Assembly (NCBI GenBank): GCA_023898625.1
Contig: CP060231.1
Coordinates: forward strand, 801,890-865,889
Length of the DNA: 64,000 nucleotides
From: Candidatus Nomurabacteria bacterium
Lineage (GTDB): Bacteria; Patescibacteriota; Saccharimonadia; Saccharimonadales; JAGQNJ01
Reading direction: 5' to 3'
Shown here: positions 1 to 64,000 of the stretch, piece after piece
Layout: each line of letters begins with the position of its first letter
How positions within the stretch are numbered: the stretch's first letter is position 1
Position numbers and translations under genes: made by a program
The notes under the pieces: model-generated
The model's database searches: none
Told to the model about the DNA's origin: nothing
The model's input: the letters and a program-made list of their open reading frames with translations, nothing else

Positions 1-1
1 T

Positions 2-247
2 AATATCGTACTACCTAGATTACGTGACTTTCATGGTGTTAGTAATAAGGCTTTTGACAAGCAAGGCAACTACAGTATTGGGCTGACAGATCAAACTGTG
101 TTCCCAGAAATTAGCTTTGAAGATTCACCGATTACACATGGATTGCAGGTTGTATGTGTAATTAAGTCTGAAAAAGCAGAAGATTCTAAGGCGTTGTTAG
201 TAAAGTTTGGGATGCCTTTTGAAAAGTCAAATAAGGAGACGAAATAA
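2..247 (+). CDS. rplE: 50S ribosomal protein L5, C-terminal part (5' end lies outside the window)
   Basis: Open frame from the window edge translating [40 protein letters not shown].... The TAA stop at 245-247 overlaps the rpsN ATG. It sits upstream of S14-S8-L6. Confidence 0.9.
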
Positions 248-516
248 TGGCTAAGAAATCAATCGTTGCACGTGATAAAAAACGACAAGAAATGATCAAA
301 AAATATGCTTCAAAACGTGAAGCCCTTAAAGCAAGTGGAGATTTTGACGCCCTACATAAGTTACCACGAAATTCATCACCTACTCGTTGGAAGAATCGCT
401 GTTCGGAGACTGGTCGACCCCGAAGCTACATGCGAACATTTGGATTGAGTAGAATTTCATTCAGAGAACACGCATCAAAGGGTGAGATTCCTGGCGTAAC
501 AAAGGCGAGTTGGTAA
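247..516 (+). CDS. rpsN: 30S ribosomal protein S14 (long, Cys-free form)
   Basis: 89-aa [17 protein letters not shown]...[18 protein letters not shown]...W, in the spc operon position. Confidence 0.95.
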
Positions 517-525
517 GGAGTAAAT

Positions 526-921
526 ATGGTTTCAACAGACCCAATAGCAGATATGTTAACAAGAATTCGTAATGCAATTTTAGTTCGAAAAAACGAGATA
601 GAATTGCCATATTCTAAAATTAAAGAATCTGTTGCGAAACTTCTTGTTGATAACAACTTTATAAGTAGTGTTAAAGCAGACGGAGACGGAATAGATAAGA
701 AATTAATCTTGATAATTAATCCAGCTGGCACTAACGCAAATATTACTGAAATTCAACGTTTGAGTACTCCTGGTCGCCGACACTACGTAAATGTTAAGAA
801 TATTCCTGTGGTCAAGAATGGTCGTGGAATTGTAATAATTTCAACCTCGCAAGGTTTAATGACAGGTCAGGACGCTAGGGCTAAACACCTTGGTGGAGAG
901 CTTGTTTGTAAGGTTTATTAA
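526..921 (+). CDS. rpsH: 30S ribosomal protein S8
   Basis: 131 aa with the DPIADMLTRIRNA N-terminus typical of S8; operon context. Confidence 0.95.
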   Translation: MVSTDPIADMLTRIRNAILVRKNEIELPYSKIKESVAKLLVDNNFISSVKADGDGIDKKLILIINPAGTNANITEIQRLSTPGRRHYVNVKNIPVVKNGRGIVIISTSQGLMTGQDARAKHLGGELVCKVY

Positions 922-1025
922 TGAATTCAGCACTCTTTATATTGTTAGGTGGTTTGCTGTCTGCAATAGCATTGGGTGTATCAATATGGAATATAGGAAA
1001 GAATAAGAAAGGAAAGAAGTTATGA
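921..1025 (+). CDS. Putative 34-aa single-pass membrane micropeptide (MNSALFILLGGLLSAIALGVSIWNIGKNKKGKKL)
   Basis: Not in the ORF track because it is under 60 aa. Its ATG overlaps the rpsH stop (TAATG at 919-923) and its TGA overlaps the rplF start (ATGA at 1022-1025). It therefore fills the whole rpsH-rplF gap. The peptide has a hydrophobic helix followed by a Lys-rich tail. Confidence 0.45.
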   Translation: MNSALFILLGGLLSAIALGVSIWNIGKNKKGKKL

Positions 1026-1561
1026 GTCGAATAGGAAAACGACCAATCAAGCTCCCAGCTGGTGTGACAATTACTGTCGATGACAATTTCATAACAGCCA
1101 AAGGGCCTAAAGGTGAATTGCAACAATTCACAATGCCCGGAATTACTGTTGCAGTTGATGGCGATATCGTAAACGTCACGCGCAAAGATGACGAAGCAAT
1201 CCATCGTGCAAAGCATGGTTTGATGAGGTCGCTGGTTAATAATATGGTTACTGGAGTAACCGAAGGGTTCAGCAAAAAGCTAGAGCTTCATGGTGTGGGT
1301 TTTAGAGTAGCGCTGGCTGGAAATCAGCTAAAAATGAACTTGGGCTTTTCACACGAAGTAATATATACACTACCAGAAGGTATTTCAGCAAAAGTCGAGC
1401 AGAATACAATTACAATTTCAGGTATTTCAAAACAACAGGTTGGGCAAGTTTCAGCAGAAATCCGCGCACTAAAGAAACCAGAGCCATACAAAGGTAAAGG
1501 TATCCGTTATGAGGGTGAACATATCATCCGTAAGAGTGGAAAGTCAGGAAAGGATAAGTAG
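1022..1561 (+). CDS. rplF: 50S ribosomal protein L6
   Basis: 179 aa MSRIGKRPIKLPAGV...; operon order. Confidence 0.95.
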   Translation: MSRIGKRPIKLPAGVTITVDDNFITAKGPKGELQQFTMPGITVAVDGDIVNVTRKDDEAIHRAKHGLMRSLVNNMVTGVTEGFSKKLELHGVGFRVALAGNQLKMNLGFSHEVIYTLPEGISAKVEQNTITISGISKQQVGQVSAEIRALKKPEPYKGKGIRYEGEHIIRKSGKSGKDK

Positions 1562-1562
1562 T

Positions 1563-1919
1563 ATGAATCGTCTAGCAAAAACATCTCAGAATTTAGTACG
1601 ACGCAAGAATCGTATCCGACACAACATAAGTGGTACTGCTGATCGACCAAGACTGACTGTATTTATTAGTAATCAACATGTCAGTGCCCAGGTTATTGAC
1701 GATACTACACACAATACGCTGGTTTATGTGACAACTGTAGGCAGTAAATCTGCCAAAGGTAATTTAACGTCTAAAGCAGAATTTGTCGGATCAGAAATAG
1801 CCAAGAAATGTAAGTCAAAGAAAATTAATAAAGTCGTGTTCGATAGAAATGGACGACTGTATCATGGTCGAATTAAGGCGTTAGCCGAAAAAGCCCGAGA
1901 AGGCGGATTGGAGTTTTAA
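1563..1919 (+). CDS. rplR: 50S ribosomal protein L18
   Basis: Start trimmed to the ATG at 1563 (MNRLAKTSQNLVRRKNRIRH...), directly after the rplF stop. The C-terminus reads YHGRIKALAEKAREGGLEF. Confidence 0.93.
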   Translation: MNRLAKTSQNLVRRKNRIRHNISGTADRPRLTVFISNQHVSAQVIDDTTHNTLVYVTTVGSKSAKGNLTSKAEFVGSEIAKKCKSKKINKVVFDRNGRLYHGRIKALAEKAREGGLEF

Positions 1920-1920
1920 T

Positions 1921-2487
1921 ATGGCAGAACGTAATACAAGCACAAATCCAAGGCAAGTTCAGACCGAGCAAGACCCAAATCAATTAGACGAAAGAATGGT
2001 TCATATTGATCGCGTTGCTCGCGTAGTTAAGGGTGGTCGTCGATTTAGGTTTCGAGCATTAGTAATAGTCGGTGATCATAAGGGTAGAGTTGGTGCTGGA
2101 GTATCAAAAGGTCAGGATGTAACTACGGCAGTATCTAAGGCTACAGATGTCGCCAAAAAGAACATGGTTAAAATTTCACTATATAAAGACACTATTCCAC
2201 ATGAGACAGAGGCCAAAGTATCCGGAGCTAAGATTTTATTGAAGCCAGCCAGCCCTGGTACTGGTTTGATTGCTGGGGGAGTTGTCCGAACCGTATTAGA
2301 GGTAGCCGGAATTGGAAACGCTTTATCTAAATCGCTAGGTTCTTCAAACAAAATCAATATCGCTTATGCTACTATTGATGCTCTAAAGAATATGGAACCT
2401 GCCAGTAAGTGGGTCACCAAGAAAGATTCACCGACAAAGAAATCTACGGCAAAGACAACAACTAAGTCAAAGTCGGAGGATAAATAA
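1921..2487 (+). CDS. rpsE: 30S ribosomal protein S5 (with Lys/Thr-rich C-terminal tail)
   Basis: 188 aa containing VVKGGRRFRFRALVIVGD and KILLKPASPGTGLIAGG motifs. Confidence 0.95.
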   Translation: MAERNTSTNPRQVQTEQDPNQLDERMVHIDRVARVVKGGRRFRFRALVIVGDHKGRVGAGVSKGQDVTTAVSKATDVAKKNMVKISLYKDTIPHETEAKVSGAKILLKPASPGTGLIAGGVVRTVLEVAGIGNALSKSLGSSNKINIAYATIDALKNMEPASKWVTKKDSPTKKSTAKTTTKSKSEDK

Positions 2488-2488
2488 G

Positions 2489-2956
2489 ATGAAGTTTAAT
2501 CAGTTACAAACAGCGAAGTCAAAATCAATCACTCGTGTAGGGCGTGGTATTTCTGCTGGTAAAGGAAAGACAGCAGGGCGTGGCACCAAAGGCCAAAATT
2601 CTCGAACAGGTGGTGGTGTGCGACCAGGATTTGAGGGTGGTCAAAATCCATTAGCTCAAAGATTACCAAAGCTTCCAGGGTTTAAGTCCAAAACACCAAA
2701 GGCTGAGAACGTATACACTGGACAACTAGATAGTTTAGGGGCTAACATAGATAATTTTAAACTTGCACAAGCAGGTATTGTCACTAATCCATATACTAGA
2801 GTTAAGTTGATATTAAAAGGTGATGTTACAAAGAAAACGACTATTAAGGTGCAATCTGCAAGCAAATCAGCAGTTAAGGCCGTTGAAAAAGCTGGCGGTA
2901 AGGTAGAGATTATTGAGCGCCAAAAAAGACAAAAGCAAGAAAAAACAACAAAATAA
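2489..2956 (+). CDS. rplO: 50S ribosomal protein L15
   Basis: 155 aa with the Gly/Lys/Arg-rich N-terminus GRGISAGKGKTAGRGTKGQ. It starts 2 nt after the rpsE stop, leaving no room for rpmD (L30). Confidence 0.95.
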   Translation: MKFNQLQTAKSKSITRVGRGISAGKGKTAGRGTKGQNSRTGGGVRPGFEGGQNPLAQRLPKLPGFKSKTPKAENVYTGQLDSLGANIDNFKLAQAGIVTNPYTRVKLILKGDVTKKTTIKVQSASKSAVKAVEKAGGKVEIIERQKRQKQEKTTK

Positions 2957-3013
2957 GTTTTTATTCTGACAATTTATAGATACAATAAGATTAATGAGAG
3001 GGAATAGTCGTTA

Positions 3014-4519
3014 ATGAACTGGAAAATCATCCTTAAATCATTCACAAACAATGATATGCGAAAAAAGATATTTGCTGTCGTTGGAATGATTGTAATTTTT
3101 AGGATTTTGGCACATATACCTATTCCAATTGCTAATGGTGAAACTTTACAGCAAATTCTTGAAACACTTTTTAATTCCACTCAATCTTCACAGTTGTTAG
3201 GATTTATGGATGTTCTTTCGGGCGGGGCATTAGCTAATTTTTCAATAATGCTTGTAGGTTTGGGTCCGTTCATTAATGCCTCGATTATTATGCAGTTGCT
3301 AACAAGAGCAATTCCAAAGCTCGAAGCTCTGAATAAAGAAGGTGAATTTGGGCGAAAAAAAATAAATCAATACACAAGAGTATTGGCACTACCGCTTGCT
3401 ATAATTCAGTCAATAGGCTCAATATATTTGGTACGTCAAACAGCATCTAGTATTGGTGGCTTAGGCGATATCACGGCCAATGCTAGTTTTTCTCAATGGG
3501 TTTTGATGGTTTCCGCGCTTGCTGGAGGTGCAATGCTGTTGATGTGGCTAGGAGAGTTGATTACCGAACAAAATATCGGTAACGGTATTTCGTTAATTAT
3601 TACGATAGGTATCGTTAGTCAACTTCCAACAACCGGGATTAATTTATTAAATAGTGTTATCCAAGATGAAAAGAAATGGACCATTTTCGGTAAACAACTT
3701 CCAATTGATGAAAAGGCATTTTGGCTTAGTCTATTAATAATCTCGATAATTGTTATCACAACGATACTAGTGGTTAAACTAAATGAAGCTGCCAGAAACC
3801 TAACGGTTAACTATGCCAAACGTGTGCAAGGAAACAGAATTTATGGAGGAGTTACAACCATACTTCCGGTAAAATTAATAACAGCAGGTGTTATTCCAAT
3901 AATCTTTGCCGTAGCATTCTTGAGCGTACCTAGCTTTTTAGGACAAATCTTTTCCAATTCATCAAGTGATCGTTTGAAAGAAATTGGAACACACTTAGTT
4001 CAACTATTTCAACCACCAAGCCCTCAGACATTTGCTACGGGAGGCTGGCAACCTTATGTTTACCCCATAGTCTATTTCTTGTTAGTATTTATCTTTACAT
4101 TCTTTTATACATCGATTGCGTTTAACTCCAAAGAAATAGCTGAGAATCTCCAACAACAGGGTGGATTCATTGAAGGCGTAAGATCCGGAAATCAAACAGA
4201 GAAATATCTAAATAAGGTGATGAATAGATTGACGTTGTTTGGGGCTATAGCTCTTGGACTTTTGGCGGTTATGCCAATAATCGCTCAGGCATTTTTAGGT
4301 GCCAATATTTCATTAGGTGGAACCAGCTTGTTGATTTTGGTTGCTGTATCCTTAGAAACACTACGAATGCTCGAATCACAAGCCTTGATGTTAACATATG
4401 ATCAGTACGATCAACCCGATTATTTGTACAAATCATCAGAAACTTTATCAAAGAAACAAAATAGAATAAAGGTTATATCTAAACTTGCATTACCCAAAGG
4501 TAAGAAAAAAACTAAATAA
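3014..4519 (+). CDS. secY: Preprotein translocase subunit SecY
   Basis: 501 aa polytopic protein with GPFINASIIMQLL and GNGISLII motifs; follows rplO. Confidence 0.95.
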   Translation: MNWKIILKSFTNNDMRKKIFAVVGMIVIFRILAHIPIPIANGETLQQILETLFNSTQSSQLLGFMDVLSGGALANFSIMLVGLGPFINASIIMQLLTRAIPKLEALNKEGEFGRKKINQYTRVLALPLAIIQSIGSIYLVRQTASSIGGLGDITANASFSQWVLMVSALAGGAMLLMWLGELITEQNIGNGISLIITIGIVSQLPTTGINLLNSVIQDEKKWTIFGKQLPIDEKAFWLSLLIISIIVITTILVVKLNEAARNLTVNYAKRVQGNRIYGGVTTILPVKLITAGVIPIIFAVAFLSVPSFLGQIFSNSSSDRLKEIGTHLVQLFQPPSPQTFATGGWQPYVYPIVYFLLVFIFTFFYTSIAFNSKEIAENLQQQGGFIEGVRSGNQTEKYLNKVMNRLTLFGAIALGLLAVMPIIAQAFLGANISLGGTSLLILVAVSLETLRMLESQALMLTYDQYDQPDYLYKSSETLSKKQNRIKVISKLALPKGKKKTK

Positions 4520-4572
4520 GTAACGTCTTATTAGGCTAAAGAAGTGGGATTAGCTAGATATTTATTTCCCCC

Positions 4573-5722
4573 TGCATAAGTTCAGAAACATATTGGACTC
4601 CTGAAGGCTAGCGATAGCTAGCTGGGAAGGAGTCTTTTTATGCAACAGATATATACTGAATCATTCTTGAGGGGTTATGCTCGTAAGACTATGAGATCTA
4701 TACAAGACATAACCCAACACCCATATAAACATGTAATTGAGCAAAGACTCAAGATAATTCAGTTCTATGATGATTTCGGGGAACAAGCCACCAGACAAGC
4801 TTTTAGCGTAAGTAGGAGCACTGTGTTCAGCTGGAAGAGGCGTCTAAAGGATAACAATGGCTCACTCAGATGTTTAGCTCCAAAGAGCACTGCACCAAAA
4901 CACAAACGCAAGCGAATGGTAGATATGCGTATTACTAACTTTATTCTAGAACAAAGAAGCTTACACCCTAAGCTAAGTAAAGATAAGCTAGCCGTATTAC
5001 TCAAAGATGAGTGTACAGCTTGGAATCTAAAACCACCTTCGGCATCTACCGTAGGTAGAATCCTCAAAGACCTTAAGTTTCAAGGCCTATTACCAAAATA
5101 TACCAGGTTAACCGTTTCAGGTGCTACCGGCAAACTACTTGAGAAACAAAGTCGTAAGCCAAGACTCAATAAACAACGCAGGAATGGTTATCAGCCTGAG
5201 CAACCAGGAGATATGCTACAGATAGACACTATTGTTAAGTTTATAAACGGTATACGCCGTTATGTACTTACAGCAGTAGATTACAAAGGTAGATTCGGCT
5301 TTGCCTATGGCTATACTAGCCCCAGTAGTACCAACGCAGCAGACTTCCTGAACAAACTGCAAGCTGTTACCCCATTTGAGATCAGACGAGTGCATCATGA
5401 CAATGGTAGTGAGTTCTACAAACACTTCATAAGAGCCTGTGATGAACGAAACATTGAACAGCTCTGGAACTATCCCAAAAGACCTAAGAATAACGGAATG
5501 GTTGAAAGATTTAACCGTAGCATCCAAGAAGAGTTTATAGACTGGAACCTAGATAATCTAGCCTATGACCTTGAGGATTTCAATAATTCATTGATGGACT
5601 GGTGTATATGGTATAACACAAAAAGACCACATTATGGACTTGGTTTAAAAAGTCCAATGCAGTACTTACTAGAAGTGTTACAATTAAGCCAACAGGAGTC
5701 CAGAATGTTATGGACGGATACA
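4573..5722 (+). mobile_element. IS481-family insertion sequence (about 1.15 kb) with imperfect terminal inverted repeats and a 5-bp CCCCC direct repeat
   Basis: The left end is TGCATAAGTTCAGAAACATATTGGACTCCTG (4573-4603). The reverse complement of the right end is TGTATCCGTCCATAACATTCTGGACTCCTG (5693-5722). The inner 10 nt TGGACTCCTG are identical. CCCCC flanks both ends directly (4568-4572 and 5723-5727). Confidence 0.75.
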
Positions 5723-5746
5723 CCCCCTTTCATTCCCCAACCATAA
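4640..5746 (+). CDS. IS481-family DDE transposase (HTH plus rve integrase core)
   Basis: 368 aa. The DDE triad candidates are LQIDT, HHDNGSEF and NGMVERFNRSIQEEF, plus the YNTKRPHYGLG motif. The ORF reads through the right IR and stops 24 nt beyond it. Confidence 0.85.
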   Translation: MQQIYTESFLRGYARKTMRSIQDITQHPYKHVIEQRLKIIQFYDDFGEQATRQAFSVSRSTVFSWKRRLKDNNGSLRCLAPKSTAPKHKRKRMVDMRITNFILEQRSLHPKLSKDKLAVLLKDECTAWNLKPPSASTVGRILKDLKFQGLLPKYTRLTVSGATGKLLEKQSRKPRLNKQRRNGYQPEQPGDMLQIDTIVKFINGIRRYVLTAVDYKGRFGFAYGYTSPSSTNAADFLNKLQAVTPFEIRRVHHDNGSEFYKHFIRACDERNIEQLWNYPKRPKNNGMVERFNRSIQEEFIDWNLDNLAYDLEDFNNSLMDWCIWYNTKRPHYGLGLKSPMQYLLEVLQLSQQESRMLWTDTPPFIPQP

Positions 5747-5993
5747 CCAGTACAATATTACTCAGTACATTAAGTAGTTGAGTGGTACCAACAAGTCGTA
5801 GTTAATAACAGACTTATATCAAATCCTGCACTTACCTATTCTGCCTAAACAAAGTTAGTATTAGTCACATAGTATAGGCTAAGTATCAATAAGCTATACG
5901 ACATAATTCATCAACACCCCATCTCAACAACCAACAAATTAGTAGTACCTAAAATAGCAACTAATTTAGATAAATACCAAATCATTCATTAAT

Positions 5994-8900
5994 ATGAAAC
6001 TAAACCCCAAAGCCCTACTATCCAAACTACCACTACCTTTCTGGGCTTCCTTCTATCTATTTCTCATCATACTTACCATACCAGTACTAGCTTATATAGG
6101 CACACTCAGTAAAGCAGATCCCGGAACCCTAACAGTAACCATCAATCAAAAAACAGGCACAACAGACCCCAATCCTTCTTATACATCAGTATTCACTGTA
6201 GTATTCAATGAAGCCATAAACAGTAACACCTTCACCAACACAGACATTACTCTAGGTGGTACCGCACCAGGGCAAACTATCCAATCTATTACTGAAGCTG
6301 GAGCCTTCAACAAAACCACCTACGAAGTCCGAATCCAAGCCACCGGAGCTGGAACCATCATCCCAACCATAGCCCAAGAACTCATCACTGCCCAAAGCAA
6401 CAACACTAACACCAACCAAGCCTCTAGCTCATCAGACAATACAGTTACCTATGATGGAACCTATGCACCGAATGAATTTGTTACCACCTGGAAGACAGAC
6501 AACCCAGGAATAAGTGCCAGTAATCAAATAACTATACCTACACATTGGACTGGAGGATACAACTACAACGTAGACTGGGGAGACTCTACCACTAGCTCTA
6601 ACCAAACCGGAGACTCCACCCATACTTACTCAACACCAGGAACATACACCGTAAAAATATCCGGAACATTTCCTAGAATACATTTTGGAAAAGGTGTTTC
6701 AGATTATATAAAAATCTTAACTGTAGAGCAGTGGGGTTCAAACCCTTGGACTTCAATGAACGAGTCATTTTACTTCCCATATAATCTAACCATCCCTGCT
6801 ATAGATGCTCCGAACTTATCCAATGTAACTGATATGAGTTCTATGTTCTCGAAGGCAACTTCACTAAATCAATCACTTAATCATTGGGATGTAGGTAACA
6901 TAACTAATATGAGTAGAATGTTTAATGAGGCAAGTACATTTAACCAATCTTTGAACAATTGGAACACATCAAATGTGACAAATATTTCTGGAATGTTTGC
7001 ATACGCCACTTCTTTTAATGGTCTTATAAATGATTGGACCACATCAAACGTAACTGATATGTCTGGAGTGTTTGTAGGCGCTACAATCTTCAATCAGCCA
7101 CTAAACAATTGGGATACCAGTAGTGTAACCGACATGAGTTGGATGTTTTATCAAGCGACTTCTTTCAATCAATCTTTGAGCAATTGGAATACATCAAATG
7201 TGACAAAATTAAATATAATGTTCACCGAAGCGGCAGCTTTCAATCAGCCACTAAATAACTGGAATGTCGTTAATGTACTTGATTTATCAAATCTATTTGC
7301 TCGAGCGACTTCATTCAATCAACCTTTGAATAATTGGAATACCAGTAATGTTACGAATATGTCTGGACTGTTTGCGGGCGCTGCATCATTCAATCAACCT
7401 TTGAATAATTGGAATACCAGTAATGTTACGAATATGTCTGGACTGTTTGTGGGCGCTACGTCGTTTAACCAGCCACTTAGCGGCTGGGACTTGAATAGTG
7501 TGACAAATATGACGATGATGTTTTCTAGTACTTCAATTCAAGTTGCGCCTGGAGTAACATTATCTCCTTCCGGCCTCTCCACCACCAACTATGACTCTAC
7601 CCTAGCCGGTTGGTCATCCCAATCATTACAAAGTGGTGTCACCTTTGATGCCGGCACTAGCAAATACTGTAACTCTGAAACCCAAAGGCAAAGTATAATA
7701 ACCAATCACTCATGGACTATTAACGATGGTGGTAAAGATTGTAGTTCTATTGGCTCAACTGAATTCATTACTACCTGGAAGACAGACAACTCAGGAGTAA
7801 GCGGAAGCAATCAAATAACTGTTCCTACCTTTTCAGGAGAAACCTACAACTACAACGTAGACTGGGGAGACTCTACCACTAGCTCTAACCAAACCGGAGA
7901 CTCCACTCATACTTACTCAACACCAGGAACCTACACAGTCAAGATAACTGGAACCTTTCCTAGAATATATTTCGATGGAACAACCGATCACGATAAGATC
8001 CTAACAGTTGAACAATGGGGAACTAACCCTTGGACATCCATGAATGGTGCATTTTCGGGCGCATCCAACATCACAATCCCTGCAACTGACGCACCAGATT
8101 TATCCGGTGTGACTGATATGAACGGCATGCTCCAGGGGGTAAGTACCTTTAATAGTAATATAAACAACTGGGATGTCAGCAACGTAACTAATATGGGGAG
8201 TATGTTTGCGGGAACAACAAATTTCAACCAACCTCTCAACAGCTGGGATGTCAGCAATGTAACAGCAATGGATGGAATGTTTTTCGGGGCAACGTCTTTT
8301 AACCAAAATATTGACAGTTGGGACGTTAGTTCAGTAATTAATATGAGCGGTATGTTTTCTGGGGCAAGCGATTTCAATCAGCCCTTAAATAGCTGGGATG
8401 TCAGCTCGGTAGAAAATATGACAGGAATGTTTGGCGGTGCACTAGATTTTAACCAACCTCTAAATAATTGGAATACTGAGAATGTAACAGAAATGGTGGG
8501 AATGTTTGCTAGCGCAACTTCTTTTAATCAGTCTCTAGATTCATGGGATGTAGGTAATGTAACATTAATGAATTACATGTTTGGTAATGCTAATGGATAC
8601 TTAGAGCAAGCTTTTGCAGGTGTTCCATATGAAGATTGGCCAGCAATGTTCCAAGCATTATACAATCTTCCGATGTCAGGCTTATCAACCGCTAATTATG
8701 ATGACACTCTCATCTCATGGGCACAGCAAACAGTTCAACAAGGAGTAGTATTTGGTGGTGGAACGAGTAAGTATTGTTTGTCGGAGACTTATAGACAAGC
8801 ATTAATTAGTAACGATTCGTGGTCTATAACTGATGCCGGCAAAGATTGCCAAGGAGTGTCACTAGATAAGCCTCAAAACTTATCAGGCACGCCTTTTACT

Positions 8901-11900
8901 AGAATTGTTGAACTAGACTGGGATTCTGTAACTGGATCACACCATTACGATGTGCAATACAAAAAGACCTCTGAAAGTTCATGGGTTGATTACGTGGATT
9001 CAACAGTTTATGGGTCGTTTATTTCCATCTATGATCTAGATCCACAGACATCCTACGATTTTAGGGTTAAGACAGTTAGAAGTGATAGTATTACTAGTGA
9101 TTGGTCGGATATCCTAACGGTTACAACTCTACCACAATCAACGTATCATATAACAAATTGTCAACAGTTGCAGGCAATAAGTATCGACCCAGTTACTTAT
9201 GAGTTAGGAGATGCCTCCGGGAATTACATCATTGATAATAATATTGATTGTAGTGAGTCATCAAATTGGGATTGGCAAGGACTCCTGCCTGTAGAGATGC
9301 AACAAACTACAGGTTTTGTGAGCATATATAACATTACTAACGGAGGAGATTTTACCGGAAATTTTGAAGGCCAAGGACATACCATTAGTGGACTATACCA
9401 AGATTCTGATAGATATGGTGGGCTATTTTATACTATAAAGTACAGTAGTATCAAAGATATAAATCTCGCCAACATAGATGTAAATTTTACGTCTAATCAT
9501 ATAACGTCAAGTTGTCAGAATGAGTCTTCGTTTAGTGTTATCGATGAATCTAATGTTTGTAGTGCTATAGGTGGATTGGTTGGTGGCATGAGGGAAAACT
9601 CTAAGATTAGTAATATCTCAGTGGGTGGCCAAATACATGTTGACTCTACCCCCATTAGCAATGCGAATGGTTACGAAACAACAAATATTATTGGTGGCCT
9701 TGTTGGCGTTGGGTCTGATACGTCTTTTGATGGTGTTGTTGATATCAATAACTCATCATCTAACGTAAATATTACTGTTTCTAGCTCAAATAAGACGGTA
9801 GCACAGCCTGGGCTTCAAGATTTTGTAGCAAAAATATTTAGCCTGGATGTTGGTTATGAGAATAATGACCCGAACTATACTAGTATTATTGCTGGTGGGG
9901 TTATAGGTTCTGCGTTGGGATTTGAGATTTCAAATGTTCAGGCTAACGGAGGGGTGTCAACTAACGGTTATTATAATGTTAGATCAGTTGGTAATCTAGC
10001 TGGAGTTTTTGCTTCTGCTTTTGATTCTTCTATAAGTAATAGTACTGCAGGGGGAACTATCGAATGTCAGGGCGGAGGATCAATGAGCTCAATTGGTGCA
10101 GGTGTCGGTATTGTTATGAATATGATCCCGCTTAACCTTAGCAACTCTGAGAATATTTTTAGCAATGCATCTATACACGATATCTCAACATCAACAAATA
10201 TAAATTGTAGTGTTGATTATAGTTCATTTAGTGTTGGAGGTGTCATTGGGGCAACCTTTTCAATGGCTCCAGCAATAGAAGCTATCGAGCCAGAAGTTGT
10301 ATATAACAATCTTTCATCGACAGGCAACATAAGTATAGGGGCCAGTAAATATCGATCTTACACAAATTTTGCATACTCCATATTCACATACTTTGGTGGT
10401 CCACATAAAATTTTGGATGGTGTCGGTGGTATTATTGGGTCTGTTGCTGGTGGGCCAAGTGGTGCTGATTTTAAAATAAGTAAAACATCTGTAAAATCCT
10501 CTCACTCTAGTTCTAATATAACAGTAAAGTCTGGTATACCTATCGGTGGTCTTGTTGGTTTAACAGAGGGAAGAGTACTGATTGAGGAGAGCGACTCGTC
10601 AGGCAACATAGTAAGTGATACTACAGAATGGGCACAACAGCCTTCTGAATGTTACTTCGCACCAGATGCCAATAGTGATTGCGCTGGGTACTATTTTAGT
10701 TATGGTATTGCCGGCGGGCTAGTCGGTATGGCAAACGGCAATTGTTCTTATCCAATAACAGAATTCCAAGACGACAATACAAACTGTGAGAATCGTATTG
10801 ATATACAAAATGCAAAAGCAACGGGCAATGTCGAAGCACTCAATGGTAGGGGCATATCGGGCGGGTTAGTCGGGACGGCGAATAATACATTAATAAGCCG
10901 TTCATACTCTTCTGGAGAAGTACAATCGAGGATTGCCGGCGGGCTAGTCGGGGTAATTATCTCCGATTCGGTAAATAATCAAGGTATTGAAAACTCGCAT
11001 TCAACCAGCCAAGTAACTTCAACGTATGACCCAAGTAATCCAACATATTTTGATGAAGGGTTTTTGTTCGGAGGATCCATACCAATCGCTGGTGGACTAG
11101 CGGGGATATCCATGGCGCAAATATCTTCATCATATGCTTCTGGAGATGTTACCATTCAACAATCTGCCAGCCGGATAGGTAACGGAAGGTTATATGGGGT
11201 AGGTAGTGCCGGAGGGCTGGTTGGTTATGGAATCGCTGGCTTAGATACATCTAACTTAATTACCCTACCACCAGAGGATAGGCCAAACCCAGTGAATTTT
11301 GCACCATTCTTTACGCGTCCATCAACGGATCCACTCGGTGTTTTTGGCGTCGTTAACTCTTTTGCTACCGGTAAGGTTAGCGTACCTAGTAACGAGGTTT
11401 ATGTACCTATTATTGATAAGAATGTTCCTGTTATTAGTGCTGGTTTGATTGGTATGTATCCCGAATATCGTGATCCAGATTATATTTCACAGAATAATAT
11501 TTTGCCACTAGATTTTAATAGTTATTATGATGTTGAAAAAACAGGACAAGACGAATGTGTTAAAGATATTTCTGTAATTATTGGGGCACTTGCGTATCCA
11601 GATATGTATTCCGACTGTCACCCCATCAACACCGATGGTTCTCAACCTAACTACTTCAAGAACAACTCTACCAACCCCCCCTTGAACCAATGGAACTTCT
11701 CTACTATATGGAAGACTAACTGTACTAACTATCCAGACTTTGTAGGCTCAACCAACTGTAATCCATCCAACCCTCCAGAAAACCCAGGCAATGGCAATCC
11801 TCCAACAACTCCAACTACCCCAACCACCCCTACAACTCCTACAACCCCAACCAATCCTCCAAAGACTCCTAGTACCACCAAACCACCTACTCCCACAACT

Positions 11901-13769
11901 CCAACCACTCCTCCATCTCCAACAACTCCCACAGAATCAGACACCCCTTCATCTTCATCCAATAATCAGTACTACTCCAACCCTCAATCTACAGCACTAC
12001 CAGCTCCCCTATCTAAAGTAGTCAAAGGTTCCTTCATGCAATCTCTAGTGAACTATACTGCTAACAATATACCTAAACCCGTAGCTAAAGCCATTCCATA
12101 CAGCCTACTCATACTTCTACTAGCTCTCTCAGCCCTCTATGGCTATTCTAGCTATCTAGAAAACAAAAGAAGACAAGCTCTCCAAGCTCTCATCACTCGC
12201 TTTAAATCTCTACTATCGGCTAGAGCTACCTTCCTACGTATTACCTCCCACTACATCAATACACCGATCACTAAGATCCAAGGAACCATAGAACTACTAG
12301 CTATGGGTACTACTTCAACCACAACTGCTAATACCACAACAGCAAGTACCAACACCACAAACAATAACTCAAGTACTAACAATAACTCTACAGGCTCTAA
12401 TACCAACCCTCCTACTAATACCAGCTCTACTCCTCCAAGTAACACTACTAGCTCTACCAGTAATCCAGGCACTACCTACACCCCTAACTCTAGCTCCCAG
12501 ACTAGTTCAGCTTCCGTAAACAGCTCTAGCAATCAGGCTAGTACCACCAGCTCCATCAGTTCTACTCCTAGCTCCCCTAATAGCATTAGTATACCTATTA
12601 ATACTAACTCTAGCTCTCAGTCTGGTTCAGCTTCCGTGTTCACCTCAACCCTAGCCACTACAGCTACCACTCTAACTATCCCAGAAGCCTCTATCGTAGC
12701 CTCTAAGTCAGCCATCAAGAGTCTCACTAACCATGCCAATGAACTACTAGATGAAGGACAATCCCTCACCGGAAGACAACAAGCTAACATCAGAAACCTA
12801 GAACAAAGAAAAGGACTTAGCTTCCTAACCCATCCTTTCTTCTGGCTCCCAGTAGTAGTTATCTCTACCTTAGTAGTACTACTCAACATCATCTTCATTC
12901 AAGCTGAACGCTATACCCCTACAGCTATTACTATTGCTTCTCAACTTATCCTAGGCTTCGTTGGTGTTATAGCTTTAGGTGTCAGCTACTACTTCTACCG
13001 TTCCTTCCAGTCCCAAAGACAAGCTCTACTAACCGAACAAGAAATAGAACAAGAGTTCAATGCTCGCCAAGCTAACTTCATAGCTGATGCCTACAACAAG
13101 CTCAACGATGACATCATAATCCTAGAAGGTGTCAGCCAAGACCTAGCTAAGTATCCTAAAGTCCGTAACTTCAACCAAGGCCTCAATGAACTAAAAGACA
13201 TAGTCTCCCAACTAGAAAAACTCAGCAACCTATCTAAGCATGTCCCAGGACTGCAATACCACACCAACCTAAGCAGTACTATATCTACTACCCTAACTAA
13301 CCTCAGATCCCTAGCTGACCAACAGAACATCACTATAACTACCAACAACATCAAACCCAACCAAAACGTCAACATAGAAGCTAATGCTCTAACCCATCTA
13401 CTGTCAGCTCCACTCAAGAATGCTATCTCAGCTAGTACTGCTGGCTCCAATATAGAACTATCCCAATCCAACCACAAAGCCAACAAATCTAACCAGATAA
13501 ATAAACCCAACACAGTAACTACCAACCTTAGCAATACCAACCTACCTATCCAAATAACTATTACCGATCATGGCAAAGGCATACCCCCAGAACAACTAAA
13601 CAATATCTTTACCCCATTCAACTCAGCCCATAGCCTAGAACACTTCACTGATACCGGACTAGGACTAGACCTCTACCTATGCAAAGTAATTGCCGAACAA
13701 TACAACGCCAACCTAACCATCACCAGCCAACCAGGAGAAGGCACAACAGTGATAGTGGGGATGGGGTGA
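5994..13769 (+). CDS. Giant (2,591 aa) membrane-anchored adhesin-like protein fused to a C-terminal histidine-kinase module
   Basis: Single uninterrupted ORF. Domain order: N-terminal TM anchor; Ig-like segment; two modules of PKD-like (YNYNVDWGDS...HTYSTPGTYTVKI) plus about 25-aa DUF285/BspA-type LRRs (FNQPLNNWNTSNVTNMSGMF); FN3; about a dozen GLUG-type GGLVG repeats; PT-rich stalk; TM; H-box (ATFLRITSHYINTPITKIQGTIELL); S/T-rich tract; two TM helices; HATPase_c boxes (LKNAISAS, DHGKGIP, IFTPF, GLGLDLYLCKVIAEQYNANLTITSQPGEGTTV). Confidence 0.85.
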   Translation: MKLNPKALLSKLPLPFWASFYLFLIILTIPVLAYIGTLSKADPGTLTVTINQKTGTTDPNPSYTSVFTVVFNEAINSNTFTNTDITLGGTAPGQTIQSITEAGAFNKTTYEVRIQATGAGTIIPTIAQELITAQSNNTNTNQASSSSDNTVTYDGTYAPNEFVTTWKTDNPGISASNQITIPTHWTGGYNYNVDWGDSTTSSNQTGDSTHTYSTPGTYTVKISGTFPRIHFGKGVSDYIKILTVEQWGSNPWTSMNESFYFPYNLTIPAIDAPNLSNVTDMSSMFSKATSLNQSLNHWDVGNITNMSRMFNEASTFNQSLNNWNTSNVTNISGMFAYATSFNGLINDWTTSNVTDMSGVFVGATIFNQPLNNWDTSSVTDMSWMFYQATSFNQSLSNWNTSNVTKLNIMFTEAAAFNQPLNNWNVVNVLDLSNLFARATSFNQPLNNWNTSNVTNMSGLFAGAASFNQPLNNWNTSNVTNMSGLFVGATSFNQPLSGWDLNSVTNMTMMFSSTSIQVAPGVTLSPSGLSTTNYDSTLAGWSSQSLQSGVTFDAGTSKYCNSETQRQSIITNHSWTINDGGKDCSSIGSTEFITTWKTDNSGVSGSNQITVPTFSGETYNYNVDWGDSTTSSNQTGDSTHTYSTPGTYTVKITGTFPRIYFDGTTDHDKILTVEQWGTNPWTSMNGAFSGASNITIPATDAPDLSGVTDMNGMLQGVSTFNSNINNWDVSNVTNMGSMFAGTTNFNQPLNSWDVSNVTAMDGMFFGATSFNQNIDSWDVSSVINMSGMFSGASDFNQPLNSWDVSSVENMTGMFGGALDFNQPLNNWNTENVTEMVGMFASATSFNQSLDSWDVGNVTLMNYMFGNANGYLEQAFAGVPYEDWPAMFQALYNLPMSGLSTANYDDTLISWAQQTVQQGVVFGGGTSKYCLSETYRQALISNDSWSITDAGKDCQGVSLDKPQNLSGTPFTRIVELDWDSVTGSHHYDVQYKKTSESSWVDYVDSTVYGSFISIYDLDPQTSYDFRVKTVRSDSITSDWSDILTVTTLPQSTYHITNCQQLQAISIDPVTYELGDASGNYIIDNNIDCSESSNWDWQGLLPVEMQQTTGFVSIYNITNGGDFTGNFEGQGHTISGLYQDSDRYGGLFYTIKYSSIKDINLANIDVNFTSNHITSSCQNESSFSVIDESNVCSAIGGLVGGMRENSKISNISVGGQIHVDSTPISNANGYETTNIIGGLVGVGSDTSFDGVVDINNSSSNVNITVSSSNKTVAQPGLQDFVAKIFSLDVGYENNDPNYTSIIAGGVIGSALGFEISNVQANGGVSTNGYYNVRSVGNLAGVFASAFDSSISNSTAGGTIECQGGGSMSSIGAGVGIVMNMIPLNLSNSENIFSNASIHDISTSTNINCSVDYSSFSVGGVIGATFSMAPAIEAIEPEVVYNNLSSTGNISIGASKYRSYTNFAYSIFTYFGGPHKILDGVGGIIGSVAGGPSGADFKISKTSVKSSHSSSNITVKSGIPIGGLVGLTEGRVLIEESDSSGNIVSDTTEWAQQPSECYFAPDANSDCAGYYFSYGIAGGLVGMANGNCSYPITEFQDDNTNCENRIDIQNAKATGNVEALNGRGISGGLVGTANNTLISRSYSSGEVQSRIAGGLVGVIISDSVNNQGIENSHSTSQVTSTYDPSNPTYFDEGFLFGGSIPIAGGLAGISMAQISSSYASGDVTIQQSASRIGNGRLYGVGSAGGLVGYGIAGLDTSNLITLPPEDRPNPVNFAPFFTRPSTDPLGVFGVVNSFATGKVSVPSNEVYVPIIDKNVPVISAGLIGMYPEYRDPDYISQNNILPLDFNSYYDVEKTGQDECVKDISVIIGALAYPDMYSDCHPINTDGSQPNYFKNNSTNPPLNQWNFSTIWKTNCTNYPDFVGSTNCNPSNPPENPGNGNPPTTPTTPTTPTTPTTPTNPPKTPSTTKPPTPTTPTTPPSPTTPTESDTPSSSSNNQYYSNPQSTALPAPLSKVVKGSFMQSLVNYTANNIPKPVAKAIPYSLLILLLALSALYGYSSYLENKRRQALQALITRFKSLLSARATFLRITSHYINTPITKIQGTIELLAMGTTSTTTANTTTASTNTTNNNSSTNNNSTGSNTNPPTNTSSTPPSNTTSSTSNPGTTYTPNSSSQTSSASVNSSSNQASTTSSISSTPSSPNSISIPINTNSSSQSGSASVFTSTLATTATTLTIPEASIVASKSAIKSLTNHANELLDEGQSLTGRQQANIRNLEQRKGLSFLTHPFFWLPVVVISTLVVLLNIIFIQAERYTPTAITIASQLILGFVGVIALGVSYYFYRSFQSQRQALLTEQEIEQEFNARQANFIADAYNKLNDDIIILEGVSQDLAKYPKVRNFNQGLNELKDIVSQLEKLSNLSKHVPGLQYHTNLSSTISTTLTNLRSLADQQNITITTNNIKPNQNVNIEANALTHLLSAPLKNAISASTAGSNIELSQSNHKANKSNQINKPNTVTTNLSNTNLPIQITITDHGKGIPPEQLNNIFTPFNSAHSLEHFTDTGLGLDLYLCKVIAEQYNANLTITSQPGEGTTVIVGMG
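6471..8849 (+). repeat. Internal tandem duplication of a PKD-like plus LRR plus cap module inside the giant gene (module 1 at 6471-7742, module 2 at 7758-8849)
   Basis: Both modules start (N/T)EF(V/I)TTWKTDN and end GGKDC/AGKDC. An approximately 85-nt stretch is nearly identical (6566-6650 vs 7847-7931). Confidence 0.85.
7312..7461 (+). repeat. Two near-perfect tandem 75-bp (25-aa) LRR units
   Basis: Copies at 7312-7386 and 7387-7461 read cattcaatcaacctttgaataattggaataccagtaatgttacgaatatgtctggactgtttg. They differ only in the last few bases. Confidence 0.9.
8871..9135 (+). other. Fibronectin type III-like domain of the giant protein
   Basis: PQNLSGTPFTRIVELDWDSVTGSHHYDVQYKKTSESSWVDY...YDFRVKTVRSDSITSDWSDILTVTTLP matches the FN3 pattern. 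Confidence 0.7.
9400..11240 (+). other. GLUG-motif repeat region of the giant protein
   Basis: Recurrent (I/V)(G/A)GL(V/A)G followed by N/S-rich turns: IGGLVGGM, IIGGLVGVG, IGGLVGLTEG, IAGGLVGMANG, ISGGLVGTANN, IAGGLVGVI, IAGGLAGIS, AGGLVGYG. Confidence 0.6.
11761..11965 (+). repeat. Pro/Thr-rich low-complexity stalk (PTTPTTPTTPTTPTNPPKTPSTTKPPTPTTPTTPPSPTTPT)
   Basis: Direct reading of the translation. It generates the antisense GVVGVVG shadow ORF at 11729-11962. Confidence 0.9.
12180..12300 (+). other. HisKA-like dimerisation/phosphoacceptor helix with the candidate phospho-His (codon 12249-12251)
   Basis: ENKRRQALQALITRFKSLLSARATFLRITSHYINTPITKIQGTIELL, compared with the canonical FLANVSHELRTPLTSI H-box. 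It lies immediately after the TM helix at 12091-12160. Confidence 0.55.
13383..13766 (+). other. HATPase_c (catalytic ATP-binding) domain of the giant protein
   Basis: N-box LKNAISAS, G1 ITDHGKGIP, F IFTPF, and G2 TGLGLDLYLCKVIAEQYNANLTITSQPGEGTTV. Confidence 0.75.
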
Positions 13770-13779
13770 GAAAAAGTGC

Positions 13780-13808
13780 TTTACATGATCTTGTACATCT
13801 GATAAAAT
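13780..13808 (+). promoter_or_regulatory. Candidate sigma70-type promoter for infA and the downstream alpha operon
   Basis: TTTACA (13780-13785), a 17-nt spacer, then TAAAAT (13803-13808), 20 nt upstream of the infA ATG. Confidence 0.35.
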
Positions 13809-13827
13809 TAAATCTTGTTATATATTT

Positions 13828-14049
13828 ATGGCTAGCAACAAAGAAGTAATCGAGTTAAATGGTGTGATTGTGGAAACCTTACCGGGTACACAATTCAAAG
13901 TTGAACTCGAGAATGGCCATCAAATTATAGCTCATGTTGCTGGAAAGATGCGCAAACACTACATACGTATCGTGCCAGGTGACAGCGTTACGGTTGAGTT
14001 GACCCCTTATGATCTCACTAAGGGAAGAATCACCTATCGCAAATCATAA
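13828..14049 (+). CDS. infA: Translation initiation factor IF-1
   Basis: 73 aa with [46 protein letters not shown]. Confidence 0.95.
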
Positions 14050-14119
14050 ATAATAATACGCAGTGAGTTGCAATATATTGCAATCCGTAATCACCCACGA
14101 TAAGGAGACGATCAAAAGG

Positions 14120-14236
14120 ATGAAAGTACGTGCAAGTGTAAAGAAGATCAGCCCCGACGATAAGATAGTTCGTCGTAAAGGGCGACTTTACGTTATCAAT
14201 AAGCTAAAACCAAAGCATAAGCAGAGGCAAGGTTAA
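14120..14236 (+). CDS. rpmJ: 50S ribosomal protein L36 (Cys-free, non-zinc form)
   Basis: Not in the ORF track (38 aa): [38 protein letters not shown]. An AAGGAG RBS lies upstream, and it sits between infA and rpsM. Confidence 0.9.
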
Positions 14237-14238
14237 TT

Positions 14239-14625
14239 ATGGCAAGAATTTCTGGAGTTACAATTCCAAATGACAAACAAATTGAGACTGCCCTAACTTA
14301 TGTATATGGTATTGGCCCCAAATTCAGCAAAGATATACTGAAACAAGCCAAAATCGATCCGACAATTCGTGTCAATAAATTAACTGATCAAGAAATTTCA
14401 CAAATTCAAGATGTTATAAATAACAATTATACAGTTGAAGGTGAATTACAAAGAATTGTCACGTCTAACATCAAACGACTTAAGGAAATAAATTCTTATC
14501 GTGGAATGCGCCACAAGGCAAACCTACCGTCTCGCGGTCAACAAACTCGAACTAATGCACGGACTCGACGTGGCAAGAAGACTACAGTTGGTGGAACTAA
14601 GAAGAAAGCACCAGCTAAGACTTAG
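14239..14625 (+). CDS. rpsM: 30S ribosomal protein S13
   Basis: 128 aa MARISGVTIPNDKQIETALTYVYGIG... Confidence 0.95.
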   Translation: MARISGVTIPNDKQIETALTYVYGIGPKFSKDILKQAKIDPTIRVNKLTDQEISQIQDVINNNYTVEGELQRIVTSNIKRLKEINSYRGMRHKANLPSRGQQTRTNARTRRGKKTTVGGTKKKAPAKT

Positions 14626-14643
14626 GTCAGGAGAATATAGGAT

Positions 14644-15048
14644 ATGGCAGAGAATACTACAAGTACAACAACTATCAAAAAGAAAAAAGCTAAGCGCGCA
14701 GTTCCATATGGACAAGTTCATGTATTGGCGACTTTTAACAACACAATAATTACTTTCACTGATAGTAAGGGTGGTGCATTAACCTATGCTAGTGCGGGTG
14801 GTTGTGGATTTCGTGGGTCAAAAAAGGGTACGGCATACGCAGCGCAAGTCGCGGCAGAAAAAGCAACACAAGCAGTTAAGCAAATGCATGGTATGAGTAA
14901 AGTTGATGTGTATATTAAAGGTATTGGTCTTGGTCGGGATGCAATCGTCAGAGTTCTAAATACTATGGATGTTCGCGTCGAAAAGTTAATTGATGTAACT
15001 ACCGCTCCACATGGTGGTGTTAGACCAAAGAAAGCACGAAGGGTTTAG
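14644..15048 (+). CDS. rpsK: 30S ribosomal protein S11
   Basis: 134 aa ending TPAPHGGVRPKKARRV, with NNTIITFTDSKG. Confidence 0.95.
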   Translation: MAENTTSTTTIKKKKAKRAVPYGQVHVLATFNNTIITFTDSKGGALTYASAGGCGFRGSKKGTAYAAQVAAEKATQAVKQMHGMSKVDVYIKGIGLGRDAIVRVLNTMDVRVEKLIDVTTAPHGGVRPKKARRV

Positions 15049-15052
15049 TATT

Positions 15053-15670
15053 ATGGCAAGAGATTTACAACCAATTGTTAAAATGAGTCGTCGTGAAGGT
15101 TATGCCTTGCACCCAAAGGCACACAAAGCGTTGGTTAAGCGGGCTACACCAGCAAACCCAGGTGGTCGAAATAGTAGAAACAAACCTAGCCAATATGCGA
15201 TACAATTGCGCGAAAAACAAAAAGTCAAGCGATTGTATGGATTATTAGAACGACAATTCCGTAAATTAATGGCTGAGGCCGACCGTACAGAAGGACAATC
15301 TGGCGAACATCTATTGATATTCTTAGAAAGGCGCTTAGACAACGCGGTTTACCGTAGCGGCCTAGCAGTTAGTAGACGTTCAGCAAGACAGTTAGTTACT
15401 CACGGTCATTTTATGCTAAATGGACGTCGCGTAGACATACCCTCAATCCGTATTAAGCCTGGTGATGAAATCGTTCTTCGAGAAGCGAGCAAATCTAACG
15501 AGTATTTTAAGAAGATTGATGATGTCAGTCCAGGAGGTCAAGAAAATGAAGCCTCATGGCTTACTATAGATAGAAAGAAGTTCAAAATAAGCATCACCGG
15601 TATTCCAACACGTGATGAAGTTGAACCAGATATAAATGAGCAATTAATTGTTGAGTATTACTCACGATAA
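15053..15670 (+). CDS. rpsD: 30S ribosomal protein S4
   Basis: Start trimmed to the ATG at 15053 (MARDLQPIVKMSRREG). Contains the S4 domain LDNAVYRSGLAVSRRSARQLVTHGHF. Confidence 0.93.
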   Translation: MARDLQPIVKMSRREGYALHPKAHKALVKRATPANPGGRNSRNKPSQYAIQLREKQKVKRLYGLLERQFRKLMAEADRTEGQSGEHLLIFLERRLDNAVYRSGLAVSRRSARQLVTHGHFMLNGRRVDIPSIRIKPGDEIVLREASKSNEYFKKIDDVSPGGQENEASWLTIDRKKFKISITGIPTRDEVEPDINEQLIVEYYSR

Positions 15671-15680
15671 GGAGGCAAAG

Positions 15681-16619
15681 ATGTCAAAAAATATATATGT
15701 ACCAGGAGTAGTGTCAGTTGATGAACATTCTGCTACAAGTGCAACTTTTGCAATCGAACCATTACATACAGGCTATGGAATGACACTAGGTAACAGCTTA
15801 CGACGTGTTCTTCTTTCAAGTATTGCTGGCGCAGCGGTAACGGGCTTTAGGATTGAAGGAGCAACACATGAATTCACAACTGTATCTGGAGTCAAAGAAG
15901 ATATTGTTGATATTATGTTGGCACTTAAAGGTGTTCGTTTCAAAGTATTTTCAGACGAACCACAGGTCTTATCTATAAAGAAATCAGGAAAAGGTCCAGT
16001 ATTGGCCAAAGATATTCAAGCTACTGCTGATGTAGAAATAGTTAATGCTGATCACATTATCTGCACAATAGACGACCCTAAAACTAGTTTAAACATTGAA
16101 ATTACGGTTGAAACAGGTCGTGGCTATCGCCCGGTTGACGAAACAGCCCATCGAAAATCTAGTGATATGATATCGGTTGACGCGATCTTTAGTCCTGTAC
16201 AAAGAGTACGATATAAAGTTGAAAACACCCGTGTTGGCCAAATGACCGACCTTGACAAACTAATATTAGTCATCGATACAGACGGAAGCATTACTCCGAA
16301 GGACGCTTTCGAAGAAGCTGCAGCCATTTTAGTTAATCAATATACTGCGCTTGCTGGTCAAACTAAAGTTGAGGCTGCTCCCAGTCTTGTAGCAACTCAA
16401 CCTGTTGAGGAGGAAGCTTCTGAGGACAGTGCAGAGTTGATGACGCCCATCGAAGATCTCAATCTTACGGCTCGCACAAGTAATGCACTTGTTAATAACG
16501 ATATACATACATTGAAGGACTTGTTAAGTTTAGGTGATGCTGAATTACGAGACCTAAAGGGATTTGGAGCAAAAGCTCTTGACGAAGTTAAAGATAAAAT
16601 GGCGGAGTTGGAGATTTAA
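15681..16619 (+). CDS. rpoA: DNA-directed RNA polymerase alpha subunit
   Basis: Start at the ATG at 15681 after a GGAGG RBS. Contains GYGMTLGNSLRRVLLSSI and a C-terminal domain with LNLTARTSNAL. Confidence 0.95.
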   Translation: MSKNIYVPGVVSVDEHSATSATFAIEPLHTGYGMTLGNSLRRVLLSSIAGAAVTGFRIEGATHEFTTVSGVKEDIVDIMLALKGVRFKVFSDEPQVLSIKKSGKGPVLAKDIQATADVEIVNADHIICTIDDPKTSLNIEITVETGRGYRPVDETAHRKSSDMISVDAIFSPVQRVRYKVENTRVGQMTDLDKLILVIDTDGSITPKDAFEEAAAILVNQYTALAGQTKVEAAPSLVATQPVEEEASEDSAELMTPIEDLNLTARTSNALVNNDIHTLKDLLSLGDAELRDLKGFGAKALDEVKDKMAELEI

Positions 16620-16621
16620 TT

Positions 16622-17068
16622 ATGCATCGCCATGGATACGTAGGTCGAAAATTTGGACGTGAACGTGATCAACGCGAAGCTTTAATTAAAAGTCTAGCTG
16701 AGTCGTTAATTGTTCAAGAATCAATTGAAACCACATTACCAAAAGCTAAGGAACTTGTTCCTTATGTTGAAAAATTGATTACTAAAGCAAAAAAGGGGGA
16801 TTTGCACAGTCGACGTCTTGTTGTTAGTAGATTAATGACTAAAGAGACTGCAAATAAATTAGTTGATGCAATTGCGCCTAACCTAACCGATCGCACCAGT
16901 GGTCACTTGAGAATTGAGCGAACACGTTTACGTCGTGGAGATAATGCTCAACTAGCAAAGGTAAGTTTTGTAGACGATCTATCTTTGGATGAAAAGAAAG
17001 AGTCCAAGGATGACGCTAAATCAAAGACTCTCACTTCAAAGTCAAAGAAGAAAGACGAGGTGAAGTAA
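16622..17068 (+). CDS. rplQ: 50S ribosomal protein L17 (with Lys-rich C-terminal tail)
   Basis: 148 aa MHRHGYVGRKFGRERDQREALIKSLA... Confidence 0.95.
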   Translation: MHRHGYVGRKFGRERDQREALIKSLAESLIVQESIETTLPKAKELVPYVEKLITKAKKGDLHSRRLVVSRLMTKETANKLVDAIAPNLTDRTSGHLRIERTRLRRGDNAQLAKVSFVDDLSLDEKKESKDDAKSKTLTSKSKKKDEVK

Positions 17069-17069
17069 T

Positions 17070-17510
17070 ATGAAGACGTATAGCGCAAAGCCAACAGACA
17101 TAAAAAGAGAATGGTTTGTTATTAATGCAAGTCAAGCAACCCTTGGTCGCTTATCAACACAAATAGCTAATATCTTGACCGGAAAGCTAAAACCGCAATA
17201 TACACCTCACATCGATTGCGGTGATTATGTGGTTGTGATCAATAGTGATTCACTAAAGGTAACAGGAAAGAAGTTAACGGACAAAATGTATTATCGACAC
17301 TCTGGATATCCCGGTGGAATAAAGCAGATGACCCTAAATGAAAAGATAGAGAAGGATTCTGCAGATGTAATCATCAAGGCCGTGAGAGGAATGATTCCTG
17401 CCAACAAATTGCGTCCCGGTCGATTAGCAAGACTTAAGGTTTATGCTGGTAACGAACATCAGCATACAGCTCAAAAGCCAAAGCAAGTTAACGTTAAGGA
17501 AGCCAAATAA
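17070..17510 (+). CDS. rplM: 50S ribosomal protein L13
   Basis: 146 aa with REWFVINASQATLGRLSTQIANILTGK. Confidence 0.95.
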   Translation: MKTYSAKPTDIKREWFVINASQATLGRLSTQIANILTGKLKPQYTPHIDCGDYVVVINSDSLKVTGKKLTDKMYYRHSGYPGGIKQMTLNEKIEKDSADVIIKAVRGMIPANKLRPGRLARLKVYAGNEHQHTAQKPKQVNVKEAK

Positions 17511-17908
17511 TGACAAAAAACAGTTATTTCTATGCACTTGGACGACGAAAAAGCTCAACTGCTCGTGTTCGTATCATGAATGGAAAAGGGGTAGTTACTA
17601 TTAATGATAAATCTGCAGAAGACTATTTTTCGGGCAGTAAAACATTATTATCAGAACTTCAAAAACCATTTGCGCTACTTGATCAGATCAATAAGTTTGA
17701 TGTAAGTGCTAAAGTTAGTGGAGGTGGTCATAATGGACAAGCTGAGGCCATAAGACTCGGAATAGCACGTGCATTAGCTACGATGAACGGCGACCTAAAG
17801 GGTACTTTAAAGCGCGCAGATATGCTTGGACGTGACCCTAGGGAAAAAGAACGCAAGAAGTTCGGCCTCAAAGGTGCCCGAAAACAACGCCAGTTCACTA
17901 AGCGATAG
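17510..17908 (+). CDS. rpsI: 30S ribosomal protein S9
   Basis: 132 aa with GRRKSSTARVRI near the N-terminus and ending KKFGLKGARKQRQFTKR. Confidence 0.95.
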   Translation: MTKNSYFYALGRRKSSTARVRIMNGKGVVTINDKSAEDYFSGSKTLLSELQKPFALLDQINKFDVSAKVSGGGHNGQAEAIRLGIARALATMNGDLKGTLKRADMLGRDPREKERKKFGLKGARKQRQFTKR

Positions 17909-18071
17909 TTACCGGACTATATTATTTACCTACATATTGACAATTAGTCACTATCGGTGTATTTTGGTCTAGGATGATGCGCATATTAGATTACATATTT
18001 TTTTGGTTTAATCGCTCAGAAATGGCGGTTGCTAAAGTGCGTATTAAGTAATAAACTCAGCAAAAATTGAT

Positions 18072-18103
18072 ATAACCGCCCTAGCCAAAGGCGGTTATTT
18101 TAA
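18072..18103 (+). terminator. Rho-independent terminator
   Basis: Stem ATAACCGCC (18072-18080) pairs with GGCGGTTAT (18090-18098), followed by TTTTA. Confidence 0.7.
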
Positions 18104-18118
18104 TTGAAAGGAATGTAT

Positions 18119-18316
18119 ATGATAGTAGACAACAGATTAGCTAGAGAAGTACTCAGCGAACATAAGATTGAGATGGATCCAACCGATTCTCGATCAGCAG
18201 AAGAGTATGTACTGCAATTACTGGTTTTGATAGAAGAACTACAAAAGAACGATATTCGGAACGAACAGAATCTAAGAAGTGAATCAGCACAGTCTGACGT
18301 TCCGTATTTTGCATAA
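18119..18316 (+). CDS. Small acidic hypothetical protein
   Basis: The ORF track entry 18104-18316 is trimmed to the ATG at 18119, 6 nt after an AAGGA RBS. No recognisable motifs. Confidence 0.5.
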   Translation: MIVDNRLAREVLSEHKIEMDPTDSRSAEEYVLQLLVLIEELQKNDIRNEQNLRSESAQSDVPYFA

Positions 18317-18336
18317 TATAAAGTATAATTATATCT

Positions 18337-19365
18337 ATGAGTAAATCAGTAGTCTTAACCGGTATTAGGTCAAATGAAGAACCTCAGCTAGGAAATTATT
18401 TTGGAGCAATGCTTCCAATTATTGACATGGCAAAAAAAAATTCTAGTAAATATCAAATAAATTTATTTGTACCGGACCTTCATAGTTTTACTACAGAAAT
18501 CCAATACGATCGACTATATGATCAAACAATCAATACTCTAAAAAAGTTTGTAGCTTCGGGCTTGCCACTAAATGACGACAATGTGCATATTTATAGACAA
18601 AGTTTTGTGCCTGCTCACAGCGAGCTAACGGTAATACTGAACAATTTTACTGGATTTGGTGAAATGTCACGTATGACTCAATTTAAGGATAAATCAAAAG
18701 GTAAAGATTCAATAAGTGTTGGTCTGTTTGACTATCCTGTGTTAATGGCGTCTGATATTTTGTTGTATAACGCTCGGTTCGTTCCAGTAGGGGATGATCA
18801 ATCTCAACATCTTGAGTTTACCAGAGATATTGCAGAGAGAATTAATAGTAAGTTCGGTAATATCTTCACTATTCCTGAGTCCGTAAAAGATCAACACAAA
18901 CTGTTTGGAAACGATCAAGGCTTGAGGATTAAAGATCTACACGACCCGCTCAAAAAAATGAGCAAATCTGATGAAACTGGTAAAGGTGTTATATTCTTAA
19001 GCGATAACCCTGAACTTGCACGAAAAAAGGTAATGAGCGCAACTACAGACAGTATTGGGAAAATTCACTATGACATCATTAACCAACCAGGTATTAGTAA
19101 TTTACTGCAAATTCTTGCCTTATTGCTAGGAGAAGAACTAGATGTAGTGGTAAAGAGATACGTAGGCCAAACCCAATACGGAGCATTAAAACAAGATGTA
19201 GCAGAGCAAGTAGTGATATTCTTATCAGCTTTTCAACAAAAATTATCATTGGTTGACGAAACGGCCTTGATCAGTAAGTTAGAAAAATCCGAAAAGGTTA
19301 TGAATAAGCAGGCAAACACAGTACTATTTAAGCTACAAAAAGCTGTTGGCTTAAGGAGCAAATAA
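18337..19365 (+). CDS. trpS: Tryptophan--tRNA ligase
   Basis: 342 aa with GDDQSQHLEFTRDIAERINSKFG and a KMSKS loop (LKKMSKSD). Confidence 0.9.
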   Translation: MSKSVVLTGIRSNEEPQLGNYFGAMLPIIDMAKKNSSKYQINLFVPDLHSFTTEIQYDRLYDQTINTLKKFVASGLPLNDDNVHIYRQSFVPAHSELTVILNNFTGFGEMSRMTQFKDKSKGKDSISVGLFDYPVLMASDILLYNARFVPVGDDQSQHLEFTRDIAERINSKFGNIFTIPESVKDQHKLFGNDQGLRIKDLHDPLKKMSKSDETGKGVIFLSDNPELARKKVMSATTDSIGKIHYDIINQPGISNLLQILALLLGEELDVVVKRYVGQTQYGALKQDVAEQVVIFLSAFQQKLSLVDETALISKLEKSEKVMNKQANTVLFKLQKAVGLRSK

Positions 19366-19369
19366 CTGT

Positions 19370-19477
19370 ATGCACAAAACTTTAAACTTCAGAGGTATGA
19401 CACCAGAATTAAAACAGATCAGACAGCTATTGTCGCCTATTGAAGTTGATAAAATAGAAGAAATTGAAAAAATATAA
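19370..19477 (+). CDS. Possible 35-aa small protein (MHKTLNFRGMTPELKQIRQLLSPIEVDKIEEIEKI)
   Basis: It fills the trpS-rluD gap, and its TAA stop abuts the next ATG (19475-19480). No homology is recognisable. Confidence 0.25.
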   Translation: MHKTLNFRGMTPELKQIRQLLSPIEVDKIEEIEKI

Positions 19478-20335
19478 ATGAAGAAATGGGAATATAAAGC
19501 TGATTCAAGTGTCCGACTTGACATTGCACTGCAACAACAATTTCCAAATTTATCTAGGAGCTACATAAGAAAACTTTTAGATAATGGCAAGATCTTGGTT
19601 AATAATCAGCGCTATAAGGCTGGATATATGCTCAAGAATAGCGACTTAGTCTTGATTGATTTTGAAGAATCTGATGGGCGGATTGATGATATAAATATAC
19701 CAATTATCTATGAAGATCATGACTGTCTGGTAATAAATAAACCAGTGGGGGTGTTAAGTCACAGTAAAGGCTCGTATAATCCAGAAGCTACAGTGGCAAC
19801 ATATATTGCAAATAAAATTGACGGACTCGAAGGAGAAAGGGCGGGTATAGTCCACCGCCTAGACAGAGCTACATCTGGTGTGATGATTTGTGCAAAAAAT
19901 CAAGAATCACAAAAGTGGCTTCAAAAACAATTTGCCCAAAGAAAAGTCAAAAAAACATATGTAGCAGTAATAAAGACTGGTTTAAAACCCGAGAAAGCAA
20001 GAATCGACATGCCAATAGAGCGCGATCCACGAAGCCCTAAACAATTCAGAGTAGGCGTAAATGGTAAAGAAGCTCAAACAAATTACGAGGTGACTGAATC
20101 GAATAACCTACATTCAACAATAATTCTTAAACCTGAAACTGGCAGAACTCATCAGTTAAGGGTACACTTAAAACAACTTGGCTATCCGATTGTTGGCGAC
20201 ATACTATATGGTGGAGAGGATTATTCCAGATTAATGCTACACGCCAAGGAACTAGAGTTAACTTTGCCAAATAAGCACAGACAAGTTTTTAAAGCACCAC
20301 TACCCAGTGAGTTTAAAGATATAATGGATCTATGA
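19478..20335 (+). CDS. rluD: RluA-family 23S rRNA pseudouridine synthase (RluD-like, with S4 domain)
   Basis: 285 aa with the catalytic HRLDRATSGV motif and GRTHQLRVHL. Confidence 0.85.
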   Translation: MKKWEYKADSSVRLDIALQQQFPNLSRSYIRKLLDNGKILVNNQRYKAGYMLKNSDLVLIDFEESDGRIDDINIPIIYEDHDCLVINKPVGVLSHSKGSYNPEATVATYIANKIDGLEGERAGIVHRLDRATSGVMICAKNQESQKWLQKQFAQRKVKKTYVAVIKTGLKPEKARIDMPIERDPRSPKQFRVGVNGKEAQTNYEVTESNNLHSTIILKPETGRTHQLRVHLKQLGYPIVGDILYGGEDYSRLMLHAKELELTLPNKHRQVFKAPLPSEFKDIMDL

Positions 20336-21189
20336 AAATTCTACTAAGTGCAAATACGCAATCTTCAATAAGAAGTATATGCAGTAAACCCCCTCATGGA
20401 CTTGGGATATTCGCACCGATAGGATTCGGTAAAATGCATGTCGCTAAATATATTGCGTACAAGGTTCTGGGCAATTCACCTGACTTTGAAAGTCAACATA
20501 TGAAAATAATATCTCCAGAAGAGAATAAGAACATGGTAACTATTGATCAGGTTCGTGAAATACATGCTTTTTTTAAGCTAAGGATTAAGTCTGATAAACA
20601 GGTTGCTAGGGTTTTGATAATTGAGGATGCACATAAGATGCATACAGACGCTCAAAACGCGTTGTTAAAGATAGTAGAAGAACCGCCTAGTCATTCTATG
20701 ATAATACTGACAGCCACTTCTACAAGTGGTTTGTTGCCTACTATCCTTTCGCGCATTGAAAGACTGCAACTATCGGAAGTCTCGACCTCAAAGATTCATT
20801 CATATTTTTCTAGCGACTATAATGAAGATGAGATTTCTAGAGCTCAGATAATTGCCAGGGGACGGATTGGGCTGATTGCGTCCATATTGCAAAAAGCCGA
20901 CCATCCTTTGCTTGAATCAATCGAATCTGTCAAGAACTTCTTAAAGGGAGACAAATACACCCAGCTAGCATCTTTAAATGAACACTTAAATTCAATAGAA
21001 ACCTTCTTGGAAGCACTTAAGATTATTAGTTATTCTGCATTTATGCAAAGTGTAAACAAAACTACCTTGCCTAACGAACAAGCTAAAAGATGGTTGAAAA
21101 TATACAAGCAATCATACTTTGGGTTACAAGACATACAACATAATGCTAACCCTAAAATACTTTTAACAAACTTAACCTTAGCAATCTAG
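20332..21189 (+). CDS. holB: DNA polymerase III delta' subunit
   Basis: 285 aa with DAQNALLKIVEEPPSHSMIILTATSTSGLLPTILSRIERLQL. It has an ATGA overlap with rluD. Confidence 0.8.
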   Translation: MKILLSANTQSSIRSICSKPPHGLGIFAPIGFGKMHVAKYIAYKVLGNSPDFESQHMKIISPEENKNMVTIDQVREIHAFFKLRIKSDKQVARVLIIEDAHKMHTDAQNALLKIVEEPPSHSMIILTATSTSGLLPTILSRIERLQLSEVSTSKIHSYFSSDYNEDEISRAQIIARGRIGLIASILQKADHPLLESIESVKNFLKGDKYTQLASLNEHLNSIETFLEALKIISYSAFMQSVNKTTLPNEQAKRWLKIYKQSYFGLQDIQHNANPKILLTNLTLAI

Positions 21190-21208
21190 TGTAGTATAAT
21201 ACAAATAG

Positions 21209-21865
21209 ATGTTTGCTTTAATATTGCTTGGATTTTTTGGGTTTCTGACTTACCGCAGTGCTAGCCATTATGAAGATGACATAGTTCAACTACCAACAAA
21301 GCTTTCTAATCGACTGGGTCAACTTTGGAATGTTGCTCATCAAGGGATGCGTGAAAACAGGTTCTTGCGTGCCGAGAAAGCTTTATTATTGATACTAAGG
21401 ATCGATGAAAAAAATGCTGCGGCATATAATCGGCTTGGAATATTGTATGCAAAACAAAAAGAGTATAAAGATGCGATTGATTGCTTTGAGATTGCTTCAA
21501 GTATCGAGACATCGCCATCAAGTTTACATAACCTTGGTCTTATATATTACGAAACGGAACATTACGACAAAGCTGGCGCGGCCTTCGAGCAGGCACTAAA
21601 ATTAGAAGATGGACTTGCTACTAGACATATTGCGTACGCTAAAGTTCAAGAAAAGCTCGGTAATGATAAGTTGATGTTTCAAGAACTAGAGAAGGCCGTA
21701 GAGTTAGAACCAAACAAAGAATCATTAACTTTACTGCATCGTGCCTATGAGAGTCGTAATCGCGAAGAAGACGCAGATAAAATTCAAAAAAGGCTAGATA
21801 AACTAGTTGTCCCAAGTGGTAAACCGAAAAAGGTCATCAGACATAAGCGCAGAGTTGTAATTTAA
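21209..21865 (+). CDS. Membrane-anchored TPR-repeat protein
   Basis: 218 aa with an N-terminal hydrophobic helix and TPR-like AYNRLGILYAKQKEYKDAIDCFE / LHNLGLIYYETEHYDKAGAAFEQAL. Confidence 0.7.
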   Translation: MFALILLGFFGFLTYRSASHYEDDIVQLPTKLSNRLGQLWNVAHQGMRENRFLRAEKALLLILRIDEKNAAAYNRLGILYAKQKEYKDAIDCFEIASSIETSPSSLHNLGLIYYETEHYDKAGAAFEQALKLEDGLATRHIAYAKVQEKLGNDKLMFQELEKAVELEPNKESLTLLHRAYESRNREEDADKIQKRLDKLVVPSGKPKKVIRHKRRVVI

Positions 21866-21928
21866 CCTCTGTTCTGATAAAATTCTTCGAGTACATTAAT
21901 AATCTGTCAACAAGTGATGATGTATTTT

Positions 21929-22005
21929 GCCGGCATAGCTCAGTTGGTTAGAGCGACGGTTTTGTAAACCGTAGGTCGTGGGTTCGAATCCCTCTGCCGG
22001 CTCCA
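21929..22005 (+). tRNA. tRNA-Thr (anticodon TGT), CCA encoded
   Basis: Cloverleaf read by eye: acceptor GCCGGCA/TGCCGGC and anticodon arm ACGGT-TTTGTAA-ACCGT. There is one T-T mismatch in the T stem. Confidence 0.9.
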
Positions 22006-22086
22006 TTTAGGTATAATGCGAGAATACCTAAATATCCTGAGGAGAGTCAGGTCGGTGTTCTTTGACTAACACCTGTTAGTCAAATT

Positions 22087-22172
22087 GCAGGGATAGTGAA
22101 GCGGTCAAACACGGCAGACTGTAAATCTGCTGGCATATGCCTTCGGGGGTTCGAATCCCTCTCCCTGCACCA
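22087..22172 (+). tRNA. tRNA-Tyr (anticodon GTA), long variable arm, CCA encoded
   Basis: Acceptor GCAGGGA/TCCCTGC, anticodon arm GCAGA-CTGTAAA-TCTGC, T loop GGGGGTTCGAATCCCTC. Confidence 0.9.
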
Positions 22173-22204
22173 CTACTAATTATGATGCTTGCGAGTTACT
22201 ATTT

Positions 22205-22519
22205 ATGAGTCAAAAAAGCAGGAAATGGGATTTTGAATACCCAGAGGACGGATTAGAGTTCTGGCAAGAATCCACTAAAACTGACAGAAGAGTAATGTTG
22301 ACGAGTTTAGGTATAATCATCACCAACGCAACGATGATCGGTGCAGGTGCAGTACTCAGCGTAGAGGGAGATATTGTTAACGGAGCAATATGTGTTTCCG
22401 TAGGGGTCGGTGCTGTAGCATTGTCTACCAAAATCTTCTTAAATGAGCTCGATGAATATTCAAAGTCAACAAGTAAAGTGTCTATGTATCAATCGAAAAT
22501 CGAAGCACAACAAAGATGA
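22205..22519 (+). CDS. Hypothetical membrane protein
   Basis: 104-aa ORF with two hydrophobic segments (LTSLGIIITNATMIGAGAVL and GAICVSVGVGAVALSTKIF). Confidence 0.5.
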   Translation: MSQKSRKWDFEYPEDGLEFWQESTKTDRRVMLTSLGIIITNATMIGAGAVLSVEGDIVNGAICVSVGVGAVALSTKIFLNELDEYSKSTSKVSMYQSKIEAQQR

Positions 22520-22610
22520 ACTCACAAATCGTGTAGTGTAATTTGATTGTTGTAAATATTTAAATAGGATTGCTAGAAGCTTACTGTTGAATATATAATT
22601 CTTATGTTAC

Positions 22611-23015
22611 ATGAGAACAAATATTGAGGGAGACTGGTTTAGAGTGTACGTTGGTACTGAAGCTGAATTCATTACCTATAATCATAGTAAAGATCATGCA
22701 ATAGATTCGGTTAAGGAATATTGCGATGAAAATAGGTTTTTAGGATTAGATCCGACGATGATGTTGCCCCACGGAACAATCAGTAAACCATTACAACCGC
22801 ATGAAAGCCAAATGTATTCGATAATATCAAACGAGAATAATCTCTTTACTCCACGTCTTGTTAATTATCGCGAAAACTCACAAAGTTCAAAGGAGGAAAT
22901 CGGAAGTCAAACCGAATATGTTTCAGCAAACCAACTAGCCTTATTTGGGCTAAAAACCGTAACATCGCTAGGTTTAGCTACGAAAGAAAGTGACTATTCG
23001 TATTTTATCCCCTAG
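22611..23015 (+). CDS. Hypothetical protein
   Basis: 134-aa ORF with no recognisable motifs. Confidence 0.45.
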   Translation: MRTNIEGDWFRVYVGTEAEFITYNHSKDHAIDSVKEYCDENRFLGLDPTMMLPHGTISKPLQPHESQMYSIISNENNLFTPRLVNYRENSQSSKEEIGSQTEYVSANQLALFGLKTVTSLGLATKESDYSYFIP

Positions 23016-23039
23016 TTTGATAAAATTATCCAGGCGTAT

Positions 23040-23114
<75 letters not shown>

Positions 23115-23270
23115 CAACCAAACTTTTTCAGGATGTAATGGTTGCACTGTCATATTTTGCAGTTTCCGGATAATGATTATATCTTAGCAATAGCGAAGCA
23201 TCGACATAATTATGTTAAATGATCGGCACTGTACATAATAGTTTATTTGCTCTTATGTTAAAGTAGTAAA

Positions 23271-24530
23271 ATGAGACAAACTATCTTTCGATTCCGTAGA
23301 CCAATGTTAGTCATTGGAGTGATTGCTACAATTGGAACATTGATACTAGTTATCTCGAGGGCTTCTAGCTCATACATTTCATTAGAAACAGAAGACGGAA
23401 GTACTGTAGGAGCAAATATTAGTTTAGACTCAACGGCATCAGGTGGGAAATATGTACTTTTTGGTGATAGCGCCACTTCAGAGAATTGTTCAAAAGGAGG
23501 TAAATACCTATGGGACAATCTTGAGAAGTGTGGTTGGCCGGGTCCCAACAATACTGGAGTTAATATGTCTGAGTGTCCTAATGGCTTGACGCCTCTAGGT
23601 TCATCTATAGCATCCATAACAACCATAAAAACAGAAAATACAACGATTGAATGTAAAGAAGTAAAAGGCAGTTTGAATATAACTGCACAAAATGTAACTA
23701 TAAAAAATAGTAAAGTATCATATGACGCTGGAGGTCCAACTAAAGGGGGGTCTGGTGTTATTAAGATATTAGATGACGCTAGTGCCACTATCGAACAAGT
23801 AGAATTGGACGGCATGAACAAAACTCATGCATGTATATTTAATCTAGGCGTAAAAGGCAAAACACTGAAGTACAGTATGATTGTAAAAAAAGTTAATTGC
23901 CATAATGCCAGCGACGGTATATTTAGCTGGTACTCTGCACCCGGTAGCGATTATCCGAGTAAATACCCAAACACAGCCAGTGATTCTATTATAGAAGATA
24001 GCTATTTGCATGACTTTACCGAGGGAGCAGCAAATGGACACATAGACGGATACCAGACCCAAGGCACCTCAAACGGTATTATCAGGAGGAATACTTTTAA
24101 TGTATTCATCCGGCCGGGTGATACTCATGTCGAAGGTGGGGGCCTTAATAGTGTCATGGCTATTTGGAATGTATCGAATAATGTTAACAACTATGAAATT
24201 TCAAACAACTTGATAAGCGGTGGTGGCTTTACAATATATGCATATGACCGTCATCCAGAGGTTAAGCCTCCCGAAAAGGGCGGTAATGGTGTTGGTGGTT
24301 ACTACGTAAAGGGTGTCAAAGTATTAAATAATTCCTTCAGTAACTACTTTAATAAATGTGTAGGTAAGTATGGTGTGTGGTTTGAGCGTTCTCAATGGCC
24401 ACCGTTGTTTGGCGGGCCAACTGGTGGTTGGAGTAGTAGCAATACAACAGACTCAAATTATAGATCTGGTAATAAAGTACTAGAAACGGGCCTTAACTTA
24501 GACACGGGCAACCCAGCTGGTTGTAAATAA
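23271..24530 (+). CDS. Secreted or anchored protein, probable right-handed parallel beta-helix (polysaccharide lyase/hydrolase-like)
   Basis: 419 aa with an N-terminal signal anchor. An N-terminal segment (ETEDGSTVGANISLDSTASGGKYVLFG) resembles a carbohydrate-binding module. Asn/Gly-rich repeats (ITAQNVTIKNSKVS and WNVSNNVNNYEISNNLISGGG) follow. The fold assignment is an inference. Confidence 0.5.
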   Translation: MRQTIFRFRRPMLVIGVIATIGTLILVISRASSSYISLETEDGSTVGANISLDSTASGGKYVLFGDSATSENCSKGGKYLWDNLEKCGWPGPNNTGVNMSECPNGLTPLGSSIASITTIKTENTTIECKEVKGSLNITAQNVTIKNSKVSYDAGGPTKGGSGVIKILDDASATIEQVELDGMNKTHACIFNLGVKGKTLKYSMIVKKVNCHNASDGIFSWYSAPGSDYPSKYPNTASDSIIEDSYLHDFTEGAANGHIDGYQTQGTSNGIIRRNTFNVFIRPGDTHVEGGGLNSVMAIWNVSNNVNNYEISNNLISGGGFTIYAYDRHPEVKPPEKGGNGVGGYYVKGVKVLNNSFSNYFNKCVGKYGVWFERSQWPPLFGGPTGGWSSSNTTDSNYRSGNKVLETGLNLDTGNPAGCK

Positions 24531-24635
24531 GCATAACTATTAGAATAATAGCATGTAGGTAGCAGAAGTTTGTAGTGAAATTACCCAAGATGCATATTCT
24601 TGAAAAGAGAGTAATCTTCTGGTAAAATATTCAAA

Positions 24636-24863
24636 ATGAAGAAATATTTATACAAATCCGAGGATGACAAAAAACTCGATGGTGTTTGTTCAGGGATAGC
24701 TGAATATTTCGATTTAGATCCAACTTTGATACGTGCCGGGTACGCATTACTAACGATAGTAACTGGCGTGTTTCCTGGGATATTTGGATATATAGTATTA
24801 TCAATAATAATGCCTAAAAAGAGCGAGGTACAATCAAATGGCAAAAAAATCAGCAAAACGTAA
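24636..24863 (+). CDS. PspC-domain membrane protein
   Basis: 75 aa with [40 protein letters not shown]-17-TAAAAT promoter-like pair at 24600-24628 ends only 7 nt before the ATG. Confidence 0.75.
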
Positions 24864-25044
24864 AGTAATTGGCTTAGTGTCAGAAGAATCAGGCAATAGA
24901 AACTATTACACAAAGAAGAATCATCAGAATACGCCTGATAAATTAGAATTACGTAAATACGATCCAAAGCTTAGAAAACATGTTTTATTTGTGGAAACAA
25001 AAAAGAATTTAGGAAGAAACGAAGTCAAAGCCAAAAAACGGTAA
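24838..25044 (+). CDS. rpmG: 50S ribosomal protein L33 (Cys-free form, extended C-terminus)
   Basis: 68 aa [55 protein letters not shown] matches the L33 pattern with all Zn-binding Cys replaced. Confidence 0.8.
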
Positions 25045-25240
25045 CCATAAATCTAAAGATCCAGTTATATTTATTACAACACAAATTCTACTCTGTAAGG
25101 CTTGACAATATATACACAACAAGTATGATAGAATTTGTGTCTTTTTTATGTGAGGAAAAAGTACACCAATTACCCCAAATGACAAAGAAAAAATATTAGT
25201 GATCATACGAGGGTACTTCAAAAGGTATAAGGAGGAATAA

Positions 25241-25912
25241 ATGCGGAAATCCGTAATAATTGCGGGCTTATTTGTGGCGAGCTATATTTGGTTTGTCAAT
25301 AAACCTGCTGTTAAGGCTCAGGAAGCGAATAATCCTGTAGCACAAGAGCAAACTACACAACCAGAACCAGTTGTTGTGGAAGTACAAAAGGGCGATAATT
25401 TATCAAAAATTGCCAAGAAATACGAAACCACGTATTCGCGTCTTTATGATGCTAACATTCAAATTAATGACCCAGATGTTATACATCCGGGAGATAAGAT
25501 TAGAATACCAACTGCAAACGAACAATTAGTAAGTCGTAAACAACCTACTAACTCAAATGTTGTAACGACCACAAACAGAGTAAATACATCAGTCCGTAAG
25601 ACTACGCCAAAAAATACGAAAGCCAGGAAACGTCAAGTAACAAAGCAAACGACTCAAGCTTCTCCAGTGACTACTGGAAGTGTTTGGGATAATTTAGCTC
25701 GTTGCGAGTCTGGCGGAAACTGGTCAATTAATACCGGAAATGGATATTATGGTGGCCTTCAGTTTACGGCTTCAACATGGAGAGCCGTTGGCGGAACAGG
25801 CTTGCCACATCAAAACTCACGAGAAGAACAGATACATCGTGCACAAATTCTACAAGCTCGTAGTGGCTGGGGGCAGTGGCCAGCATGCACAAAAAAACTT
25901 GGCTTAAGATAA
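25241..25912 (+). CDS. Secreted LysM-domain plus resuscitation-promoting-factor (Rpf-type transglycosylase) protein
   Basis: LysM: VEVQKGDNLSKIAKKYETTYSRLYDANIQINDPDVIHPGDKIRIP. Rpf core: VWDNLARCESGGNWSINTGNGYYGGLQFTASTWRAVGG. Confidence 0.85.
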   Translation: MRKSVIIAGLFVASYIWFVNKPAVKAQEANNPVAQEQTTQPEPVVVEVQKGDNLSKIAKKYETTYSRLYDANIQINDPDVIHPGDKIRIPTANEQLVSRKQPTNSNVVTTTNRVNTSVRKTTPKNTKARKRQVTKQTTQASPVTTGSVWDNLARCESGGNWSINTGNGYYGGLQFTASTWRAVGGTGLPHQNSREEQIHRAQILQARSGWGQWPACTKKLGLR

Positions 25913-25930
25913 TCGCCGTATATTACATTT

Positions 25931-25964
25931 AGCCTTGGTAGCTCACACTATCAAGGCTATTTTA
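25931..25964 (+). terminator. Rho-independent terminator after the rpf-like gene
   Basis: AGCCTTG...CAAGGCT hairpin followed by ATTTTAAG. Confidence 0.55.
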
Positions 25965-26044
25965 AGATTATCTAGACTACAAAATATATGAGAAATTCAC
26001 ATGCTAATGTATAATTGTACTTAATAATAATAAAGGAGGCGTAC

Positions 26045-26749
26045 ATGGGTTTTGGTGAAATACTAGTAGGGATATTTGCGATATTAATTGGAGCGCTGTT
26101 CGCTTTCCAGGGTGGTAACTTACTGCGGATAATGTTCCCATTTGTTGGATTCTTCGTTGGATTTTCAGCAGGTGCTGGTCTTATTTCTGGTGTAACTGGG
26201 GATGGTTTCTTGAGTACATTACTTGGTTGGGTTGTTGGATTTTGTGTAGCGATACTTTTTGCATTTTTGGCATATTTCTTTTATTCTTTTGCGGTTATTT
26301 TAGCTTTCGCAGGTTTAGGGTTTTCTATCGCAGCTGCGATTCTAGGTTTGTTTAATCTTGACTGGAATTGGCTAGTTCTGATTGCTGGCACAGCTCTAGG
26401 TGCTGTTTTTGGATTATTCGCTTTTGTTGGTGGATTGCCAATGATCTTGTTAATTGTGGCGTCATCATTCTTCGGGGCGTCAATGATAATTTATGGTCTA
26501 TTGCTAGTATTCAATGGAGCTAGCTTTGGTGACCTAGCAAATGGTACGGTATACACAATGATACGTGATAGAGCTGGCTTATATATTCTTTGGCTTATGA
26601 TCGGAATCTCATCTAGTATTACCCAAGTCCGTATTCTAGGTGAACAAATGAAAATGGCACAGGAATACTGGAATTCGTCAATGACGTTTGATGAATTTTT
26701 AGTCAGTAACTCATCAAACGTAAAGAAATCAAAAAGTAAGAAAAAATAG
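26045..26749 (+). CDS. Gly-rich polytopic membrane protein of unknown function
   Basis: Start set to the ATG at 26045 after an AAGGAGG RBS. About 7 hydrophobic segments, with a Lys-rich C-terminus. Confidence 0.65.
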   Translation: MGFGEILVGIFAILIGALFAFQGGNLLRIMFPFVGFFVGFSAGAGLISGVTGDGFLSTLLGWVVGFCVAILFAFLAYFFYSFAVILAFAGLGFSIAAAILGLFNLDWNWLVLIAGTALGAVFGLFAFVGGLPMILLIVASSFFGASMIIYGLLLVFNGASFGDLANGTVYTMIRDRAGLYILWLMIGISSSITQVRILGEQMKMAQEYWNSSMTFDEFLVSNSSNVKKSKSKKK

Positions 26750-26850
26750 ATATACAATACTAAACCGTAGGCACTGAATTAGAGATTATCAATATTAACA
26801 CAAACTTGATTACATTCGATTTAGACTAAGATATAATAATCTGTGCTACC

Positions 26851-27615
26851 ATGTCACTATTTACCAAACAATTAACGGACCAGCACGACAATATTAATAA
26901 TGAAACAGATGCAACAGATATTAATTTATCATTAAGTCCATTAGATAATAGTAGTAAAGTCCAATACCAAGAACTACATTTAAAAACCACAAATAAGTTA
27001 CGTATTGTCAATAATTGCCTATTGGCCGTTTTAATAGTTATTAATACCTATATCATCCTAGTGCCTTTGATGCCACAACTTATCTATTCTAATAATATTA
27101 ATTCTGGCACGCAAAAACTGCTTGAGGAAACCATAAAGCAAAGGGTTGATAGCAATAAACCTACCAATAATGTTAGTAATGTAGCTACTTCCATAGCAAA
27201 CAAGAGCACTCCTAATACCTTAACCGTACCTTCTATGTTGTTAGACGAGCCAATTATTGAAGGGCAAAACTCTATCAAAGCATTAAGACAAGGTGTTTGG
27301 CGATGGCCTGGTGGTAGCACACCAGATAAAGGCGGAAATACTGTTTTGGCAGGACATCGTTTTACATATAATAAACCTAAGGGTACTTTTTACTTTCTTA
27401 ACAAGATAACCATAGGAGACACCATTGGTGTTACCTGGAGTGGCCATACATATATGTATAAAGTTATTGAGACCAAGACTGTTAAAACCTCGCAAACTGA
27501 TGTTTTGCATCCAACGGAACAACCAAGATTAACATTATATACCTGCACACCACTTTGGAACCCTAAGGATAGGCTCGTGGTAATTGCTGAGCTTCAGAAG
27601 AAGGATACTAAGTGA
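26851..27615 (+). CDS. Sortase (class E-like transpeptidase)
   Basis: 254 aa with an N-terminal TM, NTVLAGHRFTY, and the catalytic TLYTCTP (TLxTC). Confidence 0.85.
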   Translation: MSLFTKQLTDQHDNINNETDATDINLSLSPLDNSSKVQYQELHLKTTNKLRIVNNCLLAVLIVINTYIILVPLMPQLIYSNNINSGTQKLLEETIKQRVDSNKPTNNVSNVATSIANKSTPNTLTVPSMLLDEPIIEGQNSIKALRQGVWRWPGGSTPDKGGNTVLAGHRFTYNKPKGTFYFLNKITIGDTIGVTWSGHTYMYKVIETKTVKTSQTDVLHPTEQPRLTLYTCTPLWNPKDRLVVIAELQKKDTK

Positions 27616-27722
27616 ACGAAAAACGCCTATTTATTGTGCTGTGCTTGCTGATATTGTTGAGTATCGGACTGATGCTATACATATCAGGCAATGCAAATAA
27701 TGTCATAGTTTCATTGGGATAA
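27612..27722 (+). CDS. Possible 36-aa hydrophobic peptide (VNEKRLFIVLCLLILLSIGLMLYISGNANNVIVSLG)
   Basis: A GTG start overlaps the sortase TGA (GTGA at 27612-27615). It has a single predicted TM helix. It is under 60 aa and has no supporting homology. Confidence 0.2.
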   Translation: MNEKRLFIVLCLLILLSIGLMLYISGNANNVIVSLG

Positions 27723-27737
27723 TAACAGATATTGTCT

Positions 27738-30503
27738 TTATTTATTATTACCTCTACGAACCCACACAAACACCCCAACTCCACAACTAATAAGTACAAT
27801 TGCGGTTAACATGCTAGCAATAAGTACTTGCCCGGTGTTAGCAAATATAGTCGCTGGCTTATTCTTTACTTGATTAGTGCTTGACTGAGGTACAGGAGAG
27901 CTTGTTGTATTTTCTGTGGAATTAGGTGTGGTTGTAGTAGGATTTGTTGTTTCTGAATCCTGAACAGGGGGATTTACTATAGAAGCAGTAGTAAACCCGA
28001 AATCTAGTGTGTGATTATTAGCACCACTTGGTCCGGTATCAAATGTTACAACTGCTGGATTTGATGCAGATAGGGGGGTCTGCAAACTTAAAGTTACGGC
28101 ATTTGAATCGTTCTGTGAGTTACCATCGTTAATCCTAGAATCTGCTGTTGTTAGGTAAAGTCCGTTCAGCCGGTCTTGTGTCATATAATCTGATTCATTT
28201 CTCAATTCTAATCTAAACCCTTGTGTATTAGTAGTTAATCCAGATACGCCGTATATATGGCTACTTGAACTGTTCATGGTATTACCATCTTCATCTTGAA
28301 CTCGATTAGAAAAGATATAATTCCCATTGGAATCTGTTATAGCAGTTGCCAGTACATTATTAGCATTATCAAGTAAGCTTACGGTGACACCAGGGATAAC
28401 TGGCTCGCCTGCATCTTGAATGCCATTGGAGTTTTTATCGTTCCAAACTAAGTTGCCCACCTCGATCGGAGCCATTTTACAAATAGCCTCAATATCACCA
28501 ATACCATTGGCTTTACCGAAGTATGGTGTTCCAGCTACGGCATTCTGGTAATCACTCTGATATAAACGGTAAGCATTATTTTTTGTTCCATTATCGCTAT
28601 TGTACCAACGTAGGCCTCCACTCCATATTCCATCCGGAATGCCTCTCAATGGGTTCATAGCTGAGCTTACAATAGAACTAAATCCTGGTACTTGCGCTAA
28701 GCCACCCTGAGCCCCCTCGTCATGAAATAACGGATTATCGTTATCATCTGCATAGAAGTCGAAATTGTAGAACTCAAAATCACCAGGTCCTTGAGGTAAA
28801 CTATCAACAACTGCATGTACTCCACTACTTCCAGGACCTTTACCATCGCAGAGGCCGGCATTTTCTAAAGTAAATTTTCCATTTACTGAGCAAGCACGTA
28901 ATAAGTCGCCTGTACTGGTGGCTATATATAGAGTATTGTCGGTATTGTTGGTATTAAAAGCTTGGTAGCCCATTTGATCACCGTATCGATCGCGTAACCC
29001 TATTGTCATACTACCATTTGATCCAAATGTAATATCAGTCAAAATTGGTTGCGGTGCGGTTAAGATCTTGACTCCATTTCCCATAGGGGGCTGACCATCA
29101 TTGACTAACGGATCATCAAATGAATCTATCCAAGGAAGCCAGTTGGCTCGTTGCCAACAACCAGTGTTGTTGTTGCCATTTGAACAAGAGCGACCATAAT
29201 TCAATGGAAATTCTAATGTCGGAGCTGTTGAAAATGTCATGGTTTGTGGAATAAAGCTGTATACGTATGCTCGTAGATCGGATTGATTTCTGCTAGTTTG
29301 TGCTGAGCAGGTCATGCCAACGTAACCTGTGCCTTGGTAAACAGTTACAGCAAAAGGCCTAACATCAGAAAGAGTGCAAGGCTGGTGCTGACCTGATGCG
29401 CTACCTTCAGGTAATGCGTCAGCGCCACTATTCGGTAGGTTAAGAGGCAAATTATACTCACTTACACTCTTTGTAGTATCTAAGTTGGATACTTTATATA
29501 TTTTTCTGTTATTTAGATTTATAGTTAATAATGAATCATTAGATGTATTATCTGGATCCGAAAATAATGCCAGACCACCTAGTCCGCGCTTGTTAATTGT
29601 GCTGAACGAAAATTCATCACGAGCCCAACATAAGTTTGTATTCTGGCTTTGCTGTCCATCTCGTGAATCGCAGTTTGTATTGCTGATAGGATGTGGATCT
29701 GTGCCTGTGTCTGGTATTGTAGCCACATGAATTGGAGCAGTAGAGCCTGTTCCAGAATCGGGGACAGGAGAAGCATATATTGCACCGGAACCACCTGGAC
29801 CAAAATCAGCATGTCTTTTCATAAACGCCCCACTATATAACGTTTGCGTTGACCGTCTGTATGCCAACCCCCATGTTGATCCTACCAGACCAACTTTACC
29901 AAGTTGCATGGGCGGGGTAGTAGTGCCAGAGATGTTGAATGGGAAACCCACCAGCGTATCATTATTAGTATTGCTGTCGGCAATATTTCCGAAGCTATAG
30001 CATGAAGTAACTAAATTTGGATTATTTTGGCAGAATTCGTCAGGTCGATTGATCCCTAGGTTTGCTACACCTCCTGAAGCAACGAACTGTGTTGTAGATT
30101 GATTATCTTCCCCTAATTGTGATGGATACGTACTTGCTGGAATATCAGAAAATTCAATACGAAACTGCGTGGAAGTACAGGTACCCATATTAAGAGCGTA
30201 TTCGCCATTTGAGTTAGTTTTTTGCGCCCCACATAATTGCCCATCAGAATCAAAGCCTTTTACTGTAATATCTTTGGCACCTAAGTCTGTTGCAATAGAG
30301 TTATTGATTGTTTGGACATTATCTCGCTTACCATTACCGTTATAATCATAAAAAACAACTCCCGATACCGTTGCGCTATCAGCAAAAGTACTGAGCAAAA
30401 CTATTACACCTATTACGCCAAAAAATAATGCAACCAAACATCCACGAACCATGTTTTGATGTTTTGAAGATATTTTTCCGTATCTAGTAGCTAACTTATC
30501 CAT
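27738..30503 (-). CDS. Large cell-wall-anchored adhesin with SdrD/Cna-B-like domains and a sortase sorting signal
   Basis: 921 aa with an N-terminal signal anchor. B-type repeats: [17 protein letters not shown] and [31 protein letters not shown]...DSNGNYIFS. The C-terminus reads FANTG plus hydrophobic helix plus RRGNNK. Confidence 0.8.
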
Positions 30504-30699
30504 AGTCCCCCCATGATTTTCAATAAATACAGTATATCATCAATGATTGTGTTTTTATGTATGAAAAAACTTTACTAAAAGCATCACAAATAATGTTCTG
30601 GTCTAAGGGGCATCAAATCCGATATGGCAGCAGTTACAGTACGACTATAGAACTTTAATAGGGGTGGCACCTCGTAAAAGTGTTGTAAAAAACCATCGC

Positions 30700-31650
30700 T
30701 ATAGATATTCGTCAAATGGTACTATACATATAGTGAATAATGTTCTAGAACTACGAGAGCTAAAACAGATTTTGAAACTTAGTTCCTGGTCGCAAGAACA
30801 GCTTGCAGCCGTTAGGTGTATCTTTTCCTGCGCTCAATGCTTGATTAACGGTCGTGCCCTAGGCCAAGGCACGAGACCGAATCAATTTACTTTACATTCA
30901 AATAGCAGGAGCAACTGAGGTATCTAAAGATGAAGCCTAACAAAGTCGACAACGGCTCTTGCTCAATCTTTAACCGCCCAACAAATTATCTCAGATAAAG
31001 ATCTCCGAATACCTTACACTGCATTTGACATACCACACGAATACTATCGAGGGCAGTAATACCATGACGTTAGTTGATGTTAACGACGTACTATTCGACG
31101 GCAAGCAGTACTATCTTAATCGACGCATATTGAGCAGCTGAAGCAAAAAAATCAACTAATCTGTTTGTACTGGTTGCTTGATGTAAGCTTGCAGCCACGA
31201 GAGATTCATAATTGGTGAAGATTTACCGCTTAATCTACACCTTAGATTAATGAACGGATTGTAGGTGATGCAGGTCATCTTAGGAAGCACACTGTCAGGA
31301 TCATGGGGGCAAATGTACCGCCTGCAAATTGGCAAGAAGGTTCCTACGCTTAGCAGAAAAGCATTAGGAAGATAATAGTAAAAGCAAAGAAAGTATCATC
31401 TCGAAAATAGCTCATTTTCATGCAAAGTTCGAACAAATTCATCCTTTAGTGATGGCAATGGTCGTACTGGACGTCTATTAATGCTGGCTCAAGCTCTTCA
31501 GTCTAACATCGCACCACCGCTCGTAGTAAAGGAACGCAAACATGCCTACTTTATAAATATCTCGAAGTAGCACAAACCAAAAACAACTATTTACCTTTGG
31601 AATTGTTCGTTTGCTGAACCGATAAAATTTTCAGGAGATCTATTACGAAA
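30700..31650 (+). pseudogene. Decayed Fic/DOC-family (AMPylase-type) gene, multiple stops and frameshifts
   Basis: Fragments in different frames: LRELKQILKLS..QEQLAA (HTH-like), TNTIEGSNTMTLVDVNDVLFDGK, and the core motif FSDGNGRTGRLLMLAQAL at 31447-31500. That motif is preceded by an out-of-frame IHP (HPFxxGNGRxxR broken by 1 nt). Confidence 0.7.
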
Positions 31651-32795
31651 GAAGTGGAATCATATTTACTAATGATTTATTGGGCCAGGCCTCTATAAAC
31701 TCAATGCTCTAACTGTCACTACATTTTCTTCAACAACCTCGACATCAGCAAAGAACATAATTGTATAAGCGGACCCTACTTCTTTCGGATTCATAATATT
31801 TCAACAGGATTTAACAAGTGTAGCTTTCTCATCGTACGTACGTCCACGTTCTCCATTAAAACTACCGTCTTCAATACAGTCTCTATGACGCCTTTTCCAT
31901 CGTTCTGTAGGGATTGCACGTTTATCAAAAGCCATGGTCATTCAACAATTATAACAAACCAAACGGGAAATTTGCTAGTGTAAAACCACCCCAAATGCGA
32001 CTTTTTCGTAACTTTCGCTAGTTCTGAGTGTAGCAGTTTCGGTTCTTTACCCAAAAAGTTGGCAGGGGTAAAGGAAGGGTTTTCTGAAGAACAACCAATC
32101 AGACTTTGATCCAGCAGAGTTAGATGATATCATGAAGATATATGCATAGCTGAGTCACTATGAAAGGGTCTTCGCTTTTTATGGTGATGATTATTGGCTT
32201 GCAACTAATCCCACAAAACGGCCAGGACTTAAGGCAGGTTGCGTTTGGATCTAGAATTTAGACAATAGTTATCCCACTTGTATGGCCTAGCGAATATTCA
32301 AAATCCATCATCAATGGCGAAGATTGCGATTTCTCGGTCTCAAATTTCATTGACTGTAGCAATTACAGAATTATATTTTTCTGAATCTAAGCTTTTCAAA
32401 CATCCTAAACAACAGGGTGATTGCTGCTTCATGATTATTGGAGCAGCTAAGTTCAATGTCGCGCCATTAATCGTTCCGTTGCTGTTGCTAAATACTTGGA
32501 AAATATATACTCTGCCATATCCCAGCTTGATGTTTTCATTAAAACCAACTATAGGTAAAATTATGGAATTAGAATTTGAAATCCAAGCAGCCACAAACTT
32601 GTAATTGCCCACAGTTTTCCAAACTCCAGTCTCCTAGAGTCACTGGAAATAAAAGCGGTTTTGCTAACTCCTGAGCTTGGTGGTTTGAAGAATACACTTT
32701 ATGCCTGCCTTTGTGTCTTTAAGAAGTACATCCGGAAATCTTAGATATCTATATAGCTTGGACGCTATCCATAAGTCGCCAACAGCCCTGTAAAG

Positions 32796-33212
32796 TTACT
32801 CTTGAAAACCTAATAGCGCAATTTGCTGATGCTCAGGAAATAATATAGCGAGCGAGATGAAGAAACAAGATAATACGAAGAAGGTAAATATGCAACGACT
32901 AGCATTGAGGGAATTGAGAGCATCTTGTTTGAAGTAGCGTACGCAATCGGCATTAAATCCGGCTATACTAATATCAAATTTTGGTTTAGCCTTTAGCTAA
33001 CAAAAAATCCAACCATGCAGTAACTCGTGAATAATAATTGTATTTATGTATGTTATAGGTGGGTGACCCAACTGTTGACACTGATATTGTCGGTAACGTA
33101 ATCCTGGTGATAGCTCCAATAAAGAATAAAATATCATCTGTAGAGTTAAAACGTATGACATTTGTTTATCTATTTTGATAGTGCTAATCTTTTTCATTTT
33201 AACTGTATTCAT
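32796..33212 (-). pseudogene. Putative zincin-like membrane peptidase gene interrupted by an in-frame TAG
   Basis: ...NTIIIHELLHGWIFC*LKAKPKFDISIAGFNADCVRYF... carries an HExxH motif. The stop at 32997-32999 splits an otherwise continuous frame. Confidence 0.4.
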
Positions 33213-33418
33213 GAAATAAGTTTAGCATACTCAGATAAGCATTAGGATTCTTTGTAAATACAAAAATTTGGTAAAACTTGAACTTTACTAACTGAAAAAT
33301 AATAGAAGAATGTGTTATTAGATATGAAATACACCTGACCCTATAACATATTGAAGGAAACGATACTTGTCTAAATTTTACAGATCAGTTCGATCAGGAT
33401 AATAGCTTCTTGTAAGTT

Positions 33419-33495
33419 TGGCAGGGGTGGAGGGACTTGAACCCCCGACACCAGGTTTTGGAGACCTGTGCTCTGGCCAGCTGAGCTACACCCCT
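33419..33495 (-). tRNA. tRNA-Trp (anticodon CCA), CCA end encoded
   Basis: The reverse complement reads AGGGGTGTAGCTCAGCTGGCCAGAGCACAGGTCTCCAAAACCTGGTGTCGGGGGTTCAAGTCCCTCCACCCCTGCCA. Confidence 0.9.
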
Positions 33496-33613
33496 ATGTC
33501 TATAAAAGAACAGAGGTAATTATACATTATGCGTTAAATTTTGTCATTATTTTATAATCTACATCCTGATGATACTTTTCAAAATATGGCATATCTGTTA
33601 TACAATATAGTAC

Positions 33614-34267
33614 ATGGCAAAATTAGAGTTAACTAAGCCTACTTTATTTATGCTATATGGCTATCCTGGTTCAGGTAAGTCGTACTTAGCAAAAAATCTG
33701 AGAGACACTATTCAATCTGCGCATGTTCATGCAGACAAAATTCGATATCAGTTATTCGAGAATCCTAGATTTGATCGTGCCGAGAACGAAATTGTTGATC
33801 AGTTAATGGAGTACATGACTGAGGAGTTTTTAGATGCAGGAGTCTCTGTTATTTTTGATACAAATGCAATAAAAAAGTCCCAAAGACGCATTTTACGAGA
33901 TATTGCTAGAAAAAAGAAGGCCGAAAGTATGCTTGTTTGGCTTCAAATAGATGCAGACAGCTCTTTTGCACGTGCATCACAGAGAGATAGACGTAAGACA
34001 GAGGACAAAGTTGCTCAACCGATAGATCGACCGATGTTTGATAGCATAAGTTCAAGGATGCAGAACCCAGGGCATGACGAGGATTACATAGTATTGAGTG
34101 GCAAACATTCGTTCCAAATGCAAAGGAGTGCCATAATCAAAAAACTATATGATCTAAAGTTGATTCGTACGGAAAACGTATCACCTAATGTAGCAAAGCC
34201 TGGCTTAGTGAATCTAGTTCCAAACTCCTATAATGGCGATAGTAGACGAAATATTGCAATTCGGTAA
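33614..34267 (+). CDS. P-loop kinase-like ATP-binding protein (AAA_33 / zeta-toxin-like fold)
   Basis: 217 aa with Walker A YGYPGSGKSYLAKNL. Confidence 0.6.
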   Translation: MAKLELTKPTLFMLYGYPGSGKSYLAKNLRDTIQSAHVHADKIRYQLFENPRFDRAENEIVDQLMEYMTEEFLDAGVSVIFDTNAIKKSQRRILRDIARKKKAESMLVWLQIDADSSFARASQRDRRKTEDKVAQPIDRPMFDSISSRMQNPGHDEDYIVLSGKHSFQMQRSAIIKKLYDLKLIRTENVSPNVAKPGLVNLVPNSYNGDSRRNIAIR

Positions 34268-34270
34268 TTG

Positions 34271-34972
34271 ATGGCTAGTAAAACTATATACTTTGATGAC
34301 ATCGGTGATGTTACTTTTACTAAACGAAGAGATGCAAAGAATATTAAAGTTAGAATCGTTGGTTCTCATGTACGAGTGTCATTACCAACTTGGGTTCCGT
34401 ACTCATCAGCGATATCTTACATTAAACAACGCACGGAATGGATAAATCAGAACAGGCGACAGGCAGTCATTCTAAGAAATGGCACTGTTTTTGGCAAAGA
34501 TCTGCGTCTATTAGTGAAATTAACTGAATCCAGTAGAATTAGTTCAAAATTTATCGCTGGTATTTTAACTGTTAATGTTCCTATCGATAAAGATATTAGT
34601 TCGGATGATGTTCAGAAGAAGATTAAAGAACGAGTCATAAAGATTCTTCAAATGCAGGCAGAACAATTGCTAGTACCAAGAGTAAGACAGCTAGCTAAAA
34701 CTGGTGAATACGATGTTAATCGAATTGAGGTGCGTAGACTTCGAAGTAGGTGGGGAAGTTGTACGAGCGAGAAAAATATGACATTTAATCTCTTCTTGAT
34801 TCAACTACCTTGGCAGTTTATTGATTACGTCATCTACCATGAATTGTCACATACTGTTCACATGAATCACGGAAGTCAATTTTGGGCTTTAGTTGAAAGC
34901 CATGTTCCAAATTATAAATTGATTCGTAAACTAATGGCGAATTATTCACCAGATATAATTCTGCAAACATAA
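34271..34972 (+). CDS. YgjP/DUF45-type metal-dependent hydrolase (M48-like)
   Basis: RLRSRWGSCTSEKNMTFNLFL and the HExxH-like YVIYHELSHTVHMNHGSQFWALVE. Confidence 0.75.
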   Translation: MASKTIYFDDIGDVTFTKRRDAKNIKVRIVGSHVRVSLPTWVPYSSAISYIKQRTEWINQNRRQAVILRNGTVFGKDLRLLVKLTESSRISSKFIAGILTVNVPIDKDISSDDVQKKIKERVIKILQMQAEQLLVPRVRQLAKTGEYDVNRIEVRRLRSRWGSCTSEKNMTFNLFLIQLPWQFIDYVIYHELSHTVHMNHGSQFWALVESHVPNYKLIRKLMANYSPDIILQT

Positions 34973-34993
34973 CAATTATGCAATAATATATAT

Positions 34994-36109
34994 GTGAACG
35001 ACGAAGCAAAACAGTTGACACCAAAACGTGGCTCGCTAGAGCATGAACGATTAAGTAGCTTGATTAACAGCATGGCAGATGGCGTTATTGCCATTGATGA
35101 TCAGATGAATGTAGCTATATATAATGGAGCGGCTCTAAATATCATCAATATAAATACTGCTATTACTAACAAGAGTATAAGCCAGGTTCTTAAACTACAA
35201 GATAAAAATGGTCAACCAATAAATCTAGTAGAACTTATAAACAGCCTAAAGACACAGTATTCAAATAGGGATTTGGTGCTTAGCTATCCAGATGGTAGCC
35301 AGATTAACGTATATCTTAGTATTGCGCCTGTTAGATTAGGCTACGGTATAAATGGAACAAAGGGGCATGTTGTCTTGATTCGTGACATTACTCATGAAAA
35401 ATCACTAGAGGAAGAACAGGCAGAGTTTACAAGTGTCGCGAGTCATGAGCTAAGAACTCCGATTACAATAGCTGAAGGAAACATAAGCAACGCTTTAGTG
35501 CTTGCGGAAAAGTTTGGCAACAATCCATCAATATTAGATGCATTAAAGCAAGCCCATCAGCAGATAGTCTTTTTGAGTGACTTAATAAACGACTTATCAA
35601 CCTTATCGAGAGCTGAACAAAACAAGCTTAAAGTTAATATCGAAAGTATAAATGTACATCAGTTTATATTAGATATCTCAAAGAATTATCAGCCTCAGAT
35701 AGAAGCAAAAGGTCTAAAACTACATCTAGAATTAGCGCCGAATCTAGAACTACTTAATACAAGTAAACTTTATCTTGGTGAAGTATTGCAAAATTTTATT
35801 ACTAACGCCATAAAGTACACAACTGAAGGCAGTGTTACGATTGGTGCTAAACCTCATGTTAAAGGGGTGCAGTTTTATATCAGAGATACAGGTATTGGCA
35901 TTAGCAGGAATGATCAAACAAAAATATTCAATAAATTCTTTAGGTCTGAAGATTTCAGAACAAGACAAAGTAATGGCACTGGTTTAGGTTTATATATAAC
36001 TTTAAAGCTAGCAAAGTTAATACATGCTGAGATTAATGTTCAGAGCGAATTAAATAAGGGCTCGTTATTTACAATATTAATTCCAAATTTAAGCATAGAG
36101 CATCATTGA
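34994..36109 (+). CDS. Cytoplasmic PAS-domain sensor histidine kinase
   Basis: H-box FTSVASHELRTPITIAEG, N-box LQNFITNAIKYT, G1 IRDTGIGI, G2 GTGLGLYITLKLAKL. The GTG start is uncertain. Confidence 0.85.
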   Translation: MNDEAKQLTPKRGSLEHERLSSLINSMADGVIAIDDQMNVAIYNGAALNIININTAITNKSISQVLKLQDKNGQPINLVELINSLKTQYSNRDLVLSYPDGSQINVYLSIAPVRLGYGINGTKGHVVLIRDITHEKSLEEEQAEFTSVASHELRTPITIAEGNISNALVLAEKFGNNPSILDALKQAHQQIVFLSDLINDLSTLSRAEQNKLKVNIESINVHQFILDISKNYQPQIEAKGLKLHLELAPNLELLNTSKLYLGEVLQNFITNAIKYTTEGSVTIGAKPHVKGVQFYIRDTGIGISRNDQTKIFNKFFRSEDFRTRQSNGTGLGLYITLKLAKLIHAEINVQSELNKGSLFTILIPNLSIEHH

Positions 36110-36193
36110 CAATGACATATGTAAGTAGTATTATTGACATGTTTGACCTACTATTAATAGTAGGTTTGTTAAATTTAGGAGGCTAAGCAGGCA

Positions 36194-36565
36194 GTGGCAA
36201 GAACTAGAAAGCTACCAAGTAAAAAAAGCAAGAAATCGCCAAGATTTAAAAAACCCACTGCGGTTGGAAATTTTTTTTCCAAAATATGGAGTGTCATCAA
36301 GAAGCTTTTTAGGCCTTTTCGATTTTTGCTGAAGCCATTTAAACTCCGACCAGTAAGATTTATTGGTAGAGTCTTGCGCAAAATTCTATTAATAGATTAT
36401 TTTATAGCAAGTTGGCGTGAACTTAAGTTAGTTTCATGGCCTGGCAGAAAAGAAACATTTCAACTCACGATCGCTGTTTTTGTTTTCGCTATTGGATTTG
36501 GCGTTTTTATCGCAATTGTCGATTTTGGATTAAGTAAACTATTTCAAGAGGTATTATTAAAATGA
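36194..36565 (+). CDS. secE: Preprotein translocase subunit SecE with a long basic N-terminal extension
   Basis: C-terminal ELKLVSWPGRKETFQLTIAVFVFAIGFGVFIAIVDFGLSKLF; sits upstream of nusG. Confidence 0.8.
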   Translation: MARTRKLPSKKSKKSPRFKKPTAVGNFFSKIWSVIKKLFRPFRFLLKPFKLRPVRFIGRVLRKILLIDYFIASWRELKLVSWPGRKETFQLTIAVFVFAIGFGVFIAIVDFGLSKLFQEVLLK

Positions 36566-37104
36566 GTAAGAGATATGACACAACAAAACATTGGTACGCA
36601 ATTCATACTTATAGTGGTTATGAAGAAAAGGTTGCAGAGAGCATCAGGCAACGAGCTGACAGCCTGGATATGAAAGACAAAATTTTTCAGGTATTAGTGC
36701 CTAAAGAAAAAATGATTGAAGTCAAAAATGGCAAACGTAAGGTAGTAGAAAAGCGAATATTTCAAGGGTATGTTATAGTTCAGATGAAACTGACCGAAGA
36801 TGCTTGGTATATTGTTAGGAATACTCCGGGGGTAACCGGGTTTGTAGGAACTGGCACAAATCCAAGTCCAGTTAGTGAAGCAGAAGTTGAAAAAATCCTA
36901 AAGCGAATGGGTCGTGCTGAACCAAAACACAAAATCGACTATCGTGAGGGAGAGGTTGTAAATATTATTGACGGACCATTTAAGGGATTTGATGGCACGA
37001 TAAACGAAATTGATGCCCAAAAAGGCAAATTAAAAGTACTTGTTAATATGTTTGGTCGTGAAACACCAGTTGAACTAGATAGTTTACAAGTAAAAAGGGT
37101 ATAG
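36562..37104 (+). CDS. nusG: Transcription termination/antitermination factor NusG
   Basis: 180 aa with KHWYAIHTYSGYEEKV, NTPGVTGFVG and a KOW motif GEVVNIIDGPFKGFDGTI. Confidence 0.95.
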   Translation: MSKRYDTTKHWYAIHTYSGYEEKVAESIRQRADSLDMKDKIFQVLVPKEKMIEVKNGKRKVVEKRIFQGYVIVQMKLTEDAWYIVRNTPGVTGFVGTGTNPSPVSEAEVEKILKRMGRAEPKHKIDYREGEVVNIIDGPFKGFDGTINEIDAQKGKLKVLVNMFGRETPVELDSLQVKRV

Positions 37105-37106
37105 AA

Positions 37107-37412
37107 ATGGAAAAACTACCGAATCCAGAAGAACATCTGATTTTTGAGTGGATGGACAACATGATAGACGACAATCTGGATATTGAGCGAAGAAATATTG
37201 GTGAATCTTACCATAAGTTTGGCCTTACCTACGTCTTAGCTGTGTTAGAAGGTGGAACCGCCAAATGGGATCACAGAGTGAGGCTTTACACACCTGCTGA
37301 GTCAATTTTTGCAGATCACGCCACTGGAAATCTGTCATTCAGTGAAGTTTCTGAGATTCTAAATACAATGGTTGATGGAACCTTTAGTGGTTACACTAGA
37401 CAACAGAGGTGA
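37107..37412 (+). CDS. Hypothetical acidic protein (ORFan) inserted between nusG and rplK
   Basis: 101-aa ORF starting 3 nt after the nusG stop. No recognisable motif. Confidence 0.5.
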   Translation: MEKLPNPEEHLIFEWMDNMIDDNLDIERRNIGESYHKFGLTYVLAVLEGGTAKWDHRVRLYTPAESIFADHATGNLSFSEVSEILNTMVDGTFSGYTRQQR

Positions 37413-37486
37413 TCTTTGTTATAGTAAGCTACGTTACACATATTATTTAGCGCAACAAGCTTCGGTTGCAATCAATAAGGAATTAT

Positions 37487-37915
37487 ATGGCACAGAAAGT
37501 AGTAAAAGCAAACTTGAAACTCAAAATACCAGCAGGTAAAGCAAGTGCGGGCCCGCCAGTTGGCAGCACGCTTGGTCAATATGGAGTTAATATGATGGAT
37601 TTCGTTACTCCATTCAATGAACAAACACGAGACATGAAAGGCACTGTTACAGCTCACATCACAGTTTATGACGATCGTTCTATGGATTTTAGAGTAGTTA
37701 GCCAGCCCACAGATGATTTAATCCGAAATGCACTTGGCATTCAAAAAGGATCGGGTAAGCCGAATAGCGAGAAAGTTTCCAAAAAACTGACTGATTCTCA
37801 GCTAACGCAAATTGCCGAAGAAAAAGCTAAAGATATGAATACAGATGACATTGAGGCAGTTAAGAAAATGGTTGCTGGTACGGCCAGAAGTATGGGTGTG
37901 GAGATTGAAGGTTAA
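37487..37915 (+). CDS. rplK: 50S ribosomal protein L11
   Basis: Start at the ATG at 37487 after an AAGGA RBS: MAQKVVKANLKLKIPAGKASAGPPVGSTLGQYGVNMMDF. Confidence 0.95.
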   Translation: MAQKVVKANLKLKIPAGKASAGPPVGSTLGQYGVNMMDFVTPFNEQTRDMKGTVTAHITVYDDRSMDFRVVSQPTDDLIRNALGIQKGSGKPNSEKVSKKLTDSQLTQIAEEKAKDMNTDDIEAVKKMVAGTARSMGVEIEG

Positions 37916-38349
37916 TGATGACTCTCTACGCAGGTCAGACAAAGAACTCTGTTACTCCACTCGAAACAGAAAAGGGGCTGACACTTTTTGATGAGGCTAC
38001 ACGAAAACAAGCCAATAACGCATTAGAGACAGGTGTTGTTTCTTTCGAACTAAAGTCAAAACTTGAATCTATGTATATTGATGGAAGTCATCAAGCAGGA
38101 TATTTTCTTGGCACAATGATTATACAGGGAGTCATTGAGTACCCTATTGCAATAACAAAAAACAAAGTCTCACGTGGAAATGCTGGCCCTGGCATGGAAG
38201 GTCCAGAGTATGAGAGAATGGTTGAAAATATGAGGATGCGTATATTCACAGATATGAATGATAACGAAACCGACTCACCAGTATCTACACTAGATTATTT
38301 ACGAGCTAGAGGTATAGATGACGTATATAGTGCAATTGAAGAGGAATAA
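37915..38349 (+). CDS. Hypothetical protein (ORFan) inserted between rplK and rplA
   Basis: 144-aa ORF whose ATG overlaps the rplK stop (TAATG). No recognisable motif. Confidence 0.5.
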   Translation: MMTLYAGQTKNSVTPLETEKGLTLFDEATRKQANNALETGVVSFELKSKLESMYIDGSHQAGYFLGTMIIQGVIEYPIAITKNKVSRGNAGPGMEGPEYERMVENMRMRIFTDMNDNETDSPVSTLDYLRARGIDDVYSAIEEE

Positions 38350-38401
38350 TTAATACAATTGTGGGAGAGTTAAACTCGCTTGTACCACGAAAGGAGTCAC
38401 A

Positions 38402-39394
38402 ATGACAAAGAAATCGGAACTATTAGAACAAGCTACTGAGCTTGGTTTAGATGCTACAGCAAAGAATACAATTGCCGAGATTGAACAAGCTTTAAGCAAT
38501 GCTACCAACATAAATAATAACGACACACCAGATAAAGAAGAAAAATTAGCAAAATCTGGTAAACATAGCGCCAAAGGGATTAAGGAGTCTGAAGAAAAAC
38601 AGGCAAAAATCGAAAAACAGCATCATCGTGATGAAGTAATGGATAGTGAAGAGCAAGCTTCTAACCCTAAGCCCAAAAAACCCGTAAAGCCAACACGCTC
38701 TAAATTAGAACGCCGTGGGAAAAAATACAAGAGTGTAGCCAAGTTAGTCAATAAAGACAATGAATACTCACTAGATGAAGCGCTTGAATTATCAATTAAA
38801 ACTAATCCTAGTAAGTTTAACGCAAGTGTTGAGCTACACGTAAAATTAGGCGTTGACCCACGACAAGCTGACCAAAACATACGCGGAACAGTCAGCTTGC
38901 CTTCTGGTACTGGTAAAAATGTTAAAGTGGCAGTATTTGCGGATGTTGAGGATGTAAAGAAAGCCAAAGAGGCTGGAGCTGATATTGCTGGAAGTGATGA
39001 ATTCTTGCAAATGCTCGACAAAGAAGACATCCAGTTTGATGTACTAATTTCAACTCCTCAAATGATGGCAAAGCTAGGTAAATATGCCCGTCTACTAGGA
39101 CCAAAAGGATTGATGCCAAACCCCAAGAGTGGGACAGTTACCAAAGACATTGCTGTTGCTGTCAAGGAGGCAAAGGCTGGAAAAGTAGAGTATCGTGTTG
39201 ATTCCACCGGAATTATTCATTTGAGTATCGGTAAGACTGATTTTAGTATTGATGATCTACAAAAAAACGCAAATGCTGTTTTTGGTGCCATAAAATCTGC
39301 CAAACCATCTTCATTAAAAGGAAGTTATGTGCAAAGTATATATATTGCGACTACAATGGGGCCATCAATTAAAGTCAGTCCTAGCGTAATATAG
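38402..39394 (+). CDS. rplA: 50S ribosomal protein L1 with about 93-aa N-terminal extension
   Basis: The L1 core begins at RRGKKYKSVAKLVNKDNEYSLDEALEL (about nt 38680), where no internal Met is available. The N-terminus KKSELLEQATELGLDATAKNTIAEIEQAL resembles a Rho-N/SAP (helix-extension-helix) motif and is followed by a Lys/Glu-rich linker. Confidence 0.9.
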   Translation: MTKKSELLEQATELGLDATAKNTIAEIEQALSNATNINNNDTPDKEEKLAKSGKHSAKGIKESEEKQAKIEKQHHRDEVMDSEEQASNPKPKKPVKPTRSKLERRGKKYKSVAKLVNKDNEYSLDEALELSIKTNPSKFNASVELHVKLGVDPRQADQNIRGTVSLPSGTGKNVKVAVFADVEDVKKAKEAGADIAGSDEFLQMLDKEDIQFDVLISTPQMMAKLGKYARLLGPKGLMPNPKSGTVTKDIAVAVKEAKAGKVEYRVDSTGIIHLSIGKTDFSIDDLQKNANAVFGAIKSAKPSSLKGSYVQSIYIATTMGPSIKVSPSVI

Positions 39395-39462
39395 ACTCTA
39401 CTTTCTCGACGCTATAAAAAGAACAACAGACTAAGAATCGAGCTGTTGCTATAATCTCCCTT

Positions 39463-40167
39463 ATGGGAGTTTATAGCAACAAGCAGATCAACGATGCAAT
39501 TAAGTCTAATCACATTGTCTACCATCCATACAATGCCAAGCATATTGCTGGTAGTAGCGTTGATGTAACTTTAGGTAATTGGTATTACAGAACAGAGAAG
39601 CCAAGCCAAGGTGGGTTTTATAATCCTTTTGATAAGAAATCGGTTGATAGCTATTTTAGCGGTCCATTTAAAGCTGAAATTCATCAAGAATGGGCCGATA
39701 AACACGGAAAGAAACTGTTTACTAATATACCTGCTGATCATCCTATAATAGTATTGCGTCCACAAGAACGTATTTTGGCGCACACACATGAGTTTGTCGG
39801 TATCAGAGCACCTGGGACTAGTACAATGCAGGCCCGAAGTACATGGGGTAGAAATGGTGTTGCTGTTTGTCTTGACGCTGGCTGGGGTGATCCGGGGTAC
39901 ATTAATCGTTGGACAATGGAAGTTTATAATATGAACCAACATGAAAGTGTAATTCTGCCGGTAGGTGAACGGATTGCACAAATTGTGTTTTATGAAACAG
40001 GCCCTGTTGATAACGAATACAAAAAAATTAGTGGTAAATATCAATCAAGTACCAGTGATGATCTTGATTCAATAATTGCAATGTGGACACCAGAACAAAT
40101 GTTGCCACGAGGATATAAAGATTCACGAATCATTCCGGAGGCCATTAAAGGTATAAAATATGAATAA
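39463..40167 (+). CDS. dcd: dCTP deaminase-family protein (dUTPase superfamily)
   Basis: 234 aa with GTSTMQARSTWGRNGVAVCLDAGWGDPGYINRWTMEVYN and ERIAQIVFYE. Confidence 0.75.
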   Translation: MGVYSNKQINDAIKSNHIVYHPYNAKHIAGSSVDVTLGNWYYRTEKPSQGGFYNPFDKKSVDSYFSGPFKAEIHQEWADKHGKKLFTNIPADHPIIVLRPQERILAHTHEFVGIRAPGTSTMQARSTWGRNGVAVCLDAGWGDPGYINRWTMEVYNMNQHESVILPVGERIAQIVFYETGPVDNEYKKISGKYQSSTSDDLDSIIAMWTPEQMLPRGYKDSRIIPEAIKGIKYE

Positions 40168-42478
40168 TGAGCCTACGCCTTATGAAAGTGGTGGGCAAAA
40201 GGGTTTATTCATAGTAATTGAAGGAACTGATGGTTCTGGAAAAAGCACGCAATATAAAAAGCTACGAAAACATCTTGCTGATAGTGGATATGAAGTTGTC
40301 GATATGCATTTTCCTAGATATAAAGAAGATTCTAGCTACTTTGTCAGACAATATCTTGCAGGAAAGTACGGGTCATCTGATGACGTCGGCCCATTCACTG
40401 GTTCACTTTTTTATGCCTTAGATCGCTATCAGGCATCAAATGAGATTCGCAATGCATTATCAGAAGGTAAGATCGTACTATGCGATAGGTTTGTCGGTTC
40501 AAACATGGCGCACCAAGGAACAAAGTTTAGCAATGCTGAAGAGCGTCGTGGATACTTTATTTGGCTTGACAATATCGAGTTTATAACACTTGGCATTCCA
40601 CGCCCTGACCTAAACTTTGTACTCAATACTCCCCTGGATATAATTGTTCGAAGGTTAAATGCAAAAAAACAATCAAGTGAAGCAATTCAAAAGGATATTC
40701 ATGAGACAAACGAGAACCATATTTCTAAGTCAATTGAAGTATATAAAGATTTGTGCAACTTGTTTCCAAAAGATTTCCAAAGAATTGATTCATCTCGAGG
40801 TAACGAAGAGCTAACAGTCGATGAAATACATAATCTAATATGGGAGAAAGTTACACCAATGCTTCAGCCAATCAAAAAAGACTTTGACGATACAGATAAA
40901 GTTTTAGAAAAGACAGACCTAGGTATAATTATTACAGATGCAGGGAAGAGATTACTGAGTGAATCAATAACAAACACAGATGGAAACGTGTATGCATTTA
41001 ATGAAAACATTAGTCCAGTGACAGTGGCTGCCGCAATGGCAAGACTTAGCAGAAGAGGTGATGATATGCGCGTAACACTTCTGGACGAGTTTATTAACAA
41101 AGCCGACAAAGACAAAGGACTGCTTAAACGCGTCATAACAGCGTATGGCGATGACTCGGTTCAACAACTAGTTGGTCAACACGTTGTTGTCGAGAACGCT
41201 TCTAACCTCTTAACTAAAAAACTAGAATGGGGAAGGCTAGCCTCTTATCTTGAACAATCTACTAGATATATATATTTTGACCAGAAAGACCAAAACGGAA
41301 ACTATCGATACCATATTCCAGAGTATTTTGATGATAAAACAAAATCACAATACATAAGTTCCTTGGACAGTATTTTTGATTTGTACTCTACGATAGTTCA
41401 TAGATTAACTGATTATGTTCGCGAAAAATCAAGCATACCACCAGAATCTAGAGACATTGCCTGGAAAGGAGCAACCAGAGCGCAGGCGTGTGACGCTGCT
41501 AGACCACTATTACCGGTAGCAACAACATCTACGGTTGGAATATTTGCATCTGGTCAAGCGCTAGAAAGTCTAATAATGCATCTACTTAGCGATGAACTAC
41601 CAGAAGCTAGAAATGTTGGTCAACAAATTCTTGAAGAATCAAGAAAAGTAATCCCTACATTCTTAGAGCGTGCAGATAAACCGGATCGTGGAGGAGCAAC
41701 TATTGCTTATATGTCCAATACTAAGCGATCAGTCAAAACACTAGTAAGCAGTCTATTGCAAGATTCATACAGCAATGATCACAGATCTGTGACTCTTAGT
41801 AATTATTGGCCAAAGAATGAGCTAGATGTTATTCCACAGATGATATATGAGCATAGCAACTTATCTCTTCACGAAATTAAACATCAAATTAATAACCTAG
41901 ATTATAATCAACGTTGCGACATCTTTAACGCATACATCGGCGAGCGATTAAATCGGCGACACAGGCCAGGGCGGGCGCTTGAAATTCCTCACTATAGCTG
42001 GGATATTGTGTGTGACTATGGGATTTTTCGTGATCTTCAAAGACATAGAATTGTAGATGATTTACAGTGGCAATCCCTAACACCACGATTTGGATACGAT
42101 ATACCTGAATTAATTGAATCTGCTGGCCTGGTCGATTTATTCGAAAAATGTTTTTCAATTAGTCTGGAACTATTTAGCTTACTTCAAGCCAATAACTATG
42201 CCACTGAAGCACAGTACGCAACATTACTAGGTCATAAGATGCGTTGGAAGGTCACCTATAATGCTCGTGAGGCTTTTCATCTGCATGAACTACGAACCAG
42301 TCCACAAGGGCATCCTGGGTATCGCAAGTTAGTGAAAGAAATGCATGATAAGCTATGTGAAGTACACCCTATGTTGGGACAGGCTATGAAGTTCATTAAT
42401 CAAGATGAGGATCCAGAGCTAACTCGATTAGCATCTGAGCGTTACACTCAATTTAAATTGCAACAAATTGACAAGTAA
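40160..42478 (+). CDS. Fusion protein: thymidylate kinase (N-terminal) plus tandem-duplicated FAD-dependent thymidylate synthase ThyX
   Basis: Tmk: GLFIVIEGTDGSGKSTQ and DRFVGSNMAHQG. ThyX half 1 carries a degenerate motif (LEWGRLASYLEQSTRY). ThyX half 2 carries the canonical motif (FRDLQRHRIVDDLQWQS). The ORF is 772 aa and continuous. Confidence 0.8.
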   Translation: MNNEPTPYESGGQKGLFIVIEGTDGSGKSTQYKKLRKHLADSGYEVVDMHFPRYKEDSSYFVRQYLAGKYGSSDDVGPFTGSLFYALDRYQASNEIRNALSEGKIVLCDRFVGSNMAHQGTKFSNAEERRGYFIWLDNIEFITLGIPRPDLNFVLNTPLDIIVRRLNAKKQSSEAIQKDIHETNENHISKSIEVYKDLCNLFPKDFQRIDSSRGNEELTVDEIHNLIWEKVTPMLQPIKKDFDDTDKVLEKTDLGIIITDAGKRLLSESITNTDGNVYAFNENISPVTVAAAMARLSRRGDDMRVTLLDEFINKADKDKGLLKRVITAYGDDSVQQLVGQHVVVENASNLLTKKLEWGRLASYLEQSTRYIYFDQKDQNGNYRYHIPEYFDDKTKSQYISSLDSIFDLYSTIVHRLTDYVREKSSIPPESRDIAWKGATRAQACDAARPLLPVATTSTVGIFASGQALESLIMHLLSDELPEARNVGQQILEESRKVIPTFLERADKPDRGGATIAYMSNTKRSVKTLVSSLLQDSYSNDHRSVTLSNYWPKNELDVIPQMIYEHSNLSLHEIKHQINNLDYNQRCDIFNAYIGERLNRRHRPGRALEIPHYSWDIVCDYGIFRDLQRHRIVDDLQWQSLTPRFGYDIPELIESAGLVDLFEKCFSISLELFSLLQANNYATEAQYATLLGHKMRWKVTYNAREAFHLHELRTSPQGHPGYRKLVKEMHDKLCEVHPMLGQAMKFINQDEDPELTRLASERYTQFKLQQIDK

Positions 42479-42482
42479 GTTT

Positions 42483-42848
42483 TTACGACTCGTCAACAGA
42501 AGTTGTATGAATCTCTAAATGCGTGTCAGAGATGTTAAAAGTTAGATCACTAAAACAATTTTTTACACCGGTCATCTCTGAAAACTTTGTAGCGGTGGAG
42601 TTTATGGTGTTAATGATATTTGCTATACGTTGGGCATTTGCCTGTGAGTCACCAGGAATCAGCTCGATGATTATACCTGATTTTCTGGAGATTAAATCTG
42701 CTAGACCATGAGCCGTAAACAGCTCATTTATGCCTGAAGATTCGGTATCCGATACCGTCAGACTATCAACAGGAGAAATGTCTTCAATATGACAATACAT
42801 GGCGTAATGATGTTCGTATTTTTCTTGTGGTGAGCTATTATCGTGCAT
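42483..42848 (-). CDS. Hypothetical protein
   Basis: 121-aa ORF convergent with tmk-thyX. No recognisable motif. Confidence 0.45.
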   Translation of the reverse strand: MHDNSSPQEKYEHHYAMYCHIEDISPVDSLTVSDTESSGINELFTAHGLADLISRKSGIIIELIPGDSQANAQRIANIINTINSTATKFSEMTGVKNCFSDLTFNISDTHLEIHTTSVDES

Positions 42849-43496
42849 ATATTTGAATTTATGGAGGAAGATTTGGGATATTAATCGATGATTTGAGGCT
42901 TAGGTGGGGTCTATTTGTGAAGTTCAAAAAAACTTCTAGACGCAAATGAGCTTGCTTCACAAGGCCTTCTTGTGAACCCACCTGTACCGCGAGCCTATCT
43001 TCAACCTTGAACAGGCTACCTGCAAATGCCTCGCAGATTCTGTTCCTGCCTTTGCAGACGAAGCTCCCAAATCCTCTTCAGGTCTGGAGAATCCTCTGCC
43101 TTCTGCGACTGGAGCAACCGCCTGGTGCGCTTGATTGCCTCTTCAAGCAACTTTGCACTCGCCATACGGCGTGCGCTGGCCTCATCGACATCCATCAGGA
43201 TATCAACCACTTTCTTCCCCCATTGTTAATCACCCTACTCAGGTGGCTAATGACATGATTGTCACTAGACTTGCTTGGAAGCAATGCTTCCATGAACATC
43301 TTGCTACAAAACGCTCATCGAAACACTGCATTATAAAAGCCGAACTTTTGGTTGGAGTTCGGCTTGTAATTTCTGATCTTGAAGCTACTCCAACACACTA
43401 TTCATAAATAATCACAAAGCAAAACGCTTTGTTCATATTGAGTCGGTATGTGTGTTGTGTCTTCACAGTTGAATAATTTACTCTGCTATACTAGAT

Positions 43497-43660
43497 TTGT
43501 CAATACAATATATTGAGTATACAATACTAATAGATGAAAAATTTCGTAAATAGACTACAGCTACTCCTCTTAACTCACCTTAAAGGGCTGTGTTTAGCAT
43601 TTGCGAAAGCCTGATTGATAAGAGATTCAACGAACACAGCCCGAACTATCGGGCTTTTTT
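43497..43660 (+). promoter_or_regulatory. Candidate promoter plus structured leader with mutually exclusive antiterminator/terminator helices
   Basis: Promoter TTGTCA (43497-43502), 17-nt spacer, TACAAT (43520-43525). The 10-bp helix GGGCTGTGTT (43585-43594)/AACACAGCCC (43633-43642) shares AGCCC with the terminator stem AGCCCGA (43638-43644)/TCGGGCT (43649-43655), which is followed by T6. A GGAG RBS and the ATG at 43679 follow. Confidence 0.4.
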
Positions 43661-43678
43661 ATTAGCAAAGGAGAATAT

Positions 43679-44053
43679 ATGAAATACATTAATGACAGTC
43701 AGTGGGAGGCTGAATATGAACAAATGCCTAGAGTCAGGGGATATACTGAAGCCGAACGAAGTATTATCGACTCTGAACCCCAAAACTCCCAACAGCGAAT
43801 TGCGAAAATTCAAAAGGTTATGGAAATTGATCAAAATAGATACCAGGAGTTCAAAGAGATATACCCAGATCAATCGGTACACATGGATAAGTTGATTGAA
43901 GCTTGCGCATTTTTTGCACAAGCAATGGTACGTATTTATAGTCAAGATTGGGGTGTAACGACAAGCGAAAATAGCGAATCTTGCCCAGAAGATATTCCAA
44001 CTAAAGGTATACTTACGCTATTAAACGTAGAGTTTATCGATAGACCGGCTTGA
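43679..44053 (+). CDS. Hypothetical acidic protein
   Basis: 124-aa ORF with a good RBS (AAAGGAG). No recognisable motif. Confidence 0.55.
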   Translation: MKYINDSQWEAEYEQMPRVRGYTEAERSIIDSEPQNSQQRIAKIQKVMEIDQNRYQEFKEIYPDQSVHMDKLIEACAFFAQAMVRIYSQDWGVTTSENSESCPEDIPTKGILTLLNVEFIDRPA

Positions 44054-44126
44054 CAAACGTGCTTACACGGAGTACAAATAGTTTCATAATGACTAAAATG
44101 ATAATTTCAACAATTATTATCAGCTC

Positions 44127-44187
44127 GCATTTGCGGGATTAGTTGTTATATTTAGTAACAAATTAACCCCGCAAACGCGGGGTTTTT
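44127..44187 (+). terminator. Terminator hairpin with an upstream competing (antiterminator-like) strand
   Basis: Terminator CCCCGC (44167-44172)/GCGGGG (44177-44182) plus T5. The upstream CGCATTTGCGGG (44127-44138) is complementary to CCCGCAAACGCG (44168-44179) at 11 of 12 positions. Confidence 0.5.
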
Positions 44188-44205
44188 AAATTGGAGGATT
44201 TAATA

Positions 44206-44397
44206 ATGACGATATTTGAACAAGAACTAAAATATGATTTTTATACAGAAGCATCAGATAAGATGTCGGATAGCACATTACAAAATGAGCTAGAAAATTT
44301 CTTGGAAACAACAGGGAATCCTGAAGTCAAGCAACATCTTACAAACCACAAATTACGTGCTGATTTTATACTAAAAGTAACAGATTTTATGGACTAA
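44206..44397 (+). CDS. Small acidic hypothetical protein
   Basis: Start trimmed to the ATG at 44206, 8 nt after GGAGG: MTIFEQELKYDFYTEASDK... Confidence 0.5.
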   Translation: MTIFEQELKYDFYTEASDKMSDSTLQNELENFLETTGNPEVKQHLTNHKLRADFILKVTDFMD

Positions 44398-44403
44398 TTT
44401 GAT

Positions 44404-44847
44404 ATGGAGGTTTTGTTACAAGAAATGACAGTAAGTGGATACGAAATCCATAAAAGTATACAAAATGACATAAAGTTGACTGCTCAAGATCGTTTGTATT
44501 TTACAAGATTTAACGCATTAGAGTCACTCGATAAAGAATCATACATAAAAGGCCTCGCATCTCTAGCTATTTCGGTAAGCGATAACTGTGAAACACACGA
44601 AAACATTACTAGTCAGAAACGACTAGAGCGCATGTATGCATCTCTGAGCATAAATATTGAACCATATGACGAAACAAGGCTACTTAGTCTGGAGACTGTT
44701 GACTCTATTCTTTTAAACGTAATTGAGTATATTGATTCTAATTGTGATGGTTACTATGGATTAGATTTTATCGATAGAATAAGAACCGCTCGACGTAGTG
44801 GACTAGCCCCCACAAAACAAGACAGCAATCCATTTACTGACATATAG
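44404..44847 (+). CDS. Hypothetical protein
   Basis: 147-aa ORF starting 6 nt after the previous stop. No recognisable motif. Confidence 0.5.
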   Translation: MEVLLQEMTVSGYEIHKSIQNDIKLTAQDRLYFTRFNALESLDKESYIKGLASLAISVSDNCETHENITSQKRLERMYASLSINIEPYDETRLLSLETVDSILLNVIEYIDSNCDGYYGLDFIDRIRTARRSGLAPTKQDSNPFTDI

Positions 44848-44879
44848 TGTTTTTGAATCATGTAAAAGTTTACGCCAAG

Positions 44880-45075
44880 TTGACCAACATGCAAGTATTT
44901 GATAAAATAAGCTTACATTTACCAAAGAAAGTGGCGCTATCAATCATAGTTAAGAATGCTACCGAGGTACGAGAAGTCACAATAAAACTGATTCGTATAA
45001 TATAGCCTCTGGTAAACCCGGAGGCCTTTTTGGTAATAGCAAGGTCGATAAATATCAATAATAATAGGATAAATT
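44880..45075 (+). promoter_or_regulatory. rplJ promoter and probable L10(L12)4 autoregulatory leader with attenuator hairpin
   Basis: Promoter TTGACC (44880-44885), 17-nt spacer, TAAAAT (44903-44908). An 8-bp hairpin GCCTCTGG/CCGGAGGC (44995-45015) is followed by CTTTTT. The leader is about 165 nt before the rplJ ATG. Confidence 0.45.
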
Positions 45076-45600
45076 ATGGCATTAACTAAAGATCAAAAAC
45101 AGTTGGTGGTCGACGAAGTTAGCTCGTTACTTGAAGGCTCAAAAATGACAATCGCTGTCGAGTATAAAGGCATCGGAGTAAAGTCATTGCAACAACTACG
45201 CAAATCTGCCAAAAATAACGGCACAGTAATAAAGGTTATTAAAAACCGTTTAGTTGTAAAAGCACTGCAAAGTAACTCGAAGTTAAAAGATGTTGACATT
45301 AATGATTTAAAAGGTCAGCTTCTATACGCCTTCAACGGCGAAGATGAAGTTGCACCCGCTCAAACTTTAGCAACGTTTGCAAAAACTAATCCGTCATTAA
45401 GATTTGTGGGCGCAATCACTGCAGAAGGACAGTTTATGAGTCCTGACGAAGTAAAGGTTCTAGCCTCGTTACCAAGCAAGAACGAACTAGTTGCACAAGT
45501 TATAGCAACATTGACATCACCACTTAATGACGTAACAAATGCACTTTCCGGAAACTTACACGCCCTACTTGACGGTGTGGAGTCAAAAGTGAGCGCTTAA
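45076..45600 (+). CDS. rplJ: 50S ribosomal protein L10
   Basis: 174 aa [42 protein letters not shown]... Confidence 0.95.
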
Positions 45601-45619
45601 TAATACTAAGGAGATAATT

Positions 45620-46003
45620 ATGGCAAAAGATTTAAAGAAAATTGCAGAAGAACTTACCAGTTTAACTGTACTAGAAGTAAATGAACTTAAGACAATCTTA
45701 AAAGATGAATACGGTATCGAACCTGCCGCAGCGGCAGTAGCCGTAGCTGGACCTGCTACAGGTGGAGACGACGCTGGATCCGCTGAAGAAAAGAGCGAAT
45801 TCAATGTCGTACTTAAAGACGCTGGAGCTCAAAAAGTGGCCGTGATCAAGGCAGTAAAAGAAATAACTGGTCTTGGTCTTGGTGAAGCTAAGGCGATTGT
45901 TGATGGTGCACCAAAAGCTGTACTAGAAAACGCCAAAAAAGAAGACGCTGATAACGCAAAGAAAACGTTAGAAGAAGCTGGAGCTACCGTAGAGCTTTCA
46001 TAA
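45620..46003 (+). CDS. rplL: 50S ribosomal protein L7/L12
   Basis: 127 aa with an Ala-rich hinge and C-terminal [28 protein letters not shown]. Confidence 0.95.
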
Positions 46004-46023
46004 AGTCTATAGCTACAAGAGAA

Positions 46024-46060
46024 AAGGTCACCATGTCGAAGGCATAGGTGACCTTAATTT
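46024..46060 (+). terminator. Probable terminator after rplL
   Basis: 9-bp stem AAGGTCACC/GGTGACCTT. The trailing T tract is weak (TTAATTT). Confidence 0.5.
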
Positions 46061-46162
46061 ATGCGTTTTCCACAGGATTATTTATGAAATCTTTGACAAT
46101 TACAATGGGACGTGGTAATTTTACATCAGAGAGTGTAGGAAAATAAAGAGAGGCGAGGATAT

Positions 46163-46672
46163 ATGCCAGATGTACCAGATAAACAAATCAAAAGACTCAG
46201 AATCTTAATACAAGAGGCTGAAACTTCACTTGCTGCCGCCAAAGAGTTATTAATAAGTGTGGTTGGTGAAGACAGCTCACAGGCTGTTAAACTTCAAGAA
46301 GAAGCAATAGGTAAAATTATTGAGGGTGTATTTGATGGCCAAACAATGGTCGGTAGTGATGGAAAAACCTATCCTGTACCTGCCAACTATGCGTCTAAGT
46401 CAAAATTAGTACAAGGTGACATTTTAAAGCTTACGATTGCTGATGACGGAACTTTCTTATACAAACAGATCGGTCCTGTATCGAGGGTTCAAAAAGTAGG
46501 TTTGCTTGTGCTTGAAAACGGACAATATTATGTAGAGATTGATAAAAAACAATACCGGGTATTATTAGCTAGTGTTACCTATTTCAAGGCTAAGCCTGGG
46601 GATCAAGTTAGTGTTGACCTACCTGAAGACCATAAAGATGCCGAATGGGCAGCACTCGAAGCAGCATTATAA
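46163..46672 (+). CDS. Hypothetical protein
   Basis: 169-aa ORF preceded by TTGACA (46093-46098), 17-nt spacer, TAATTT (46116-46121). Confidence 0.55.
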   Translation: MPDVPDKQIKRLRILIQEAETSLAAAKELLISVVGEDSSQAVKLQEEAIGKIIEGVFDGQTMVGSDGKTYPVPANYASKSKLVQGDILKLTIADDGTFLYKQIGPVSRVQKVGLLVLENGQYYVEIDKKQYRVLLASVTYFKAKPGDQVSVDLPEDHKDAEWAALEAAL

Positions 46673-46720
46673 GAAACTACAACAAATCAAAGCAAAATAT
46701 TAAGGTATAATTATATATCC

Positions 46721-48163
46721 ATGAGGGAGGCACTATACCGTAAACACCGACCAAAACGTCTTGATGATGTTGTTGGGCAACCACATATTACCAAGACGCT
46801 TCAGAATGCAATCGATTCTAATCGTATTAGCCATGGATACTTGTTTGCCGGCCCTAGAGGAGTGGGGAAAACGAGCGTTGCGCGAATCTTAGCTCATCAA
46901 ATCAATGATTTTACTTATGATAGCAACAATAGTAATATTCTCGACATTGTTGAGATTGATGCCGCAAGTAACCGGCGAATAGACGAAATACGCGAACTCA
47001 GAGATAAGATTCATACTGCCCCAGTGTCTGGTAAATACAAAGTTTATATTATTGATGAGGTTCATATGCTTACAAAAGAAGCATTCAATGCACTTCTAAA
47101 AACCCTTGAGGAACCACCAGAACATGTCGTATTCATATTAGCAACGACAGAAATCCATAAAGTTCCCGAAACTATTATAAGCCGTACGCAACACTTTACT
47201 TTCAGATCCGTCGAAAGCGAATCTGTCATTGCTCACCTAGATACCATTGCTAATCAAGAAGGGATAAGCATAGATAGAGCTTCCTTAGAATTAATTGCAA
47301 ATTATGGTCAAGGAAGTTTTAGGGATAGCATTGGACTGCTCGACCAGTTAAGTTCTCTTACTGAAATAAATGAAGATTCCGTAAACACTCTCCTCGGATT
47401 GCCACCCCATAGACTTGTGCGTGACATTTCAGAGGCGCTACATAACAATAAACTCACCGACCTAATTAGTTTACTCGATCAATCAAGATTCAGTGGAATC
47501 AGCGCAAATCATTTGTCAAGCGCGTTAATCGACTACATGAAGAAAGAGTTGGATAATTCGCTATCAGAGGAGACAATTGCGTTAGCCCTCAAATTATTAA
47601 ACACCAGTTCTTCAACAGATCCTGACCGATACCTGGAATTAATCTTGATTGACTATATTGTCAATAGAACAGTTGTTAATACTCCGGCACAAAAATCATA
47701 CACAGATGCTAATGAATCAAAGCCAAATAAAGATACTAGCAATACCGATATAGACACCAAATCATTAAGCAAGTCTAAAATTTCGTCAAAGCAAAATGTA
47801 GTTAGTCAAGAAACTGATGAACCGGTAAGTCTGGATGAGGAATCTTGGAATAAAATTCTTAGTGAGTTAAAAAAACAATATAATACACTTTATGGAATTG
47901 CCAGAATGGGCCGAACCGAGATCAACAACAACACATTAACTATATACGTTAGGTTTCCATTTCATCAAAAACGCCTAAAAGAAGATAAGAATGCCAAAAT
48001 TATTCATAAAGTGGCATCCCAGATTATTGGTAGTTCTGTAAAAATTAACATTGAGATAGATGACGGCGTTTCTAAGCAAATCGATCATTCCGATACCCCA
48101 GATAAATCCGATATATCAAATGTGACTAAGATTTTTGAAGGCGCTGAGTTATTGGAGTCTTAA
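46721..48163 (+). CDS. dnaX: DNA polymerase III gamma/tau subunit
   Basis: YRKHRPKRLDDVVGQ, GPRGVGKTS, IIDEVHMLT and SRTQHF. Confidence 0.92.
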   Translation: MREALYRKHRPKRLDDVVGQPHITKTLQNAIDSNRISHGYLFAGPRGVGKTSVARILAHQINDFTYDSNNSNILDIVEIDAASNRRIDEIRELRDKIHTAPVSGKYKVYIIDEVHMLTKEAFNALLKTLEEPPEHVVFILATTEIHKVPETIISRTQHFTFRSVESESVIAHLDTIANQEGISIDRASLELIANYGQGSFRDSIGLLDQLSSLTEINEDSVNTLLGLPPHRLVRDISEALHNNKLTDLISLLDQSRFSGISANHLSSALIDYMKKELDNSLSEETIALALKLLNTSSSTDPDRYLELILIDYIVNRTVVNTPAQKSYTDANESKPNKDTSNTDIDTKSLSKSKISSKQNVVSQETDEPVSLDEESWNKILSELKKQYNTLYGIARMGRTEINNNTLTIYVRFPFHQKRLKEDKNAKIIHKVASQIIGSSVKINIEIDDGVSKQIDHSDTPDKSDISNVTKIFEGAELLES

Positions 48164-49515
48164 TGGATACTCAAAATAAAATTCCCCCACAAAACATCGA
48201 CGCCGAAACTAGCCTGTTAGGTGCAATATTAATTGACAGTGATGCTATTGTAAAAATTGCCGACATCATTGTTCCTGATGATTTTTATGACCAAAAAAAT
48301 GGATTAATTTATCAAAGCATTAAACAGCTATATGAAAGTCATAGCCCTATTGATGTTCTTACAGTAGCAGATAAATTAAGGTCAGAAGGCAATTTGGATG
48401 TTGTTGGAGGTGCCGGATATCTAACAGAGCTAACCAATTATGTTCCAACAGCGGCCCACGTAGAACAATATGCTAATTTGGTTAATCAAAAGGCCTTACG
48501 TCGACGTCTAATAAAAGCCAGTCAAAACATAACTTCACTTGGTTTTGATGAGGCAAAAAGTTTACAAGAATTAATTGAAGAAGCAGAAGCAACGCTTTTT
48601 GAGGTCAGCCAGAAACATGTTAAACAAGATATCGTTAGTCTTGAAACTATTCTTGGAGATAGTTTCGATCGTTTAGATGAACTGCATAAAGACAAGGGCA
48701 AAATTAGGGGAGTACCGACAGGGTTTAAGGATTTAGACGGGATTCTTGCCGGACTTCAAAGATCTGATCTTTTCATCCTGGCCGCCCGTCCTAGTATGGG
48801 TAAAACTGCTTTGGCATTAAATCTTGCCCACAATGTAGCAACAAAGGCGGGTGAACCAGTGTTGGTATTTAGCTTAGAAATGAGCAAAGAGCAATTAGTA
48901 GATCGTATGTTAGCAATGGAATCTGGAGTTGATGCCTGGGCACTTCGTACTGGAAATTTGAGTGATCAGGATTTTGAGTTAATCGCACAAGCAATGGGAA
49001 CCTTAAGTGAAGCGCAGATATACATTGATGATACCCCAGGCATAACTGTTAGTGATTTACGAACCAAAGCACGTCGAGAAATGCATCAAAGACCATTAGG
49101 CTTGATTATTGTTGATTATTTGCAACTGATGAGTGGTGGTTCAAAATTTGGTGGCGATGGTAATCGTGTACAAGAAATTTCCGAAATATCCAGAGGACTA
49201 AAAGGAATTGCGCGTGAGCTCAATGTTCCACTGATTGCCTTAAGTCAGCTTAGTCGTTCAGTTGAGAGTCGTAGTCCTCAGATACCTCAATTGTCAGACC
49301 TAAGAGAATCAGGATCTATTGAGCAAGATGCCGATGTTGTAGCATTCATATATCGAGAGGACTACTATAATAAAGAATCTGAACGTCAGAATATTACTGA
49401 TATATTTATCAAAAAACATCGTAACGGTCCGACAGGCGCAGTAGAGTTGTTTTTTGAAAAAGACAAACAAAGGTTTAGATCTCTTGATACTAGACATACT
49501 GTGCCTTTCGAATAA
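48163..49515 (+). CDS. dnaB: Replicative DNA helicase DnaB
   Basis: PPQNIDAETSLLGAIL, Walker A ARPSMGKTALALN, IVDYLQLM and SQLSRSVE. Confidence 0.95.
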   Translation: MDTQNKIPPQNIDAETSLLGAILIDSDAIVKIADIIVPDDFYDQKNGLIYQSIKQLYESHSPIDVLTVADKLRSEGNLDVVGGAGYLTELTNYVPTAAHVEQYANLVNQKALRRRLIKASQNITSLGFDEAKSLQELIEEAEATLFEVSQKHVKQDIVSLETILGDSFDRLDELHKDKGKIRGVPTGFKDLDGILAGLQRSDLFILAARPSMGKTALALNLAHNVATKAGEPVLVFSLEMSKEQLVDRMLAMESGVDAWALRTGNLSDQDFELIAQAMGTLSEAQIYIDDTPGITVSDLRTKARREMHQRPLGLIIVDYLQLMSGGSKFGGDGNRVQEISEISRGLKGIARELNVPLIALSQLSRSVESRSPQIPQLSDLRESGSIEQDADVVAFIYREDYYNKESERQNITDIFIKKHRNGPTGAVELFFEKDKQRFRSLDTRHTVPFE

Positions 49516-49555
49516 ATTAATGGTTAGCGAAACCATAATGGTATACTAAATAAGA

Positions 49556-50755
49556 ATGAAACAATACTTTTTGTGGCTTAAAGATAATTGGGTGCAGATA
49601 TTTGTTACGATAATAAGTATAGTTATTTTGATAATTGTATGTAGCTACAATTTATCCGGAATTACAAATAATCAGTTAAGCAAACCAGAGGTAGCTACTA
49701 TTGAAGGATCATCAAGTGGTAGGCGTATTTGGAGTAATCCATTATTTTTGCCAATAAAACTACCACAATACGCTTTAATTAAAACCAACTTGGCATCAGT
49801 ATCGTCAATGCGCGCTATTTCAGCTTTTTATGGGGTGATATTCGTCATCATCTTCTTTTTGTTGGCAAAAATATGGTTTTCGCCCAAAATCGCATGGGTG
49901 ACAAGTGCCATGTTGTTAAGTAGTGGATTATTTTTAAACTACACACGACTTGCAACTACAGATATTCTTGTGCCACTAGGCTTACTGGGCTTAATGTGGT
50001 CTGGTTGGTGGATATTTCAAAGCAAAAATACAAATATCAAAATTGTATCGTCAATGATTATTTTAGCGTCTTGTATCTACATACCAGGATTAATATGGTT
50101 TGTGGGGTTAATTGTTCTTGCGCTGGGCAAACGAATTACTAAAATACTTAAGAAGACTAACGTCACCTCTATTGTTATTGCTAGTTTACTTTTGGTCGTA
50201 TTACTTACGCCTCTGCTTAGATCGTTGTTTTTAAATCCAAAACTTATAATCGAGTGGTTAGCGTTACCGTCGACATTAAGCATTCACGATTTCATCAAGA
50301 ATCTAATTATGGTGCCGGCCTCGCTGGTTGTTCGTTCCACATTTGACCCGATATATAATTTAGGGCGTTTGCCGTATCTTGATATATTAACAATTGCCCT
50401 ATTAGTACTAGGAGTATACGCATTTCTACTCAGGTATAGTCTAGTCCGAACCAGAATGCTCATTGGTGCACTATGTATAGCATGGTTACTAATTGCTACC
50501 CAAAATGAAATACGAATTAATCTGCTCCTTCCTCTGATATATCTGATGGTTGCGGGAGGTATAATGTTTATTCTTCAACAATGGTATAGTGTTTTCCCCA
50601 AAAATCCTATAGCACGAATGCTAGCGATAATTATGGTTTTAGCAGTTGTTTCCATTAGCATATTCTATAATTCAACTCGATACTTTGTGGCATGGTCAAA
50701 TAATCCAATAACTAATAAGGTTTTTAAGTACAAAGTTCCGCCAAATCTGTTATAA
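49556..50755 (+). CDS. Polytopic membrane protein (possibly a GT-C-type glycosyltransferase)
   Basis: 399 aa with at least 10 hydrophobic segments. The family assignment is a guess. Confidence 0.45.
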   Translation: MKQYFLWLKDNWVQIFVTIISIVILIIVCSYNLSGITNNQLSKPEVATIEGSSSGRRIWSNPLFLPIKLPQYALIKTNLASVSSMRAISAFYGVIFVIIFFLLAKIWFSPKIAWVTSAMLLSSGLFLNYTRLATTDILVPLGLLGLMWSGWWIFQSKNTNIKIVSSMIILASCIYIPGLIWFVGLIVLALGKRITKILKKTNVTSIVIASLLLVVLLTPLLRSLFLNPKLIIEWLALPSTLSIHDFIKNLIMVPASLVVRSTFDPIYNLGRLPYLDILTIALLVLGVYAFLLRYSLVRTRMLIGALCIAWLLIATQNEIRINLLLPLIYLMVAGGIMFILQQWYSVFPKNPIARMLAIIMVLAVVSISIFYNSTRYFVAWSNNPITNKVFKYKVPPNLL

Positions 50756-50776
50756 TTGTTACGTAAAGGAGAATGT

Positions 50777-51070
50777 ATGAGTCGTTTTGATCAGGCTAAA
50801 ATGCTACTTAAAGTAAAGAAAGTCCAGAAAGAGCTACAAAAACAAATCATTACCGTTGAGCAAGGTGATGGCGCTGTTAAGGTTGAAATTACCGGAGAGC
50901 AGAAAATACGCAAAATCCACATTGATCCAGATAGTGTTGACCTTGATGATATTGGTGAACTTGAGCGCTGGATAGAAGATGCAGTAAAGGACGCAATATC
51001 CCAAAGTCAAAAGATTGCTGCCGAAAAAATGCAACCATTTATGAGCATGCTTGGCGATTTAGGACTTTAG
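50777..51070 (+). CDS. ybaB: Nucleoid-associated protein YbaB/EbfC
   Basis: Start at the ATG at 50777 after an AAGGAG RBS: MSRFDQAKMLLKVKKVQKELQKQ...VKVEITGEQKIRKIHIDP. Confidence 0.88.
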   Translation: MSRFDQAKMLLKVKKVQKELQKQIITVEQGDGAVKVEITGEQKIRKIHIDPDSVDLDDIGELERWIEDAVKDAISQSQKIAAEKMQPFMSMLGDLGL

Positions 51071-51076
51071 CTATCC

Positions 51077-51685
51077 ATGGCGTCAGCTTTGCCACCCGCC
51101 TTATTACGAGTTATTGAGTCGCTACGAGTATTGCCTGGTGTAGGCCCTCGTAGCGCAGAGCGTTATGCATATTACCTCCTAAAAACAAATCCAGATAAGT
51201 CAAAACAACTTGCAGAAACCCTTCAAAAATTACACGATGAAGTGTCCTACTGCGAAGTAACTTTTGCATTAATAGAGAAGGGGCAAAAATTATCTCCACT
51301 TTACACCAACCCAAGTCGAGATAAGCAAACTATTGCTGTAGTAGCCGAACCTTTTGATATTATTGCTATCGAAAAAACCAGCACATACAAAGGCACGTAT
51401 CATGTTCTAGGTGGTTTAATTTCTCCTATGGATGGAATTGGCCCTGATCAATTAACAATAACACAATTGCTTAGTAGGGTTGAAAAAGACCAAGTAAAAG
51501 AAGTTATCTTAGCCACAAACGCAAGCGTGGAAGGTGAATCAACAGCTTTATACATTCAGCAACAACTAGAAGGCATCAACACTAAGCTAACACGCCTAGC
51601 TAGAGGTTTGCCAATTGGTGTAGACTTAGAGTATGCCGATCAAATTACTTTGACAAGAGCACTAGAAGGAAGGCAAAGTCTATGA
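51077..51685 (+). CDS. recR: Recombination protein RecR (zinc-finger cysteines lost)
   Basis: LPGVGPRSAERYAYYLL HhH motif and a Toprim region (YHVLGGLISPMDGIGPDQL, VILATNASVEGESTALYI). The finger region reads YCEVTFALIEKGQKLSPLYTNP and retains one Cys only. Confidence 0.9.
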   Translation: MASALPPALLRVIESLRVLPGVGPRSAERYAYYLLKTNPDKSKQLAETLQKLHDEVSYCEVTFALIEKGQKLSPLYTNPSRDKQTIAVVAEPFDIIAIEKTSTYKGTYHVLGGLISPMDGIGPDQLTITQLLSRVEKDQVKEVILATNASVEGESTALYIQQQLEGINTKLTRLARGLPIGVDLEYADQITLTRALEGRQSL

Positions 51686-52695
51686 ATCTAAAAGGCCTTA
51701 AAGAATTATTATCAAGCAAGAAAAAGATTTTAATAGCACAAGCTGATAACCCCGATGGTGATAGCGTCGCTAGTGCCTTGGCACTAGAACAAATCCTCTA
51801 TGACATGGGGAATGAGCCTTTATTATACTGTGCAATCGACATACCGAAGCATTTACGACATTTGCCGGGATGGGACAGAATCGATCAAGAAATACCAACA
51901 AATTTTGAAGCAACAATAATAGTTGACTGTAGTTCTAAAAGTTTATTTGAAATAGCAGAAAAATCCGGTGAATTATCCTGGATATTATCTAAACCTGTAA
52001 TAATCATTGACCATCATGACGTATCACCCACACTTGATGCTACCATCACCTGTAATGATATAAAAGCTGTGTCTACGGGTGAAGTGGTCTACAAGATAGC
52101 GCAAGAATTGAACTGGCCTCTTTCAATTGAAGCCAAGAATATGATTGCTGTTTCTATATTATCGGACAGCTTAGGGCTAATGACAGAATCTACTACCGCT
52201 CAAAGCATTCATATTATCGCTGAACTTGTAGAATCTGGCGTTAAACTAGCTGAACTTGAGGAAACTAGAAGACAAACAATGAAGAAAAGTATTGAACTAA
52301 CGCGATATAAAGGGGAATTACTGCAACGAATACAATATTCAAGTGACGACCGCATTGCAACAATAGTGATTCCTTGGGAAGAGATTGAAAAATATAGCTC
52401 TCAATTTAACCCATCCATACTTGTCCTTGACGACATGAGACTTACGGATAATGTACAAATAGCAATTGCATTCAAGACATACAATAATAATCGTATAACC
52501 GCCAAGATTCGTTCGAATTATGGATTCCCAATTGCGAATAAACTAGCAGAACATTTTGGTGGTGGTGGGCATCAGTATGCTAGTGGGTTCAAAGTAAATA
52601 CTACTGATTATAATCAAATCATATCTGAATGTATTGAATATACAAAAAAACTATTAGATCAACGTAAAGAAAAGACTTCGGATGAAACTATATAA
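51682..52695 (+). CDS. DHH/DHHA1 phosphoesterase (NrnA-like oligoribonuclease/pAp phosphatase)
   Basis: NPDGDSVASALAL, IIIDHH and GGGGHQYASGF. Confidence 0.8.
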   Translation: MNLKGLKELLSSKKKILIAQADNPDGDSVASALALEQILYDMGNEPLLYCAIDIPKHLRHLPGWDRIDQEIPTNFEATIIVDCSSKSLFEIAEKSGELSWILSKPVIIIDHHDVSPTLDATITCNDIKAVSTGEVVYKIAQELNWPLSIEAKNMIAVSILSDSLGLMTESTTAQSIHIIAELVESGVKLAELEETRRQTMKKSIELTRYKGELLQRIQYSSDDRIATIVIPWEEIEKYSSQFNPSILVLDDMRLTDNVQIAIAFKTYNNNRITAKIRSNYGFPIANKLAEHFGGGGHQYASGFKVNTTDYNQIISECIEYTKKLLDQRKEKTSDETI

Positions 52696-54085
52696 TTCAT
52701 TAACTAAAACAATCGATGTAGTCAAGCCACTTGAAGGCAATACTATCAGGATGTACACCTGTGGTCCGACTGTTTATGATAGCGCTCATATAGGTAATTT
52801 AAGTTCATATATATTTGCGGACACACTAAAAAGAACATTAAAATCCGCAGGCTTTAAGGTTGAGCACGTAATGAACTTTACCGACGTTGATGATAAAACT
52901 ATTAAACGTAGCCAAGAAATGCACCCAGACCAATCGCCATTAATGGCGTTACGCAAACTTACTCGTTACTATGAGCAAAAATTCCTTCAAGATATGAAAG
53001 ATATAGGGAATTCCATAGAAGATATCGAGTTTGTTCGTGCTACTGATATGATTCCTGCGATACAAGTGCTCATCTCGTCACTTTATGAAAAGGGTTTTGC
53101 ATATATTGCTGAAGACGGTATATATTTTTCGATTGATGCTTACAAAAAATCTGGTAAAACATACGGACAGTTATTGAACCTTGATGATATGAATATCCAA
53201 AAAGAACGCATCTCAAACGATGAATATGACAAAGAATACATACATGATTTTGTGCTATGGAAGAAGAAAAAATCGAGCGAACCAAGCTGGGAATTTCATA
53301 TTGACAATCAGAATATCCCTGGTAGACCTGGCTGGCATATTGAATGCTCCGCCATGAGCACATCACACTTAGGTCAACCGTTCGATATACATACGGGAGG
53401 GATTGACTTAACATTTCCGCATCATGAGAACGAAATCGCACAAAGTACAGCCGGACGCGAAGATAAACTTTACGCTAAATTCTTTGCGCACAACGAACAT
53501 CTACTTGTTGGTGGCAAAAAAATGAGTAAATCATTGGGTAACTTTTATACCCTCGATGATATTAAACAGAAAGGCATAGATCCGAAGGCATTCAGGTTAA
53601 TGGTTCTTCAGTCTCATTACACCAAACAGTCTAACTTCACCTGGGATAATCTACAATCAGCAAGCTCAAGACTAAAAGATTTAAAATCTATCGCTGATCT
53701 AAGATGGCAACCAGACGCGACCCAACAATCCAATGTTGATATTTCGATCAAAGATATATCTTTTGCCCTCTACAACAATATAGACACCCCGAAGGCACTC
53801 AGCAATTTGTCACTTCAACTTGATAGGATAGTGAATGATTCGATTAGTGATTCCGATGTTAAGGTTATTAGTTCCTTTCTGCAATCAATAGATGAGTTGT
53901 TCGGACTACAATTACTAAATTCTACCGATATCAAACCTGAACAAAAAGAATTAATCCAAAAAAGAGAACAAGCAAGAAGATCCAAGGATTGGATATTAGC
54001 GGACAAAATCCGTAAGCAGTTAGCTCAAGAAGGGATTGAGCTTAAAGACTATCCAGATCGATCAATTTGGAGCCGTAGTCGATAA
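52682..54085 (+). CDS. cysS: Cysteine--tRNA ligase
   Basis: MYTCGPTVYDSAHIGN, WHIECSAM and KMSKSLGN. Confidence 0.95.
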   Translation: MKLYNSLTKTIDVVKPLEGNTIRMYTCGPTVYDSAHIGNLSSYIFADTLKRTLKSAGFKVEHVMNFTDVDDKTIKRSQEMHPDQSPLMALRKLTRYYEQKFLQDMKDIGNSIEDIEFVRATDMIPAIQVLISSLYEKGFAYIAEDGIYFSIDAYKKSGKTYGQLLNLDDMNIQKERISNDEYDKEYIHDFVLWKKKKSSEPSWEFHIDNQNIPGRPGWHIECSAMSTSHLGQPFDIHTGGIDLTFPHHENEIAQSTAGREDKLYAKFFAHNEHLLVGGKKMSKSLGNFYTLDDIKQKGIDPKAFRLMVLQSHYTKQSNFTWDNLQSASSRLKDLKSIADLRWQPDATQQSNVDISIKDISFALYNNIDTPKALSNLSLQLDRIVNDSISDSDVKVISSFLQSIDELFGLQLLNSTDIKPEQKELIQKREQARRSKDWILADKIRKQLAQEGIELKDYPDRSIWSRSR

Positions 54086-54090
54086 CAATA

Positions 54091-55173
54091 TTATTCTTTT
54101 AACGAAGGCGCAAGTGTTTCGCCGTAAGTACTTTTTAGATATATTCGAATACATCCAGCAACCGGTATTGCAATAAGCGCACCTAAAAATCCAGCGATGC
54201 TTACTCCAATAATTGCCGAAACAAAAACGGTTAAAGGGGTAAGTTCGTTATATCTAGACTGAATATATGGCTGTAGTGTTGCATTCTCTACCTGTTGGTA
54301 AATGATGAAGAAAATCGTCATAACAATTGCTAAAGGCAATGACACAAATAAACAAGAAATTACTACAATAACCGAAGCCATTATATTGCCGATCATCGGG
54401 ATTAACCCAAGCAATCCTACAATACCAGCCATAGCTATCGGATTAATATTTACATGCAAAATAGTACTAGCAATAGAAAGCGCAAAGAAGGCAAAAATTG
54501 AAGCAATGGTTGCAACCACTAATTGACCGATCACATAACCAGTTACCATTCTATACATACTTGAGATCATCTGTTTATGTTTTTCTAATTTTTTCGAGGA
54601 AATCATTGTGTAGTACCTTGCCAGCCACCTTGGCCCTTCGATCAACATCATAAATGTCATAACTAAAACTGTAATAACAGACACTAAGCCACTACCTATA
54701 AGGGTTGCTAAAGAAAAGGCTCGATTAGTAACACTCCCCAGATTATCCTTAATATCACTAATTGATTGAGTATATGCATTAGTTAAATTATGAGTTTGAA
54801 TAAATTCGACTATTGGTGAGTCGTTATTTCTAAAATCTTCTACACTGATTGGAATTTGATCGACGAAATCCACGCTTTGACTAACCAGCGGTGGAATAAC
54901 CAGCGCCACAAACCCAACAAATACTAATAACGCACATAAATATGTTACTATTGTGGCTTGCACCCTACTTTTGTTAGGTAATTGCTTACAAACAAAGCTA
55001 ACTATAGGGTTTAACGCTAATGCCAGAAATGCCGAAATCAAGACTAACTTAAGTGCGGTAGATATTCTTGAAATAAAACCAATCAACAAAAAGGCAACCG
55101 CTACAAAAATTACAACCCTAATAACCGTCTTGTTGGTAAAGGTTATCGTAACTGTTTCGTTATGCTTGCTCAT
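54091..55173 (-). CDS. AI-2E family transporter (PerM/UPF0118-like permease)
   Basis: 360 aa and about 8 TM helices, with C-terminal LGLIPMIGNIMASVIVV...FIIYQQVENATLQPYI typical of the family. Confidence 0.7.
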   Translation of the reverse strand: MSKHNETVTITFTNKTVIRVVIFVAVAFLLIGFISRISTALKLVLISAFLALALNPIVSFVCKQLPNKSRVQATIVTYLCALLVFVGFVALVIPPLVSQSVDFVDQIPISVEDFRNNDSPIVEFIQTHNLTNAYTQSISDIKDNLGSVTNRAFSLATLIGSGLVSVITVLVMTFMMLIEGPRWLARYYTMISSKKLEKHKQMISSMYRMVTGYVIGQLVVATIASIFAFFALSIASTILHVNINPIAMAGIVGLLGLIPMIGNIMASVIVVISCLFVSLPLAIVMTIFFIIYQQVENATLQPYIQSRYNELTPLTVFVSAIIGVSIAGFLGALIAIPVAGCIRIYLKSTYGETLAPSLKE

Positions 55174-56278
55174 GATTTGACCTAACTTCCTGATTGTACA
55201 ATTTTAGTATAGCACTACCAACCCGGTTTATATCAAATTGATCAAGTAAATTTTGTTGCAGATCGTTAAGGTGTTTGCGCTTTGCATCGTTAGTTAATAG
55301 CGAGTAAAGTTTTTCAGCTAATTCATCAGACAAATAAGGATTAAACATTGATTCTGACACCGATCCTAACACTGACGCATAACCTGGATTACCCCCTGCA
55401 AGCACCGTAGCACCGCTAGCTAAAGCTTCGATCAAGACAATACCGAAACTCTCTCCGCCTGTTGACGGGAACACTGCTAACTTGCTACGACTTAACAGCT
55501 TCATTTTTTCATCATCAGACACAAAACCCTTAAATTCACAATTTGCACTTAGGTTATTAGTGTGTACATAATTTTGTAATTTAGCTCTTTCAGTACCATC
55601 ACCTACAATTACAACCTTAATGTCATCTAGTAGGTCTCTCTGCTTTAATTTACTGATGGCATTTAGTAGATATATACAACCTTTGCGTTTCACGAGTCTT
55701 CCTACGAATACTATGTCTATGTCTCTCTTTGATAAATTAACAGCACTGGATTGAATATTAACCGCATTAGGAATAACTATACTGTCTACTCCATAAACTT
55801 GCTTAGCAAATTCTTGAGCAACTGAAGATACGCTAATAATTTTGTTAAATTTGCTAATCGACTGTTTTTGTACTGTTCCTAAAATCTTGCTCCCCAAAAC
55901 TACACTTTTACTATGAGGTGCAATATGAAAGGTTCCTATTAATACTGTACCCTTTGGGGCGAGTTGAATAATCTTGCCTGCCAACAATGGACTATAAGGC
56001 ATTTGTATATGCAAAACGTCAAAGTTGTATCTATCAAAGATACTTTGAATTTTATTTGATGATACTGGTAAGGGAATAGAAAGACGATTTTTATTAAATC
56101 GAACACGTATGTTCTTGGATAAGCTATGTAGATTATTTATATCGGTGCGCTTCGATTGTCCGGTGAGATATACCACTTTATAGCCTTTACTGCTAAGCCA
56201 GTCACCAAGCAATAAGACGTATTGCTGAACCCCGTCTGTCGAATCTAAGGTATCATCAATTACGAAACCAATAGTCAC
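55160..56278 (-). CDS. Glycosyltransferase family 4 (GT-B)
   Basis: 372 aa with FVGRLVKRKG and PSTGGESFGIVLIEALASG. Confidence 0.85.
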   Translation of the reverse strand: MTIGFVIDDTLDSTDGVQQYVLLLGDWLSSKGYKVVYLTGQSKRTDINNLHSLSKNIRVRFNKNRLSIPLPVSSNKIQSIFDRYNFDVLHIQMPYSPLLAGKIIQLAPKGTVLIGTFHIAPHSKSVVLGSKILGTVQKQSISKFNKIISVSSVAQEFAKQVYGVDSIVIPNAVNIQSSAVNLSKRDIDIVFVGRLVKRKGCIYLLNAISKLKQRDLLDDIKVVIVGDGTERAKLQNYVHTNNLSANCEFKGFVSDDEKMKLLSRSKLAVFPSTGGESFGIVLIEALASGATVLAGGNPGYASVLGSVSESMFNPYLSDELAEKLYSLLTNDAKRKHLNDLQQNLLDQFDINRVGSAILKLYNQEVRSNHEQA

Positions 56279-57393
56279 TTCTTGGCTTTCATAGTTTTTT
56301 CATATATATCAAGATACTGCTGAGCTATACGAGCGTACTCAAACTGTTGTACATAATTCTTCGCCCACTTAACCCATAAATCACGCATTTTAGTGTCAAC
56401 CATCATTAACTGCAAACGTCTAGCAAATTCTGCAGTATCTTTGACGTTTACAATAGATATCGCACCTGTTTCTTTAAGAACACTTTCATATCCAGGGTTA
56501 TTACTGGCAACTGTAACTGTACCCGCCGACATAGCTTCTAGTAAAACAATTCCGAAGCTTTCGCCATAGATGGCTGGAGAGCAGAATATTGTAGCACTAT
56601 GCAGTAACTCAATTTTTGTTGCTTCATCAACAAAACCCAAAAATTCAACGTGTTCAATATTATTATCGTCAACAAACATTTCCAACTTTTGACGATCCGG
56701 ACCATCTCCTGCAATAACTAACTGAGCTTGGCTATTTATCTTTTGTAATTCAGCAAATGCCTTTAATAAATATAGGACGCCCTTTCTTTTTTCTAGACGT
56801 CCAATATACAGAATTGTTGACTCATGCCTCTGCGTACCAGACTTTGGTGTAAACTTTTTGATGTCGATGCCATTTGGTATTAGTTCAATATTTGAATCAG
56901 TAAGTGTTTTTATATACTCCGATGCCGGTTCTGAAACAGCAGTATAAGAGTCAATATATTTTAAGATTGATTTGGTATAAGGAGTAATGACTTTTTCGAT
57001 AGTTTTACTAACCATGGTTTCGGGCAATTTTGCATGGAATGTAGCAACATTAACAGTGTTTGATTTAGCTAGGATCTGCCTACTAACAATTGGAACCCAA
57101 GGTTCATGAAAGTGCAAAATATCAAATTTATGTTCCTCGAGTATTTTTTCTATAGCTCCATTCTCAAGACTAACAGAAACTTGAGCTGTTGTGTGAAAAG
57201 GCGATTTAAAATCACGAGATTCACCAACTAATATAATTCCATCGATTTGTTCAGTCTCAACACCCTTTGGGCGGGGAGTAATAATGTACGCCTCATGACC
57301 AGTTTTAGTATATTCATGCTTGAGAGCTAAGACACATTCTTGTACGCCACCATTCTTAAATATGTCATAAGGGCATATTAATCCAATTTTCAT
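56275..57393 (-). CDS. Glycosyltransferase family 4 (GT-B), paralog of the adjacent gene
   Basis: 372 aa with YIGRLEKRKG and PAIYGESFGIVLLEAMSAG. It overlaps the downstream GT4 gene by 4 nt. Confidence 0.85.
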   Translation of the reverse strand: MKIGLICPYDIFKNGGVQECVLALKHEYTKTGHEAYIITPRPKGVETEQIDGIILVGESRDFKSPFHTTAQVSVSLENGAIEKILEEHKFDILHFHEPWVPIVSRQILAKSNTVNVATFHAKLPETMVSKTIEKVITPYTKSILKYIDSYTAVSEPASEYIKTLTDSNIELIPNGIDIKKFTPKSGTQRHESTILYIGRLEKRKGVLYLLKAFAELQKINSQAQLVIAGDGPDRQKLEMFVDDNNIEHVEFLGFVDEATKIELLHSATIFCSPAIYGESFGIVLLEAMSAGTVTVASNNPGYESVLKETGAISIVNVKDTAEFARRLQLMMVDTKMRDLWVKWAKNYVQQFEYARIAQQYLDIYEKTMKAKK

Positions 57394-57417
57394 TATGAAC
57401 TAAGTATACCAAAATTG

Positions 57418-58344
57418 TTATGATTTGCTTAATATACGTCGGAGCTCTCTAGGGATAAACGGTGCAGCTTCTTTTGCTGTAGCTACAACAGTTGGAGCAT
57501 GCACCTTTTCTTTTGATTTAATGATATATACATTTTTATAGATAATCGCCAGATGTTGCTCAACACGATGATTATCAAAATACCTATCAACATCTATTGC
57601 GACATGATAAACATCAAGGTCTACACGAACATCACATGTATCAGCCTTTAGCATAGAAATTGTAGTATCCATATATGTCCTTATATCATTGGATTGCCAC
57701 AATCCGATTTCAAAATTGATGCGTTTATCTACTTCTTGCTTATCTGCCCCCGCAAGCTTACTATGACTACTGCCTTGCAGTTTATAGCAAGCACGAATAA
57801 TAGGAGCTCGAAGAACAAAAGTTCGCATAAACCAAGCAGGATATTTTCTTGAAAAGATTTCCGCCATCGTACGCAAGGGCCACTTAATTCTTCTTGGCAA
57901 AATAAAATCATCACGATGAGCAAAGCCAACAACACTAACCAGAATATCGACTCGTTTTGCAATTTCTGGATACTTCTGAAGCATTTTTGTTGTTATTAAA
58001 AATCCTAATGACATCGCCATGATAGTAATTCGTCGTCTTTTATATCTTAATTTTATGAATGCAGCTAGGTAATCTGCGAGGTTATCTAACGACGGTTTTT
58101 CGCCAATACTATAGAAGCTTTCCATACCACCAAATCCCGGTAAATCAGGTACTGTTACGGCACCGTATTTGTTAAGTTCTTCCACGAAACCTATCATCCT
58201 CTCGATACTGGCATGATGCCCATAGACCATAAGTATCTCTCGGCGTTTTTTGTTTTGCGGAGCAACTCTAAGCATACGACCATGTAAGCCATTTATATTT
58301 AATGGAATAATAGCCTCGTTGAGGTTATACCTTTCTTTTGACAT
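57418..58344 (-). CDS. Alpha/beta-fold hydrolase
   Basis: Nucleophile elbow AMSLG and VYGHHASIERM. The start is set to the ATG at 58344, downstream of TTGACG-17-TACAGT. The track start at 58371 is a GTG inside that promoter. Confidence 0.6.
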   Translation of the reverse strand: MSKERYNLNEAIIPLNINGLHGRMLRVAPQNKKRREILMVYGHHASIERMIGFVEELNKYGAVTVPDLPGFGGMESFYSIGEKPSLDNLADYLAAFIKLRYKRRRITIMAMSLGFLITTKMLQKYPEIAKRVDILVSVVGFAHRDDFILPRRIKWPLRTMAEIFSRKYPAWFMRTFVLRAPIIRACYKLQGSSHSKLAGADKQEVDKRINFEIGLWQSNDIRTYMDTTISMLKADTCDVRVDLDVYHVAIDVDRYFDNHRVEQHLAIIYKNVYIIKSKEKVHAPTVVATAKEAAPFIPRELRRILSKS

Positions 58345-58406
58345 CTTGTTTTGACTGTACCCGAAACACACACTAGCGTCAAGAATATAATGCTACAATA
58401 TAAGAC

Positions 58407-59162
58407 GTGAAACGAATAATAACAATATCGCTAATTATTGTATCTATACTGTGCGCCGTTGGTTTTCTTATTCTCAACAAAAACAAATCTCCAGCAAAAA
58501 GCCCAACACCACAAGAAACTCAGCAACCACAGAACACAACCCAGAACTCTTTTGATAAAACAAAATATTCTACATCAGATCCAACTAGTATCTGGGTTGT
58601 CGTCAACAAGAAAAACGGTATTCCAGAGTCATTCATACCAGAGCTTGTTGTCCCTGACGTTAAGCTTCGCCTCTCTCCAAACGAAGAACAAATGCAGATC
58701 AATAAACCTACGGCTACTGCAATAAAAGAGTTATTTGATGGAGCCGAAAAAGAAGGTGTCACATTAGTATTCGGTAGTGGATACCGCTCTGGAGTATTAC
58801 AAAAACAATTCTATGACTCCTACAAAGCTAAAGATGGTCAAAAAGGGGCCGATACATATAGCGCTAGACCAGGACATAGCGAGCATCAGACAGGTTTCTC
58901 TGCAGATCTTGATAGCGTAGGAAACAAATGCCATCTTGAAATTTGTTGGGAGGATACAATTGAAGGTAAGTGGATTAAAGACAATGCTTACAAGTATGGT
59001 TTTATTATTCGCTACCCAAAAGACAAACAATCTATAACAGGGTACCAGTATGAGCCTTGGCATATTCGATACGTTGGCAAAGAATTATCTCAAGAACTAC
59101 ATAAGACAAACAAAACACTTGAAGAGTTTTTTGATATGCCACCGGCGCCAGATTACAACTGA
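58407..59162 (+). CDS. VanY-type D-Ala-D-Ala carboxypeptidase (peptidase M15B)
   Basis: Signal anchor, then SGYRSGVLQKQFY, HSEHQTGFSADL and YEPWHIRYVG. Confidence 0.88.
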   Translation: MKRIITISLIIVSILCAVGFLILNKNKSPAKSPTPQETQQPQNTTQNSFDKTKYSTSDPTSIWVVVNKKNGIPESFIPELVVPDVKLRLSPNEEQMQINKPTATAIKELFDGAEKEGVTLVFGSGYRSGVLQKQFYDSYKAKDGQKGADTYSARPGHSEHQTGFSADLDSVGNKCHLEICWEDTIEGKWIKDNAYKYGFIIRYPKDKQSITGYQYEPWHIRYVGKELSQELHKTNKTLEEFFDMPPAPDYN

Positions 59163-60452
59163 TTAAGATTGAAGGAATTCATCTTTAGATATTAGTTTGA
59201 TTTGTGTTAACTTGTTGAGAGTTTGCGTAATGCGTGCCTTTTGTTCTTCGAATGTTGTATTGTTTTGAGACTTTTCTAAAGCTTCTTGTCCATCTTCAAA
59301 AGTATACATTCTAAAATTATGTCTTGCCATCAAGTCACCTTGAGCTTTTTCCTGTGCTGTCCATTCATAGTGCATATAGACCGGCAAATACTCTGTAGTC
59401 TGAATCTTTTTAGAATCGGGATCGATATCCATAGTAGCAATACCATTAAAGAGAGAAGGAGGGTCAAGTTGAGCATTAAGAAAGTTGCCAAGGCTATACC
59501 AAACAATCGCCTCTCTACCGTCATCAAGTTTGATCTTATCAACAGGTTCAAGCACGTGAGGGCCATGACCTAAAATAATATCCGCACCATAATTTGCTAG
59601 TTTGGGTGCTAGATTTTTTTGAGCAGTATTAACATCTGTAGAATATTCTGTACCCCAGCGCAAAGAAGCAATCACAATATCGGCATTTTGGCGTGCTTCT
59701 GTAAGCTGTTGCTTTGCTAATGAATCACTATACATCGTAACACTATATCCATTCGGCGACGGCTCGTTAGTATATGTCGTATATGACACAAATGCAAATT
59801 TTACACCTTTAACTTCAAAGTATCTAACTTTATTCATCTCTTCAGGTGACCGATTAGCACCAGCAACTGCTTTCACGCCCGGCAGTCCATCCCAAGCGCT
59901 CACTGAGGCAGAAATAACGTCTTGACTGAAATCGTTAACATGATTGCTACCTGTATTTATCACGTTACACCCAAGTTCTGCCATATCGCGCGCAAATTCT
60001 GTTGGAGAGTTAAACTTTGGATAGCCACTAATTCCAAATTCTGTACCACCACCAAGCACCGCCTGGTTGCAAAATTTAACATCACTATTGTCAAAATACT
60101 TCTTCATGTCTCCATACATCTGTGTATATTCATAGCTACCATCTGCCTGTTTGGCTTCTTGGTTTATGGCGTCATGAGGAATGAAATCGCCAGTAGCTAT
60201 TACTCTAATACGTTTCTTGTTTTGGTTTGACGCCTGATCGGTTTGTTGTTCTTTAACAGAACTTGATGTATTATTTGATGTTTTGTTGTTTTTGAAAAAC
60301 ACCAACCATACACTTACGATAATTAATGCTAGAATAATAATCCCAAAAATTATCATTGGAGTCTTACGCCTACTCTTTTTATATGGTTGTGGTGACATAT
60401 GTTCTATATTATAACCTTGTTCTGAAGTTGATTCTATGGGAGTATTCTTCAT
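59163..60452 (-). CDS. CapA/PgsA-family metallophosphatase-like protein (poly-gamma-glutamate/capsule synthesis family)
   Basis: VIATGDFIPHD, NTGSNHVND and LGHGPHVLEP. The start is set to the ATG at 60452, which overlaps the upstream stop as ATGA. Confidence 0.75.
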   Translation of the reverse strand: MKNTPIESTSEQGYNIEHMSPQPYKKSRRKTPMIIFGIIILALIIVSVWLVFFKNNKTSNNTSSSVKEQQTDQASNQNKKRIRVIATGDFIPHDAINQEAKQADGSYEYTQMYGDMKKYFDNSDVKFCNQAVLGGGTEFGISGYPKFNSPTEFARDMAELGCNVINTGSNHVNDFSQDVISASVSAWDGLPGVKAVAGANRSPEEMNKVRYFEVKGVKFAFVSYTTYTNEPSPNGYSVTMYSDSLAKQQLTEARQNADIVIASLRWGTEYSTDVNTAQKNLAPKLANYGADIILGHGPHVLEPVDKIKLDDGREAIVWYSLGNFLNAQLDPPSLFNGIATMDIDPDSKKIQTTEYLPVYMHYEWTAQEKAQGDLMARHNFRMYTFEDGQEALEKSQNNTTFEEQKARITQTLNKLTQIKLISKDEFLQS

Positions 60453-61276
60453 AGGTTGTTTGCACCTAGCCAATAAAATTGATTTAATCTTGCTTTTGTC
60501 ATTGATTGGTCAGTGCCAACTAGTATTGGAATCCAGCCAAATCGCTTTGCATTAGCATAATTATCTGTTGATAGCCATTTGTAACAGGTTGTCGTTTGAA
60601 AGTCTTGAACTCCATTACCACAGCTAAACACAACTCCATAACCAGTATGAAGCCACGAATACCCAGGAGGATCAACTTCGCCAATAATTTTAAGAATCTG
60701 ATTATCAGCTGAACCGTCGATAATCTGCTGTACTTGAATACCTTGATTAACTATTGCCTCGGCGAACAAACTTTTACTCTCATCAACCGAAACTTCACCT
60801 TTAATAGCAATCAAAGGGGTGTTATTTTTATGCGCATCATCAATAAGATCATTTAACGCTCGTCTTGCTAATGGTTGCAATACCACTTCTTTACCTGGAT
60901 TATTGTTGGAAATATCTGCCTTTGGTACGTTTGTGAGCTTAAATCCACGACTCTCAATAATCTGTTTGATTCTGCTATTCGCTTGTTCGTTTGATGTAAA
61001 TTGGGGCGTGTACACTATTGGCTTAGTGTTAGGAAGGCGCGAACTTTGTAGTAGTTTCACAAACTCTTGCTCTGTGTAATTTTGTTTTTTTGTTACATTG
61101 TTCTGTAAAGATTGTGCAATTACTAAGCTAGCCGAAACGTCATTAAGGTTATTAGTTCTGAGTACATATACTCCAACGATGACAGGTATTAAAATAATTG
61201 TCGCAAATATCCACCAAGTTGTTCTTTTTGTTGGTTTGTGGGTCTTTGTTTTTCTTGGCGCTTGAATAACACGCAT
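60449..61276 (-). CDS. Membrane-anchored VanY-like protein with degenerate active site
   Basis: Trimmed to MRVIQAPRKTK...WWIFATIILIPVIVGVYVL, because the track ORF runs on over tRNA-like DNA. PPGYSWLHTGYGVVF aligns with PGHSEHQTGFSADL, and NAKRFGWI...NQFYWLGAN aligns with NAYKYGFI...YEPWHIRYVG of the neighbouring VanY. The metal ligands are replaced. Confidence 0.55.
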   Translation of the reverse strand: MRVIQAPRKTKTHKPTKRTTWWIFATIILIPVIVGVYVLRTNNLNDVSASLVIAQSLQNNVTKKQNYTEQEFVKLLQSSRLPNTKPIVYTPQFTSNEQANSRIKQIIESRGFKLTNVPKADISNNNPGKEVVLQPLARRALNDLIDDAHKNNTPLIAIKGEVSVDESKSLFAEAIVNQGIQVQQIIDGSADNQILKIIGEVDPPGYSWLHTGYGVVFSCGNGVQDFQTTTCYKWLSTDNYANAKRFGWIPILVGTDQSMTKARLNQFYWLGANNL

Positions 61277-61362
61277 ACGCTTATATTGTACTCTATTGGT
61301 TGTTATTAGCGATAATATACTGTAAAATAAACAGGTTAAAACACATAGTATAACGAATTCAA

Positions 61363-61415
61363 TGGGATGTGGCCAACGCCGCACCGGCACCAGGTTTTGG
61401 TACTGGCATTCGGGG
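61363..61415 (+). pseudogene. Truncated copy of tRNA-Gln(TTG): 5' acceptor strand, scrambled D arm, anticodon arm
   Basis: TGGGATGTGGCCAA...GCACCAGGTTTTGGTACTGGCATTCGGGG is nearly identical to the intact gene at 61545. It then diverges and has no 3' acceptor strand. Confidence 0.7.
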
Positions 61416-61544
61416 TGAGAAATGCCGGTGGCATTTTGCAAGGAAATCTTCCGATGAAAACTTGTTTTCAATCGTGAAGTTTCGGGCTCGCCGAAGGTGA
61501 GTCGAGTCGGATTCGAACCCAATATAAGGTATAATTTAACATGA

Positions 61545-61619
61545 TGGGATGTGGCCAAGTGGTAAGGCACCAGGTTTTGGTCCTGGCATTCGGGGGTTCG
61601 AATCCCTCCATCCCAGCCA
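61545..61619 (+). tRNA. tRNA-Gln (anticodon TTG), CCA encoded
   Basis: Acceptor TGGGATG/CATCCCA, anticodon arm CCAGG-TTTTGGT-CCTGG, T arm GGGGGTTCGAATCCCTC. Confidence 0.9.
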
Positions 61620-61638
61620 ACTTCCTTAGTCTAGATTT

Positions 61639-61712
61639 TGGGGATTAGCCAAGCGGTAAGGCAGTGGGTTCTGGTCCCATGATCGGGGGTTCGAATCCCT
61701 CATCCCCAGCCA
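61639..61712 (+). tRNA. tRNA-Gln (anticodon CTG), CCA encoded
   Basis: Acceptor TGGGGAT/ATCCCCA, anticodon loop TTCTGGT, T arm GGGGGTTCGAATCCCTC. Confidence 0.9.
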
Positions 61713-61800
61713 GGCTTTTTGCTAAACTTAACCGATAGATATGTTGACTAATTCGCAACAGAATAGTTCGAGTCCCTTTTGGCCCTCCGTTAAGAAAACA

Positions 61801-61823
61801 GCTCACCAATGGTGGGCTTTTTT
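61801..61823 (+). terminator. Rho-independent terminator downstream of the tRNA-Gln pair
   Basis: GCTCACC-AAT-GGTGGGC (one G-U pair) followed by TTTTTT. Confidence 0.6.
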
Positions 61824-61989
61824 CTTGGTTGACGTGTTAACCGAGACTTGAACCCAATGCGGTTCGATAATCCCCCACCAACTTGTTGGCAAACGGGCGG
61901 ACTATACTCCAGTATTCCCAGATAGCCCTCCAATCCGCTTATGCTTAAAATAGAGATGTGATAATCTCTGTTTTTGTTACAATCAGAGT

Positions 61990-62229
61990 ATGAGAAAAAG
62001 ATGGGAAATGCCAGGCGATGTGCAAGAAGCAATCACATCGAGCGGCCTACAGCAAGAATATGATAGTCGTCCGCCCTATCAAAGAAACGACTACATTGGC
62101 TGGATTACTAAGGCTAAACGAACTGAAACAAGACAAAAAAGAATAGAACAAATGCTATCCGAATTAAAAGTCGGGAACGTTTATATGAAAATGTCCTGGA
62201 GCGGACAAAATAAATATTCTAATAAATAA
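61990..62229 (+). CDS. YdeI/OmpD-associated family small protein
   Basis: 79 aa with PPYQRNDYIGWITKAKRTETRQKRIEQMLSEL. Confidence 0.65.
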   Translation: MRKRWEMPGDVQEAITSSGLQQEYDSRPPYQRNDYIGWITKAKRTETRQKRIEQMLSELKVGNVYMKMSWSGQNKYSNK

Positions 62230-62380
62230 CGTTCGATCTCTGTCATTAAGATACCAATATCGAAATTTGGAACTTAGTTGCAACAAGAAGCACAGTGGCC
62301 CTCCAAAGTAAATTACAACACTTCTTGTGTAAAAACGTCTCTGTGTAGGGGCGTTTTTTGTTGCATGAGTAGTTGCATGA

Positions 62381-62397
62381 ATACCCCCCTTGGGTAT
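62381..62397 (+). promoter_or_regulatory. Candidate CsoR operator (ATACCC-N5-GGGTAT palindrome) within the csoR promoter
   Basis: ATACCCCCCTTGGGTAT lies between TTGCAT (62374-62379) and an A/T-rich -10-like TATATA/TATAGT, immediately upstream of the csoR ATG. The GTTGCATGA direct repeat at 62360-62380 is adjacent. Confidence 0.45.
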
Positions 62398-62402
62398 ATA
62401 GT

Positions 62403-62690
62403 ATGTCTATGATTCAAGATATTAAAAAACGCGCTACACATCGATCAAAGATTATTGAGGGACAGTTCAAGGGACTGGTTAAAGCTATTGAAAACGAGGA
62501 ATATTGCATAGATATTCTCACCCAAAGCTTGGCCATTCAGCAGTCCCTCCGTTCACTAAATAAACTCGTGCTGGAAAATCACATGAAGACCCACGTAAAA
62601 GAAGGTATGCGTGAAGGAGACGATAAGACTCAGCAGGAAATTATTGATGAGATGTTAAAGATTTATGACTTAACCAACATACGAGGTTAA
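62403..62690 (+). CDS. csoR: CsoR/RcnR-family metal-sensing transcriptional repressor
   Basis: HRSKIIEGQFKGLVKAIENEEYCIDILTQSLAIQQSLRSLNKLVLENHMKTH (DUF156 pattern). The start is set to the ATG at 62403. Confidence 0.85.
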   Translation: MSMIQDIKKRATHRSKIIEGQFKGLVKAIENEEYCIDILTQSLAIQQSLRSLNKLVLENHMKTHVKEGMREGDDKTQQEIIDEMLKIYDLTNIRG

Positions 62691-62693
62691 GTC

Positions 62694-64000
62694 ATGGATC
62701 ACCACGAACATCATAGTCACTCGAACCAAGGTGAGCACGATCACGACAAACATGCTGGCCATAGCCCAGACATGTTCAAGCAGAAATTTTGGTTGTCATT
62801 CTTTTTAACACTCCCTGTTCTATACTTTTCACAGACCATACAAGATTTACTTGGATATAAAGCTATTACATTCAATGGTAGTGAGTACATACCAGCAATA
62901 TTTGGCATCTTCATATTCTTCTATGGTGGCTTGGTATTTCTAAAGAGCGCCAAAACTGAGCTTGCATCCAGAAAACCCGGCATGATGACGCTTATATCGC
63001 TAGCAATTAGTGTCGCTTTTGTTTATAGCTCACTTATCACGCTAAACATAGTTGATGGCATGGACTTTTGGTGGGAGTTGGCCTCGCTGGTCACTATTAT
63101 GTTGCTCGGGCACTGGCTGGAGATGGCATCAGTCATGAATGCACAAGGGGCATTAAACGAGCTTGCAAAACTACTTCCGGATGAGGCAGAGCGAATAATT
63201 AAAGATGGTACGGAAAAAGTAGCGGTTTCTGAGCTAGAGGTTGGCGACATAGTGTTGGTTCGGCCAGGTGCTCAAATTCCTGTTGATGGAACTGTTATTA
63301 AGGGCGAGTCCAAGGTGAACGAGTCGATGCTCACCGGTGAGTCAAAGCCAGTCGATAAATCTAAAGATGATAATTTGGCAGCTGGGACAGTCAACGGCAG
63401 CGGTTCATTAACTATGAAAGTAACGAAGGTCGGTAACGACACCGCTCTTGCAGGGATTATGCGACTTGTTTCTGATGCACAGTCCAGCAAGTCAAAGACA
63501 CAGTTATTGGCAGATCAGGCAGCTGCTTACCTTTTCTACATTGCCCTAGGTGCCGCTTTTGTTACAGCAATTGGCTGGTCAGCTGCAGGAGAGTCAAGCG
63601 GTTATGTTTTAGAGCGAGTAGTGACTGTTCTCATAATAGCTTGCCCTCATGCACTTGGCTTGGCTATTCCGCTCGTTACTGCAATTTCAACCAGTAAAGC
63701 GGCTAGTGCAGGTGTCATAGTGCGTGAACGCAGCGCCCTTGAACTTTCTCGAAATGTGGACGTCGTGCTATTCGATAAAACCGGAACTTTAACAACTGGC
63801 GAACAAGGCGTTGTCGATATTATTACTGATAATGAAGAAGAATTGCTCGCTATTGCTGCTGGTATTGAAAACGACTCAGAACACCCCATAGCTCGAGCAA
63901 TAATTGCGAAAGCAGAAGACAAGAAAATTAAACCCAAGCTTGCTAAGAATTTCAGCGCACTCGAAGGCCGTGGTGCTAAGGCATCGATCGGTAAAGACAC
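62694..64000 (+). CDS. copB: Copper-translocating P1B-type ATPase, CopB-like (His-rich N-terminus, CPH motif); 3' end outside the window
   Basis: Absent from the ORF track because no stop is reached. It reads MDHHEHHSHSNQGEHDHDKHAGHS..., with TGESKPV, IACPHALGLA and the phosphorylation site DKTGTLT. The listed minus-strand ORFs at 63023-64000 are shadows. Confidence 0.9.
   Translation, partial: MDHHEHHSHSNQGEHDHDKHAGHSPDMFKQKFWLSFFLTLPVLYFSQTIQDLLGYKAITFNGSEYIPAIFGIFIFFYGGLVFLKSAKTELASRKPGMMTLISLAISVAFVYSSLITLNIVDGMDFWWELASLVTIMLLGHWLEMASVMNAQGALNELAKLLPDEAERIIKDGTEKVAVSELEVGDIVLVRPGAQIPVDGTVIKGESKVNESMLTGESKPVDKSKDDNLAAGTVNGSGSLTMKVTKVGNDTALAGIMRLVSDAQSSKSKTQLLADQAAAYLFYIALGAAFVTAIGWSAAGESSGYVLERVVTVLIIACPHALGLAIPLVTAISTSKAASAGVIVRERSALELSRNVDVVLFDKTGTLTTGEQGVVDIITDNEEELLAIAAGIENDSEHPIARAIIAKAEDKKIKPKLAKNFSALEGRGAKASIGKD

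Follow-up and report, generated by a model that had tools for sequence, protein, structure and literature searches.

The variable slot between tmk-thyX on one side and rplJ on the other, in a Saccharibacteria/CPR genome, probably holds a block of ribosome-mediated (leader-peptide) transcription attenuators, and the signal that these switches sense is possibly branched-chain aminoacyl-tRNA. The slot lies within a 64-kb window, by which we mean the whole stretch of DNA that was analysed. The families of its two plus-strand leaders, leader 1 and leader 2, are kept across about 25 Saccharimonadales lineages while the genes downstream vary, and conservation is higher in the leaders than in the genes that follow them. 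A first-pass annotation had described both leaders as terminator/antiterminator switches, and this holds: the helices are present and conserved in relatives, and those of leader 1 covary. It had further proposed a riboswitch or protein-mediated architecture. As each leader opens with a tiny conserved Leu/Ile-rich ORF, a translating ribosome most likely sets the switches, and since the 3' end of each short ORF overlaps the arm competing with the terminator, neither a riboswitch nor a dedicated RNA-binding protein fits as well as attenuation does.

Leader 1 comprises the following features:

43497-43525, plus strand: promoter P1, with -35 TTGTCA at 43497-43502, a 17-nt spacer and -10 TACAAT at 43520-43525
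43534-43614, plus strand: ORF of leader peptide LP1, 26 aa, MKNFVNRLQLLLLTHLKGLCLAFAKA; ATG 8 nt past the -10, stop TGA at 43612-43614
43542-43561, plus strand: region a, inside LP1 codons 4-10, in free RNA the predicted partner of region b (43587-43608)
43585-43642, plus strand: three-way-junction domain with helix b':d, hairpins h and i, and arm c
43638-43660, plus strand: terminator, AGCCCGA (d')-ACUA-UCGGGCU (e), U run at 43655-43660

The promoter, the terminator (AGCCCGA-ACTA-TCGGGCT and T6 in the DNA) and the 10-bp helix of GGGCTGTGTT (43585-43594) with AACACAGCCC (43633-43642) were all located where they had been annotated. The -35 box of P1 overlaps the -35 box of a divergent minus-strand promoter, and TTGTCAA along with a -10 box is retained in the relatives L003, L007 and L009, as well as in about 20 others from metagenomes. 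The latter were gathered with a degenerate pattern, after a search of the JGI metagenomes with one exact 27-mer from the leader 1 core had given no match.

Judging from its substitutions, LP1 is apparently translated. Its reading frame is open in 25/25 relatives and the other two frames in 1/25 and 2/25, and the third codon position is the most variable one in eight of the ten LP1 codons upstream of GGGCUGUG (binomial estimate about 0.003). The Leu run CTA CAG CTA CTC CTC TTA occupies 43555-43572; the Leu codons of LP1 swap among CTA, CTC, CTT, CTG and TTG across relatives, and CTC makes up 6% of the Leu codons in the window's genome. A hydrophobic core, LLLL[GSA]LxGLCF, is conserved at the amino-acid level with Leu exchangeable for Ile/Val, and in some relatives the whole run becomes Ile/Val (LVLIILGL, FILIILGL), hence the signal would not be strictly leucine, and 'branched-chain' or 'hydrophobic' seems to describe the runs better than any single amino acid. 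In 21 of the 25 relatives the ATG lies 35-38 nt from the -35. Indels are confined to the outside of the ORF, and the stop changes from TGA to TAA in L003. In the C-terminal half the conservation tracks RNA pairing and not codon position, and the stop lies 0-5 codons beyond arm c in most relatives and 10 codons beyond it in L009. The short ORFs of both leaders had been overlooked in the first-pass annotation. We rejected CUCCU in LP1 as an anti-Shine-Dalgarno sequence, as it is missing from several relatives, and a lipobox reading of GLC, as the -1 residue is wrong.

In the RNA the helix b':d is formed by GGGCUGUGUU (43585-94) and AACACAGCCC (43633-42); it is 99.5% paired and nearly invariant, its ninth pair covaries (CG / UA), and L006 has a different complementary pair in its place. 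Hairpin h (UUUAGC-AUUU-GCGAAA, 43593-43608) is followed by arm c, AGCCUGAU (43608-43615), which takes in the final codon of LP1 together with its stop. Hairpin i (43615-18 / 43627-30) forms in 23 of 24 relatives with unrelated stem sequences. The junction domain is the minimum-free-energy fold in most relatives, so that leader 1 has a conserved structured domain with covariation before its terminator, which leader 2 has not. The domain is more elaborate than attenuation strictly requires, and a pseudoknot is possible in leader 1 as well. Region a, through its pairing with b, would act as an anti-antiterminator according to the folding model; it is partly retained in L003, where the changes are one-sided.

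Arm e of the terminator can pair alternatively with c, and arm d' belongs to b':d. As arm e is shared, the helices c:e and e:f are mutually exclusive. The comparison with relatives that the first-pass annotation had called for shows that both covary. Across the leader 1 family c:e is 85% paired and 10 of its 12 pairs have double changes, a value reached by 0/500 shuffles and with slid controls far lower, and the terminator e:f has double changes in 7 of 10 pairs, with 4-12 of 500 shuffles reaching the observed values; it should be noted that the pattern used on the metagenomes fixed the -35, b' and d, and that the sequences are mutually related, both of which inflate these shuffle statistics. 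In L003 c:e is retained through a compensatory change, G43613A with C43650U. L013 and L006, which were found by synteny and not by the pattern, have the same switch logic in different sequences. RNAalifold applied to the family alignment recovers b':d alone, because the alternative helices cancel one another.

We folded the leaders with the ribosome's footprint masked. In leader 1 of the window the terminator gives way to b':d solely when the mask lies over the Leu run. Full-length leaders at equilibrium gave the terminator in most relatives whatever the ribosome position, and the attenuation model therefore depends on co-transcriptional kinetics. The full-length runs were replaced by transcripts ending before arm f, and in these c:e forms across the family when the P site is inside the L-[GSA]-L-x-G-L-C window.

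Leader 2 is built on the same short-ORF design:

44050-44078, plus strand: candidate promoter P2, with -35 TTGACA at 44050-55, a 17-nt spacer and a weak -10 TACAAA at 44073-78
44089-44142, plus strand: ORF of leader peptide LP2, 17 aa, MTKMIISTIIISSHLRD, five Ile codons, stop TAG at 44140-44142
44124-44187, plus strand: leader 2 switch, with region 1 CUCGC (44124-28), region 2 GCGGG (44133-37), region 3 CCCCGC (44167-72), region 4 GCGGGG (44177-82) and U5 (44183-87)

TTGACA is found at the P2 position in 12 leader 2 relatives, with the start codon 6-10 nt past the -10. The -10 of P2 is without its final T, so read-through from the upstream gene ORF1 may also feed leader 2. LP2 is present in about 12 relatives, a small sample, and its versions there include MTQAIIISIIIGDPQKRD, MTQKSIIIKVIAIPKTRV, MAQILVIEVIILPT and MAQIIIERITITGTDVRA; its Ile run, like the Leu run of LP1, is conserved, and in L003 the T at 44130 has become C without altering the amino acid (CAT to CAC). 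The terminator CCCCGC-AAAC-GCGGGG with T5 stands at 44167-44187 as annotated, and the arm CGCATTTGCGGG does pair across it, although its coordinates are 44126-44137 and not 44127-44138. The long antiterminator joins 44124-44149 to 44155-44181; in the minimum-free-energy fold 44124-44137 forms 13 pairs with 44168-44181, and an inner helix extends the structure. Nine lineages retain both the GCGGG by the LP2 stop and the CCCGC of the terminator. The antiterminator duplex energies range from -10.5 to -19 kcal/mol, and outside the window's clade the duplex is short (5-8 bp) and conserved, not covarying. With the stop codon covered in the mask folding, leader 2 of the window forms its terminator.

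The block had been proposed to be one regulated module. The module is a larger one than was proposed, as it takes in a third attenuator on the minus strand with two ORFs downstream:

43330-43503, minus strand: third attenuator; promoter TTGACA at 43503..43498, 17-nt spacer, TAAATT at 43480..43475
43466..43398, minus strand: leader peptide LP(-), GTG start at 43466, 22 aa, (V)KTQHTYRLNMNKAFCFVIIYE
43365..43337, minus strand: terminator, AAGCCGAAC-loop-GUUCGGCUU, then UUAUAAU
43016-43210, minus strand: 64-aa basic ORF downstream of the minus-strand leader, in a GC-rich segment
42483-42848, minus strand: 121-aa acidic ORF downstream of the minus-strand leader, with a distant family homolog in L009

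Here the terminator includes ACUCCAAC (43358..43351), a potential partner of the antiterminator arm GUUGGAGU (43394..43387). The leader region is 86-98% identical in close relatives, a GTG or ATG stands at +36 to +39 from the -35 in 15 of 22 relatives, and the LP(-) relatives are peptides of 22-28 aa with ..[YF][GA]FV[LI]I... A fourth short-ORF unit was found at 17.9 kb of the window. In LP1, LP2, LP(-), the 17.9-kb unit and across relatives the start codon lies 6-10 nt past the -10 of a sigma-70-like promoter, which implies that the mRNAs are probably leaderless, with transcription probably starting 0-3 nt upstream of the start codon. We know of no demonstrated case of leaderless translation in Saccharibacteria.

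The features of the leaders are confirmed not to be a product of chance. In 42400-45200 we counted 9 terminator-like sites, where shuffles have 2.0 +/- 1.5, and in the rest of the window such sites are near or below chance (11 vs 14.7, 15 vs 11.2 and 11 vs 13.2), so the strong terminators are concentrated in the leader block. Leader 1 has a folding z-score of -3.0, and leader 2 one of -6.7.

The two plus-strand leaders precede three genes:

43679-44053, plus strand: ORF1, 124 aa, pI 4.56; GGAG at 43670-43673, ATG at 43679
44206-44397, plus strand: ORF2, 63 aa, pI 4.55; GGAGG at 44193-97
44404-44847, plus strand: ORF3, 147 aa, pI 4.65; low-confidence structure model

The earlier count of three or four small acidic proteins is thus right about their acidity (pI 4.55-4.65), and there are three ORFs, not four. 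The stop TGA of ORF1 (44051-53) is inside the -35 box of P2. ORF1 had been taken for an ORFan, but is in fact a fast-evolving member of a small family ending in ..LPA/RPA; a profile search with this family found seven unnamed proteins with no domain. Its AlphaFold model is a helical hairpin of moderate confidence with a disordered tail ending in ..RPA, and a Foldseek search of this model against the PDB gave no match at E<1. ORF1-3, the two minus-strand ORFs and the leader peptides had no match in Pfam, PHROGs, PADLOC or NCBIfam, and for ORF1-3 and their counterparts we found no family, domain or fold match and no tie to amino-acid synthesis, charging or transport. A phage origin of the block was rejected, as ORF3 and the leader pattern were both absent from IMG/VR.

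The evidence described so far is all computational and covers the helices with their conservation and covariation, the coding signature of LP1 and the constant spacing between promoter and ATG. In the mechanism that we infer, a ribosome would begin on a leaderless mRNA and translate a branched-chain-rich peptide of 17-26 aa (Leu in LP1, Ile/Val in LP2, an FVLI-type C-terminus in LP(-)), the last codons and stop of which sit in an arm able to pair with one arm of a terminator placed some 20 nt ahead of the ribosome-binding site of a gene for a small acidic protein. Free RNA of leader 1 would adopt a:b and the terminator, which is off by default. A ribosome slowed in the Leu run (43555-43572) would cover a, releasing GGGCUGUGUU for AACACAGCCC and AGCCUGAU for AUCGGGCU, and with both terminator arms sequestered the RNA polymerase would run into ORF1; a ribosome at the UGA would cover b, h and c, and the terminator would form. 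In leader 2 a ribosome held on the early Ile codons would leave 44124-44149 free to pair across the terminator, giving read-through, and one at the UAG would mask this arm, so that CCCCGC/GCGGGG-U5 forms and transcription terminates. Saccharibacteria are unable to make their own amino acids, and the signal would most likely be the supply of charged Leu/Ile/Val tRNA in such an auxotroph; peptide- or drug-dependent ribosome arrest could alternatively act as input to the same switch. Against attenuation it may be noted that the regulated genes are without the link to amino-acid metabolism found in classical attenuators, and that a conserved hydrophobic peptide could carry a function of its own.

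This last possibility and that of a riboswitch both have to be weighed. In a riboswitch the three-way junction (b':d, h, i) would be the aptamer, its ligand would decide between c:e and the terminator, and the short ORF would be secondary or untranslated. The conservation of the three-helix domain, with hairpin i covarying, b':d nearly invariant and the junction as the preferred fold, would suit this well, as would the independence of leader conservation from the downstream genes, and the lack of likeness to a known class makes a new class possible. We nevertheless hold a riboswitch to be unlikely, for third-position wobble and a frame that is open throughout are seen in the upstream half of LP1 even though this half is not part of the junction, and the spacing between promoter and start codon is constant. 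Further, leader 2 and the minus-strand leader have the same short-ORF design without an aptamer-like domain, and the downstream genes are neither enzymes nor transporters and point to no obvious ligand.

Alternatively the ORFs might encode functional small hydrophobic peptides, for instance membrane-associated or pheromone-like ones, in front of hairpins that are leaky terminators with constitutive read-through and no switch. The hydrophobic core of LP1 with its exchangeable Leu, the basic N-termini of the peptides and the divergent-promoter layout are in line with this. It is hard to explain in this way that c:e excludes the terminator, overlaps the ORF end and covaries, or that conservation at the C-terminus of LP1 follows pairing. 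Peptides of 17-26 aa would hardly extend beyond the exit tunnel of the ribosome, and no gene for a transporter, peptidase or receptor was found near the leaders. The stretch from a terminator to the next ribosome-binding site is too short to hold a promoter of its own. Hence we regard this explanation as improbable too.

The 9-mer GCATTTGCG had been reported from both leaders. It is found at 43597-43605 in leader 1, within hairpin h, and its second copy is at 44127-44135, not 44128-44136; in both leaders it is the tip of a small hairpin. The window has 3 copies against 0.57 expected, and as 3/100 shuffles reach this number, the earlier estimate of a few percent for a chance sharing was fair. 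The 9-mer is limited to the window's clade: L045 has GCGTACGCG at this place, and the leader 2 relatives differ. We rejected it as a shared operator or binding site, since it is clade-specific and weakly significant, and from its distribution the sharing is probably coincidental. Control by a protein, either a trans-acting RNA-binding protein or an encoded acidic protein on its own leader as for L10, perhaps at the GCAUUUGCG hairpins, could draw on these hairpins and on the L10 leader, a known protein-dependent attenuator directly downstream (PMC4538822), but is very unlikely, given the restricted 9-mer, the poor RNA binding expected of proteins with pI about 4.6, the fact that no RNA-binding domain was detected in them, and the conservation of the leaders in the face of replacement or rapid divergence of the encoded proteins, which argues against autoregulation and rules out a co-evolving form of it.

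Ribosome-mediated attenuation has precedents, and the classical leaders of Proteobacteria (trpL, leuL, thrL, ilvL/ivbL, hisL, pheL) are alike in a short ORF with a codon run for one group of amino acids, in the chain of exclusive hairpins (1:2, 2:3, 3:4) leading to a terminator by the gene, and in an ORF that ends at region 2. They differ from the present leaders in several respects. Here the start codon is at or near the inferred transcription start, without a Shine-Dalgarno sequence, the regulated genes code for small acidic proteins that evolve fast and not for biosynthetic enzymes, the host is an amino-acid-auxotrophic CPR member, and leader 1 adds the conserved three-way junction and possibly a pseudoknot. 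The leaderless polycysteine attenuators of mycobacteria, described by Canestrari et al. as a 'ribulon', would resemble ours in having a leaderless short ORF as first cistron, in which a pause at the codon tract remodels the downstream RNA, and several independent units per genome for the same signal (bioRxiv 10.1101/834739). Their output is the unmasking of a ribosome-binding site, whereas here an intrinsic terminator stands upstream of an exposed one; their tract is Cys and their genes serve Cys metabolism, whereas ours are Leu/Ile/Val tracts and genes without a family match. The arrest-peptide attenuators (ermCL/ermBL, bmrB-bmrCD, the mef/mel leader and tnaC) share a short conserved peptide and an RNA structure selected by stalling, and some of them act on transcription termination (PMC4191407, PMC4335068). 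Unlike these, the block has no resistance or catabolism genes and no known arrest motif, and its peptide runs resemble codon-run sensors.

If the attenuation model is true, this would be a conserved CPR cis-regulatory system with a clear mechanism. It would mean that organisms which no longer make amino acids use classical attenuation for purposes other than amino-acid biosynthesis, and lend indirect support to leaderless translation in the phylum. To our knowledge, gene regulation in CPR/Patescibacteria has hardly been explored. The thyX-rplJ locus would be flagged as a place of tightly controlled, fast-evolving acidic proteins and good candidates for factors of the episymbiotic lifestyle. 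Further, we tentatively raise a wider picture, which we regard as possible but doubtful: Saccharibacteria would have a lineage-wide ribosome-directed regulon of leaderless Leu/Ile/Val-rich peptides, with at least four units in 64 kb, that reads host-derived branched-chain amino acids and in starvation turns on hypervariable small acidic proteins with a putative part in host interaction or survival, and leader 1 would add a new three-way-junction/pseudoknot fold absent from Rfam.

The first-pass annotation could not match the leaders to a known RNA class, and this is borne out by our scan of the window and seven relatives, in which neither leader 1 nor leader 2 matched Rfam 15 (gathering threshold, E<=1). 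In sequence, the leaders and peptides matched none of the curated families of leader peptides or leader RNAs, and a conserved cis-regulatory system of this kind was not found in Rfam 15 or in the literature searched; both leader families could join Rfam and the lists used for small-ORF annotation. The sole Rfam match near the leaders marks the right border of the variable slot:

44904-45040, plus strand: ribosomal protein L10 leader (RF00557), upstream of rplJ, with its own terminator at 45005-45025

The L10 leader is alike as a terminator-based attenuator in the same intergenic series, but it binds a protein and is without a leader peptide, and leaders 1 and 2 do not match RF00557. Below the threshold, leader 2 gave weak matches to the Thr, Trp and Leu leaders, through its terminator.

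Each of the two leaders opens with a short ORF that the first-pass annotation had overlooked, LP1 in front of ORF1 (43679..44053) and LP2 in front of ORF2 (44206-44397) and ORF3 (44404-44847), and two further units share this design.

43534-43614: LP1, leader peptide ORF of leader 1, MKNFVNRLQLLLLTHLKGLCLAFAKA, starting 8 nt 3' of the -10 box
44089-44142: LP2, leader peptide ORF of leader 2, MTKMIISTIIISSHLRD, member of a second family
43330-43503, minus strand: third unit, a leader whose promoter has its -35 region in common with P1, the leader 1 promoter
17937-18120, plus strand: fourth unit, of the same architecture; a minus-strand promoter diverges from it at 17943..17916
18072-18098, plus strand: fourth-unit terminator, ATAACCGCC-CTAGCCAAA-GGCGGTTAT-TTTAATT

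For LP1 an in-frame ATG opens an ORF of 23-37 aa in 25/25 relatives, 35-38 nt from the -35 box in 21 of them; the two alternative frames are open in 1/25 and 2/25. Variation peaks at the third position in eight of the ten codons 5' of GGGCUGUG, the Leu codons vary synonymously, and the LP1 of the window holds two rare CUC codons. The consensus reads M-x(3-8)-[LIV]3-5-[GSA]-L-x-G-L-C-F-x-M-V-E-A. In the LP2 family (e.g. MTQAIIISIIIGDPQKRD, MTQKSIIIKVIAIPKTRV and MAQILVIEVIILPT in relatives) the start codon always lies 6-10 nt 3' of a -10 box, itself separated from TTGACA by 16-18 nt, and the distance from the stop to a GC-rich terminator is 21-50 nt. The -35 box of the leader 2 promoter P2 (TTGACA, 44050-44055) overlaps the ORF1 stop (GCT TGA CA), as it does in many lineages, among them at the ORF1-like genes of L023, L029, L031, L049, L067, L084 and L007, hence the conserved ..PA C-terminus of these proteins (C-terminal Ala plus stop) partly reflects promoter constraint. 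The minus-strand unit starts with GTG at 43466, encodes a 22-aa peptide ending ..AFCFVIIYE, has an antiterminator GUUGGAGU:ACUCCAAC and a terminator at 43365..43337, and is conserved in 15/22 relatives. In the fourth unit an ATG (17974) 8 nt 3' of TTGACA-17-TATTTT opens a 25-aa ORF, MMRILDYIFFWFNRSEMAVAKVRIK. The stretch GGCGGUU of this ORF and the 5' terminator arm are complementary, and next come a ribosome-binding site and, at 18119, an acidic ORF of 65 aa (pI 4.45).

Consensus scans recovered the annotated P1 promoter (TTGTCA-17-TACAAT, 43497-43525) and both terminators (AGCCCGA-ACTA-TCGGGCT-T6, 43638-43660; CCCCGC-AAAC-GCGGGG-T5, 44167-44187), and the 10-bp helix of leader 1 (43585-94/43633-42) proved exact. 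The leader 2 arm CGCATTTGCGGG and the second copy of the 9-mer GCAUUUGCG exist but had been placed off by one, the correct positions being 44126-44137 and 44127-44135; in the minimum-free-energy fold the pairing of this arm across the terminator extends to 13 pairs (44124-44137), and an inner helix lengthens the structure. The leader features exceed chance: the 2.8-kb block contains 9 terminator-like sites where shuffles give 2.0 +/- 1.5, the remainder of the window being near or below chance, and the folding z-scores are -3.0 for leader 1 and -6.7 for leader 2.

In the leader 1 family the junction helix b':d (GGGCUGUGC / GCACAGCCC) surrounds two hairpins, h and the variable i; the latter forms in 23/24 members with stems unrelated in sequence. 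Arm c runs from the 3' side of h through the last LP1 codons to the stop codon and pairs with arm e as antiterminator; the alternative partner of e is arm f, giving the terminator. In 24 sequences aligned with MAFFT, c:e is 85% paired with double changes in 10/12 pairs, equalled by 0/500 shuffles, a test which sequence relatedness inflates. Double changes occur in 7/10 pairs of e:f, alignment register errors notwithstanding; in b':d covariation is seen at the ninth pair, the remaining ones being fixed by the search pattern. The clade of the window has a derived version with d':e as terminator and two helices competing against it, b':d and c:e. In the relative L003 the local terminator is weakened, and c:e is kept through the compensatory change G43613A with C43650U.

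In leader 2, regions 1 (CUCGC), 2 (GCGGG), 3 (CCCCGC) and 4 (GCGGGG) form a classical hairpin chain. Nine lineages keep the GCGGG beside the LP2 stop and the CCCGC of the terminator; this is conservation, not covariation. The 9-mer, previously taken as a shared feature, forms the tip of both hairpin h in leader 1 and the 1:2 hairpin in leader 2; as it is absent from the nearest outgroups and only weakly unusual in frequency within the window, we treat it as coincidental.

RNA folding used a 27-nt mask for the ribosome footprint and applied equilibrium energies to a kinetic process. The free leader 1 RNA folded into the anti-antiterminator a:b plus the terminator (-31.8 kcal/mol), a mask on the Leu run gave b':d and no terminator, and a mask at the stop codon gave the terminator. 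Across the leader 1 family c:e formed with the P site inside the L-[GSA]-L-x-G-L-C window in transcripts ending after arm e. For leader 2 a mask on early codons gave the antiterminator and a mask at UAG the terminator. These folds suggest that the leaders follow the logic of trp/leu/ilv attenuators: a ribosome over the Leu run would let b':d block the terminator in leader 1, a ribosome on early codons would favour the antiterminator in leader 2, and in both a ribosome at the stop would permit termination. As regulatory codon runs, LP1 would use Leu and LP2 Ile/Val. As some relatives have Ile/Val in place of Leu, the signal is more likely general branched-chain aminoacyl-tRNA supply than leucine alone. 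Saccharibacteria are generally auxotrophic for amino acids, and the source organism presumably is too. Peptide-dependent ribosome arrest is a possible input.

The first-pass annotation had read the leaders as riboswitches or protein-mediated attenuators. A riboswitch is possible for leader 1, where the three-way junction is conserved, but it would leave unexplained the coding signature 5' of the junction, the fixed promoter-to-ATG spacing and the same short-ORF design in three other units without such a domain. Were the short ORFs functional hydrophobic peptides followed by ordinary terminators, the covariation of the terminator-excluding helix would lack an explanation. Autoregulation by the encoded proteins is unlikely, as the leaders persist while the proteins change.

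Between L003 and the window the proteins are 57-69% identical and the leader cores nearly invariant; the leaders are better conserved than the genes downstream. A metagenome scan (TTGTCAA-N70-95-GGGCTGTG-N35-50-ACAGCCC), whose fixed points were the -35 box, b' and d, returned 70 loci including 20 true members from about 19 distinct lineages; all members with enough flanking sequence sit between tmk-thyX and rplJ. The loci L006, L012 and L013, found by synteny alone, have the same leader design. The genomes of L007, L009 and L006 have tmk-thyX only 63-72% identical to that of the window; in L007 and L009 the two promoters are again divergent and overlap in their -35 boxes, and in L007 and L006 the leader terminator lies about 20 nt 5' of an unrelated ORF. 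No clear terminator was found in the L009 leader. The suggested Rfam scan matched no family to the leaders. All evidence of the analysis is computational.

The closest known systems are classical leader-peptide attenuators and mycobacterial leaderless polycysteine short ORFs. The present leaders differ in that a putative leaderless start is joined to an intrinsic-terminator output, the host lineage is CPR, the targets are not metabolic genes and leader 1 has an extra three-way junction; our literature search found no description of such leaders. ORF1-3 are acidic (pI about 4.6), with only three homologues of ORF1 and two of ORF3 among 5.8 billion proteins, and no ORF of the block matched Pfam, PHROGs, PADLOC or NCBIfam. 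The ORF1-like proteins, a fast-evolving family without annotation, share the C-terminal motif PYxGxE...LPA/RPA; the predicted ORF1 model, a helical hairpin with a disordered tail, had no PDB match.

The gene order is rplK-rplA-dcd-tmk/thyX-[block]-L10 leader-rplJ-rplL-dnaX. The tmk-thyX to rplJ gap varies among relatives between 205 nt and 2.7 kb and encloses different ORFs, so the block sits in a variable slot. The L10 leader has its own terminator, which makes four terminator-based leaders in series within 1.7 kb.

44904-45040: ribosomal protein L10 leader RF00557, scoring 48 bits (gathering score 44)
44880-44908: its promoter-like site, TTGACC-17-TAAAAT with TG extension
45005-45025: its terminator

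A single 772-aa protein (40160-42478, plus strand) joins thymidylate kinase and the flavin-dependent thymidylate synthase ThyX; its gene overlaps dcd by 8 nt, and the fusion is kept across Saccharimonadales genomes at 40-95% identity. A GC-rich segment (42860-43330, 48% vs about 38%) carries a 64-aa basic ORF (43016-43210, minus strand). The segment is kept in L001 and L003 and missing from L007, where the minus-strand leader is directly 5' of the homologue of the 121-aa minus-strand ORF (42483-42848); it is possibly a clade-specific insertion. The source genome belongs to Candidatus Saccharibacteria / Saccharimonadales. NCBI places a protein identical to ORF3 (P0004, 44404-44847; H6793_04295) in 'Candidatus Nomurabacteria bacterium', a label that looks inconsistent with all closest genomes found, which are Saccharibacteria / Saccharimonadales. 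An unrelated family on GC-rich contigs (L028, L032, L033, L036, L038, L048, L058, L064, L074 and others) also came up with the metagenome pattern, its members reading TTGTCAAGACAG...AAGGT...GTCGTAG and then a long perfect hairpin, GGGCTGTGGATAAGTGGGCAAC...GTTGTCCACTTATCCACAGCCC, which includes the DnaA-box-like TTATCCACA.
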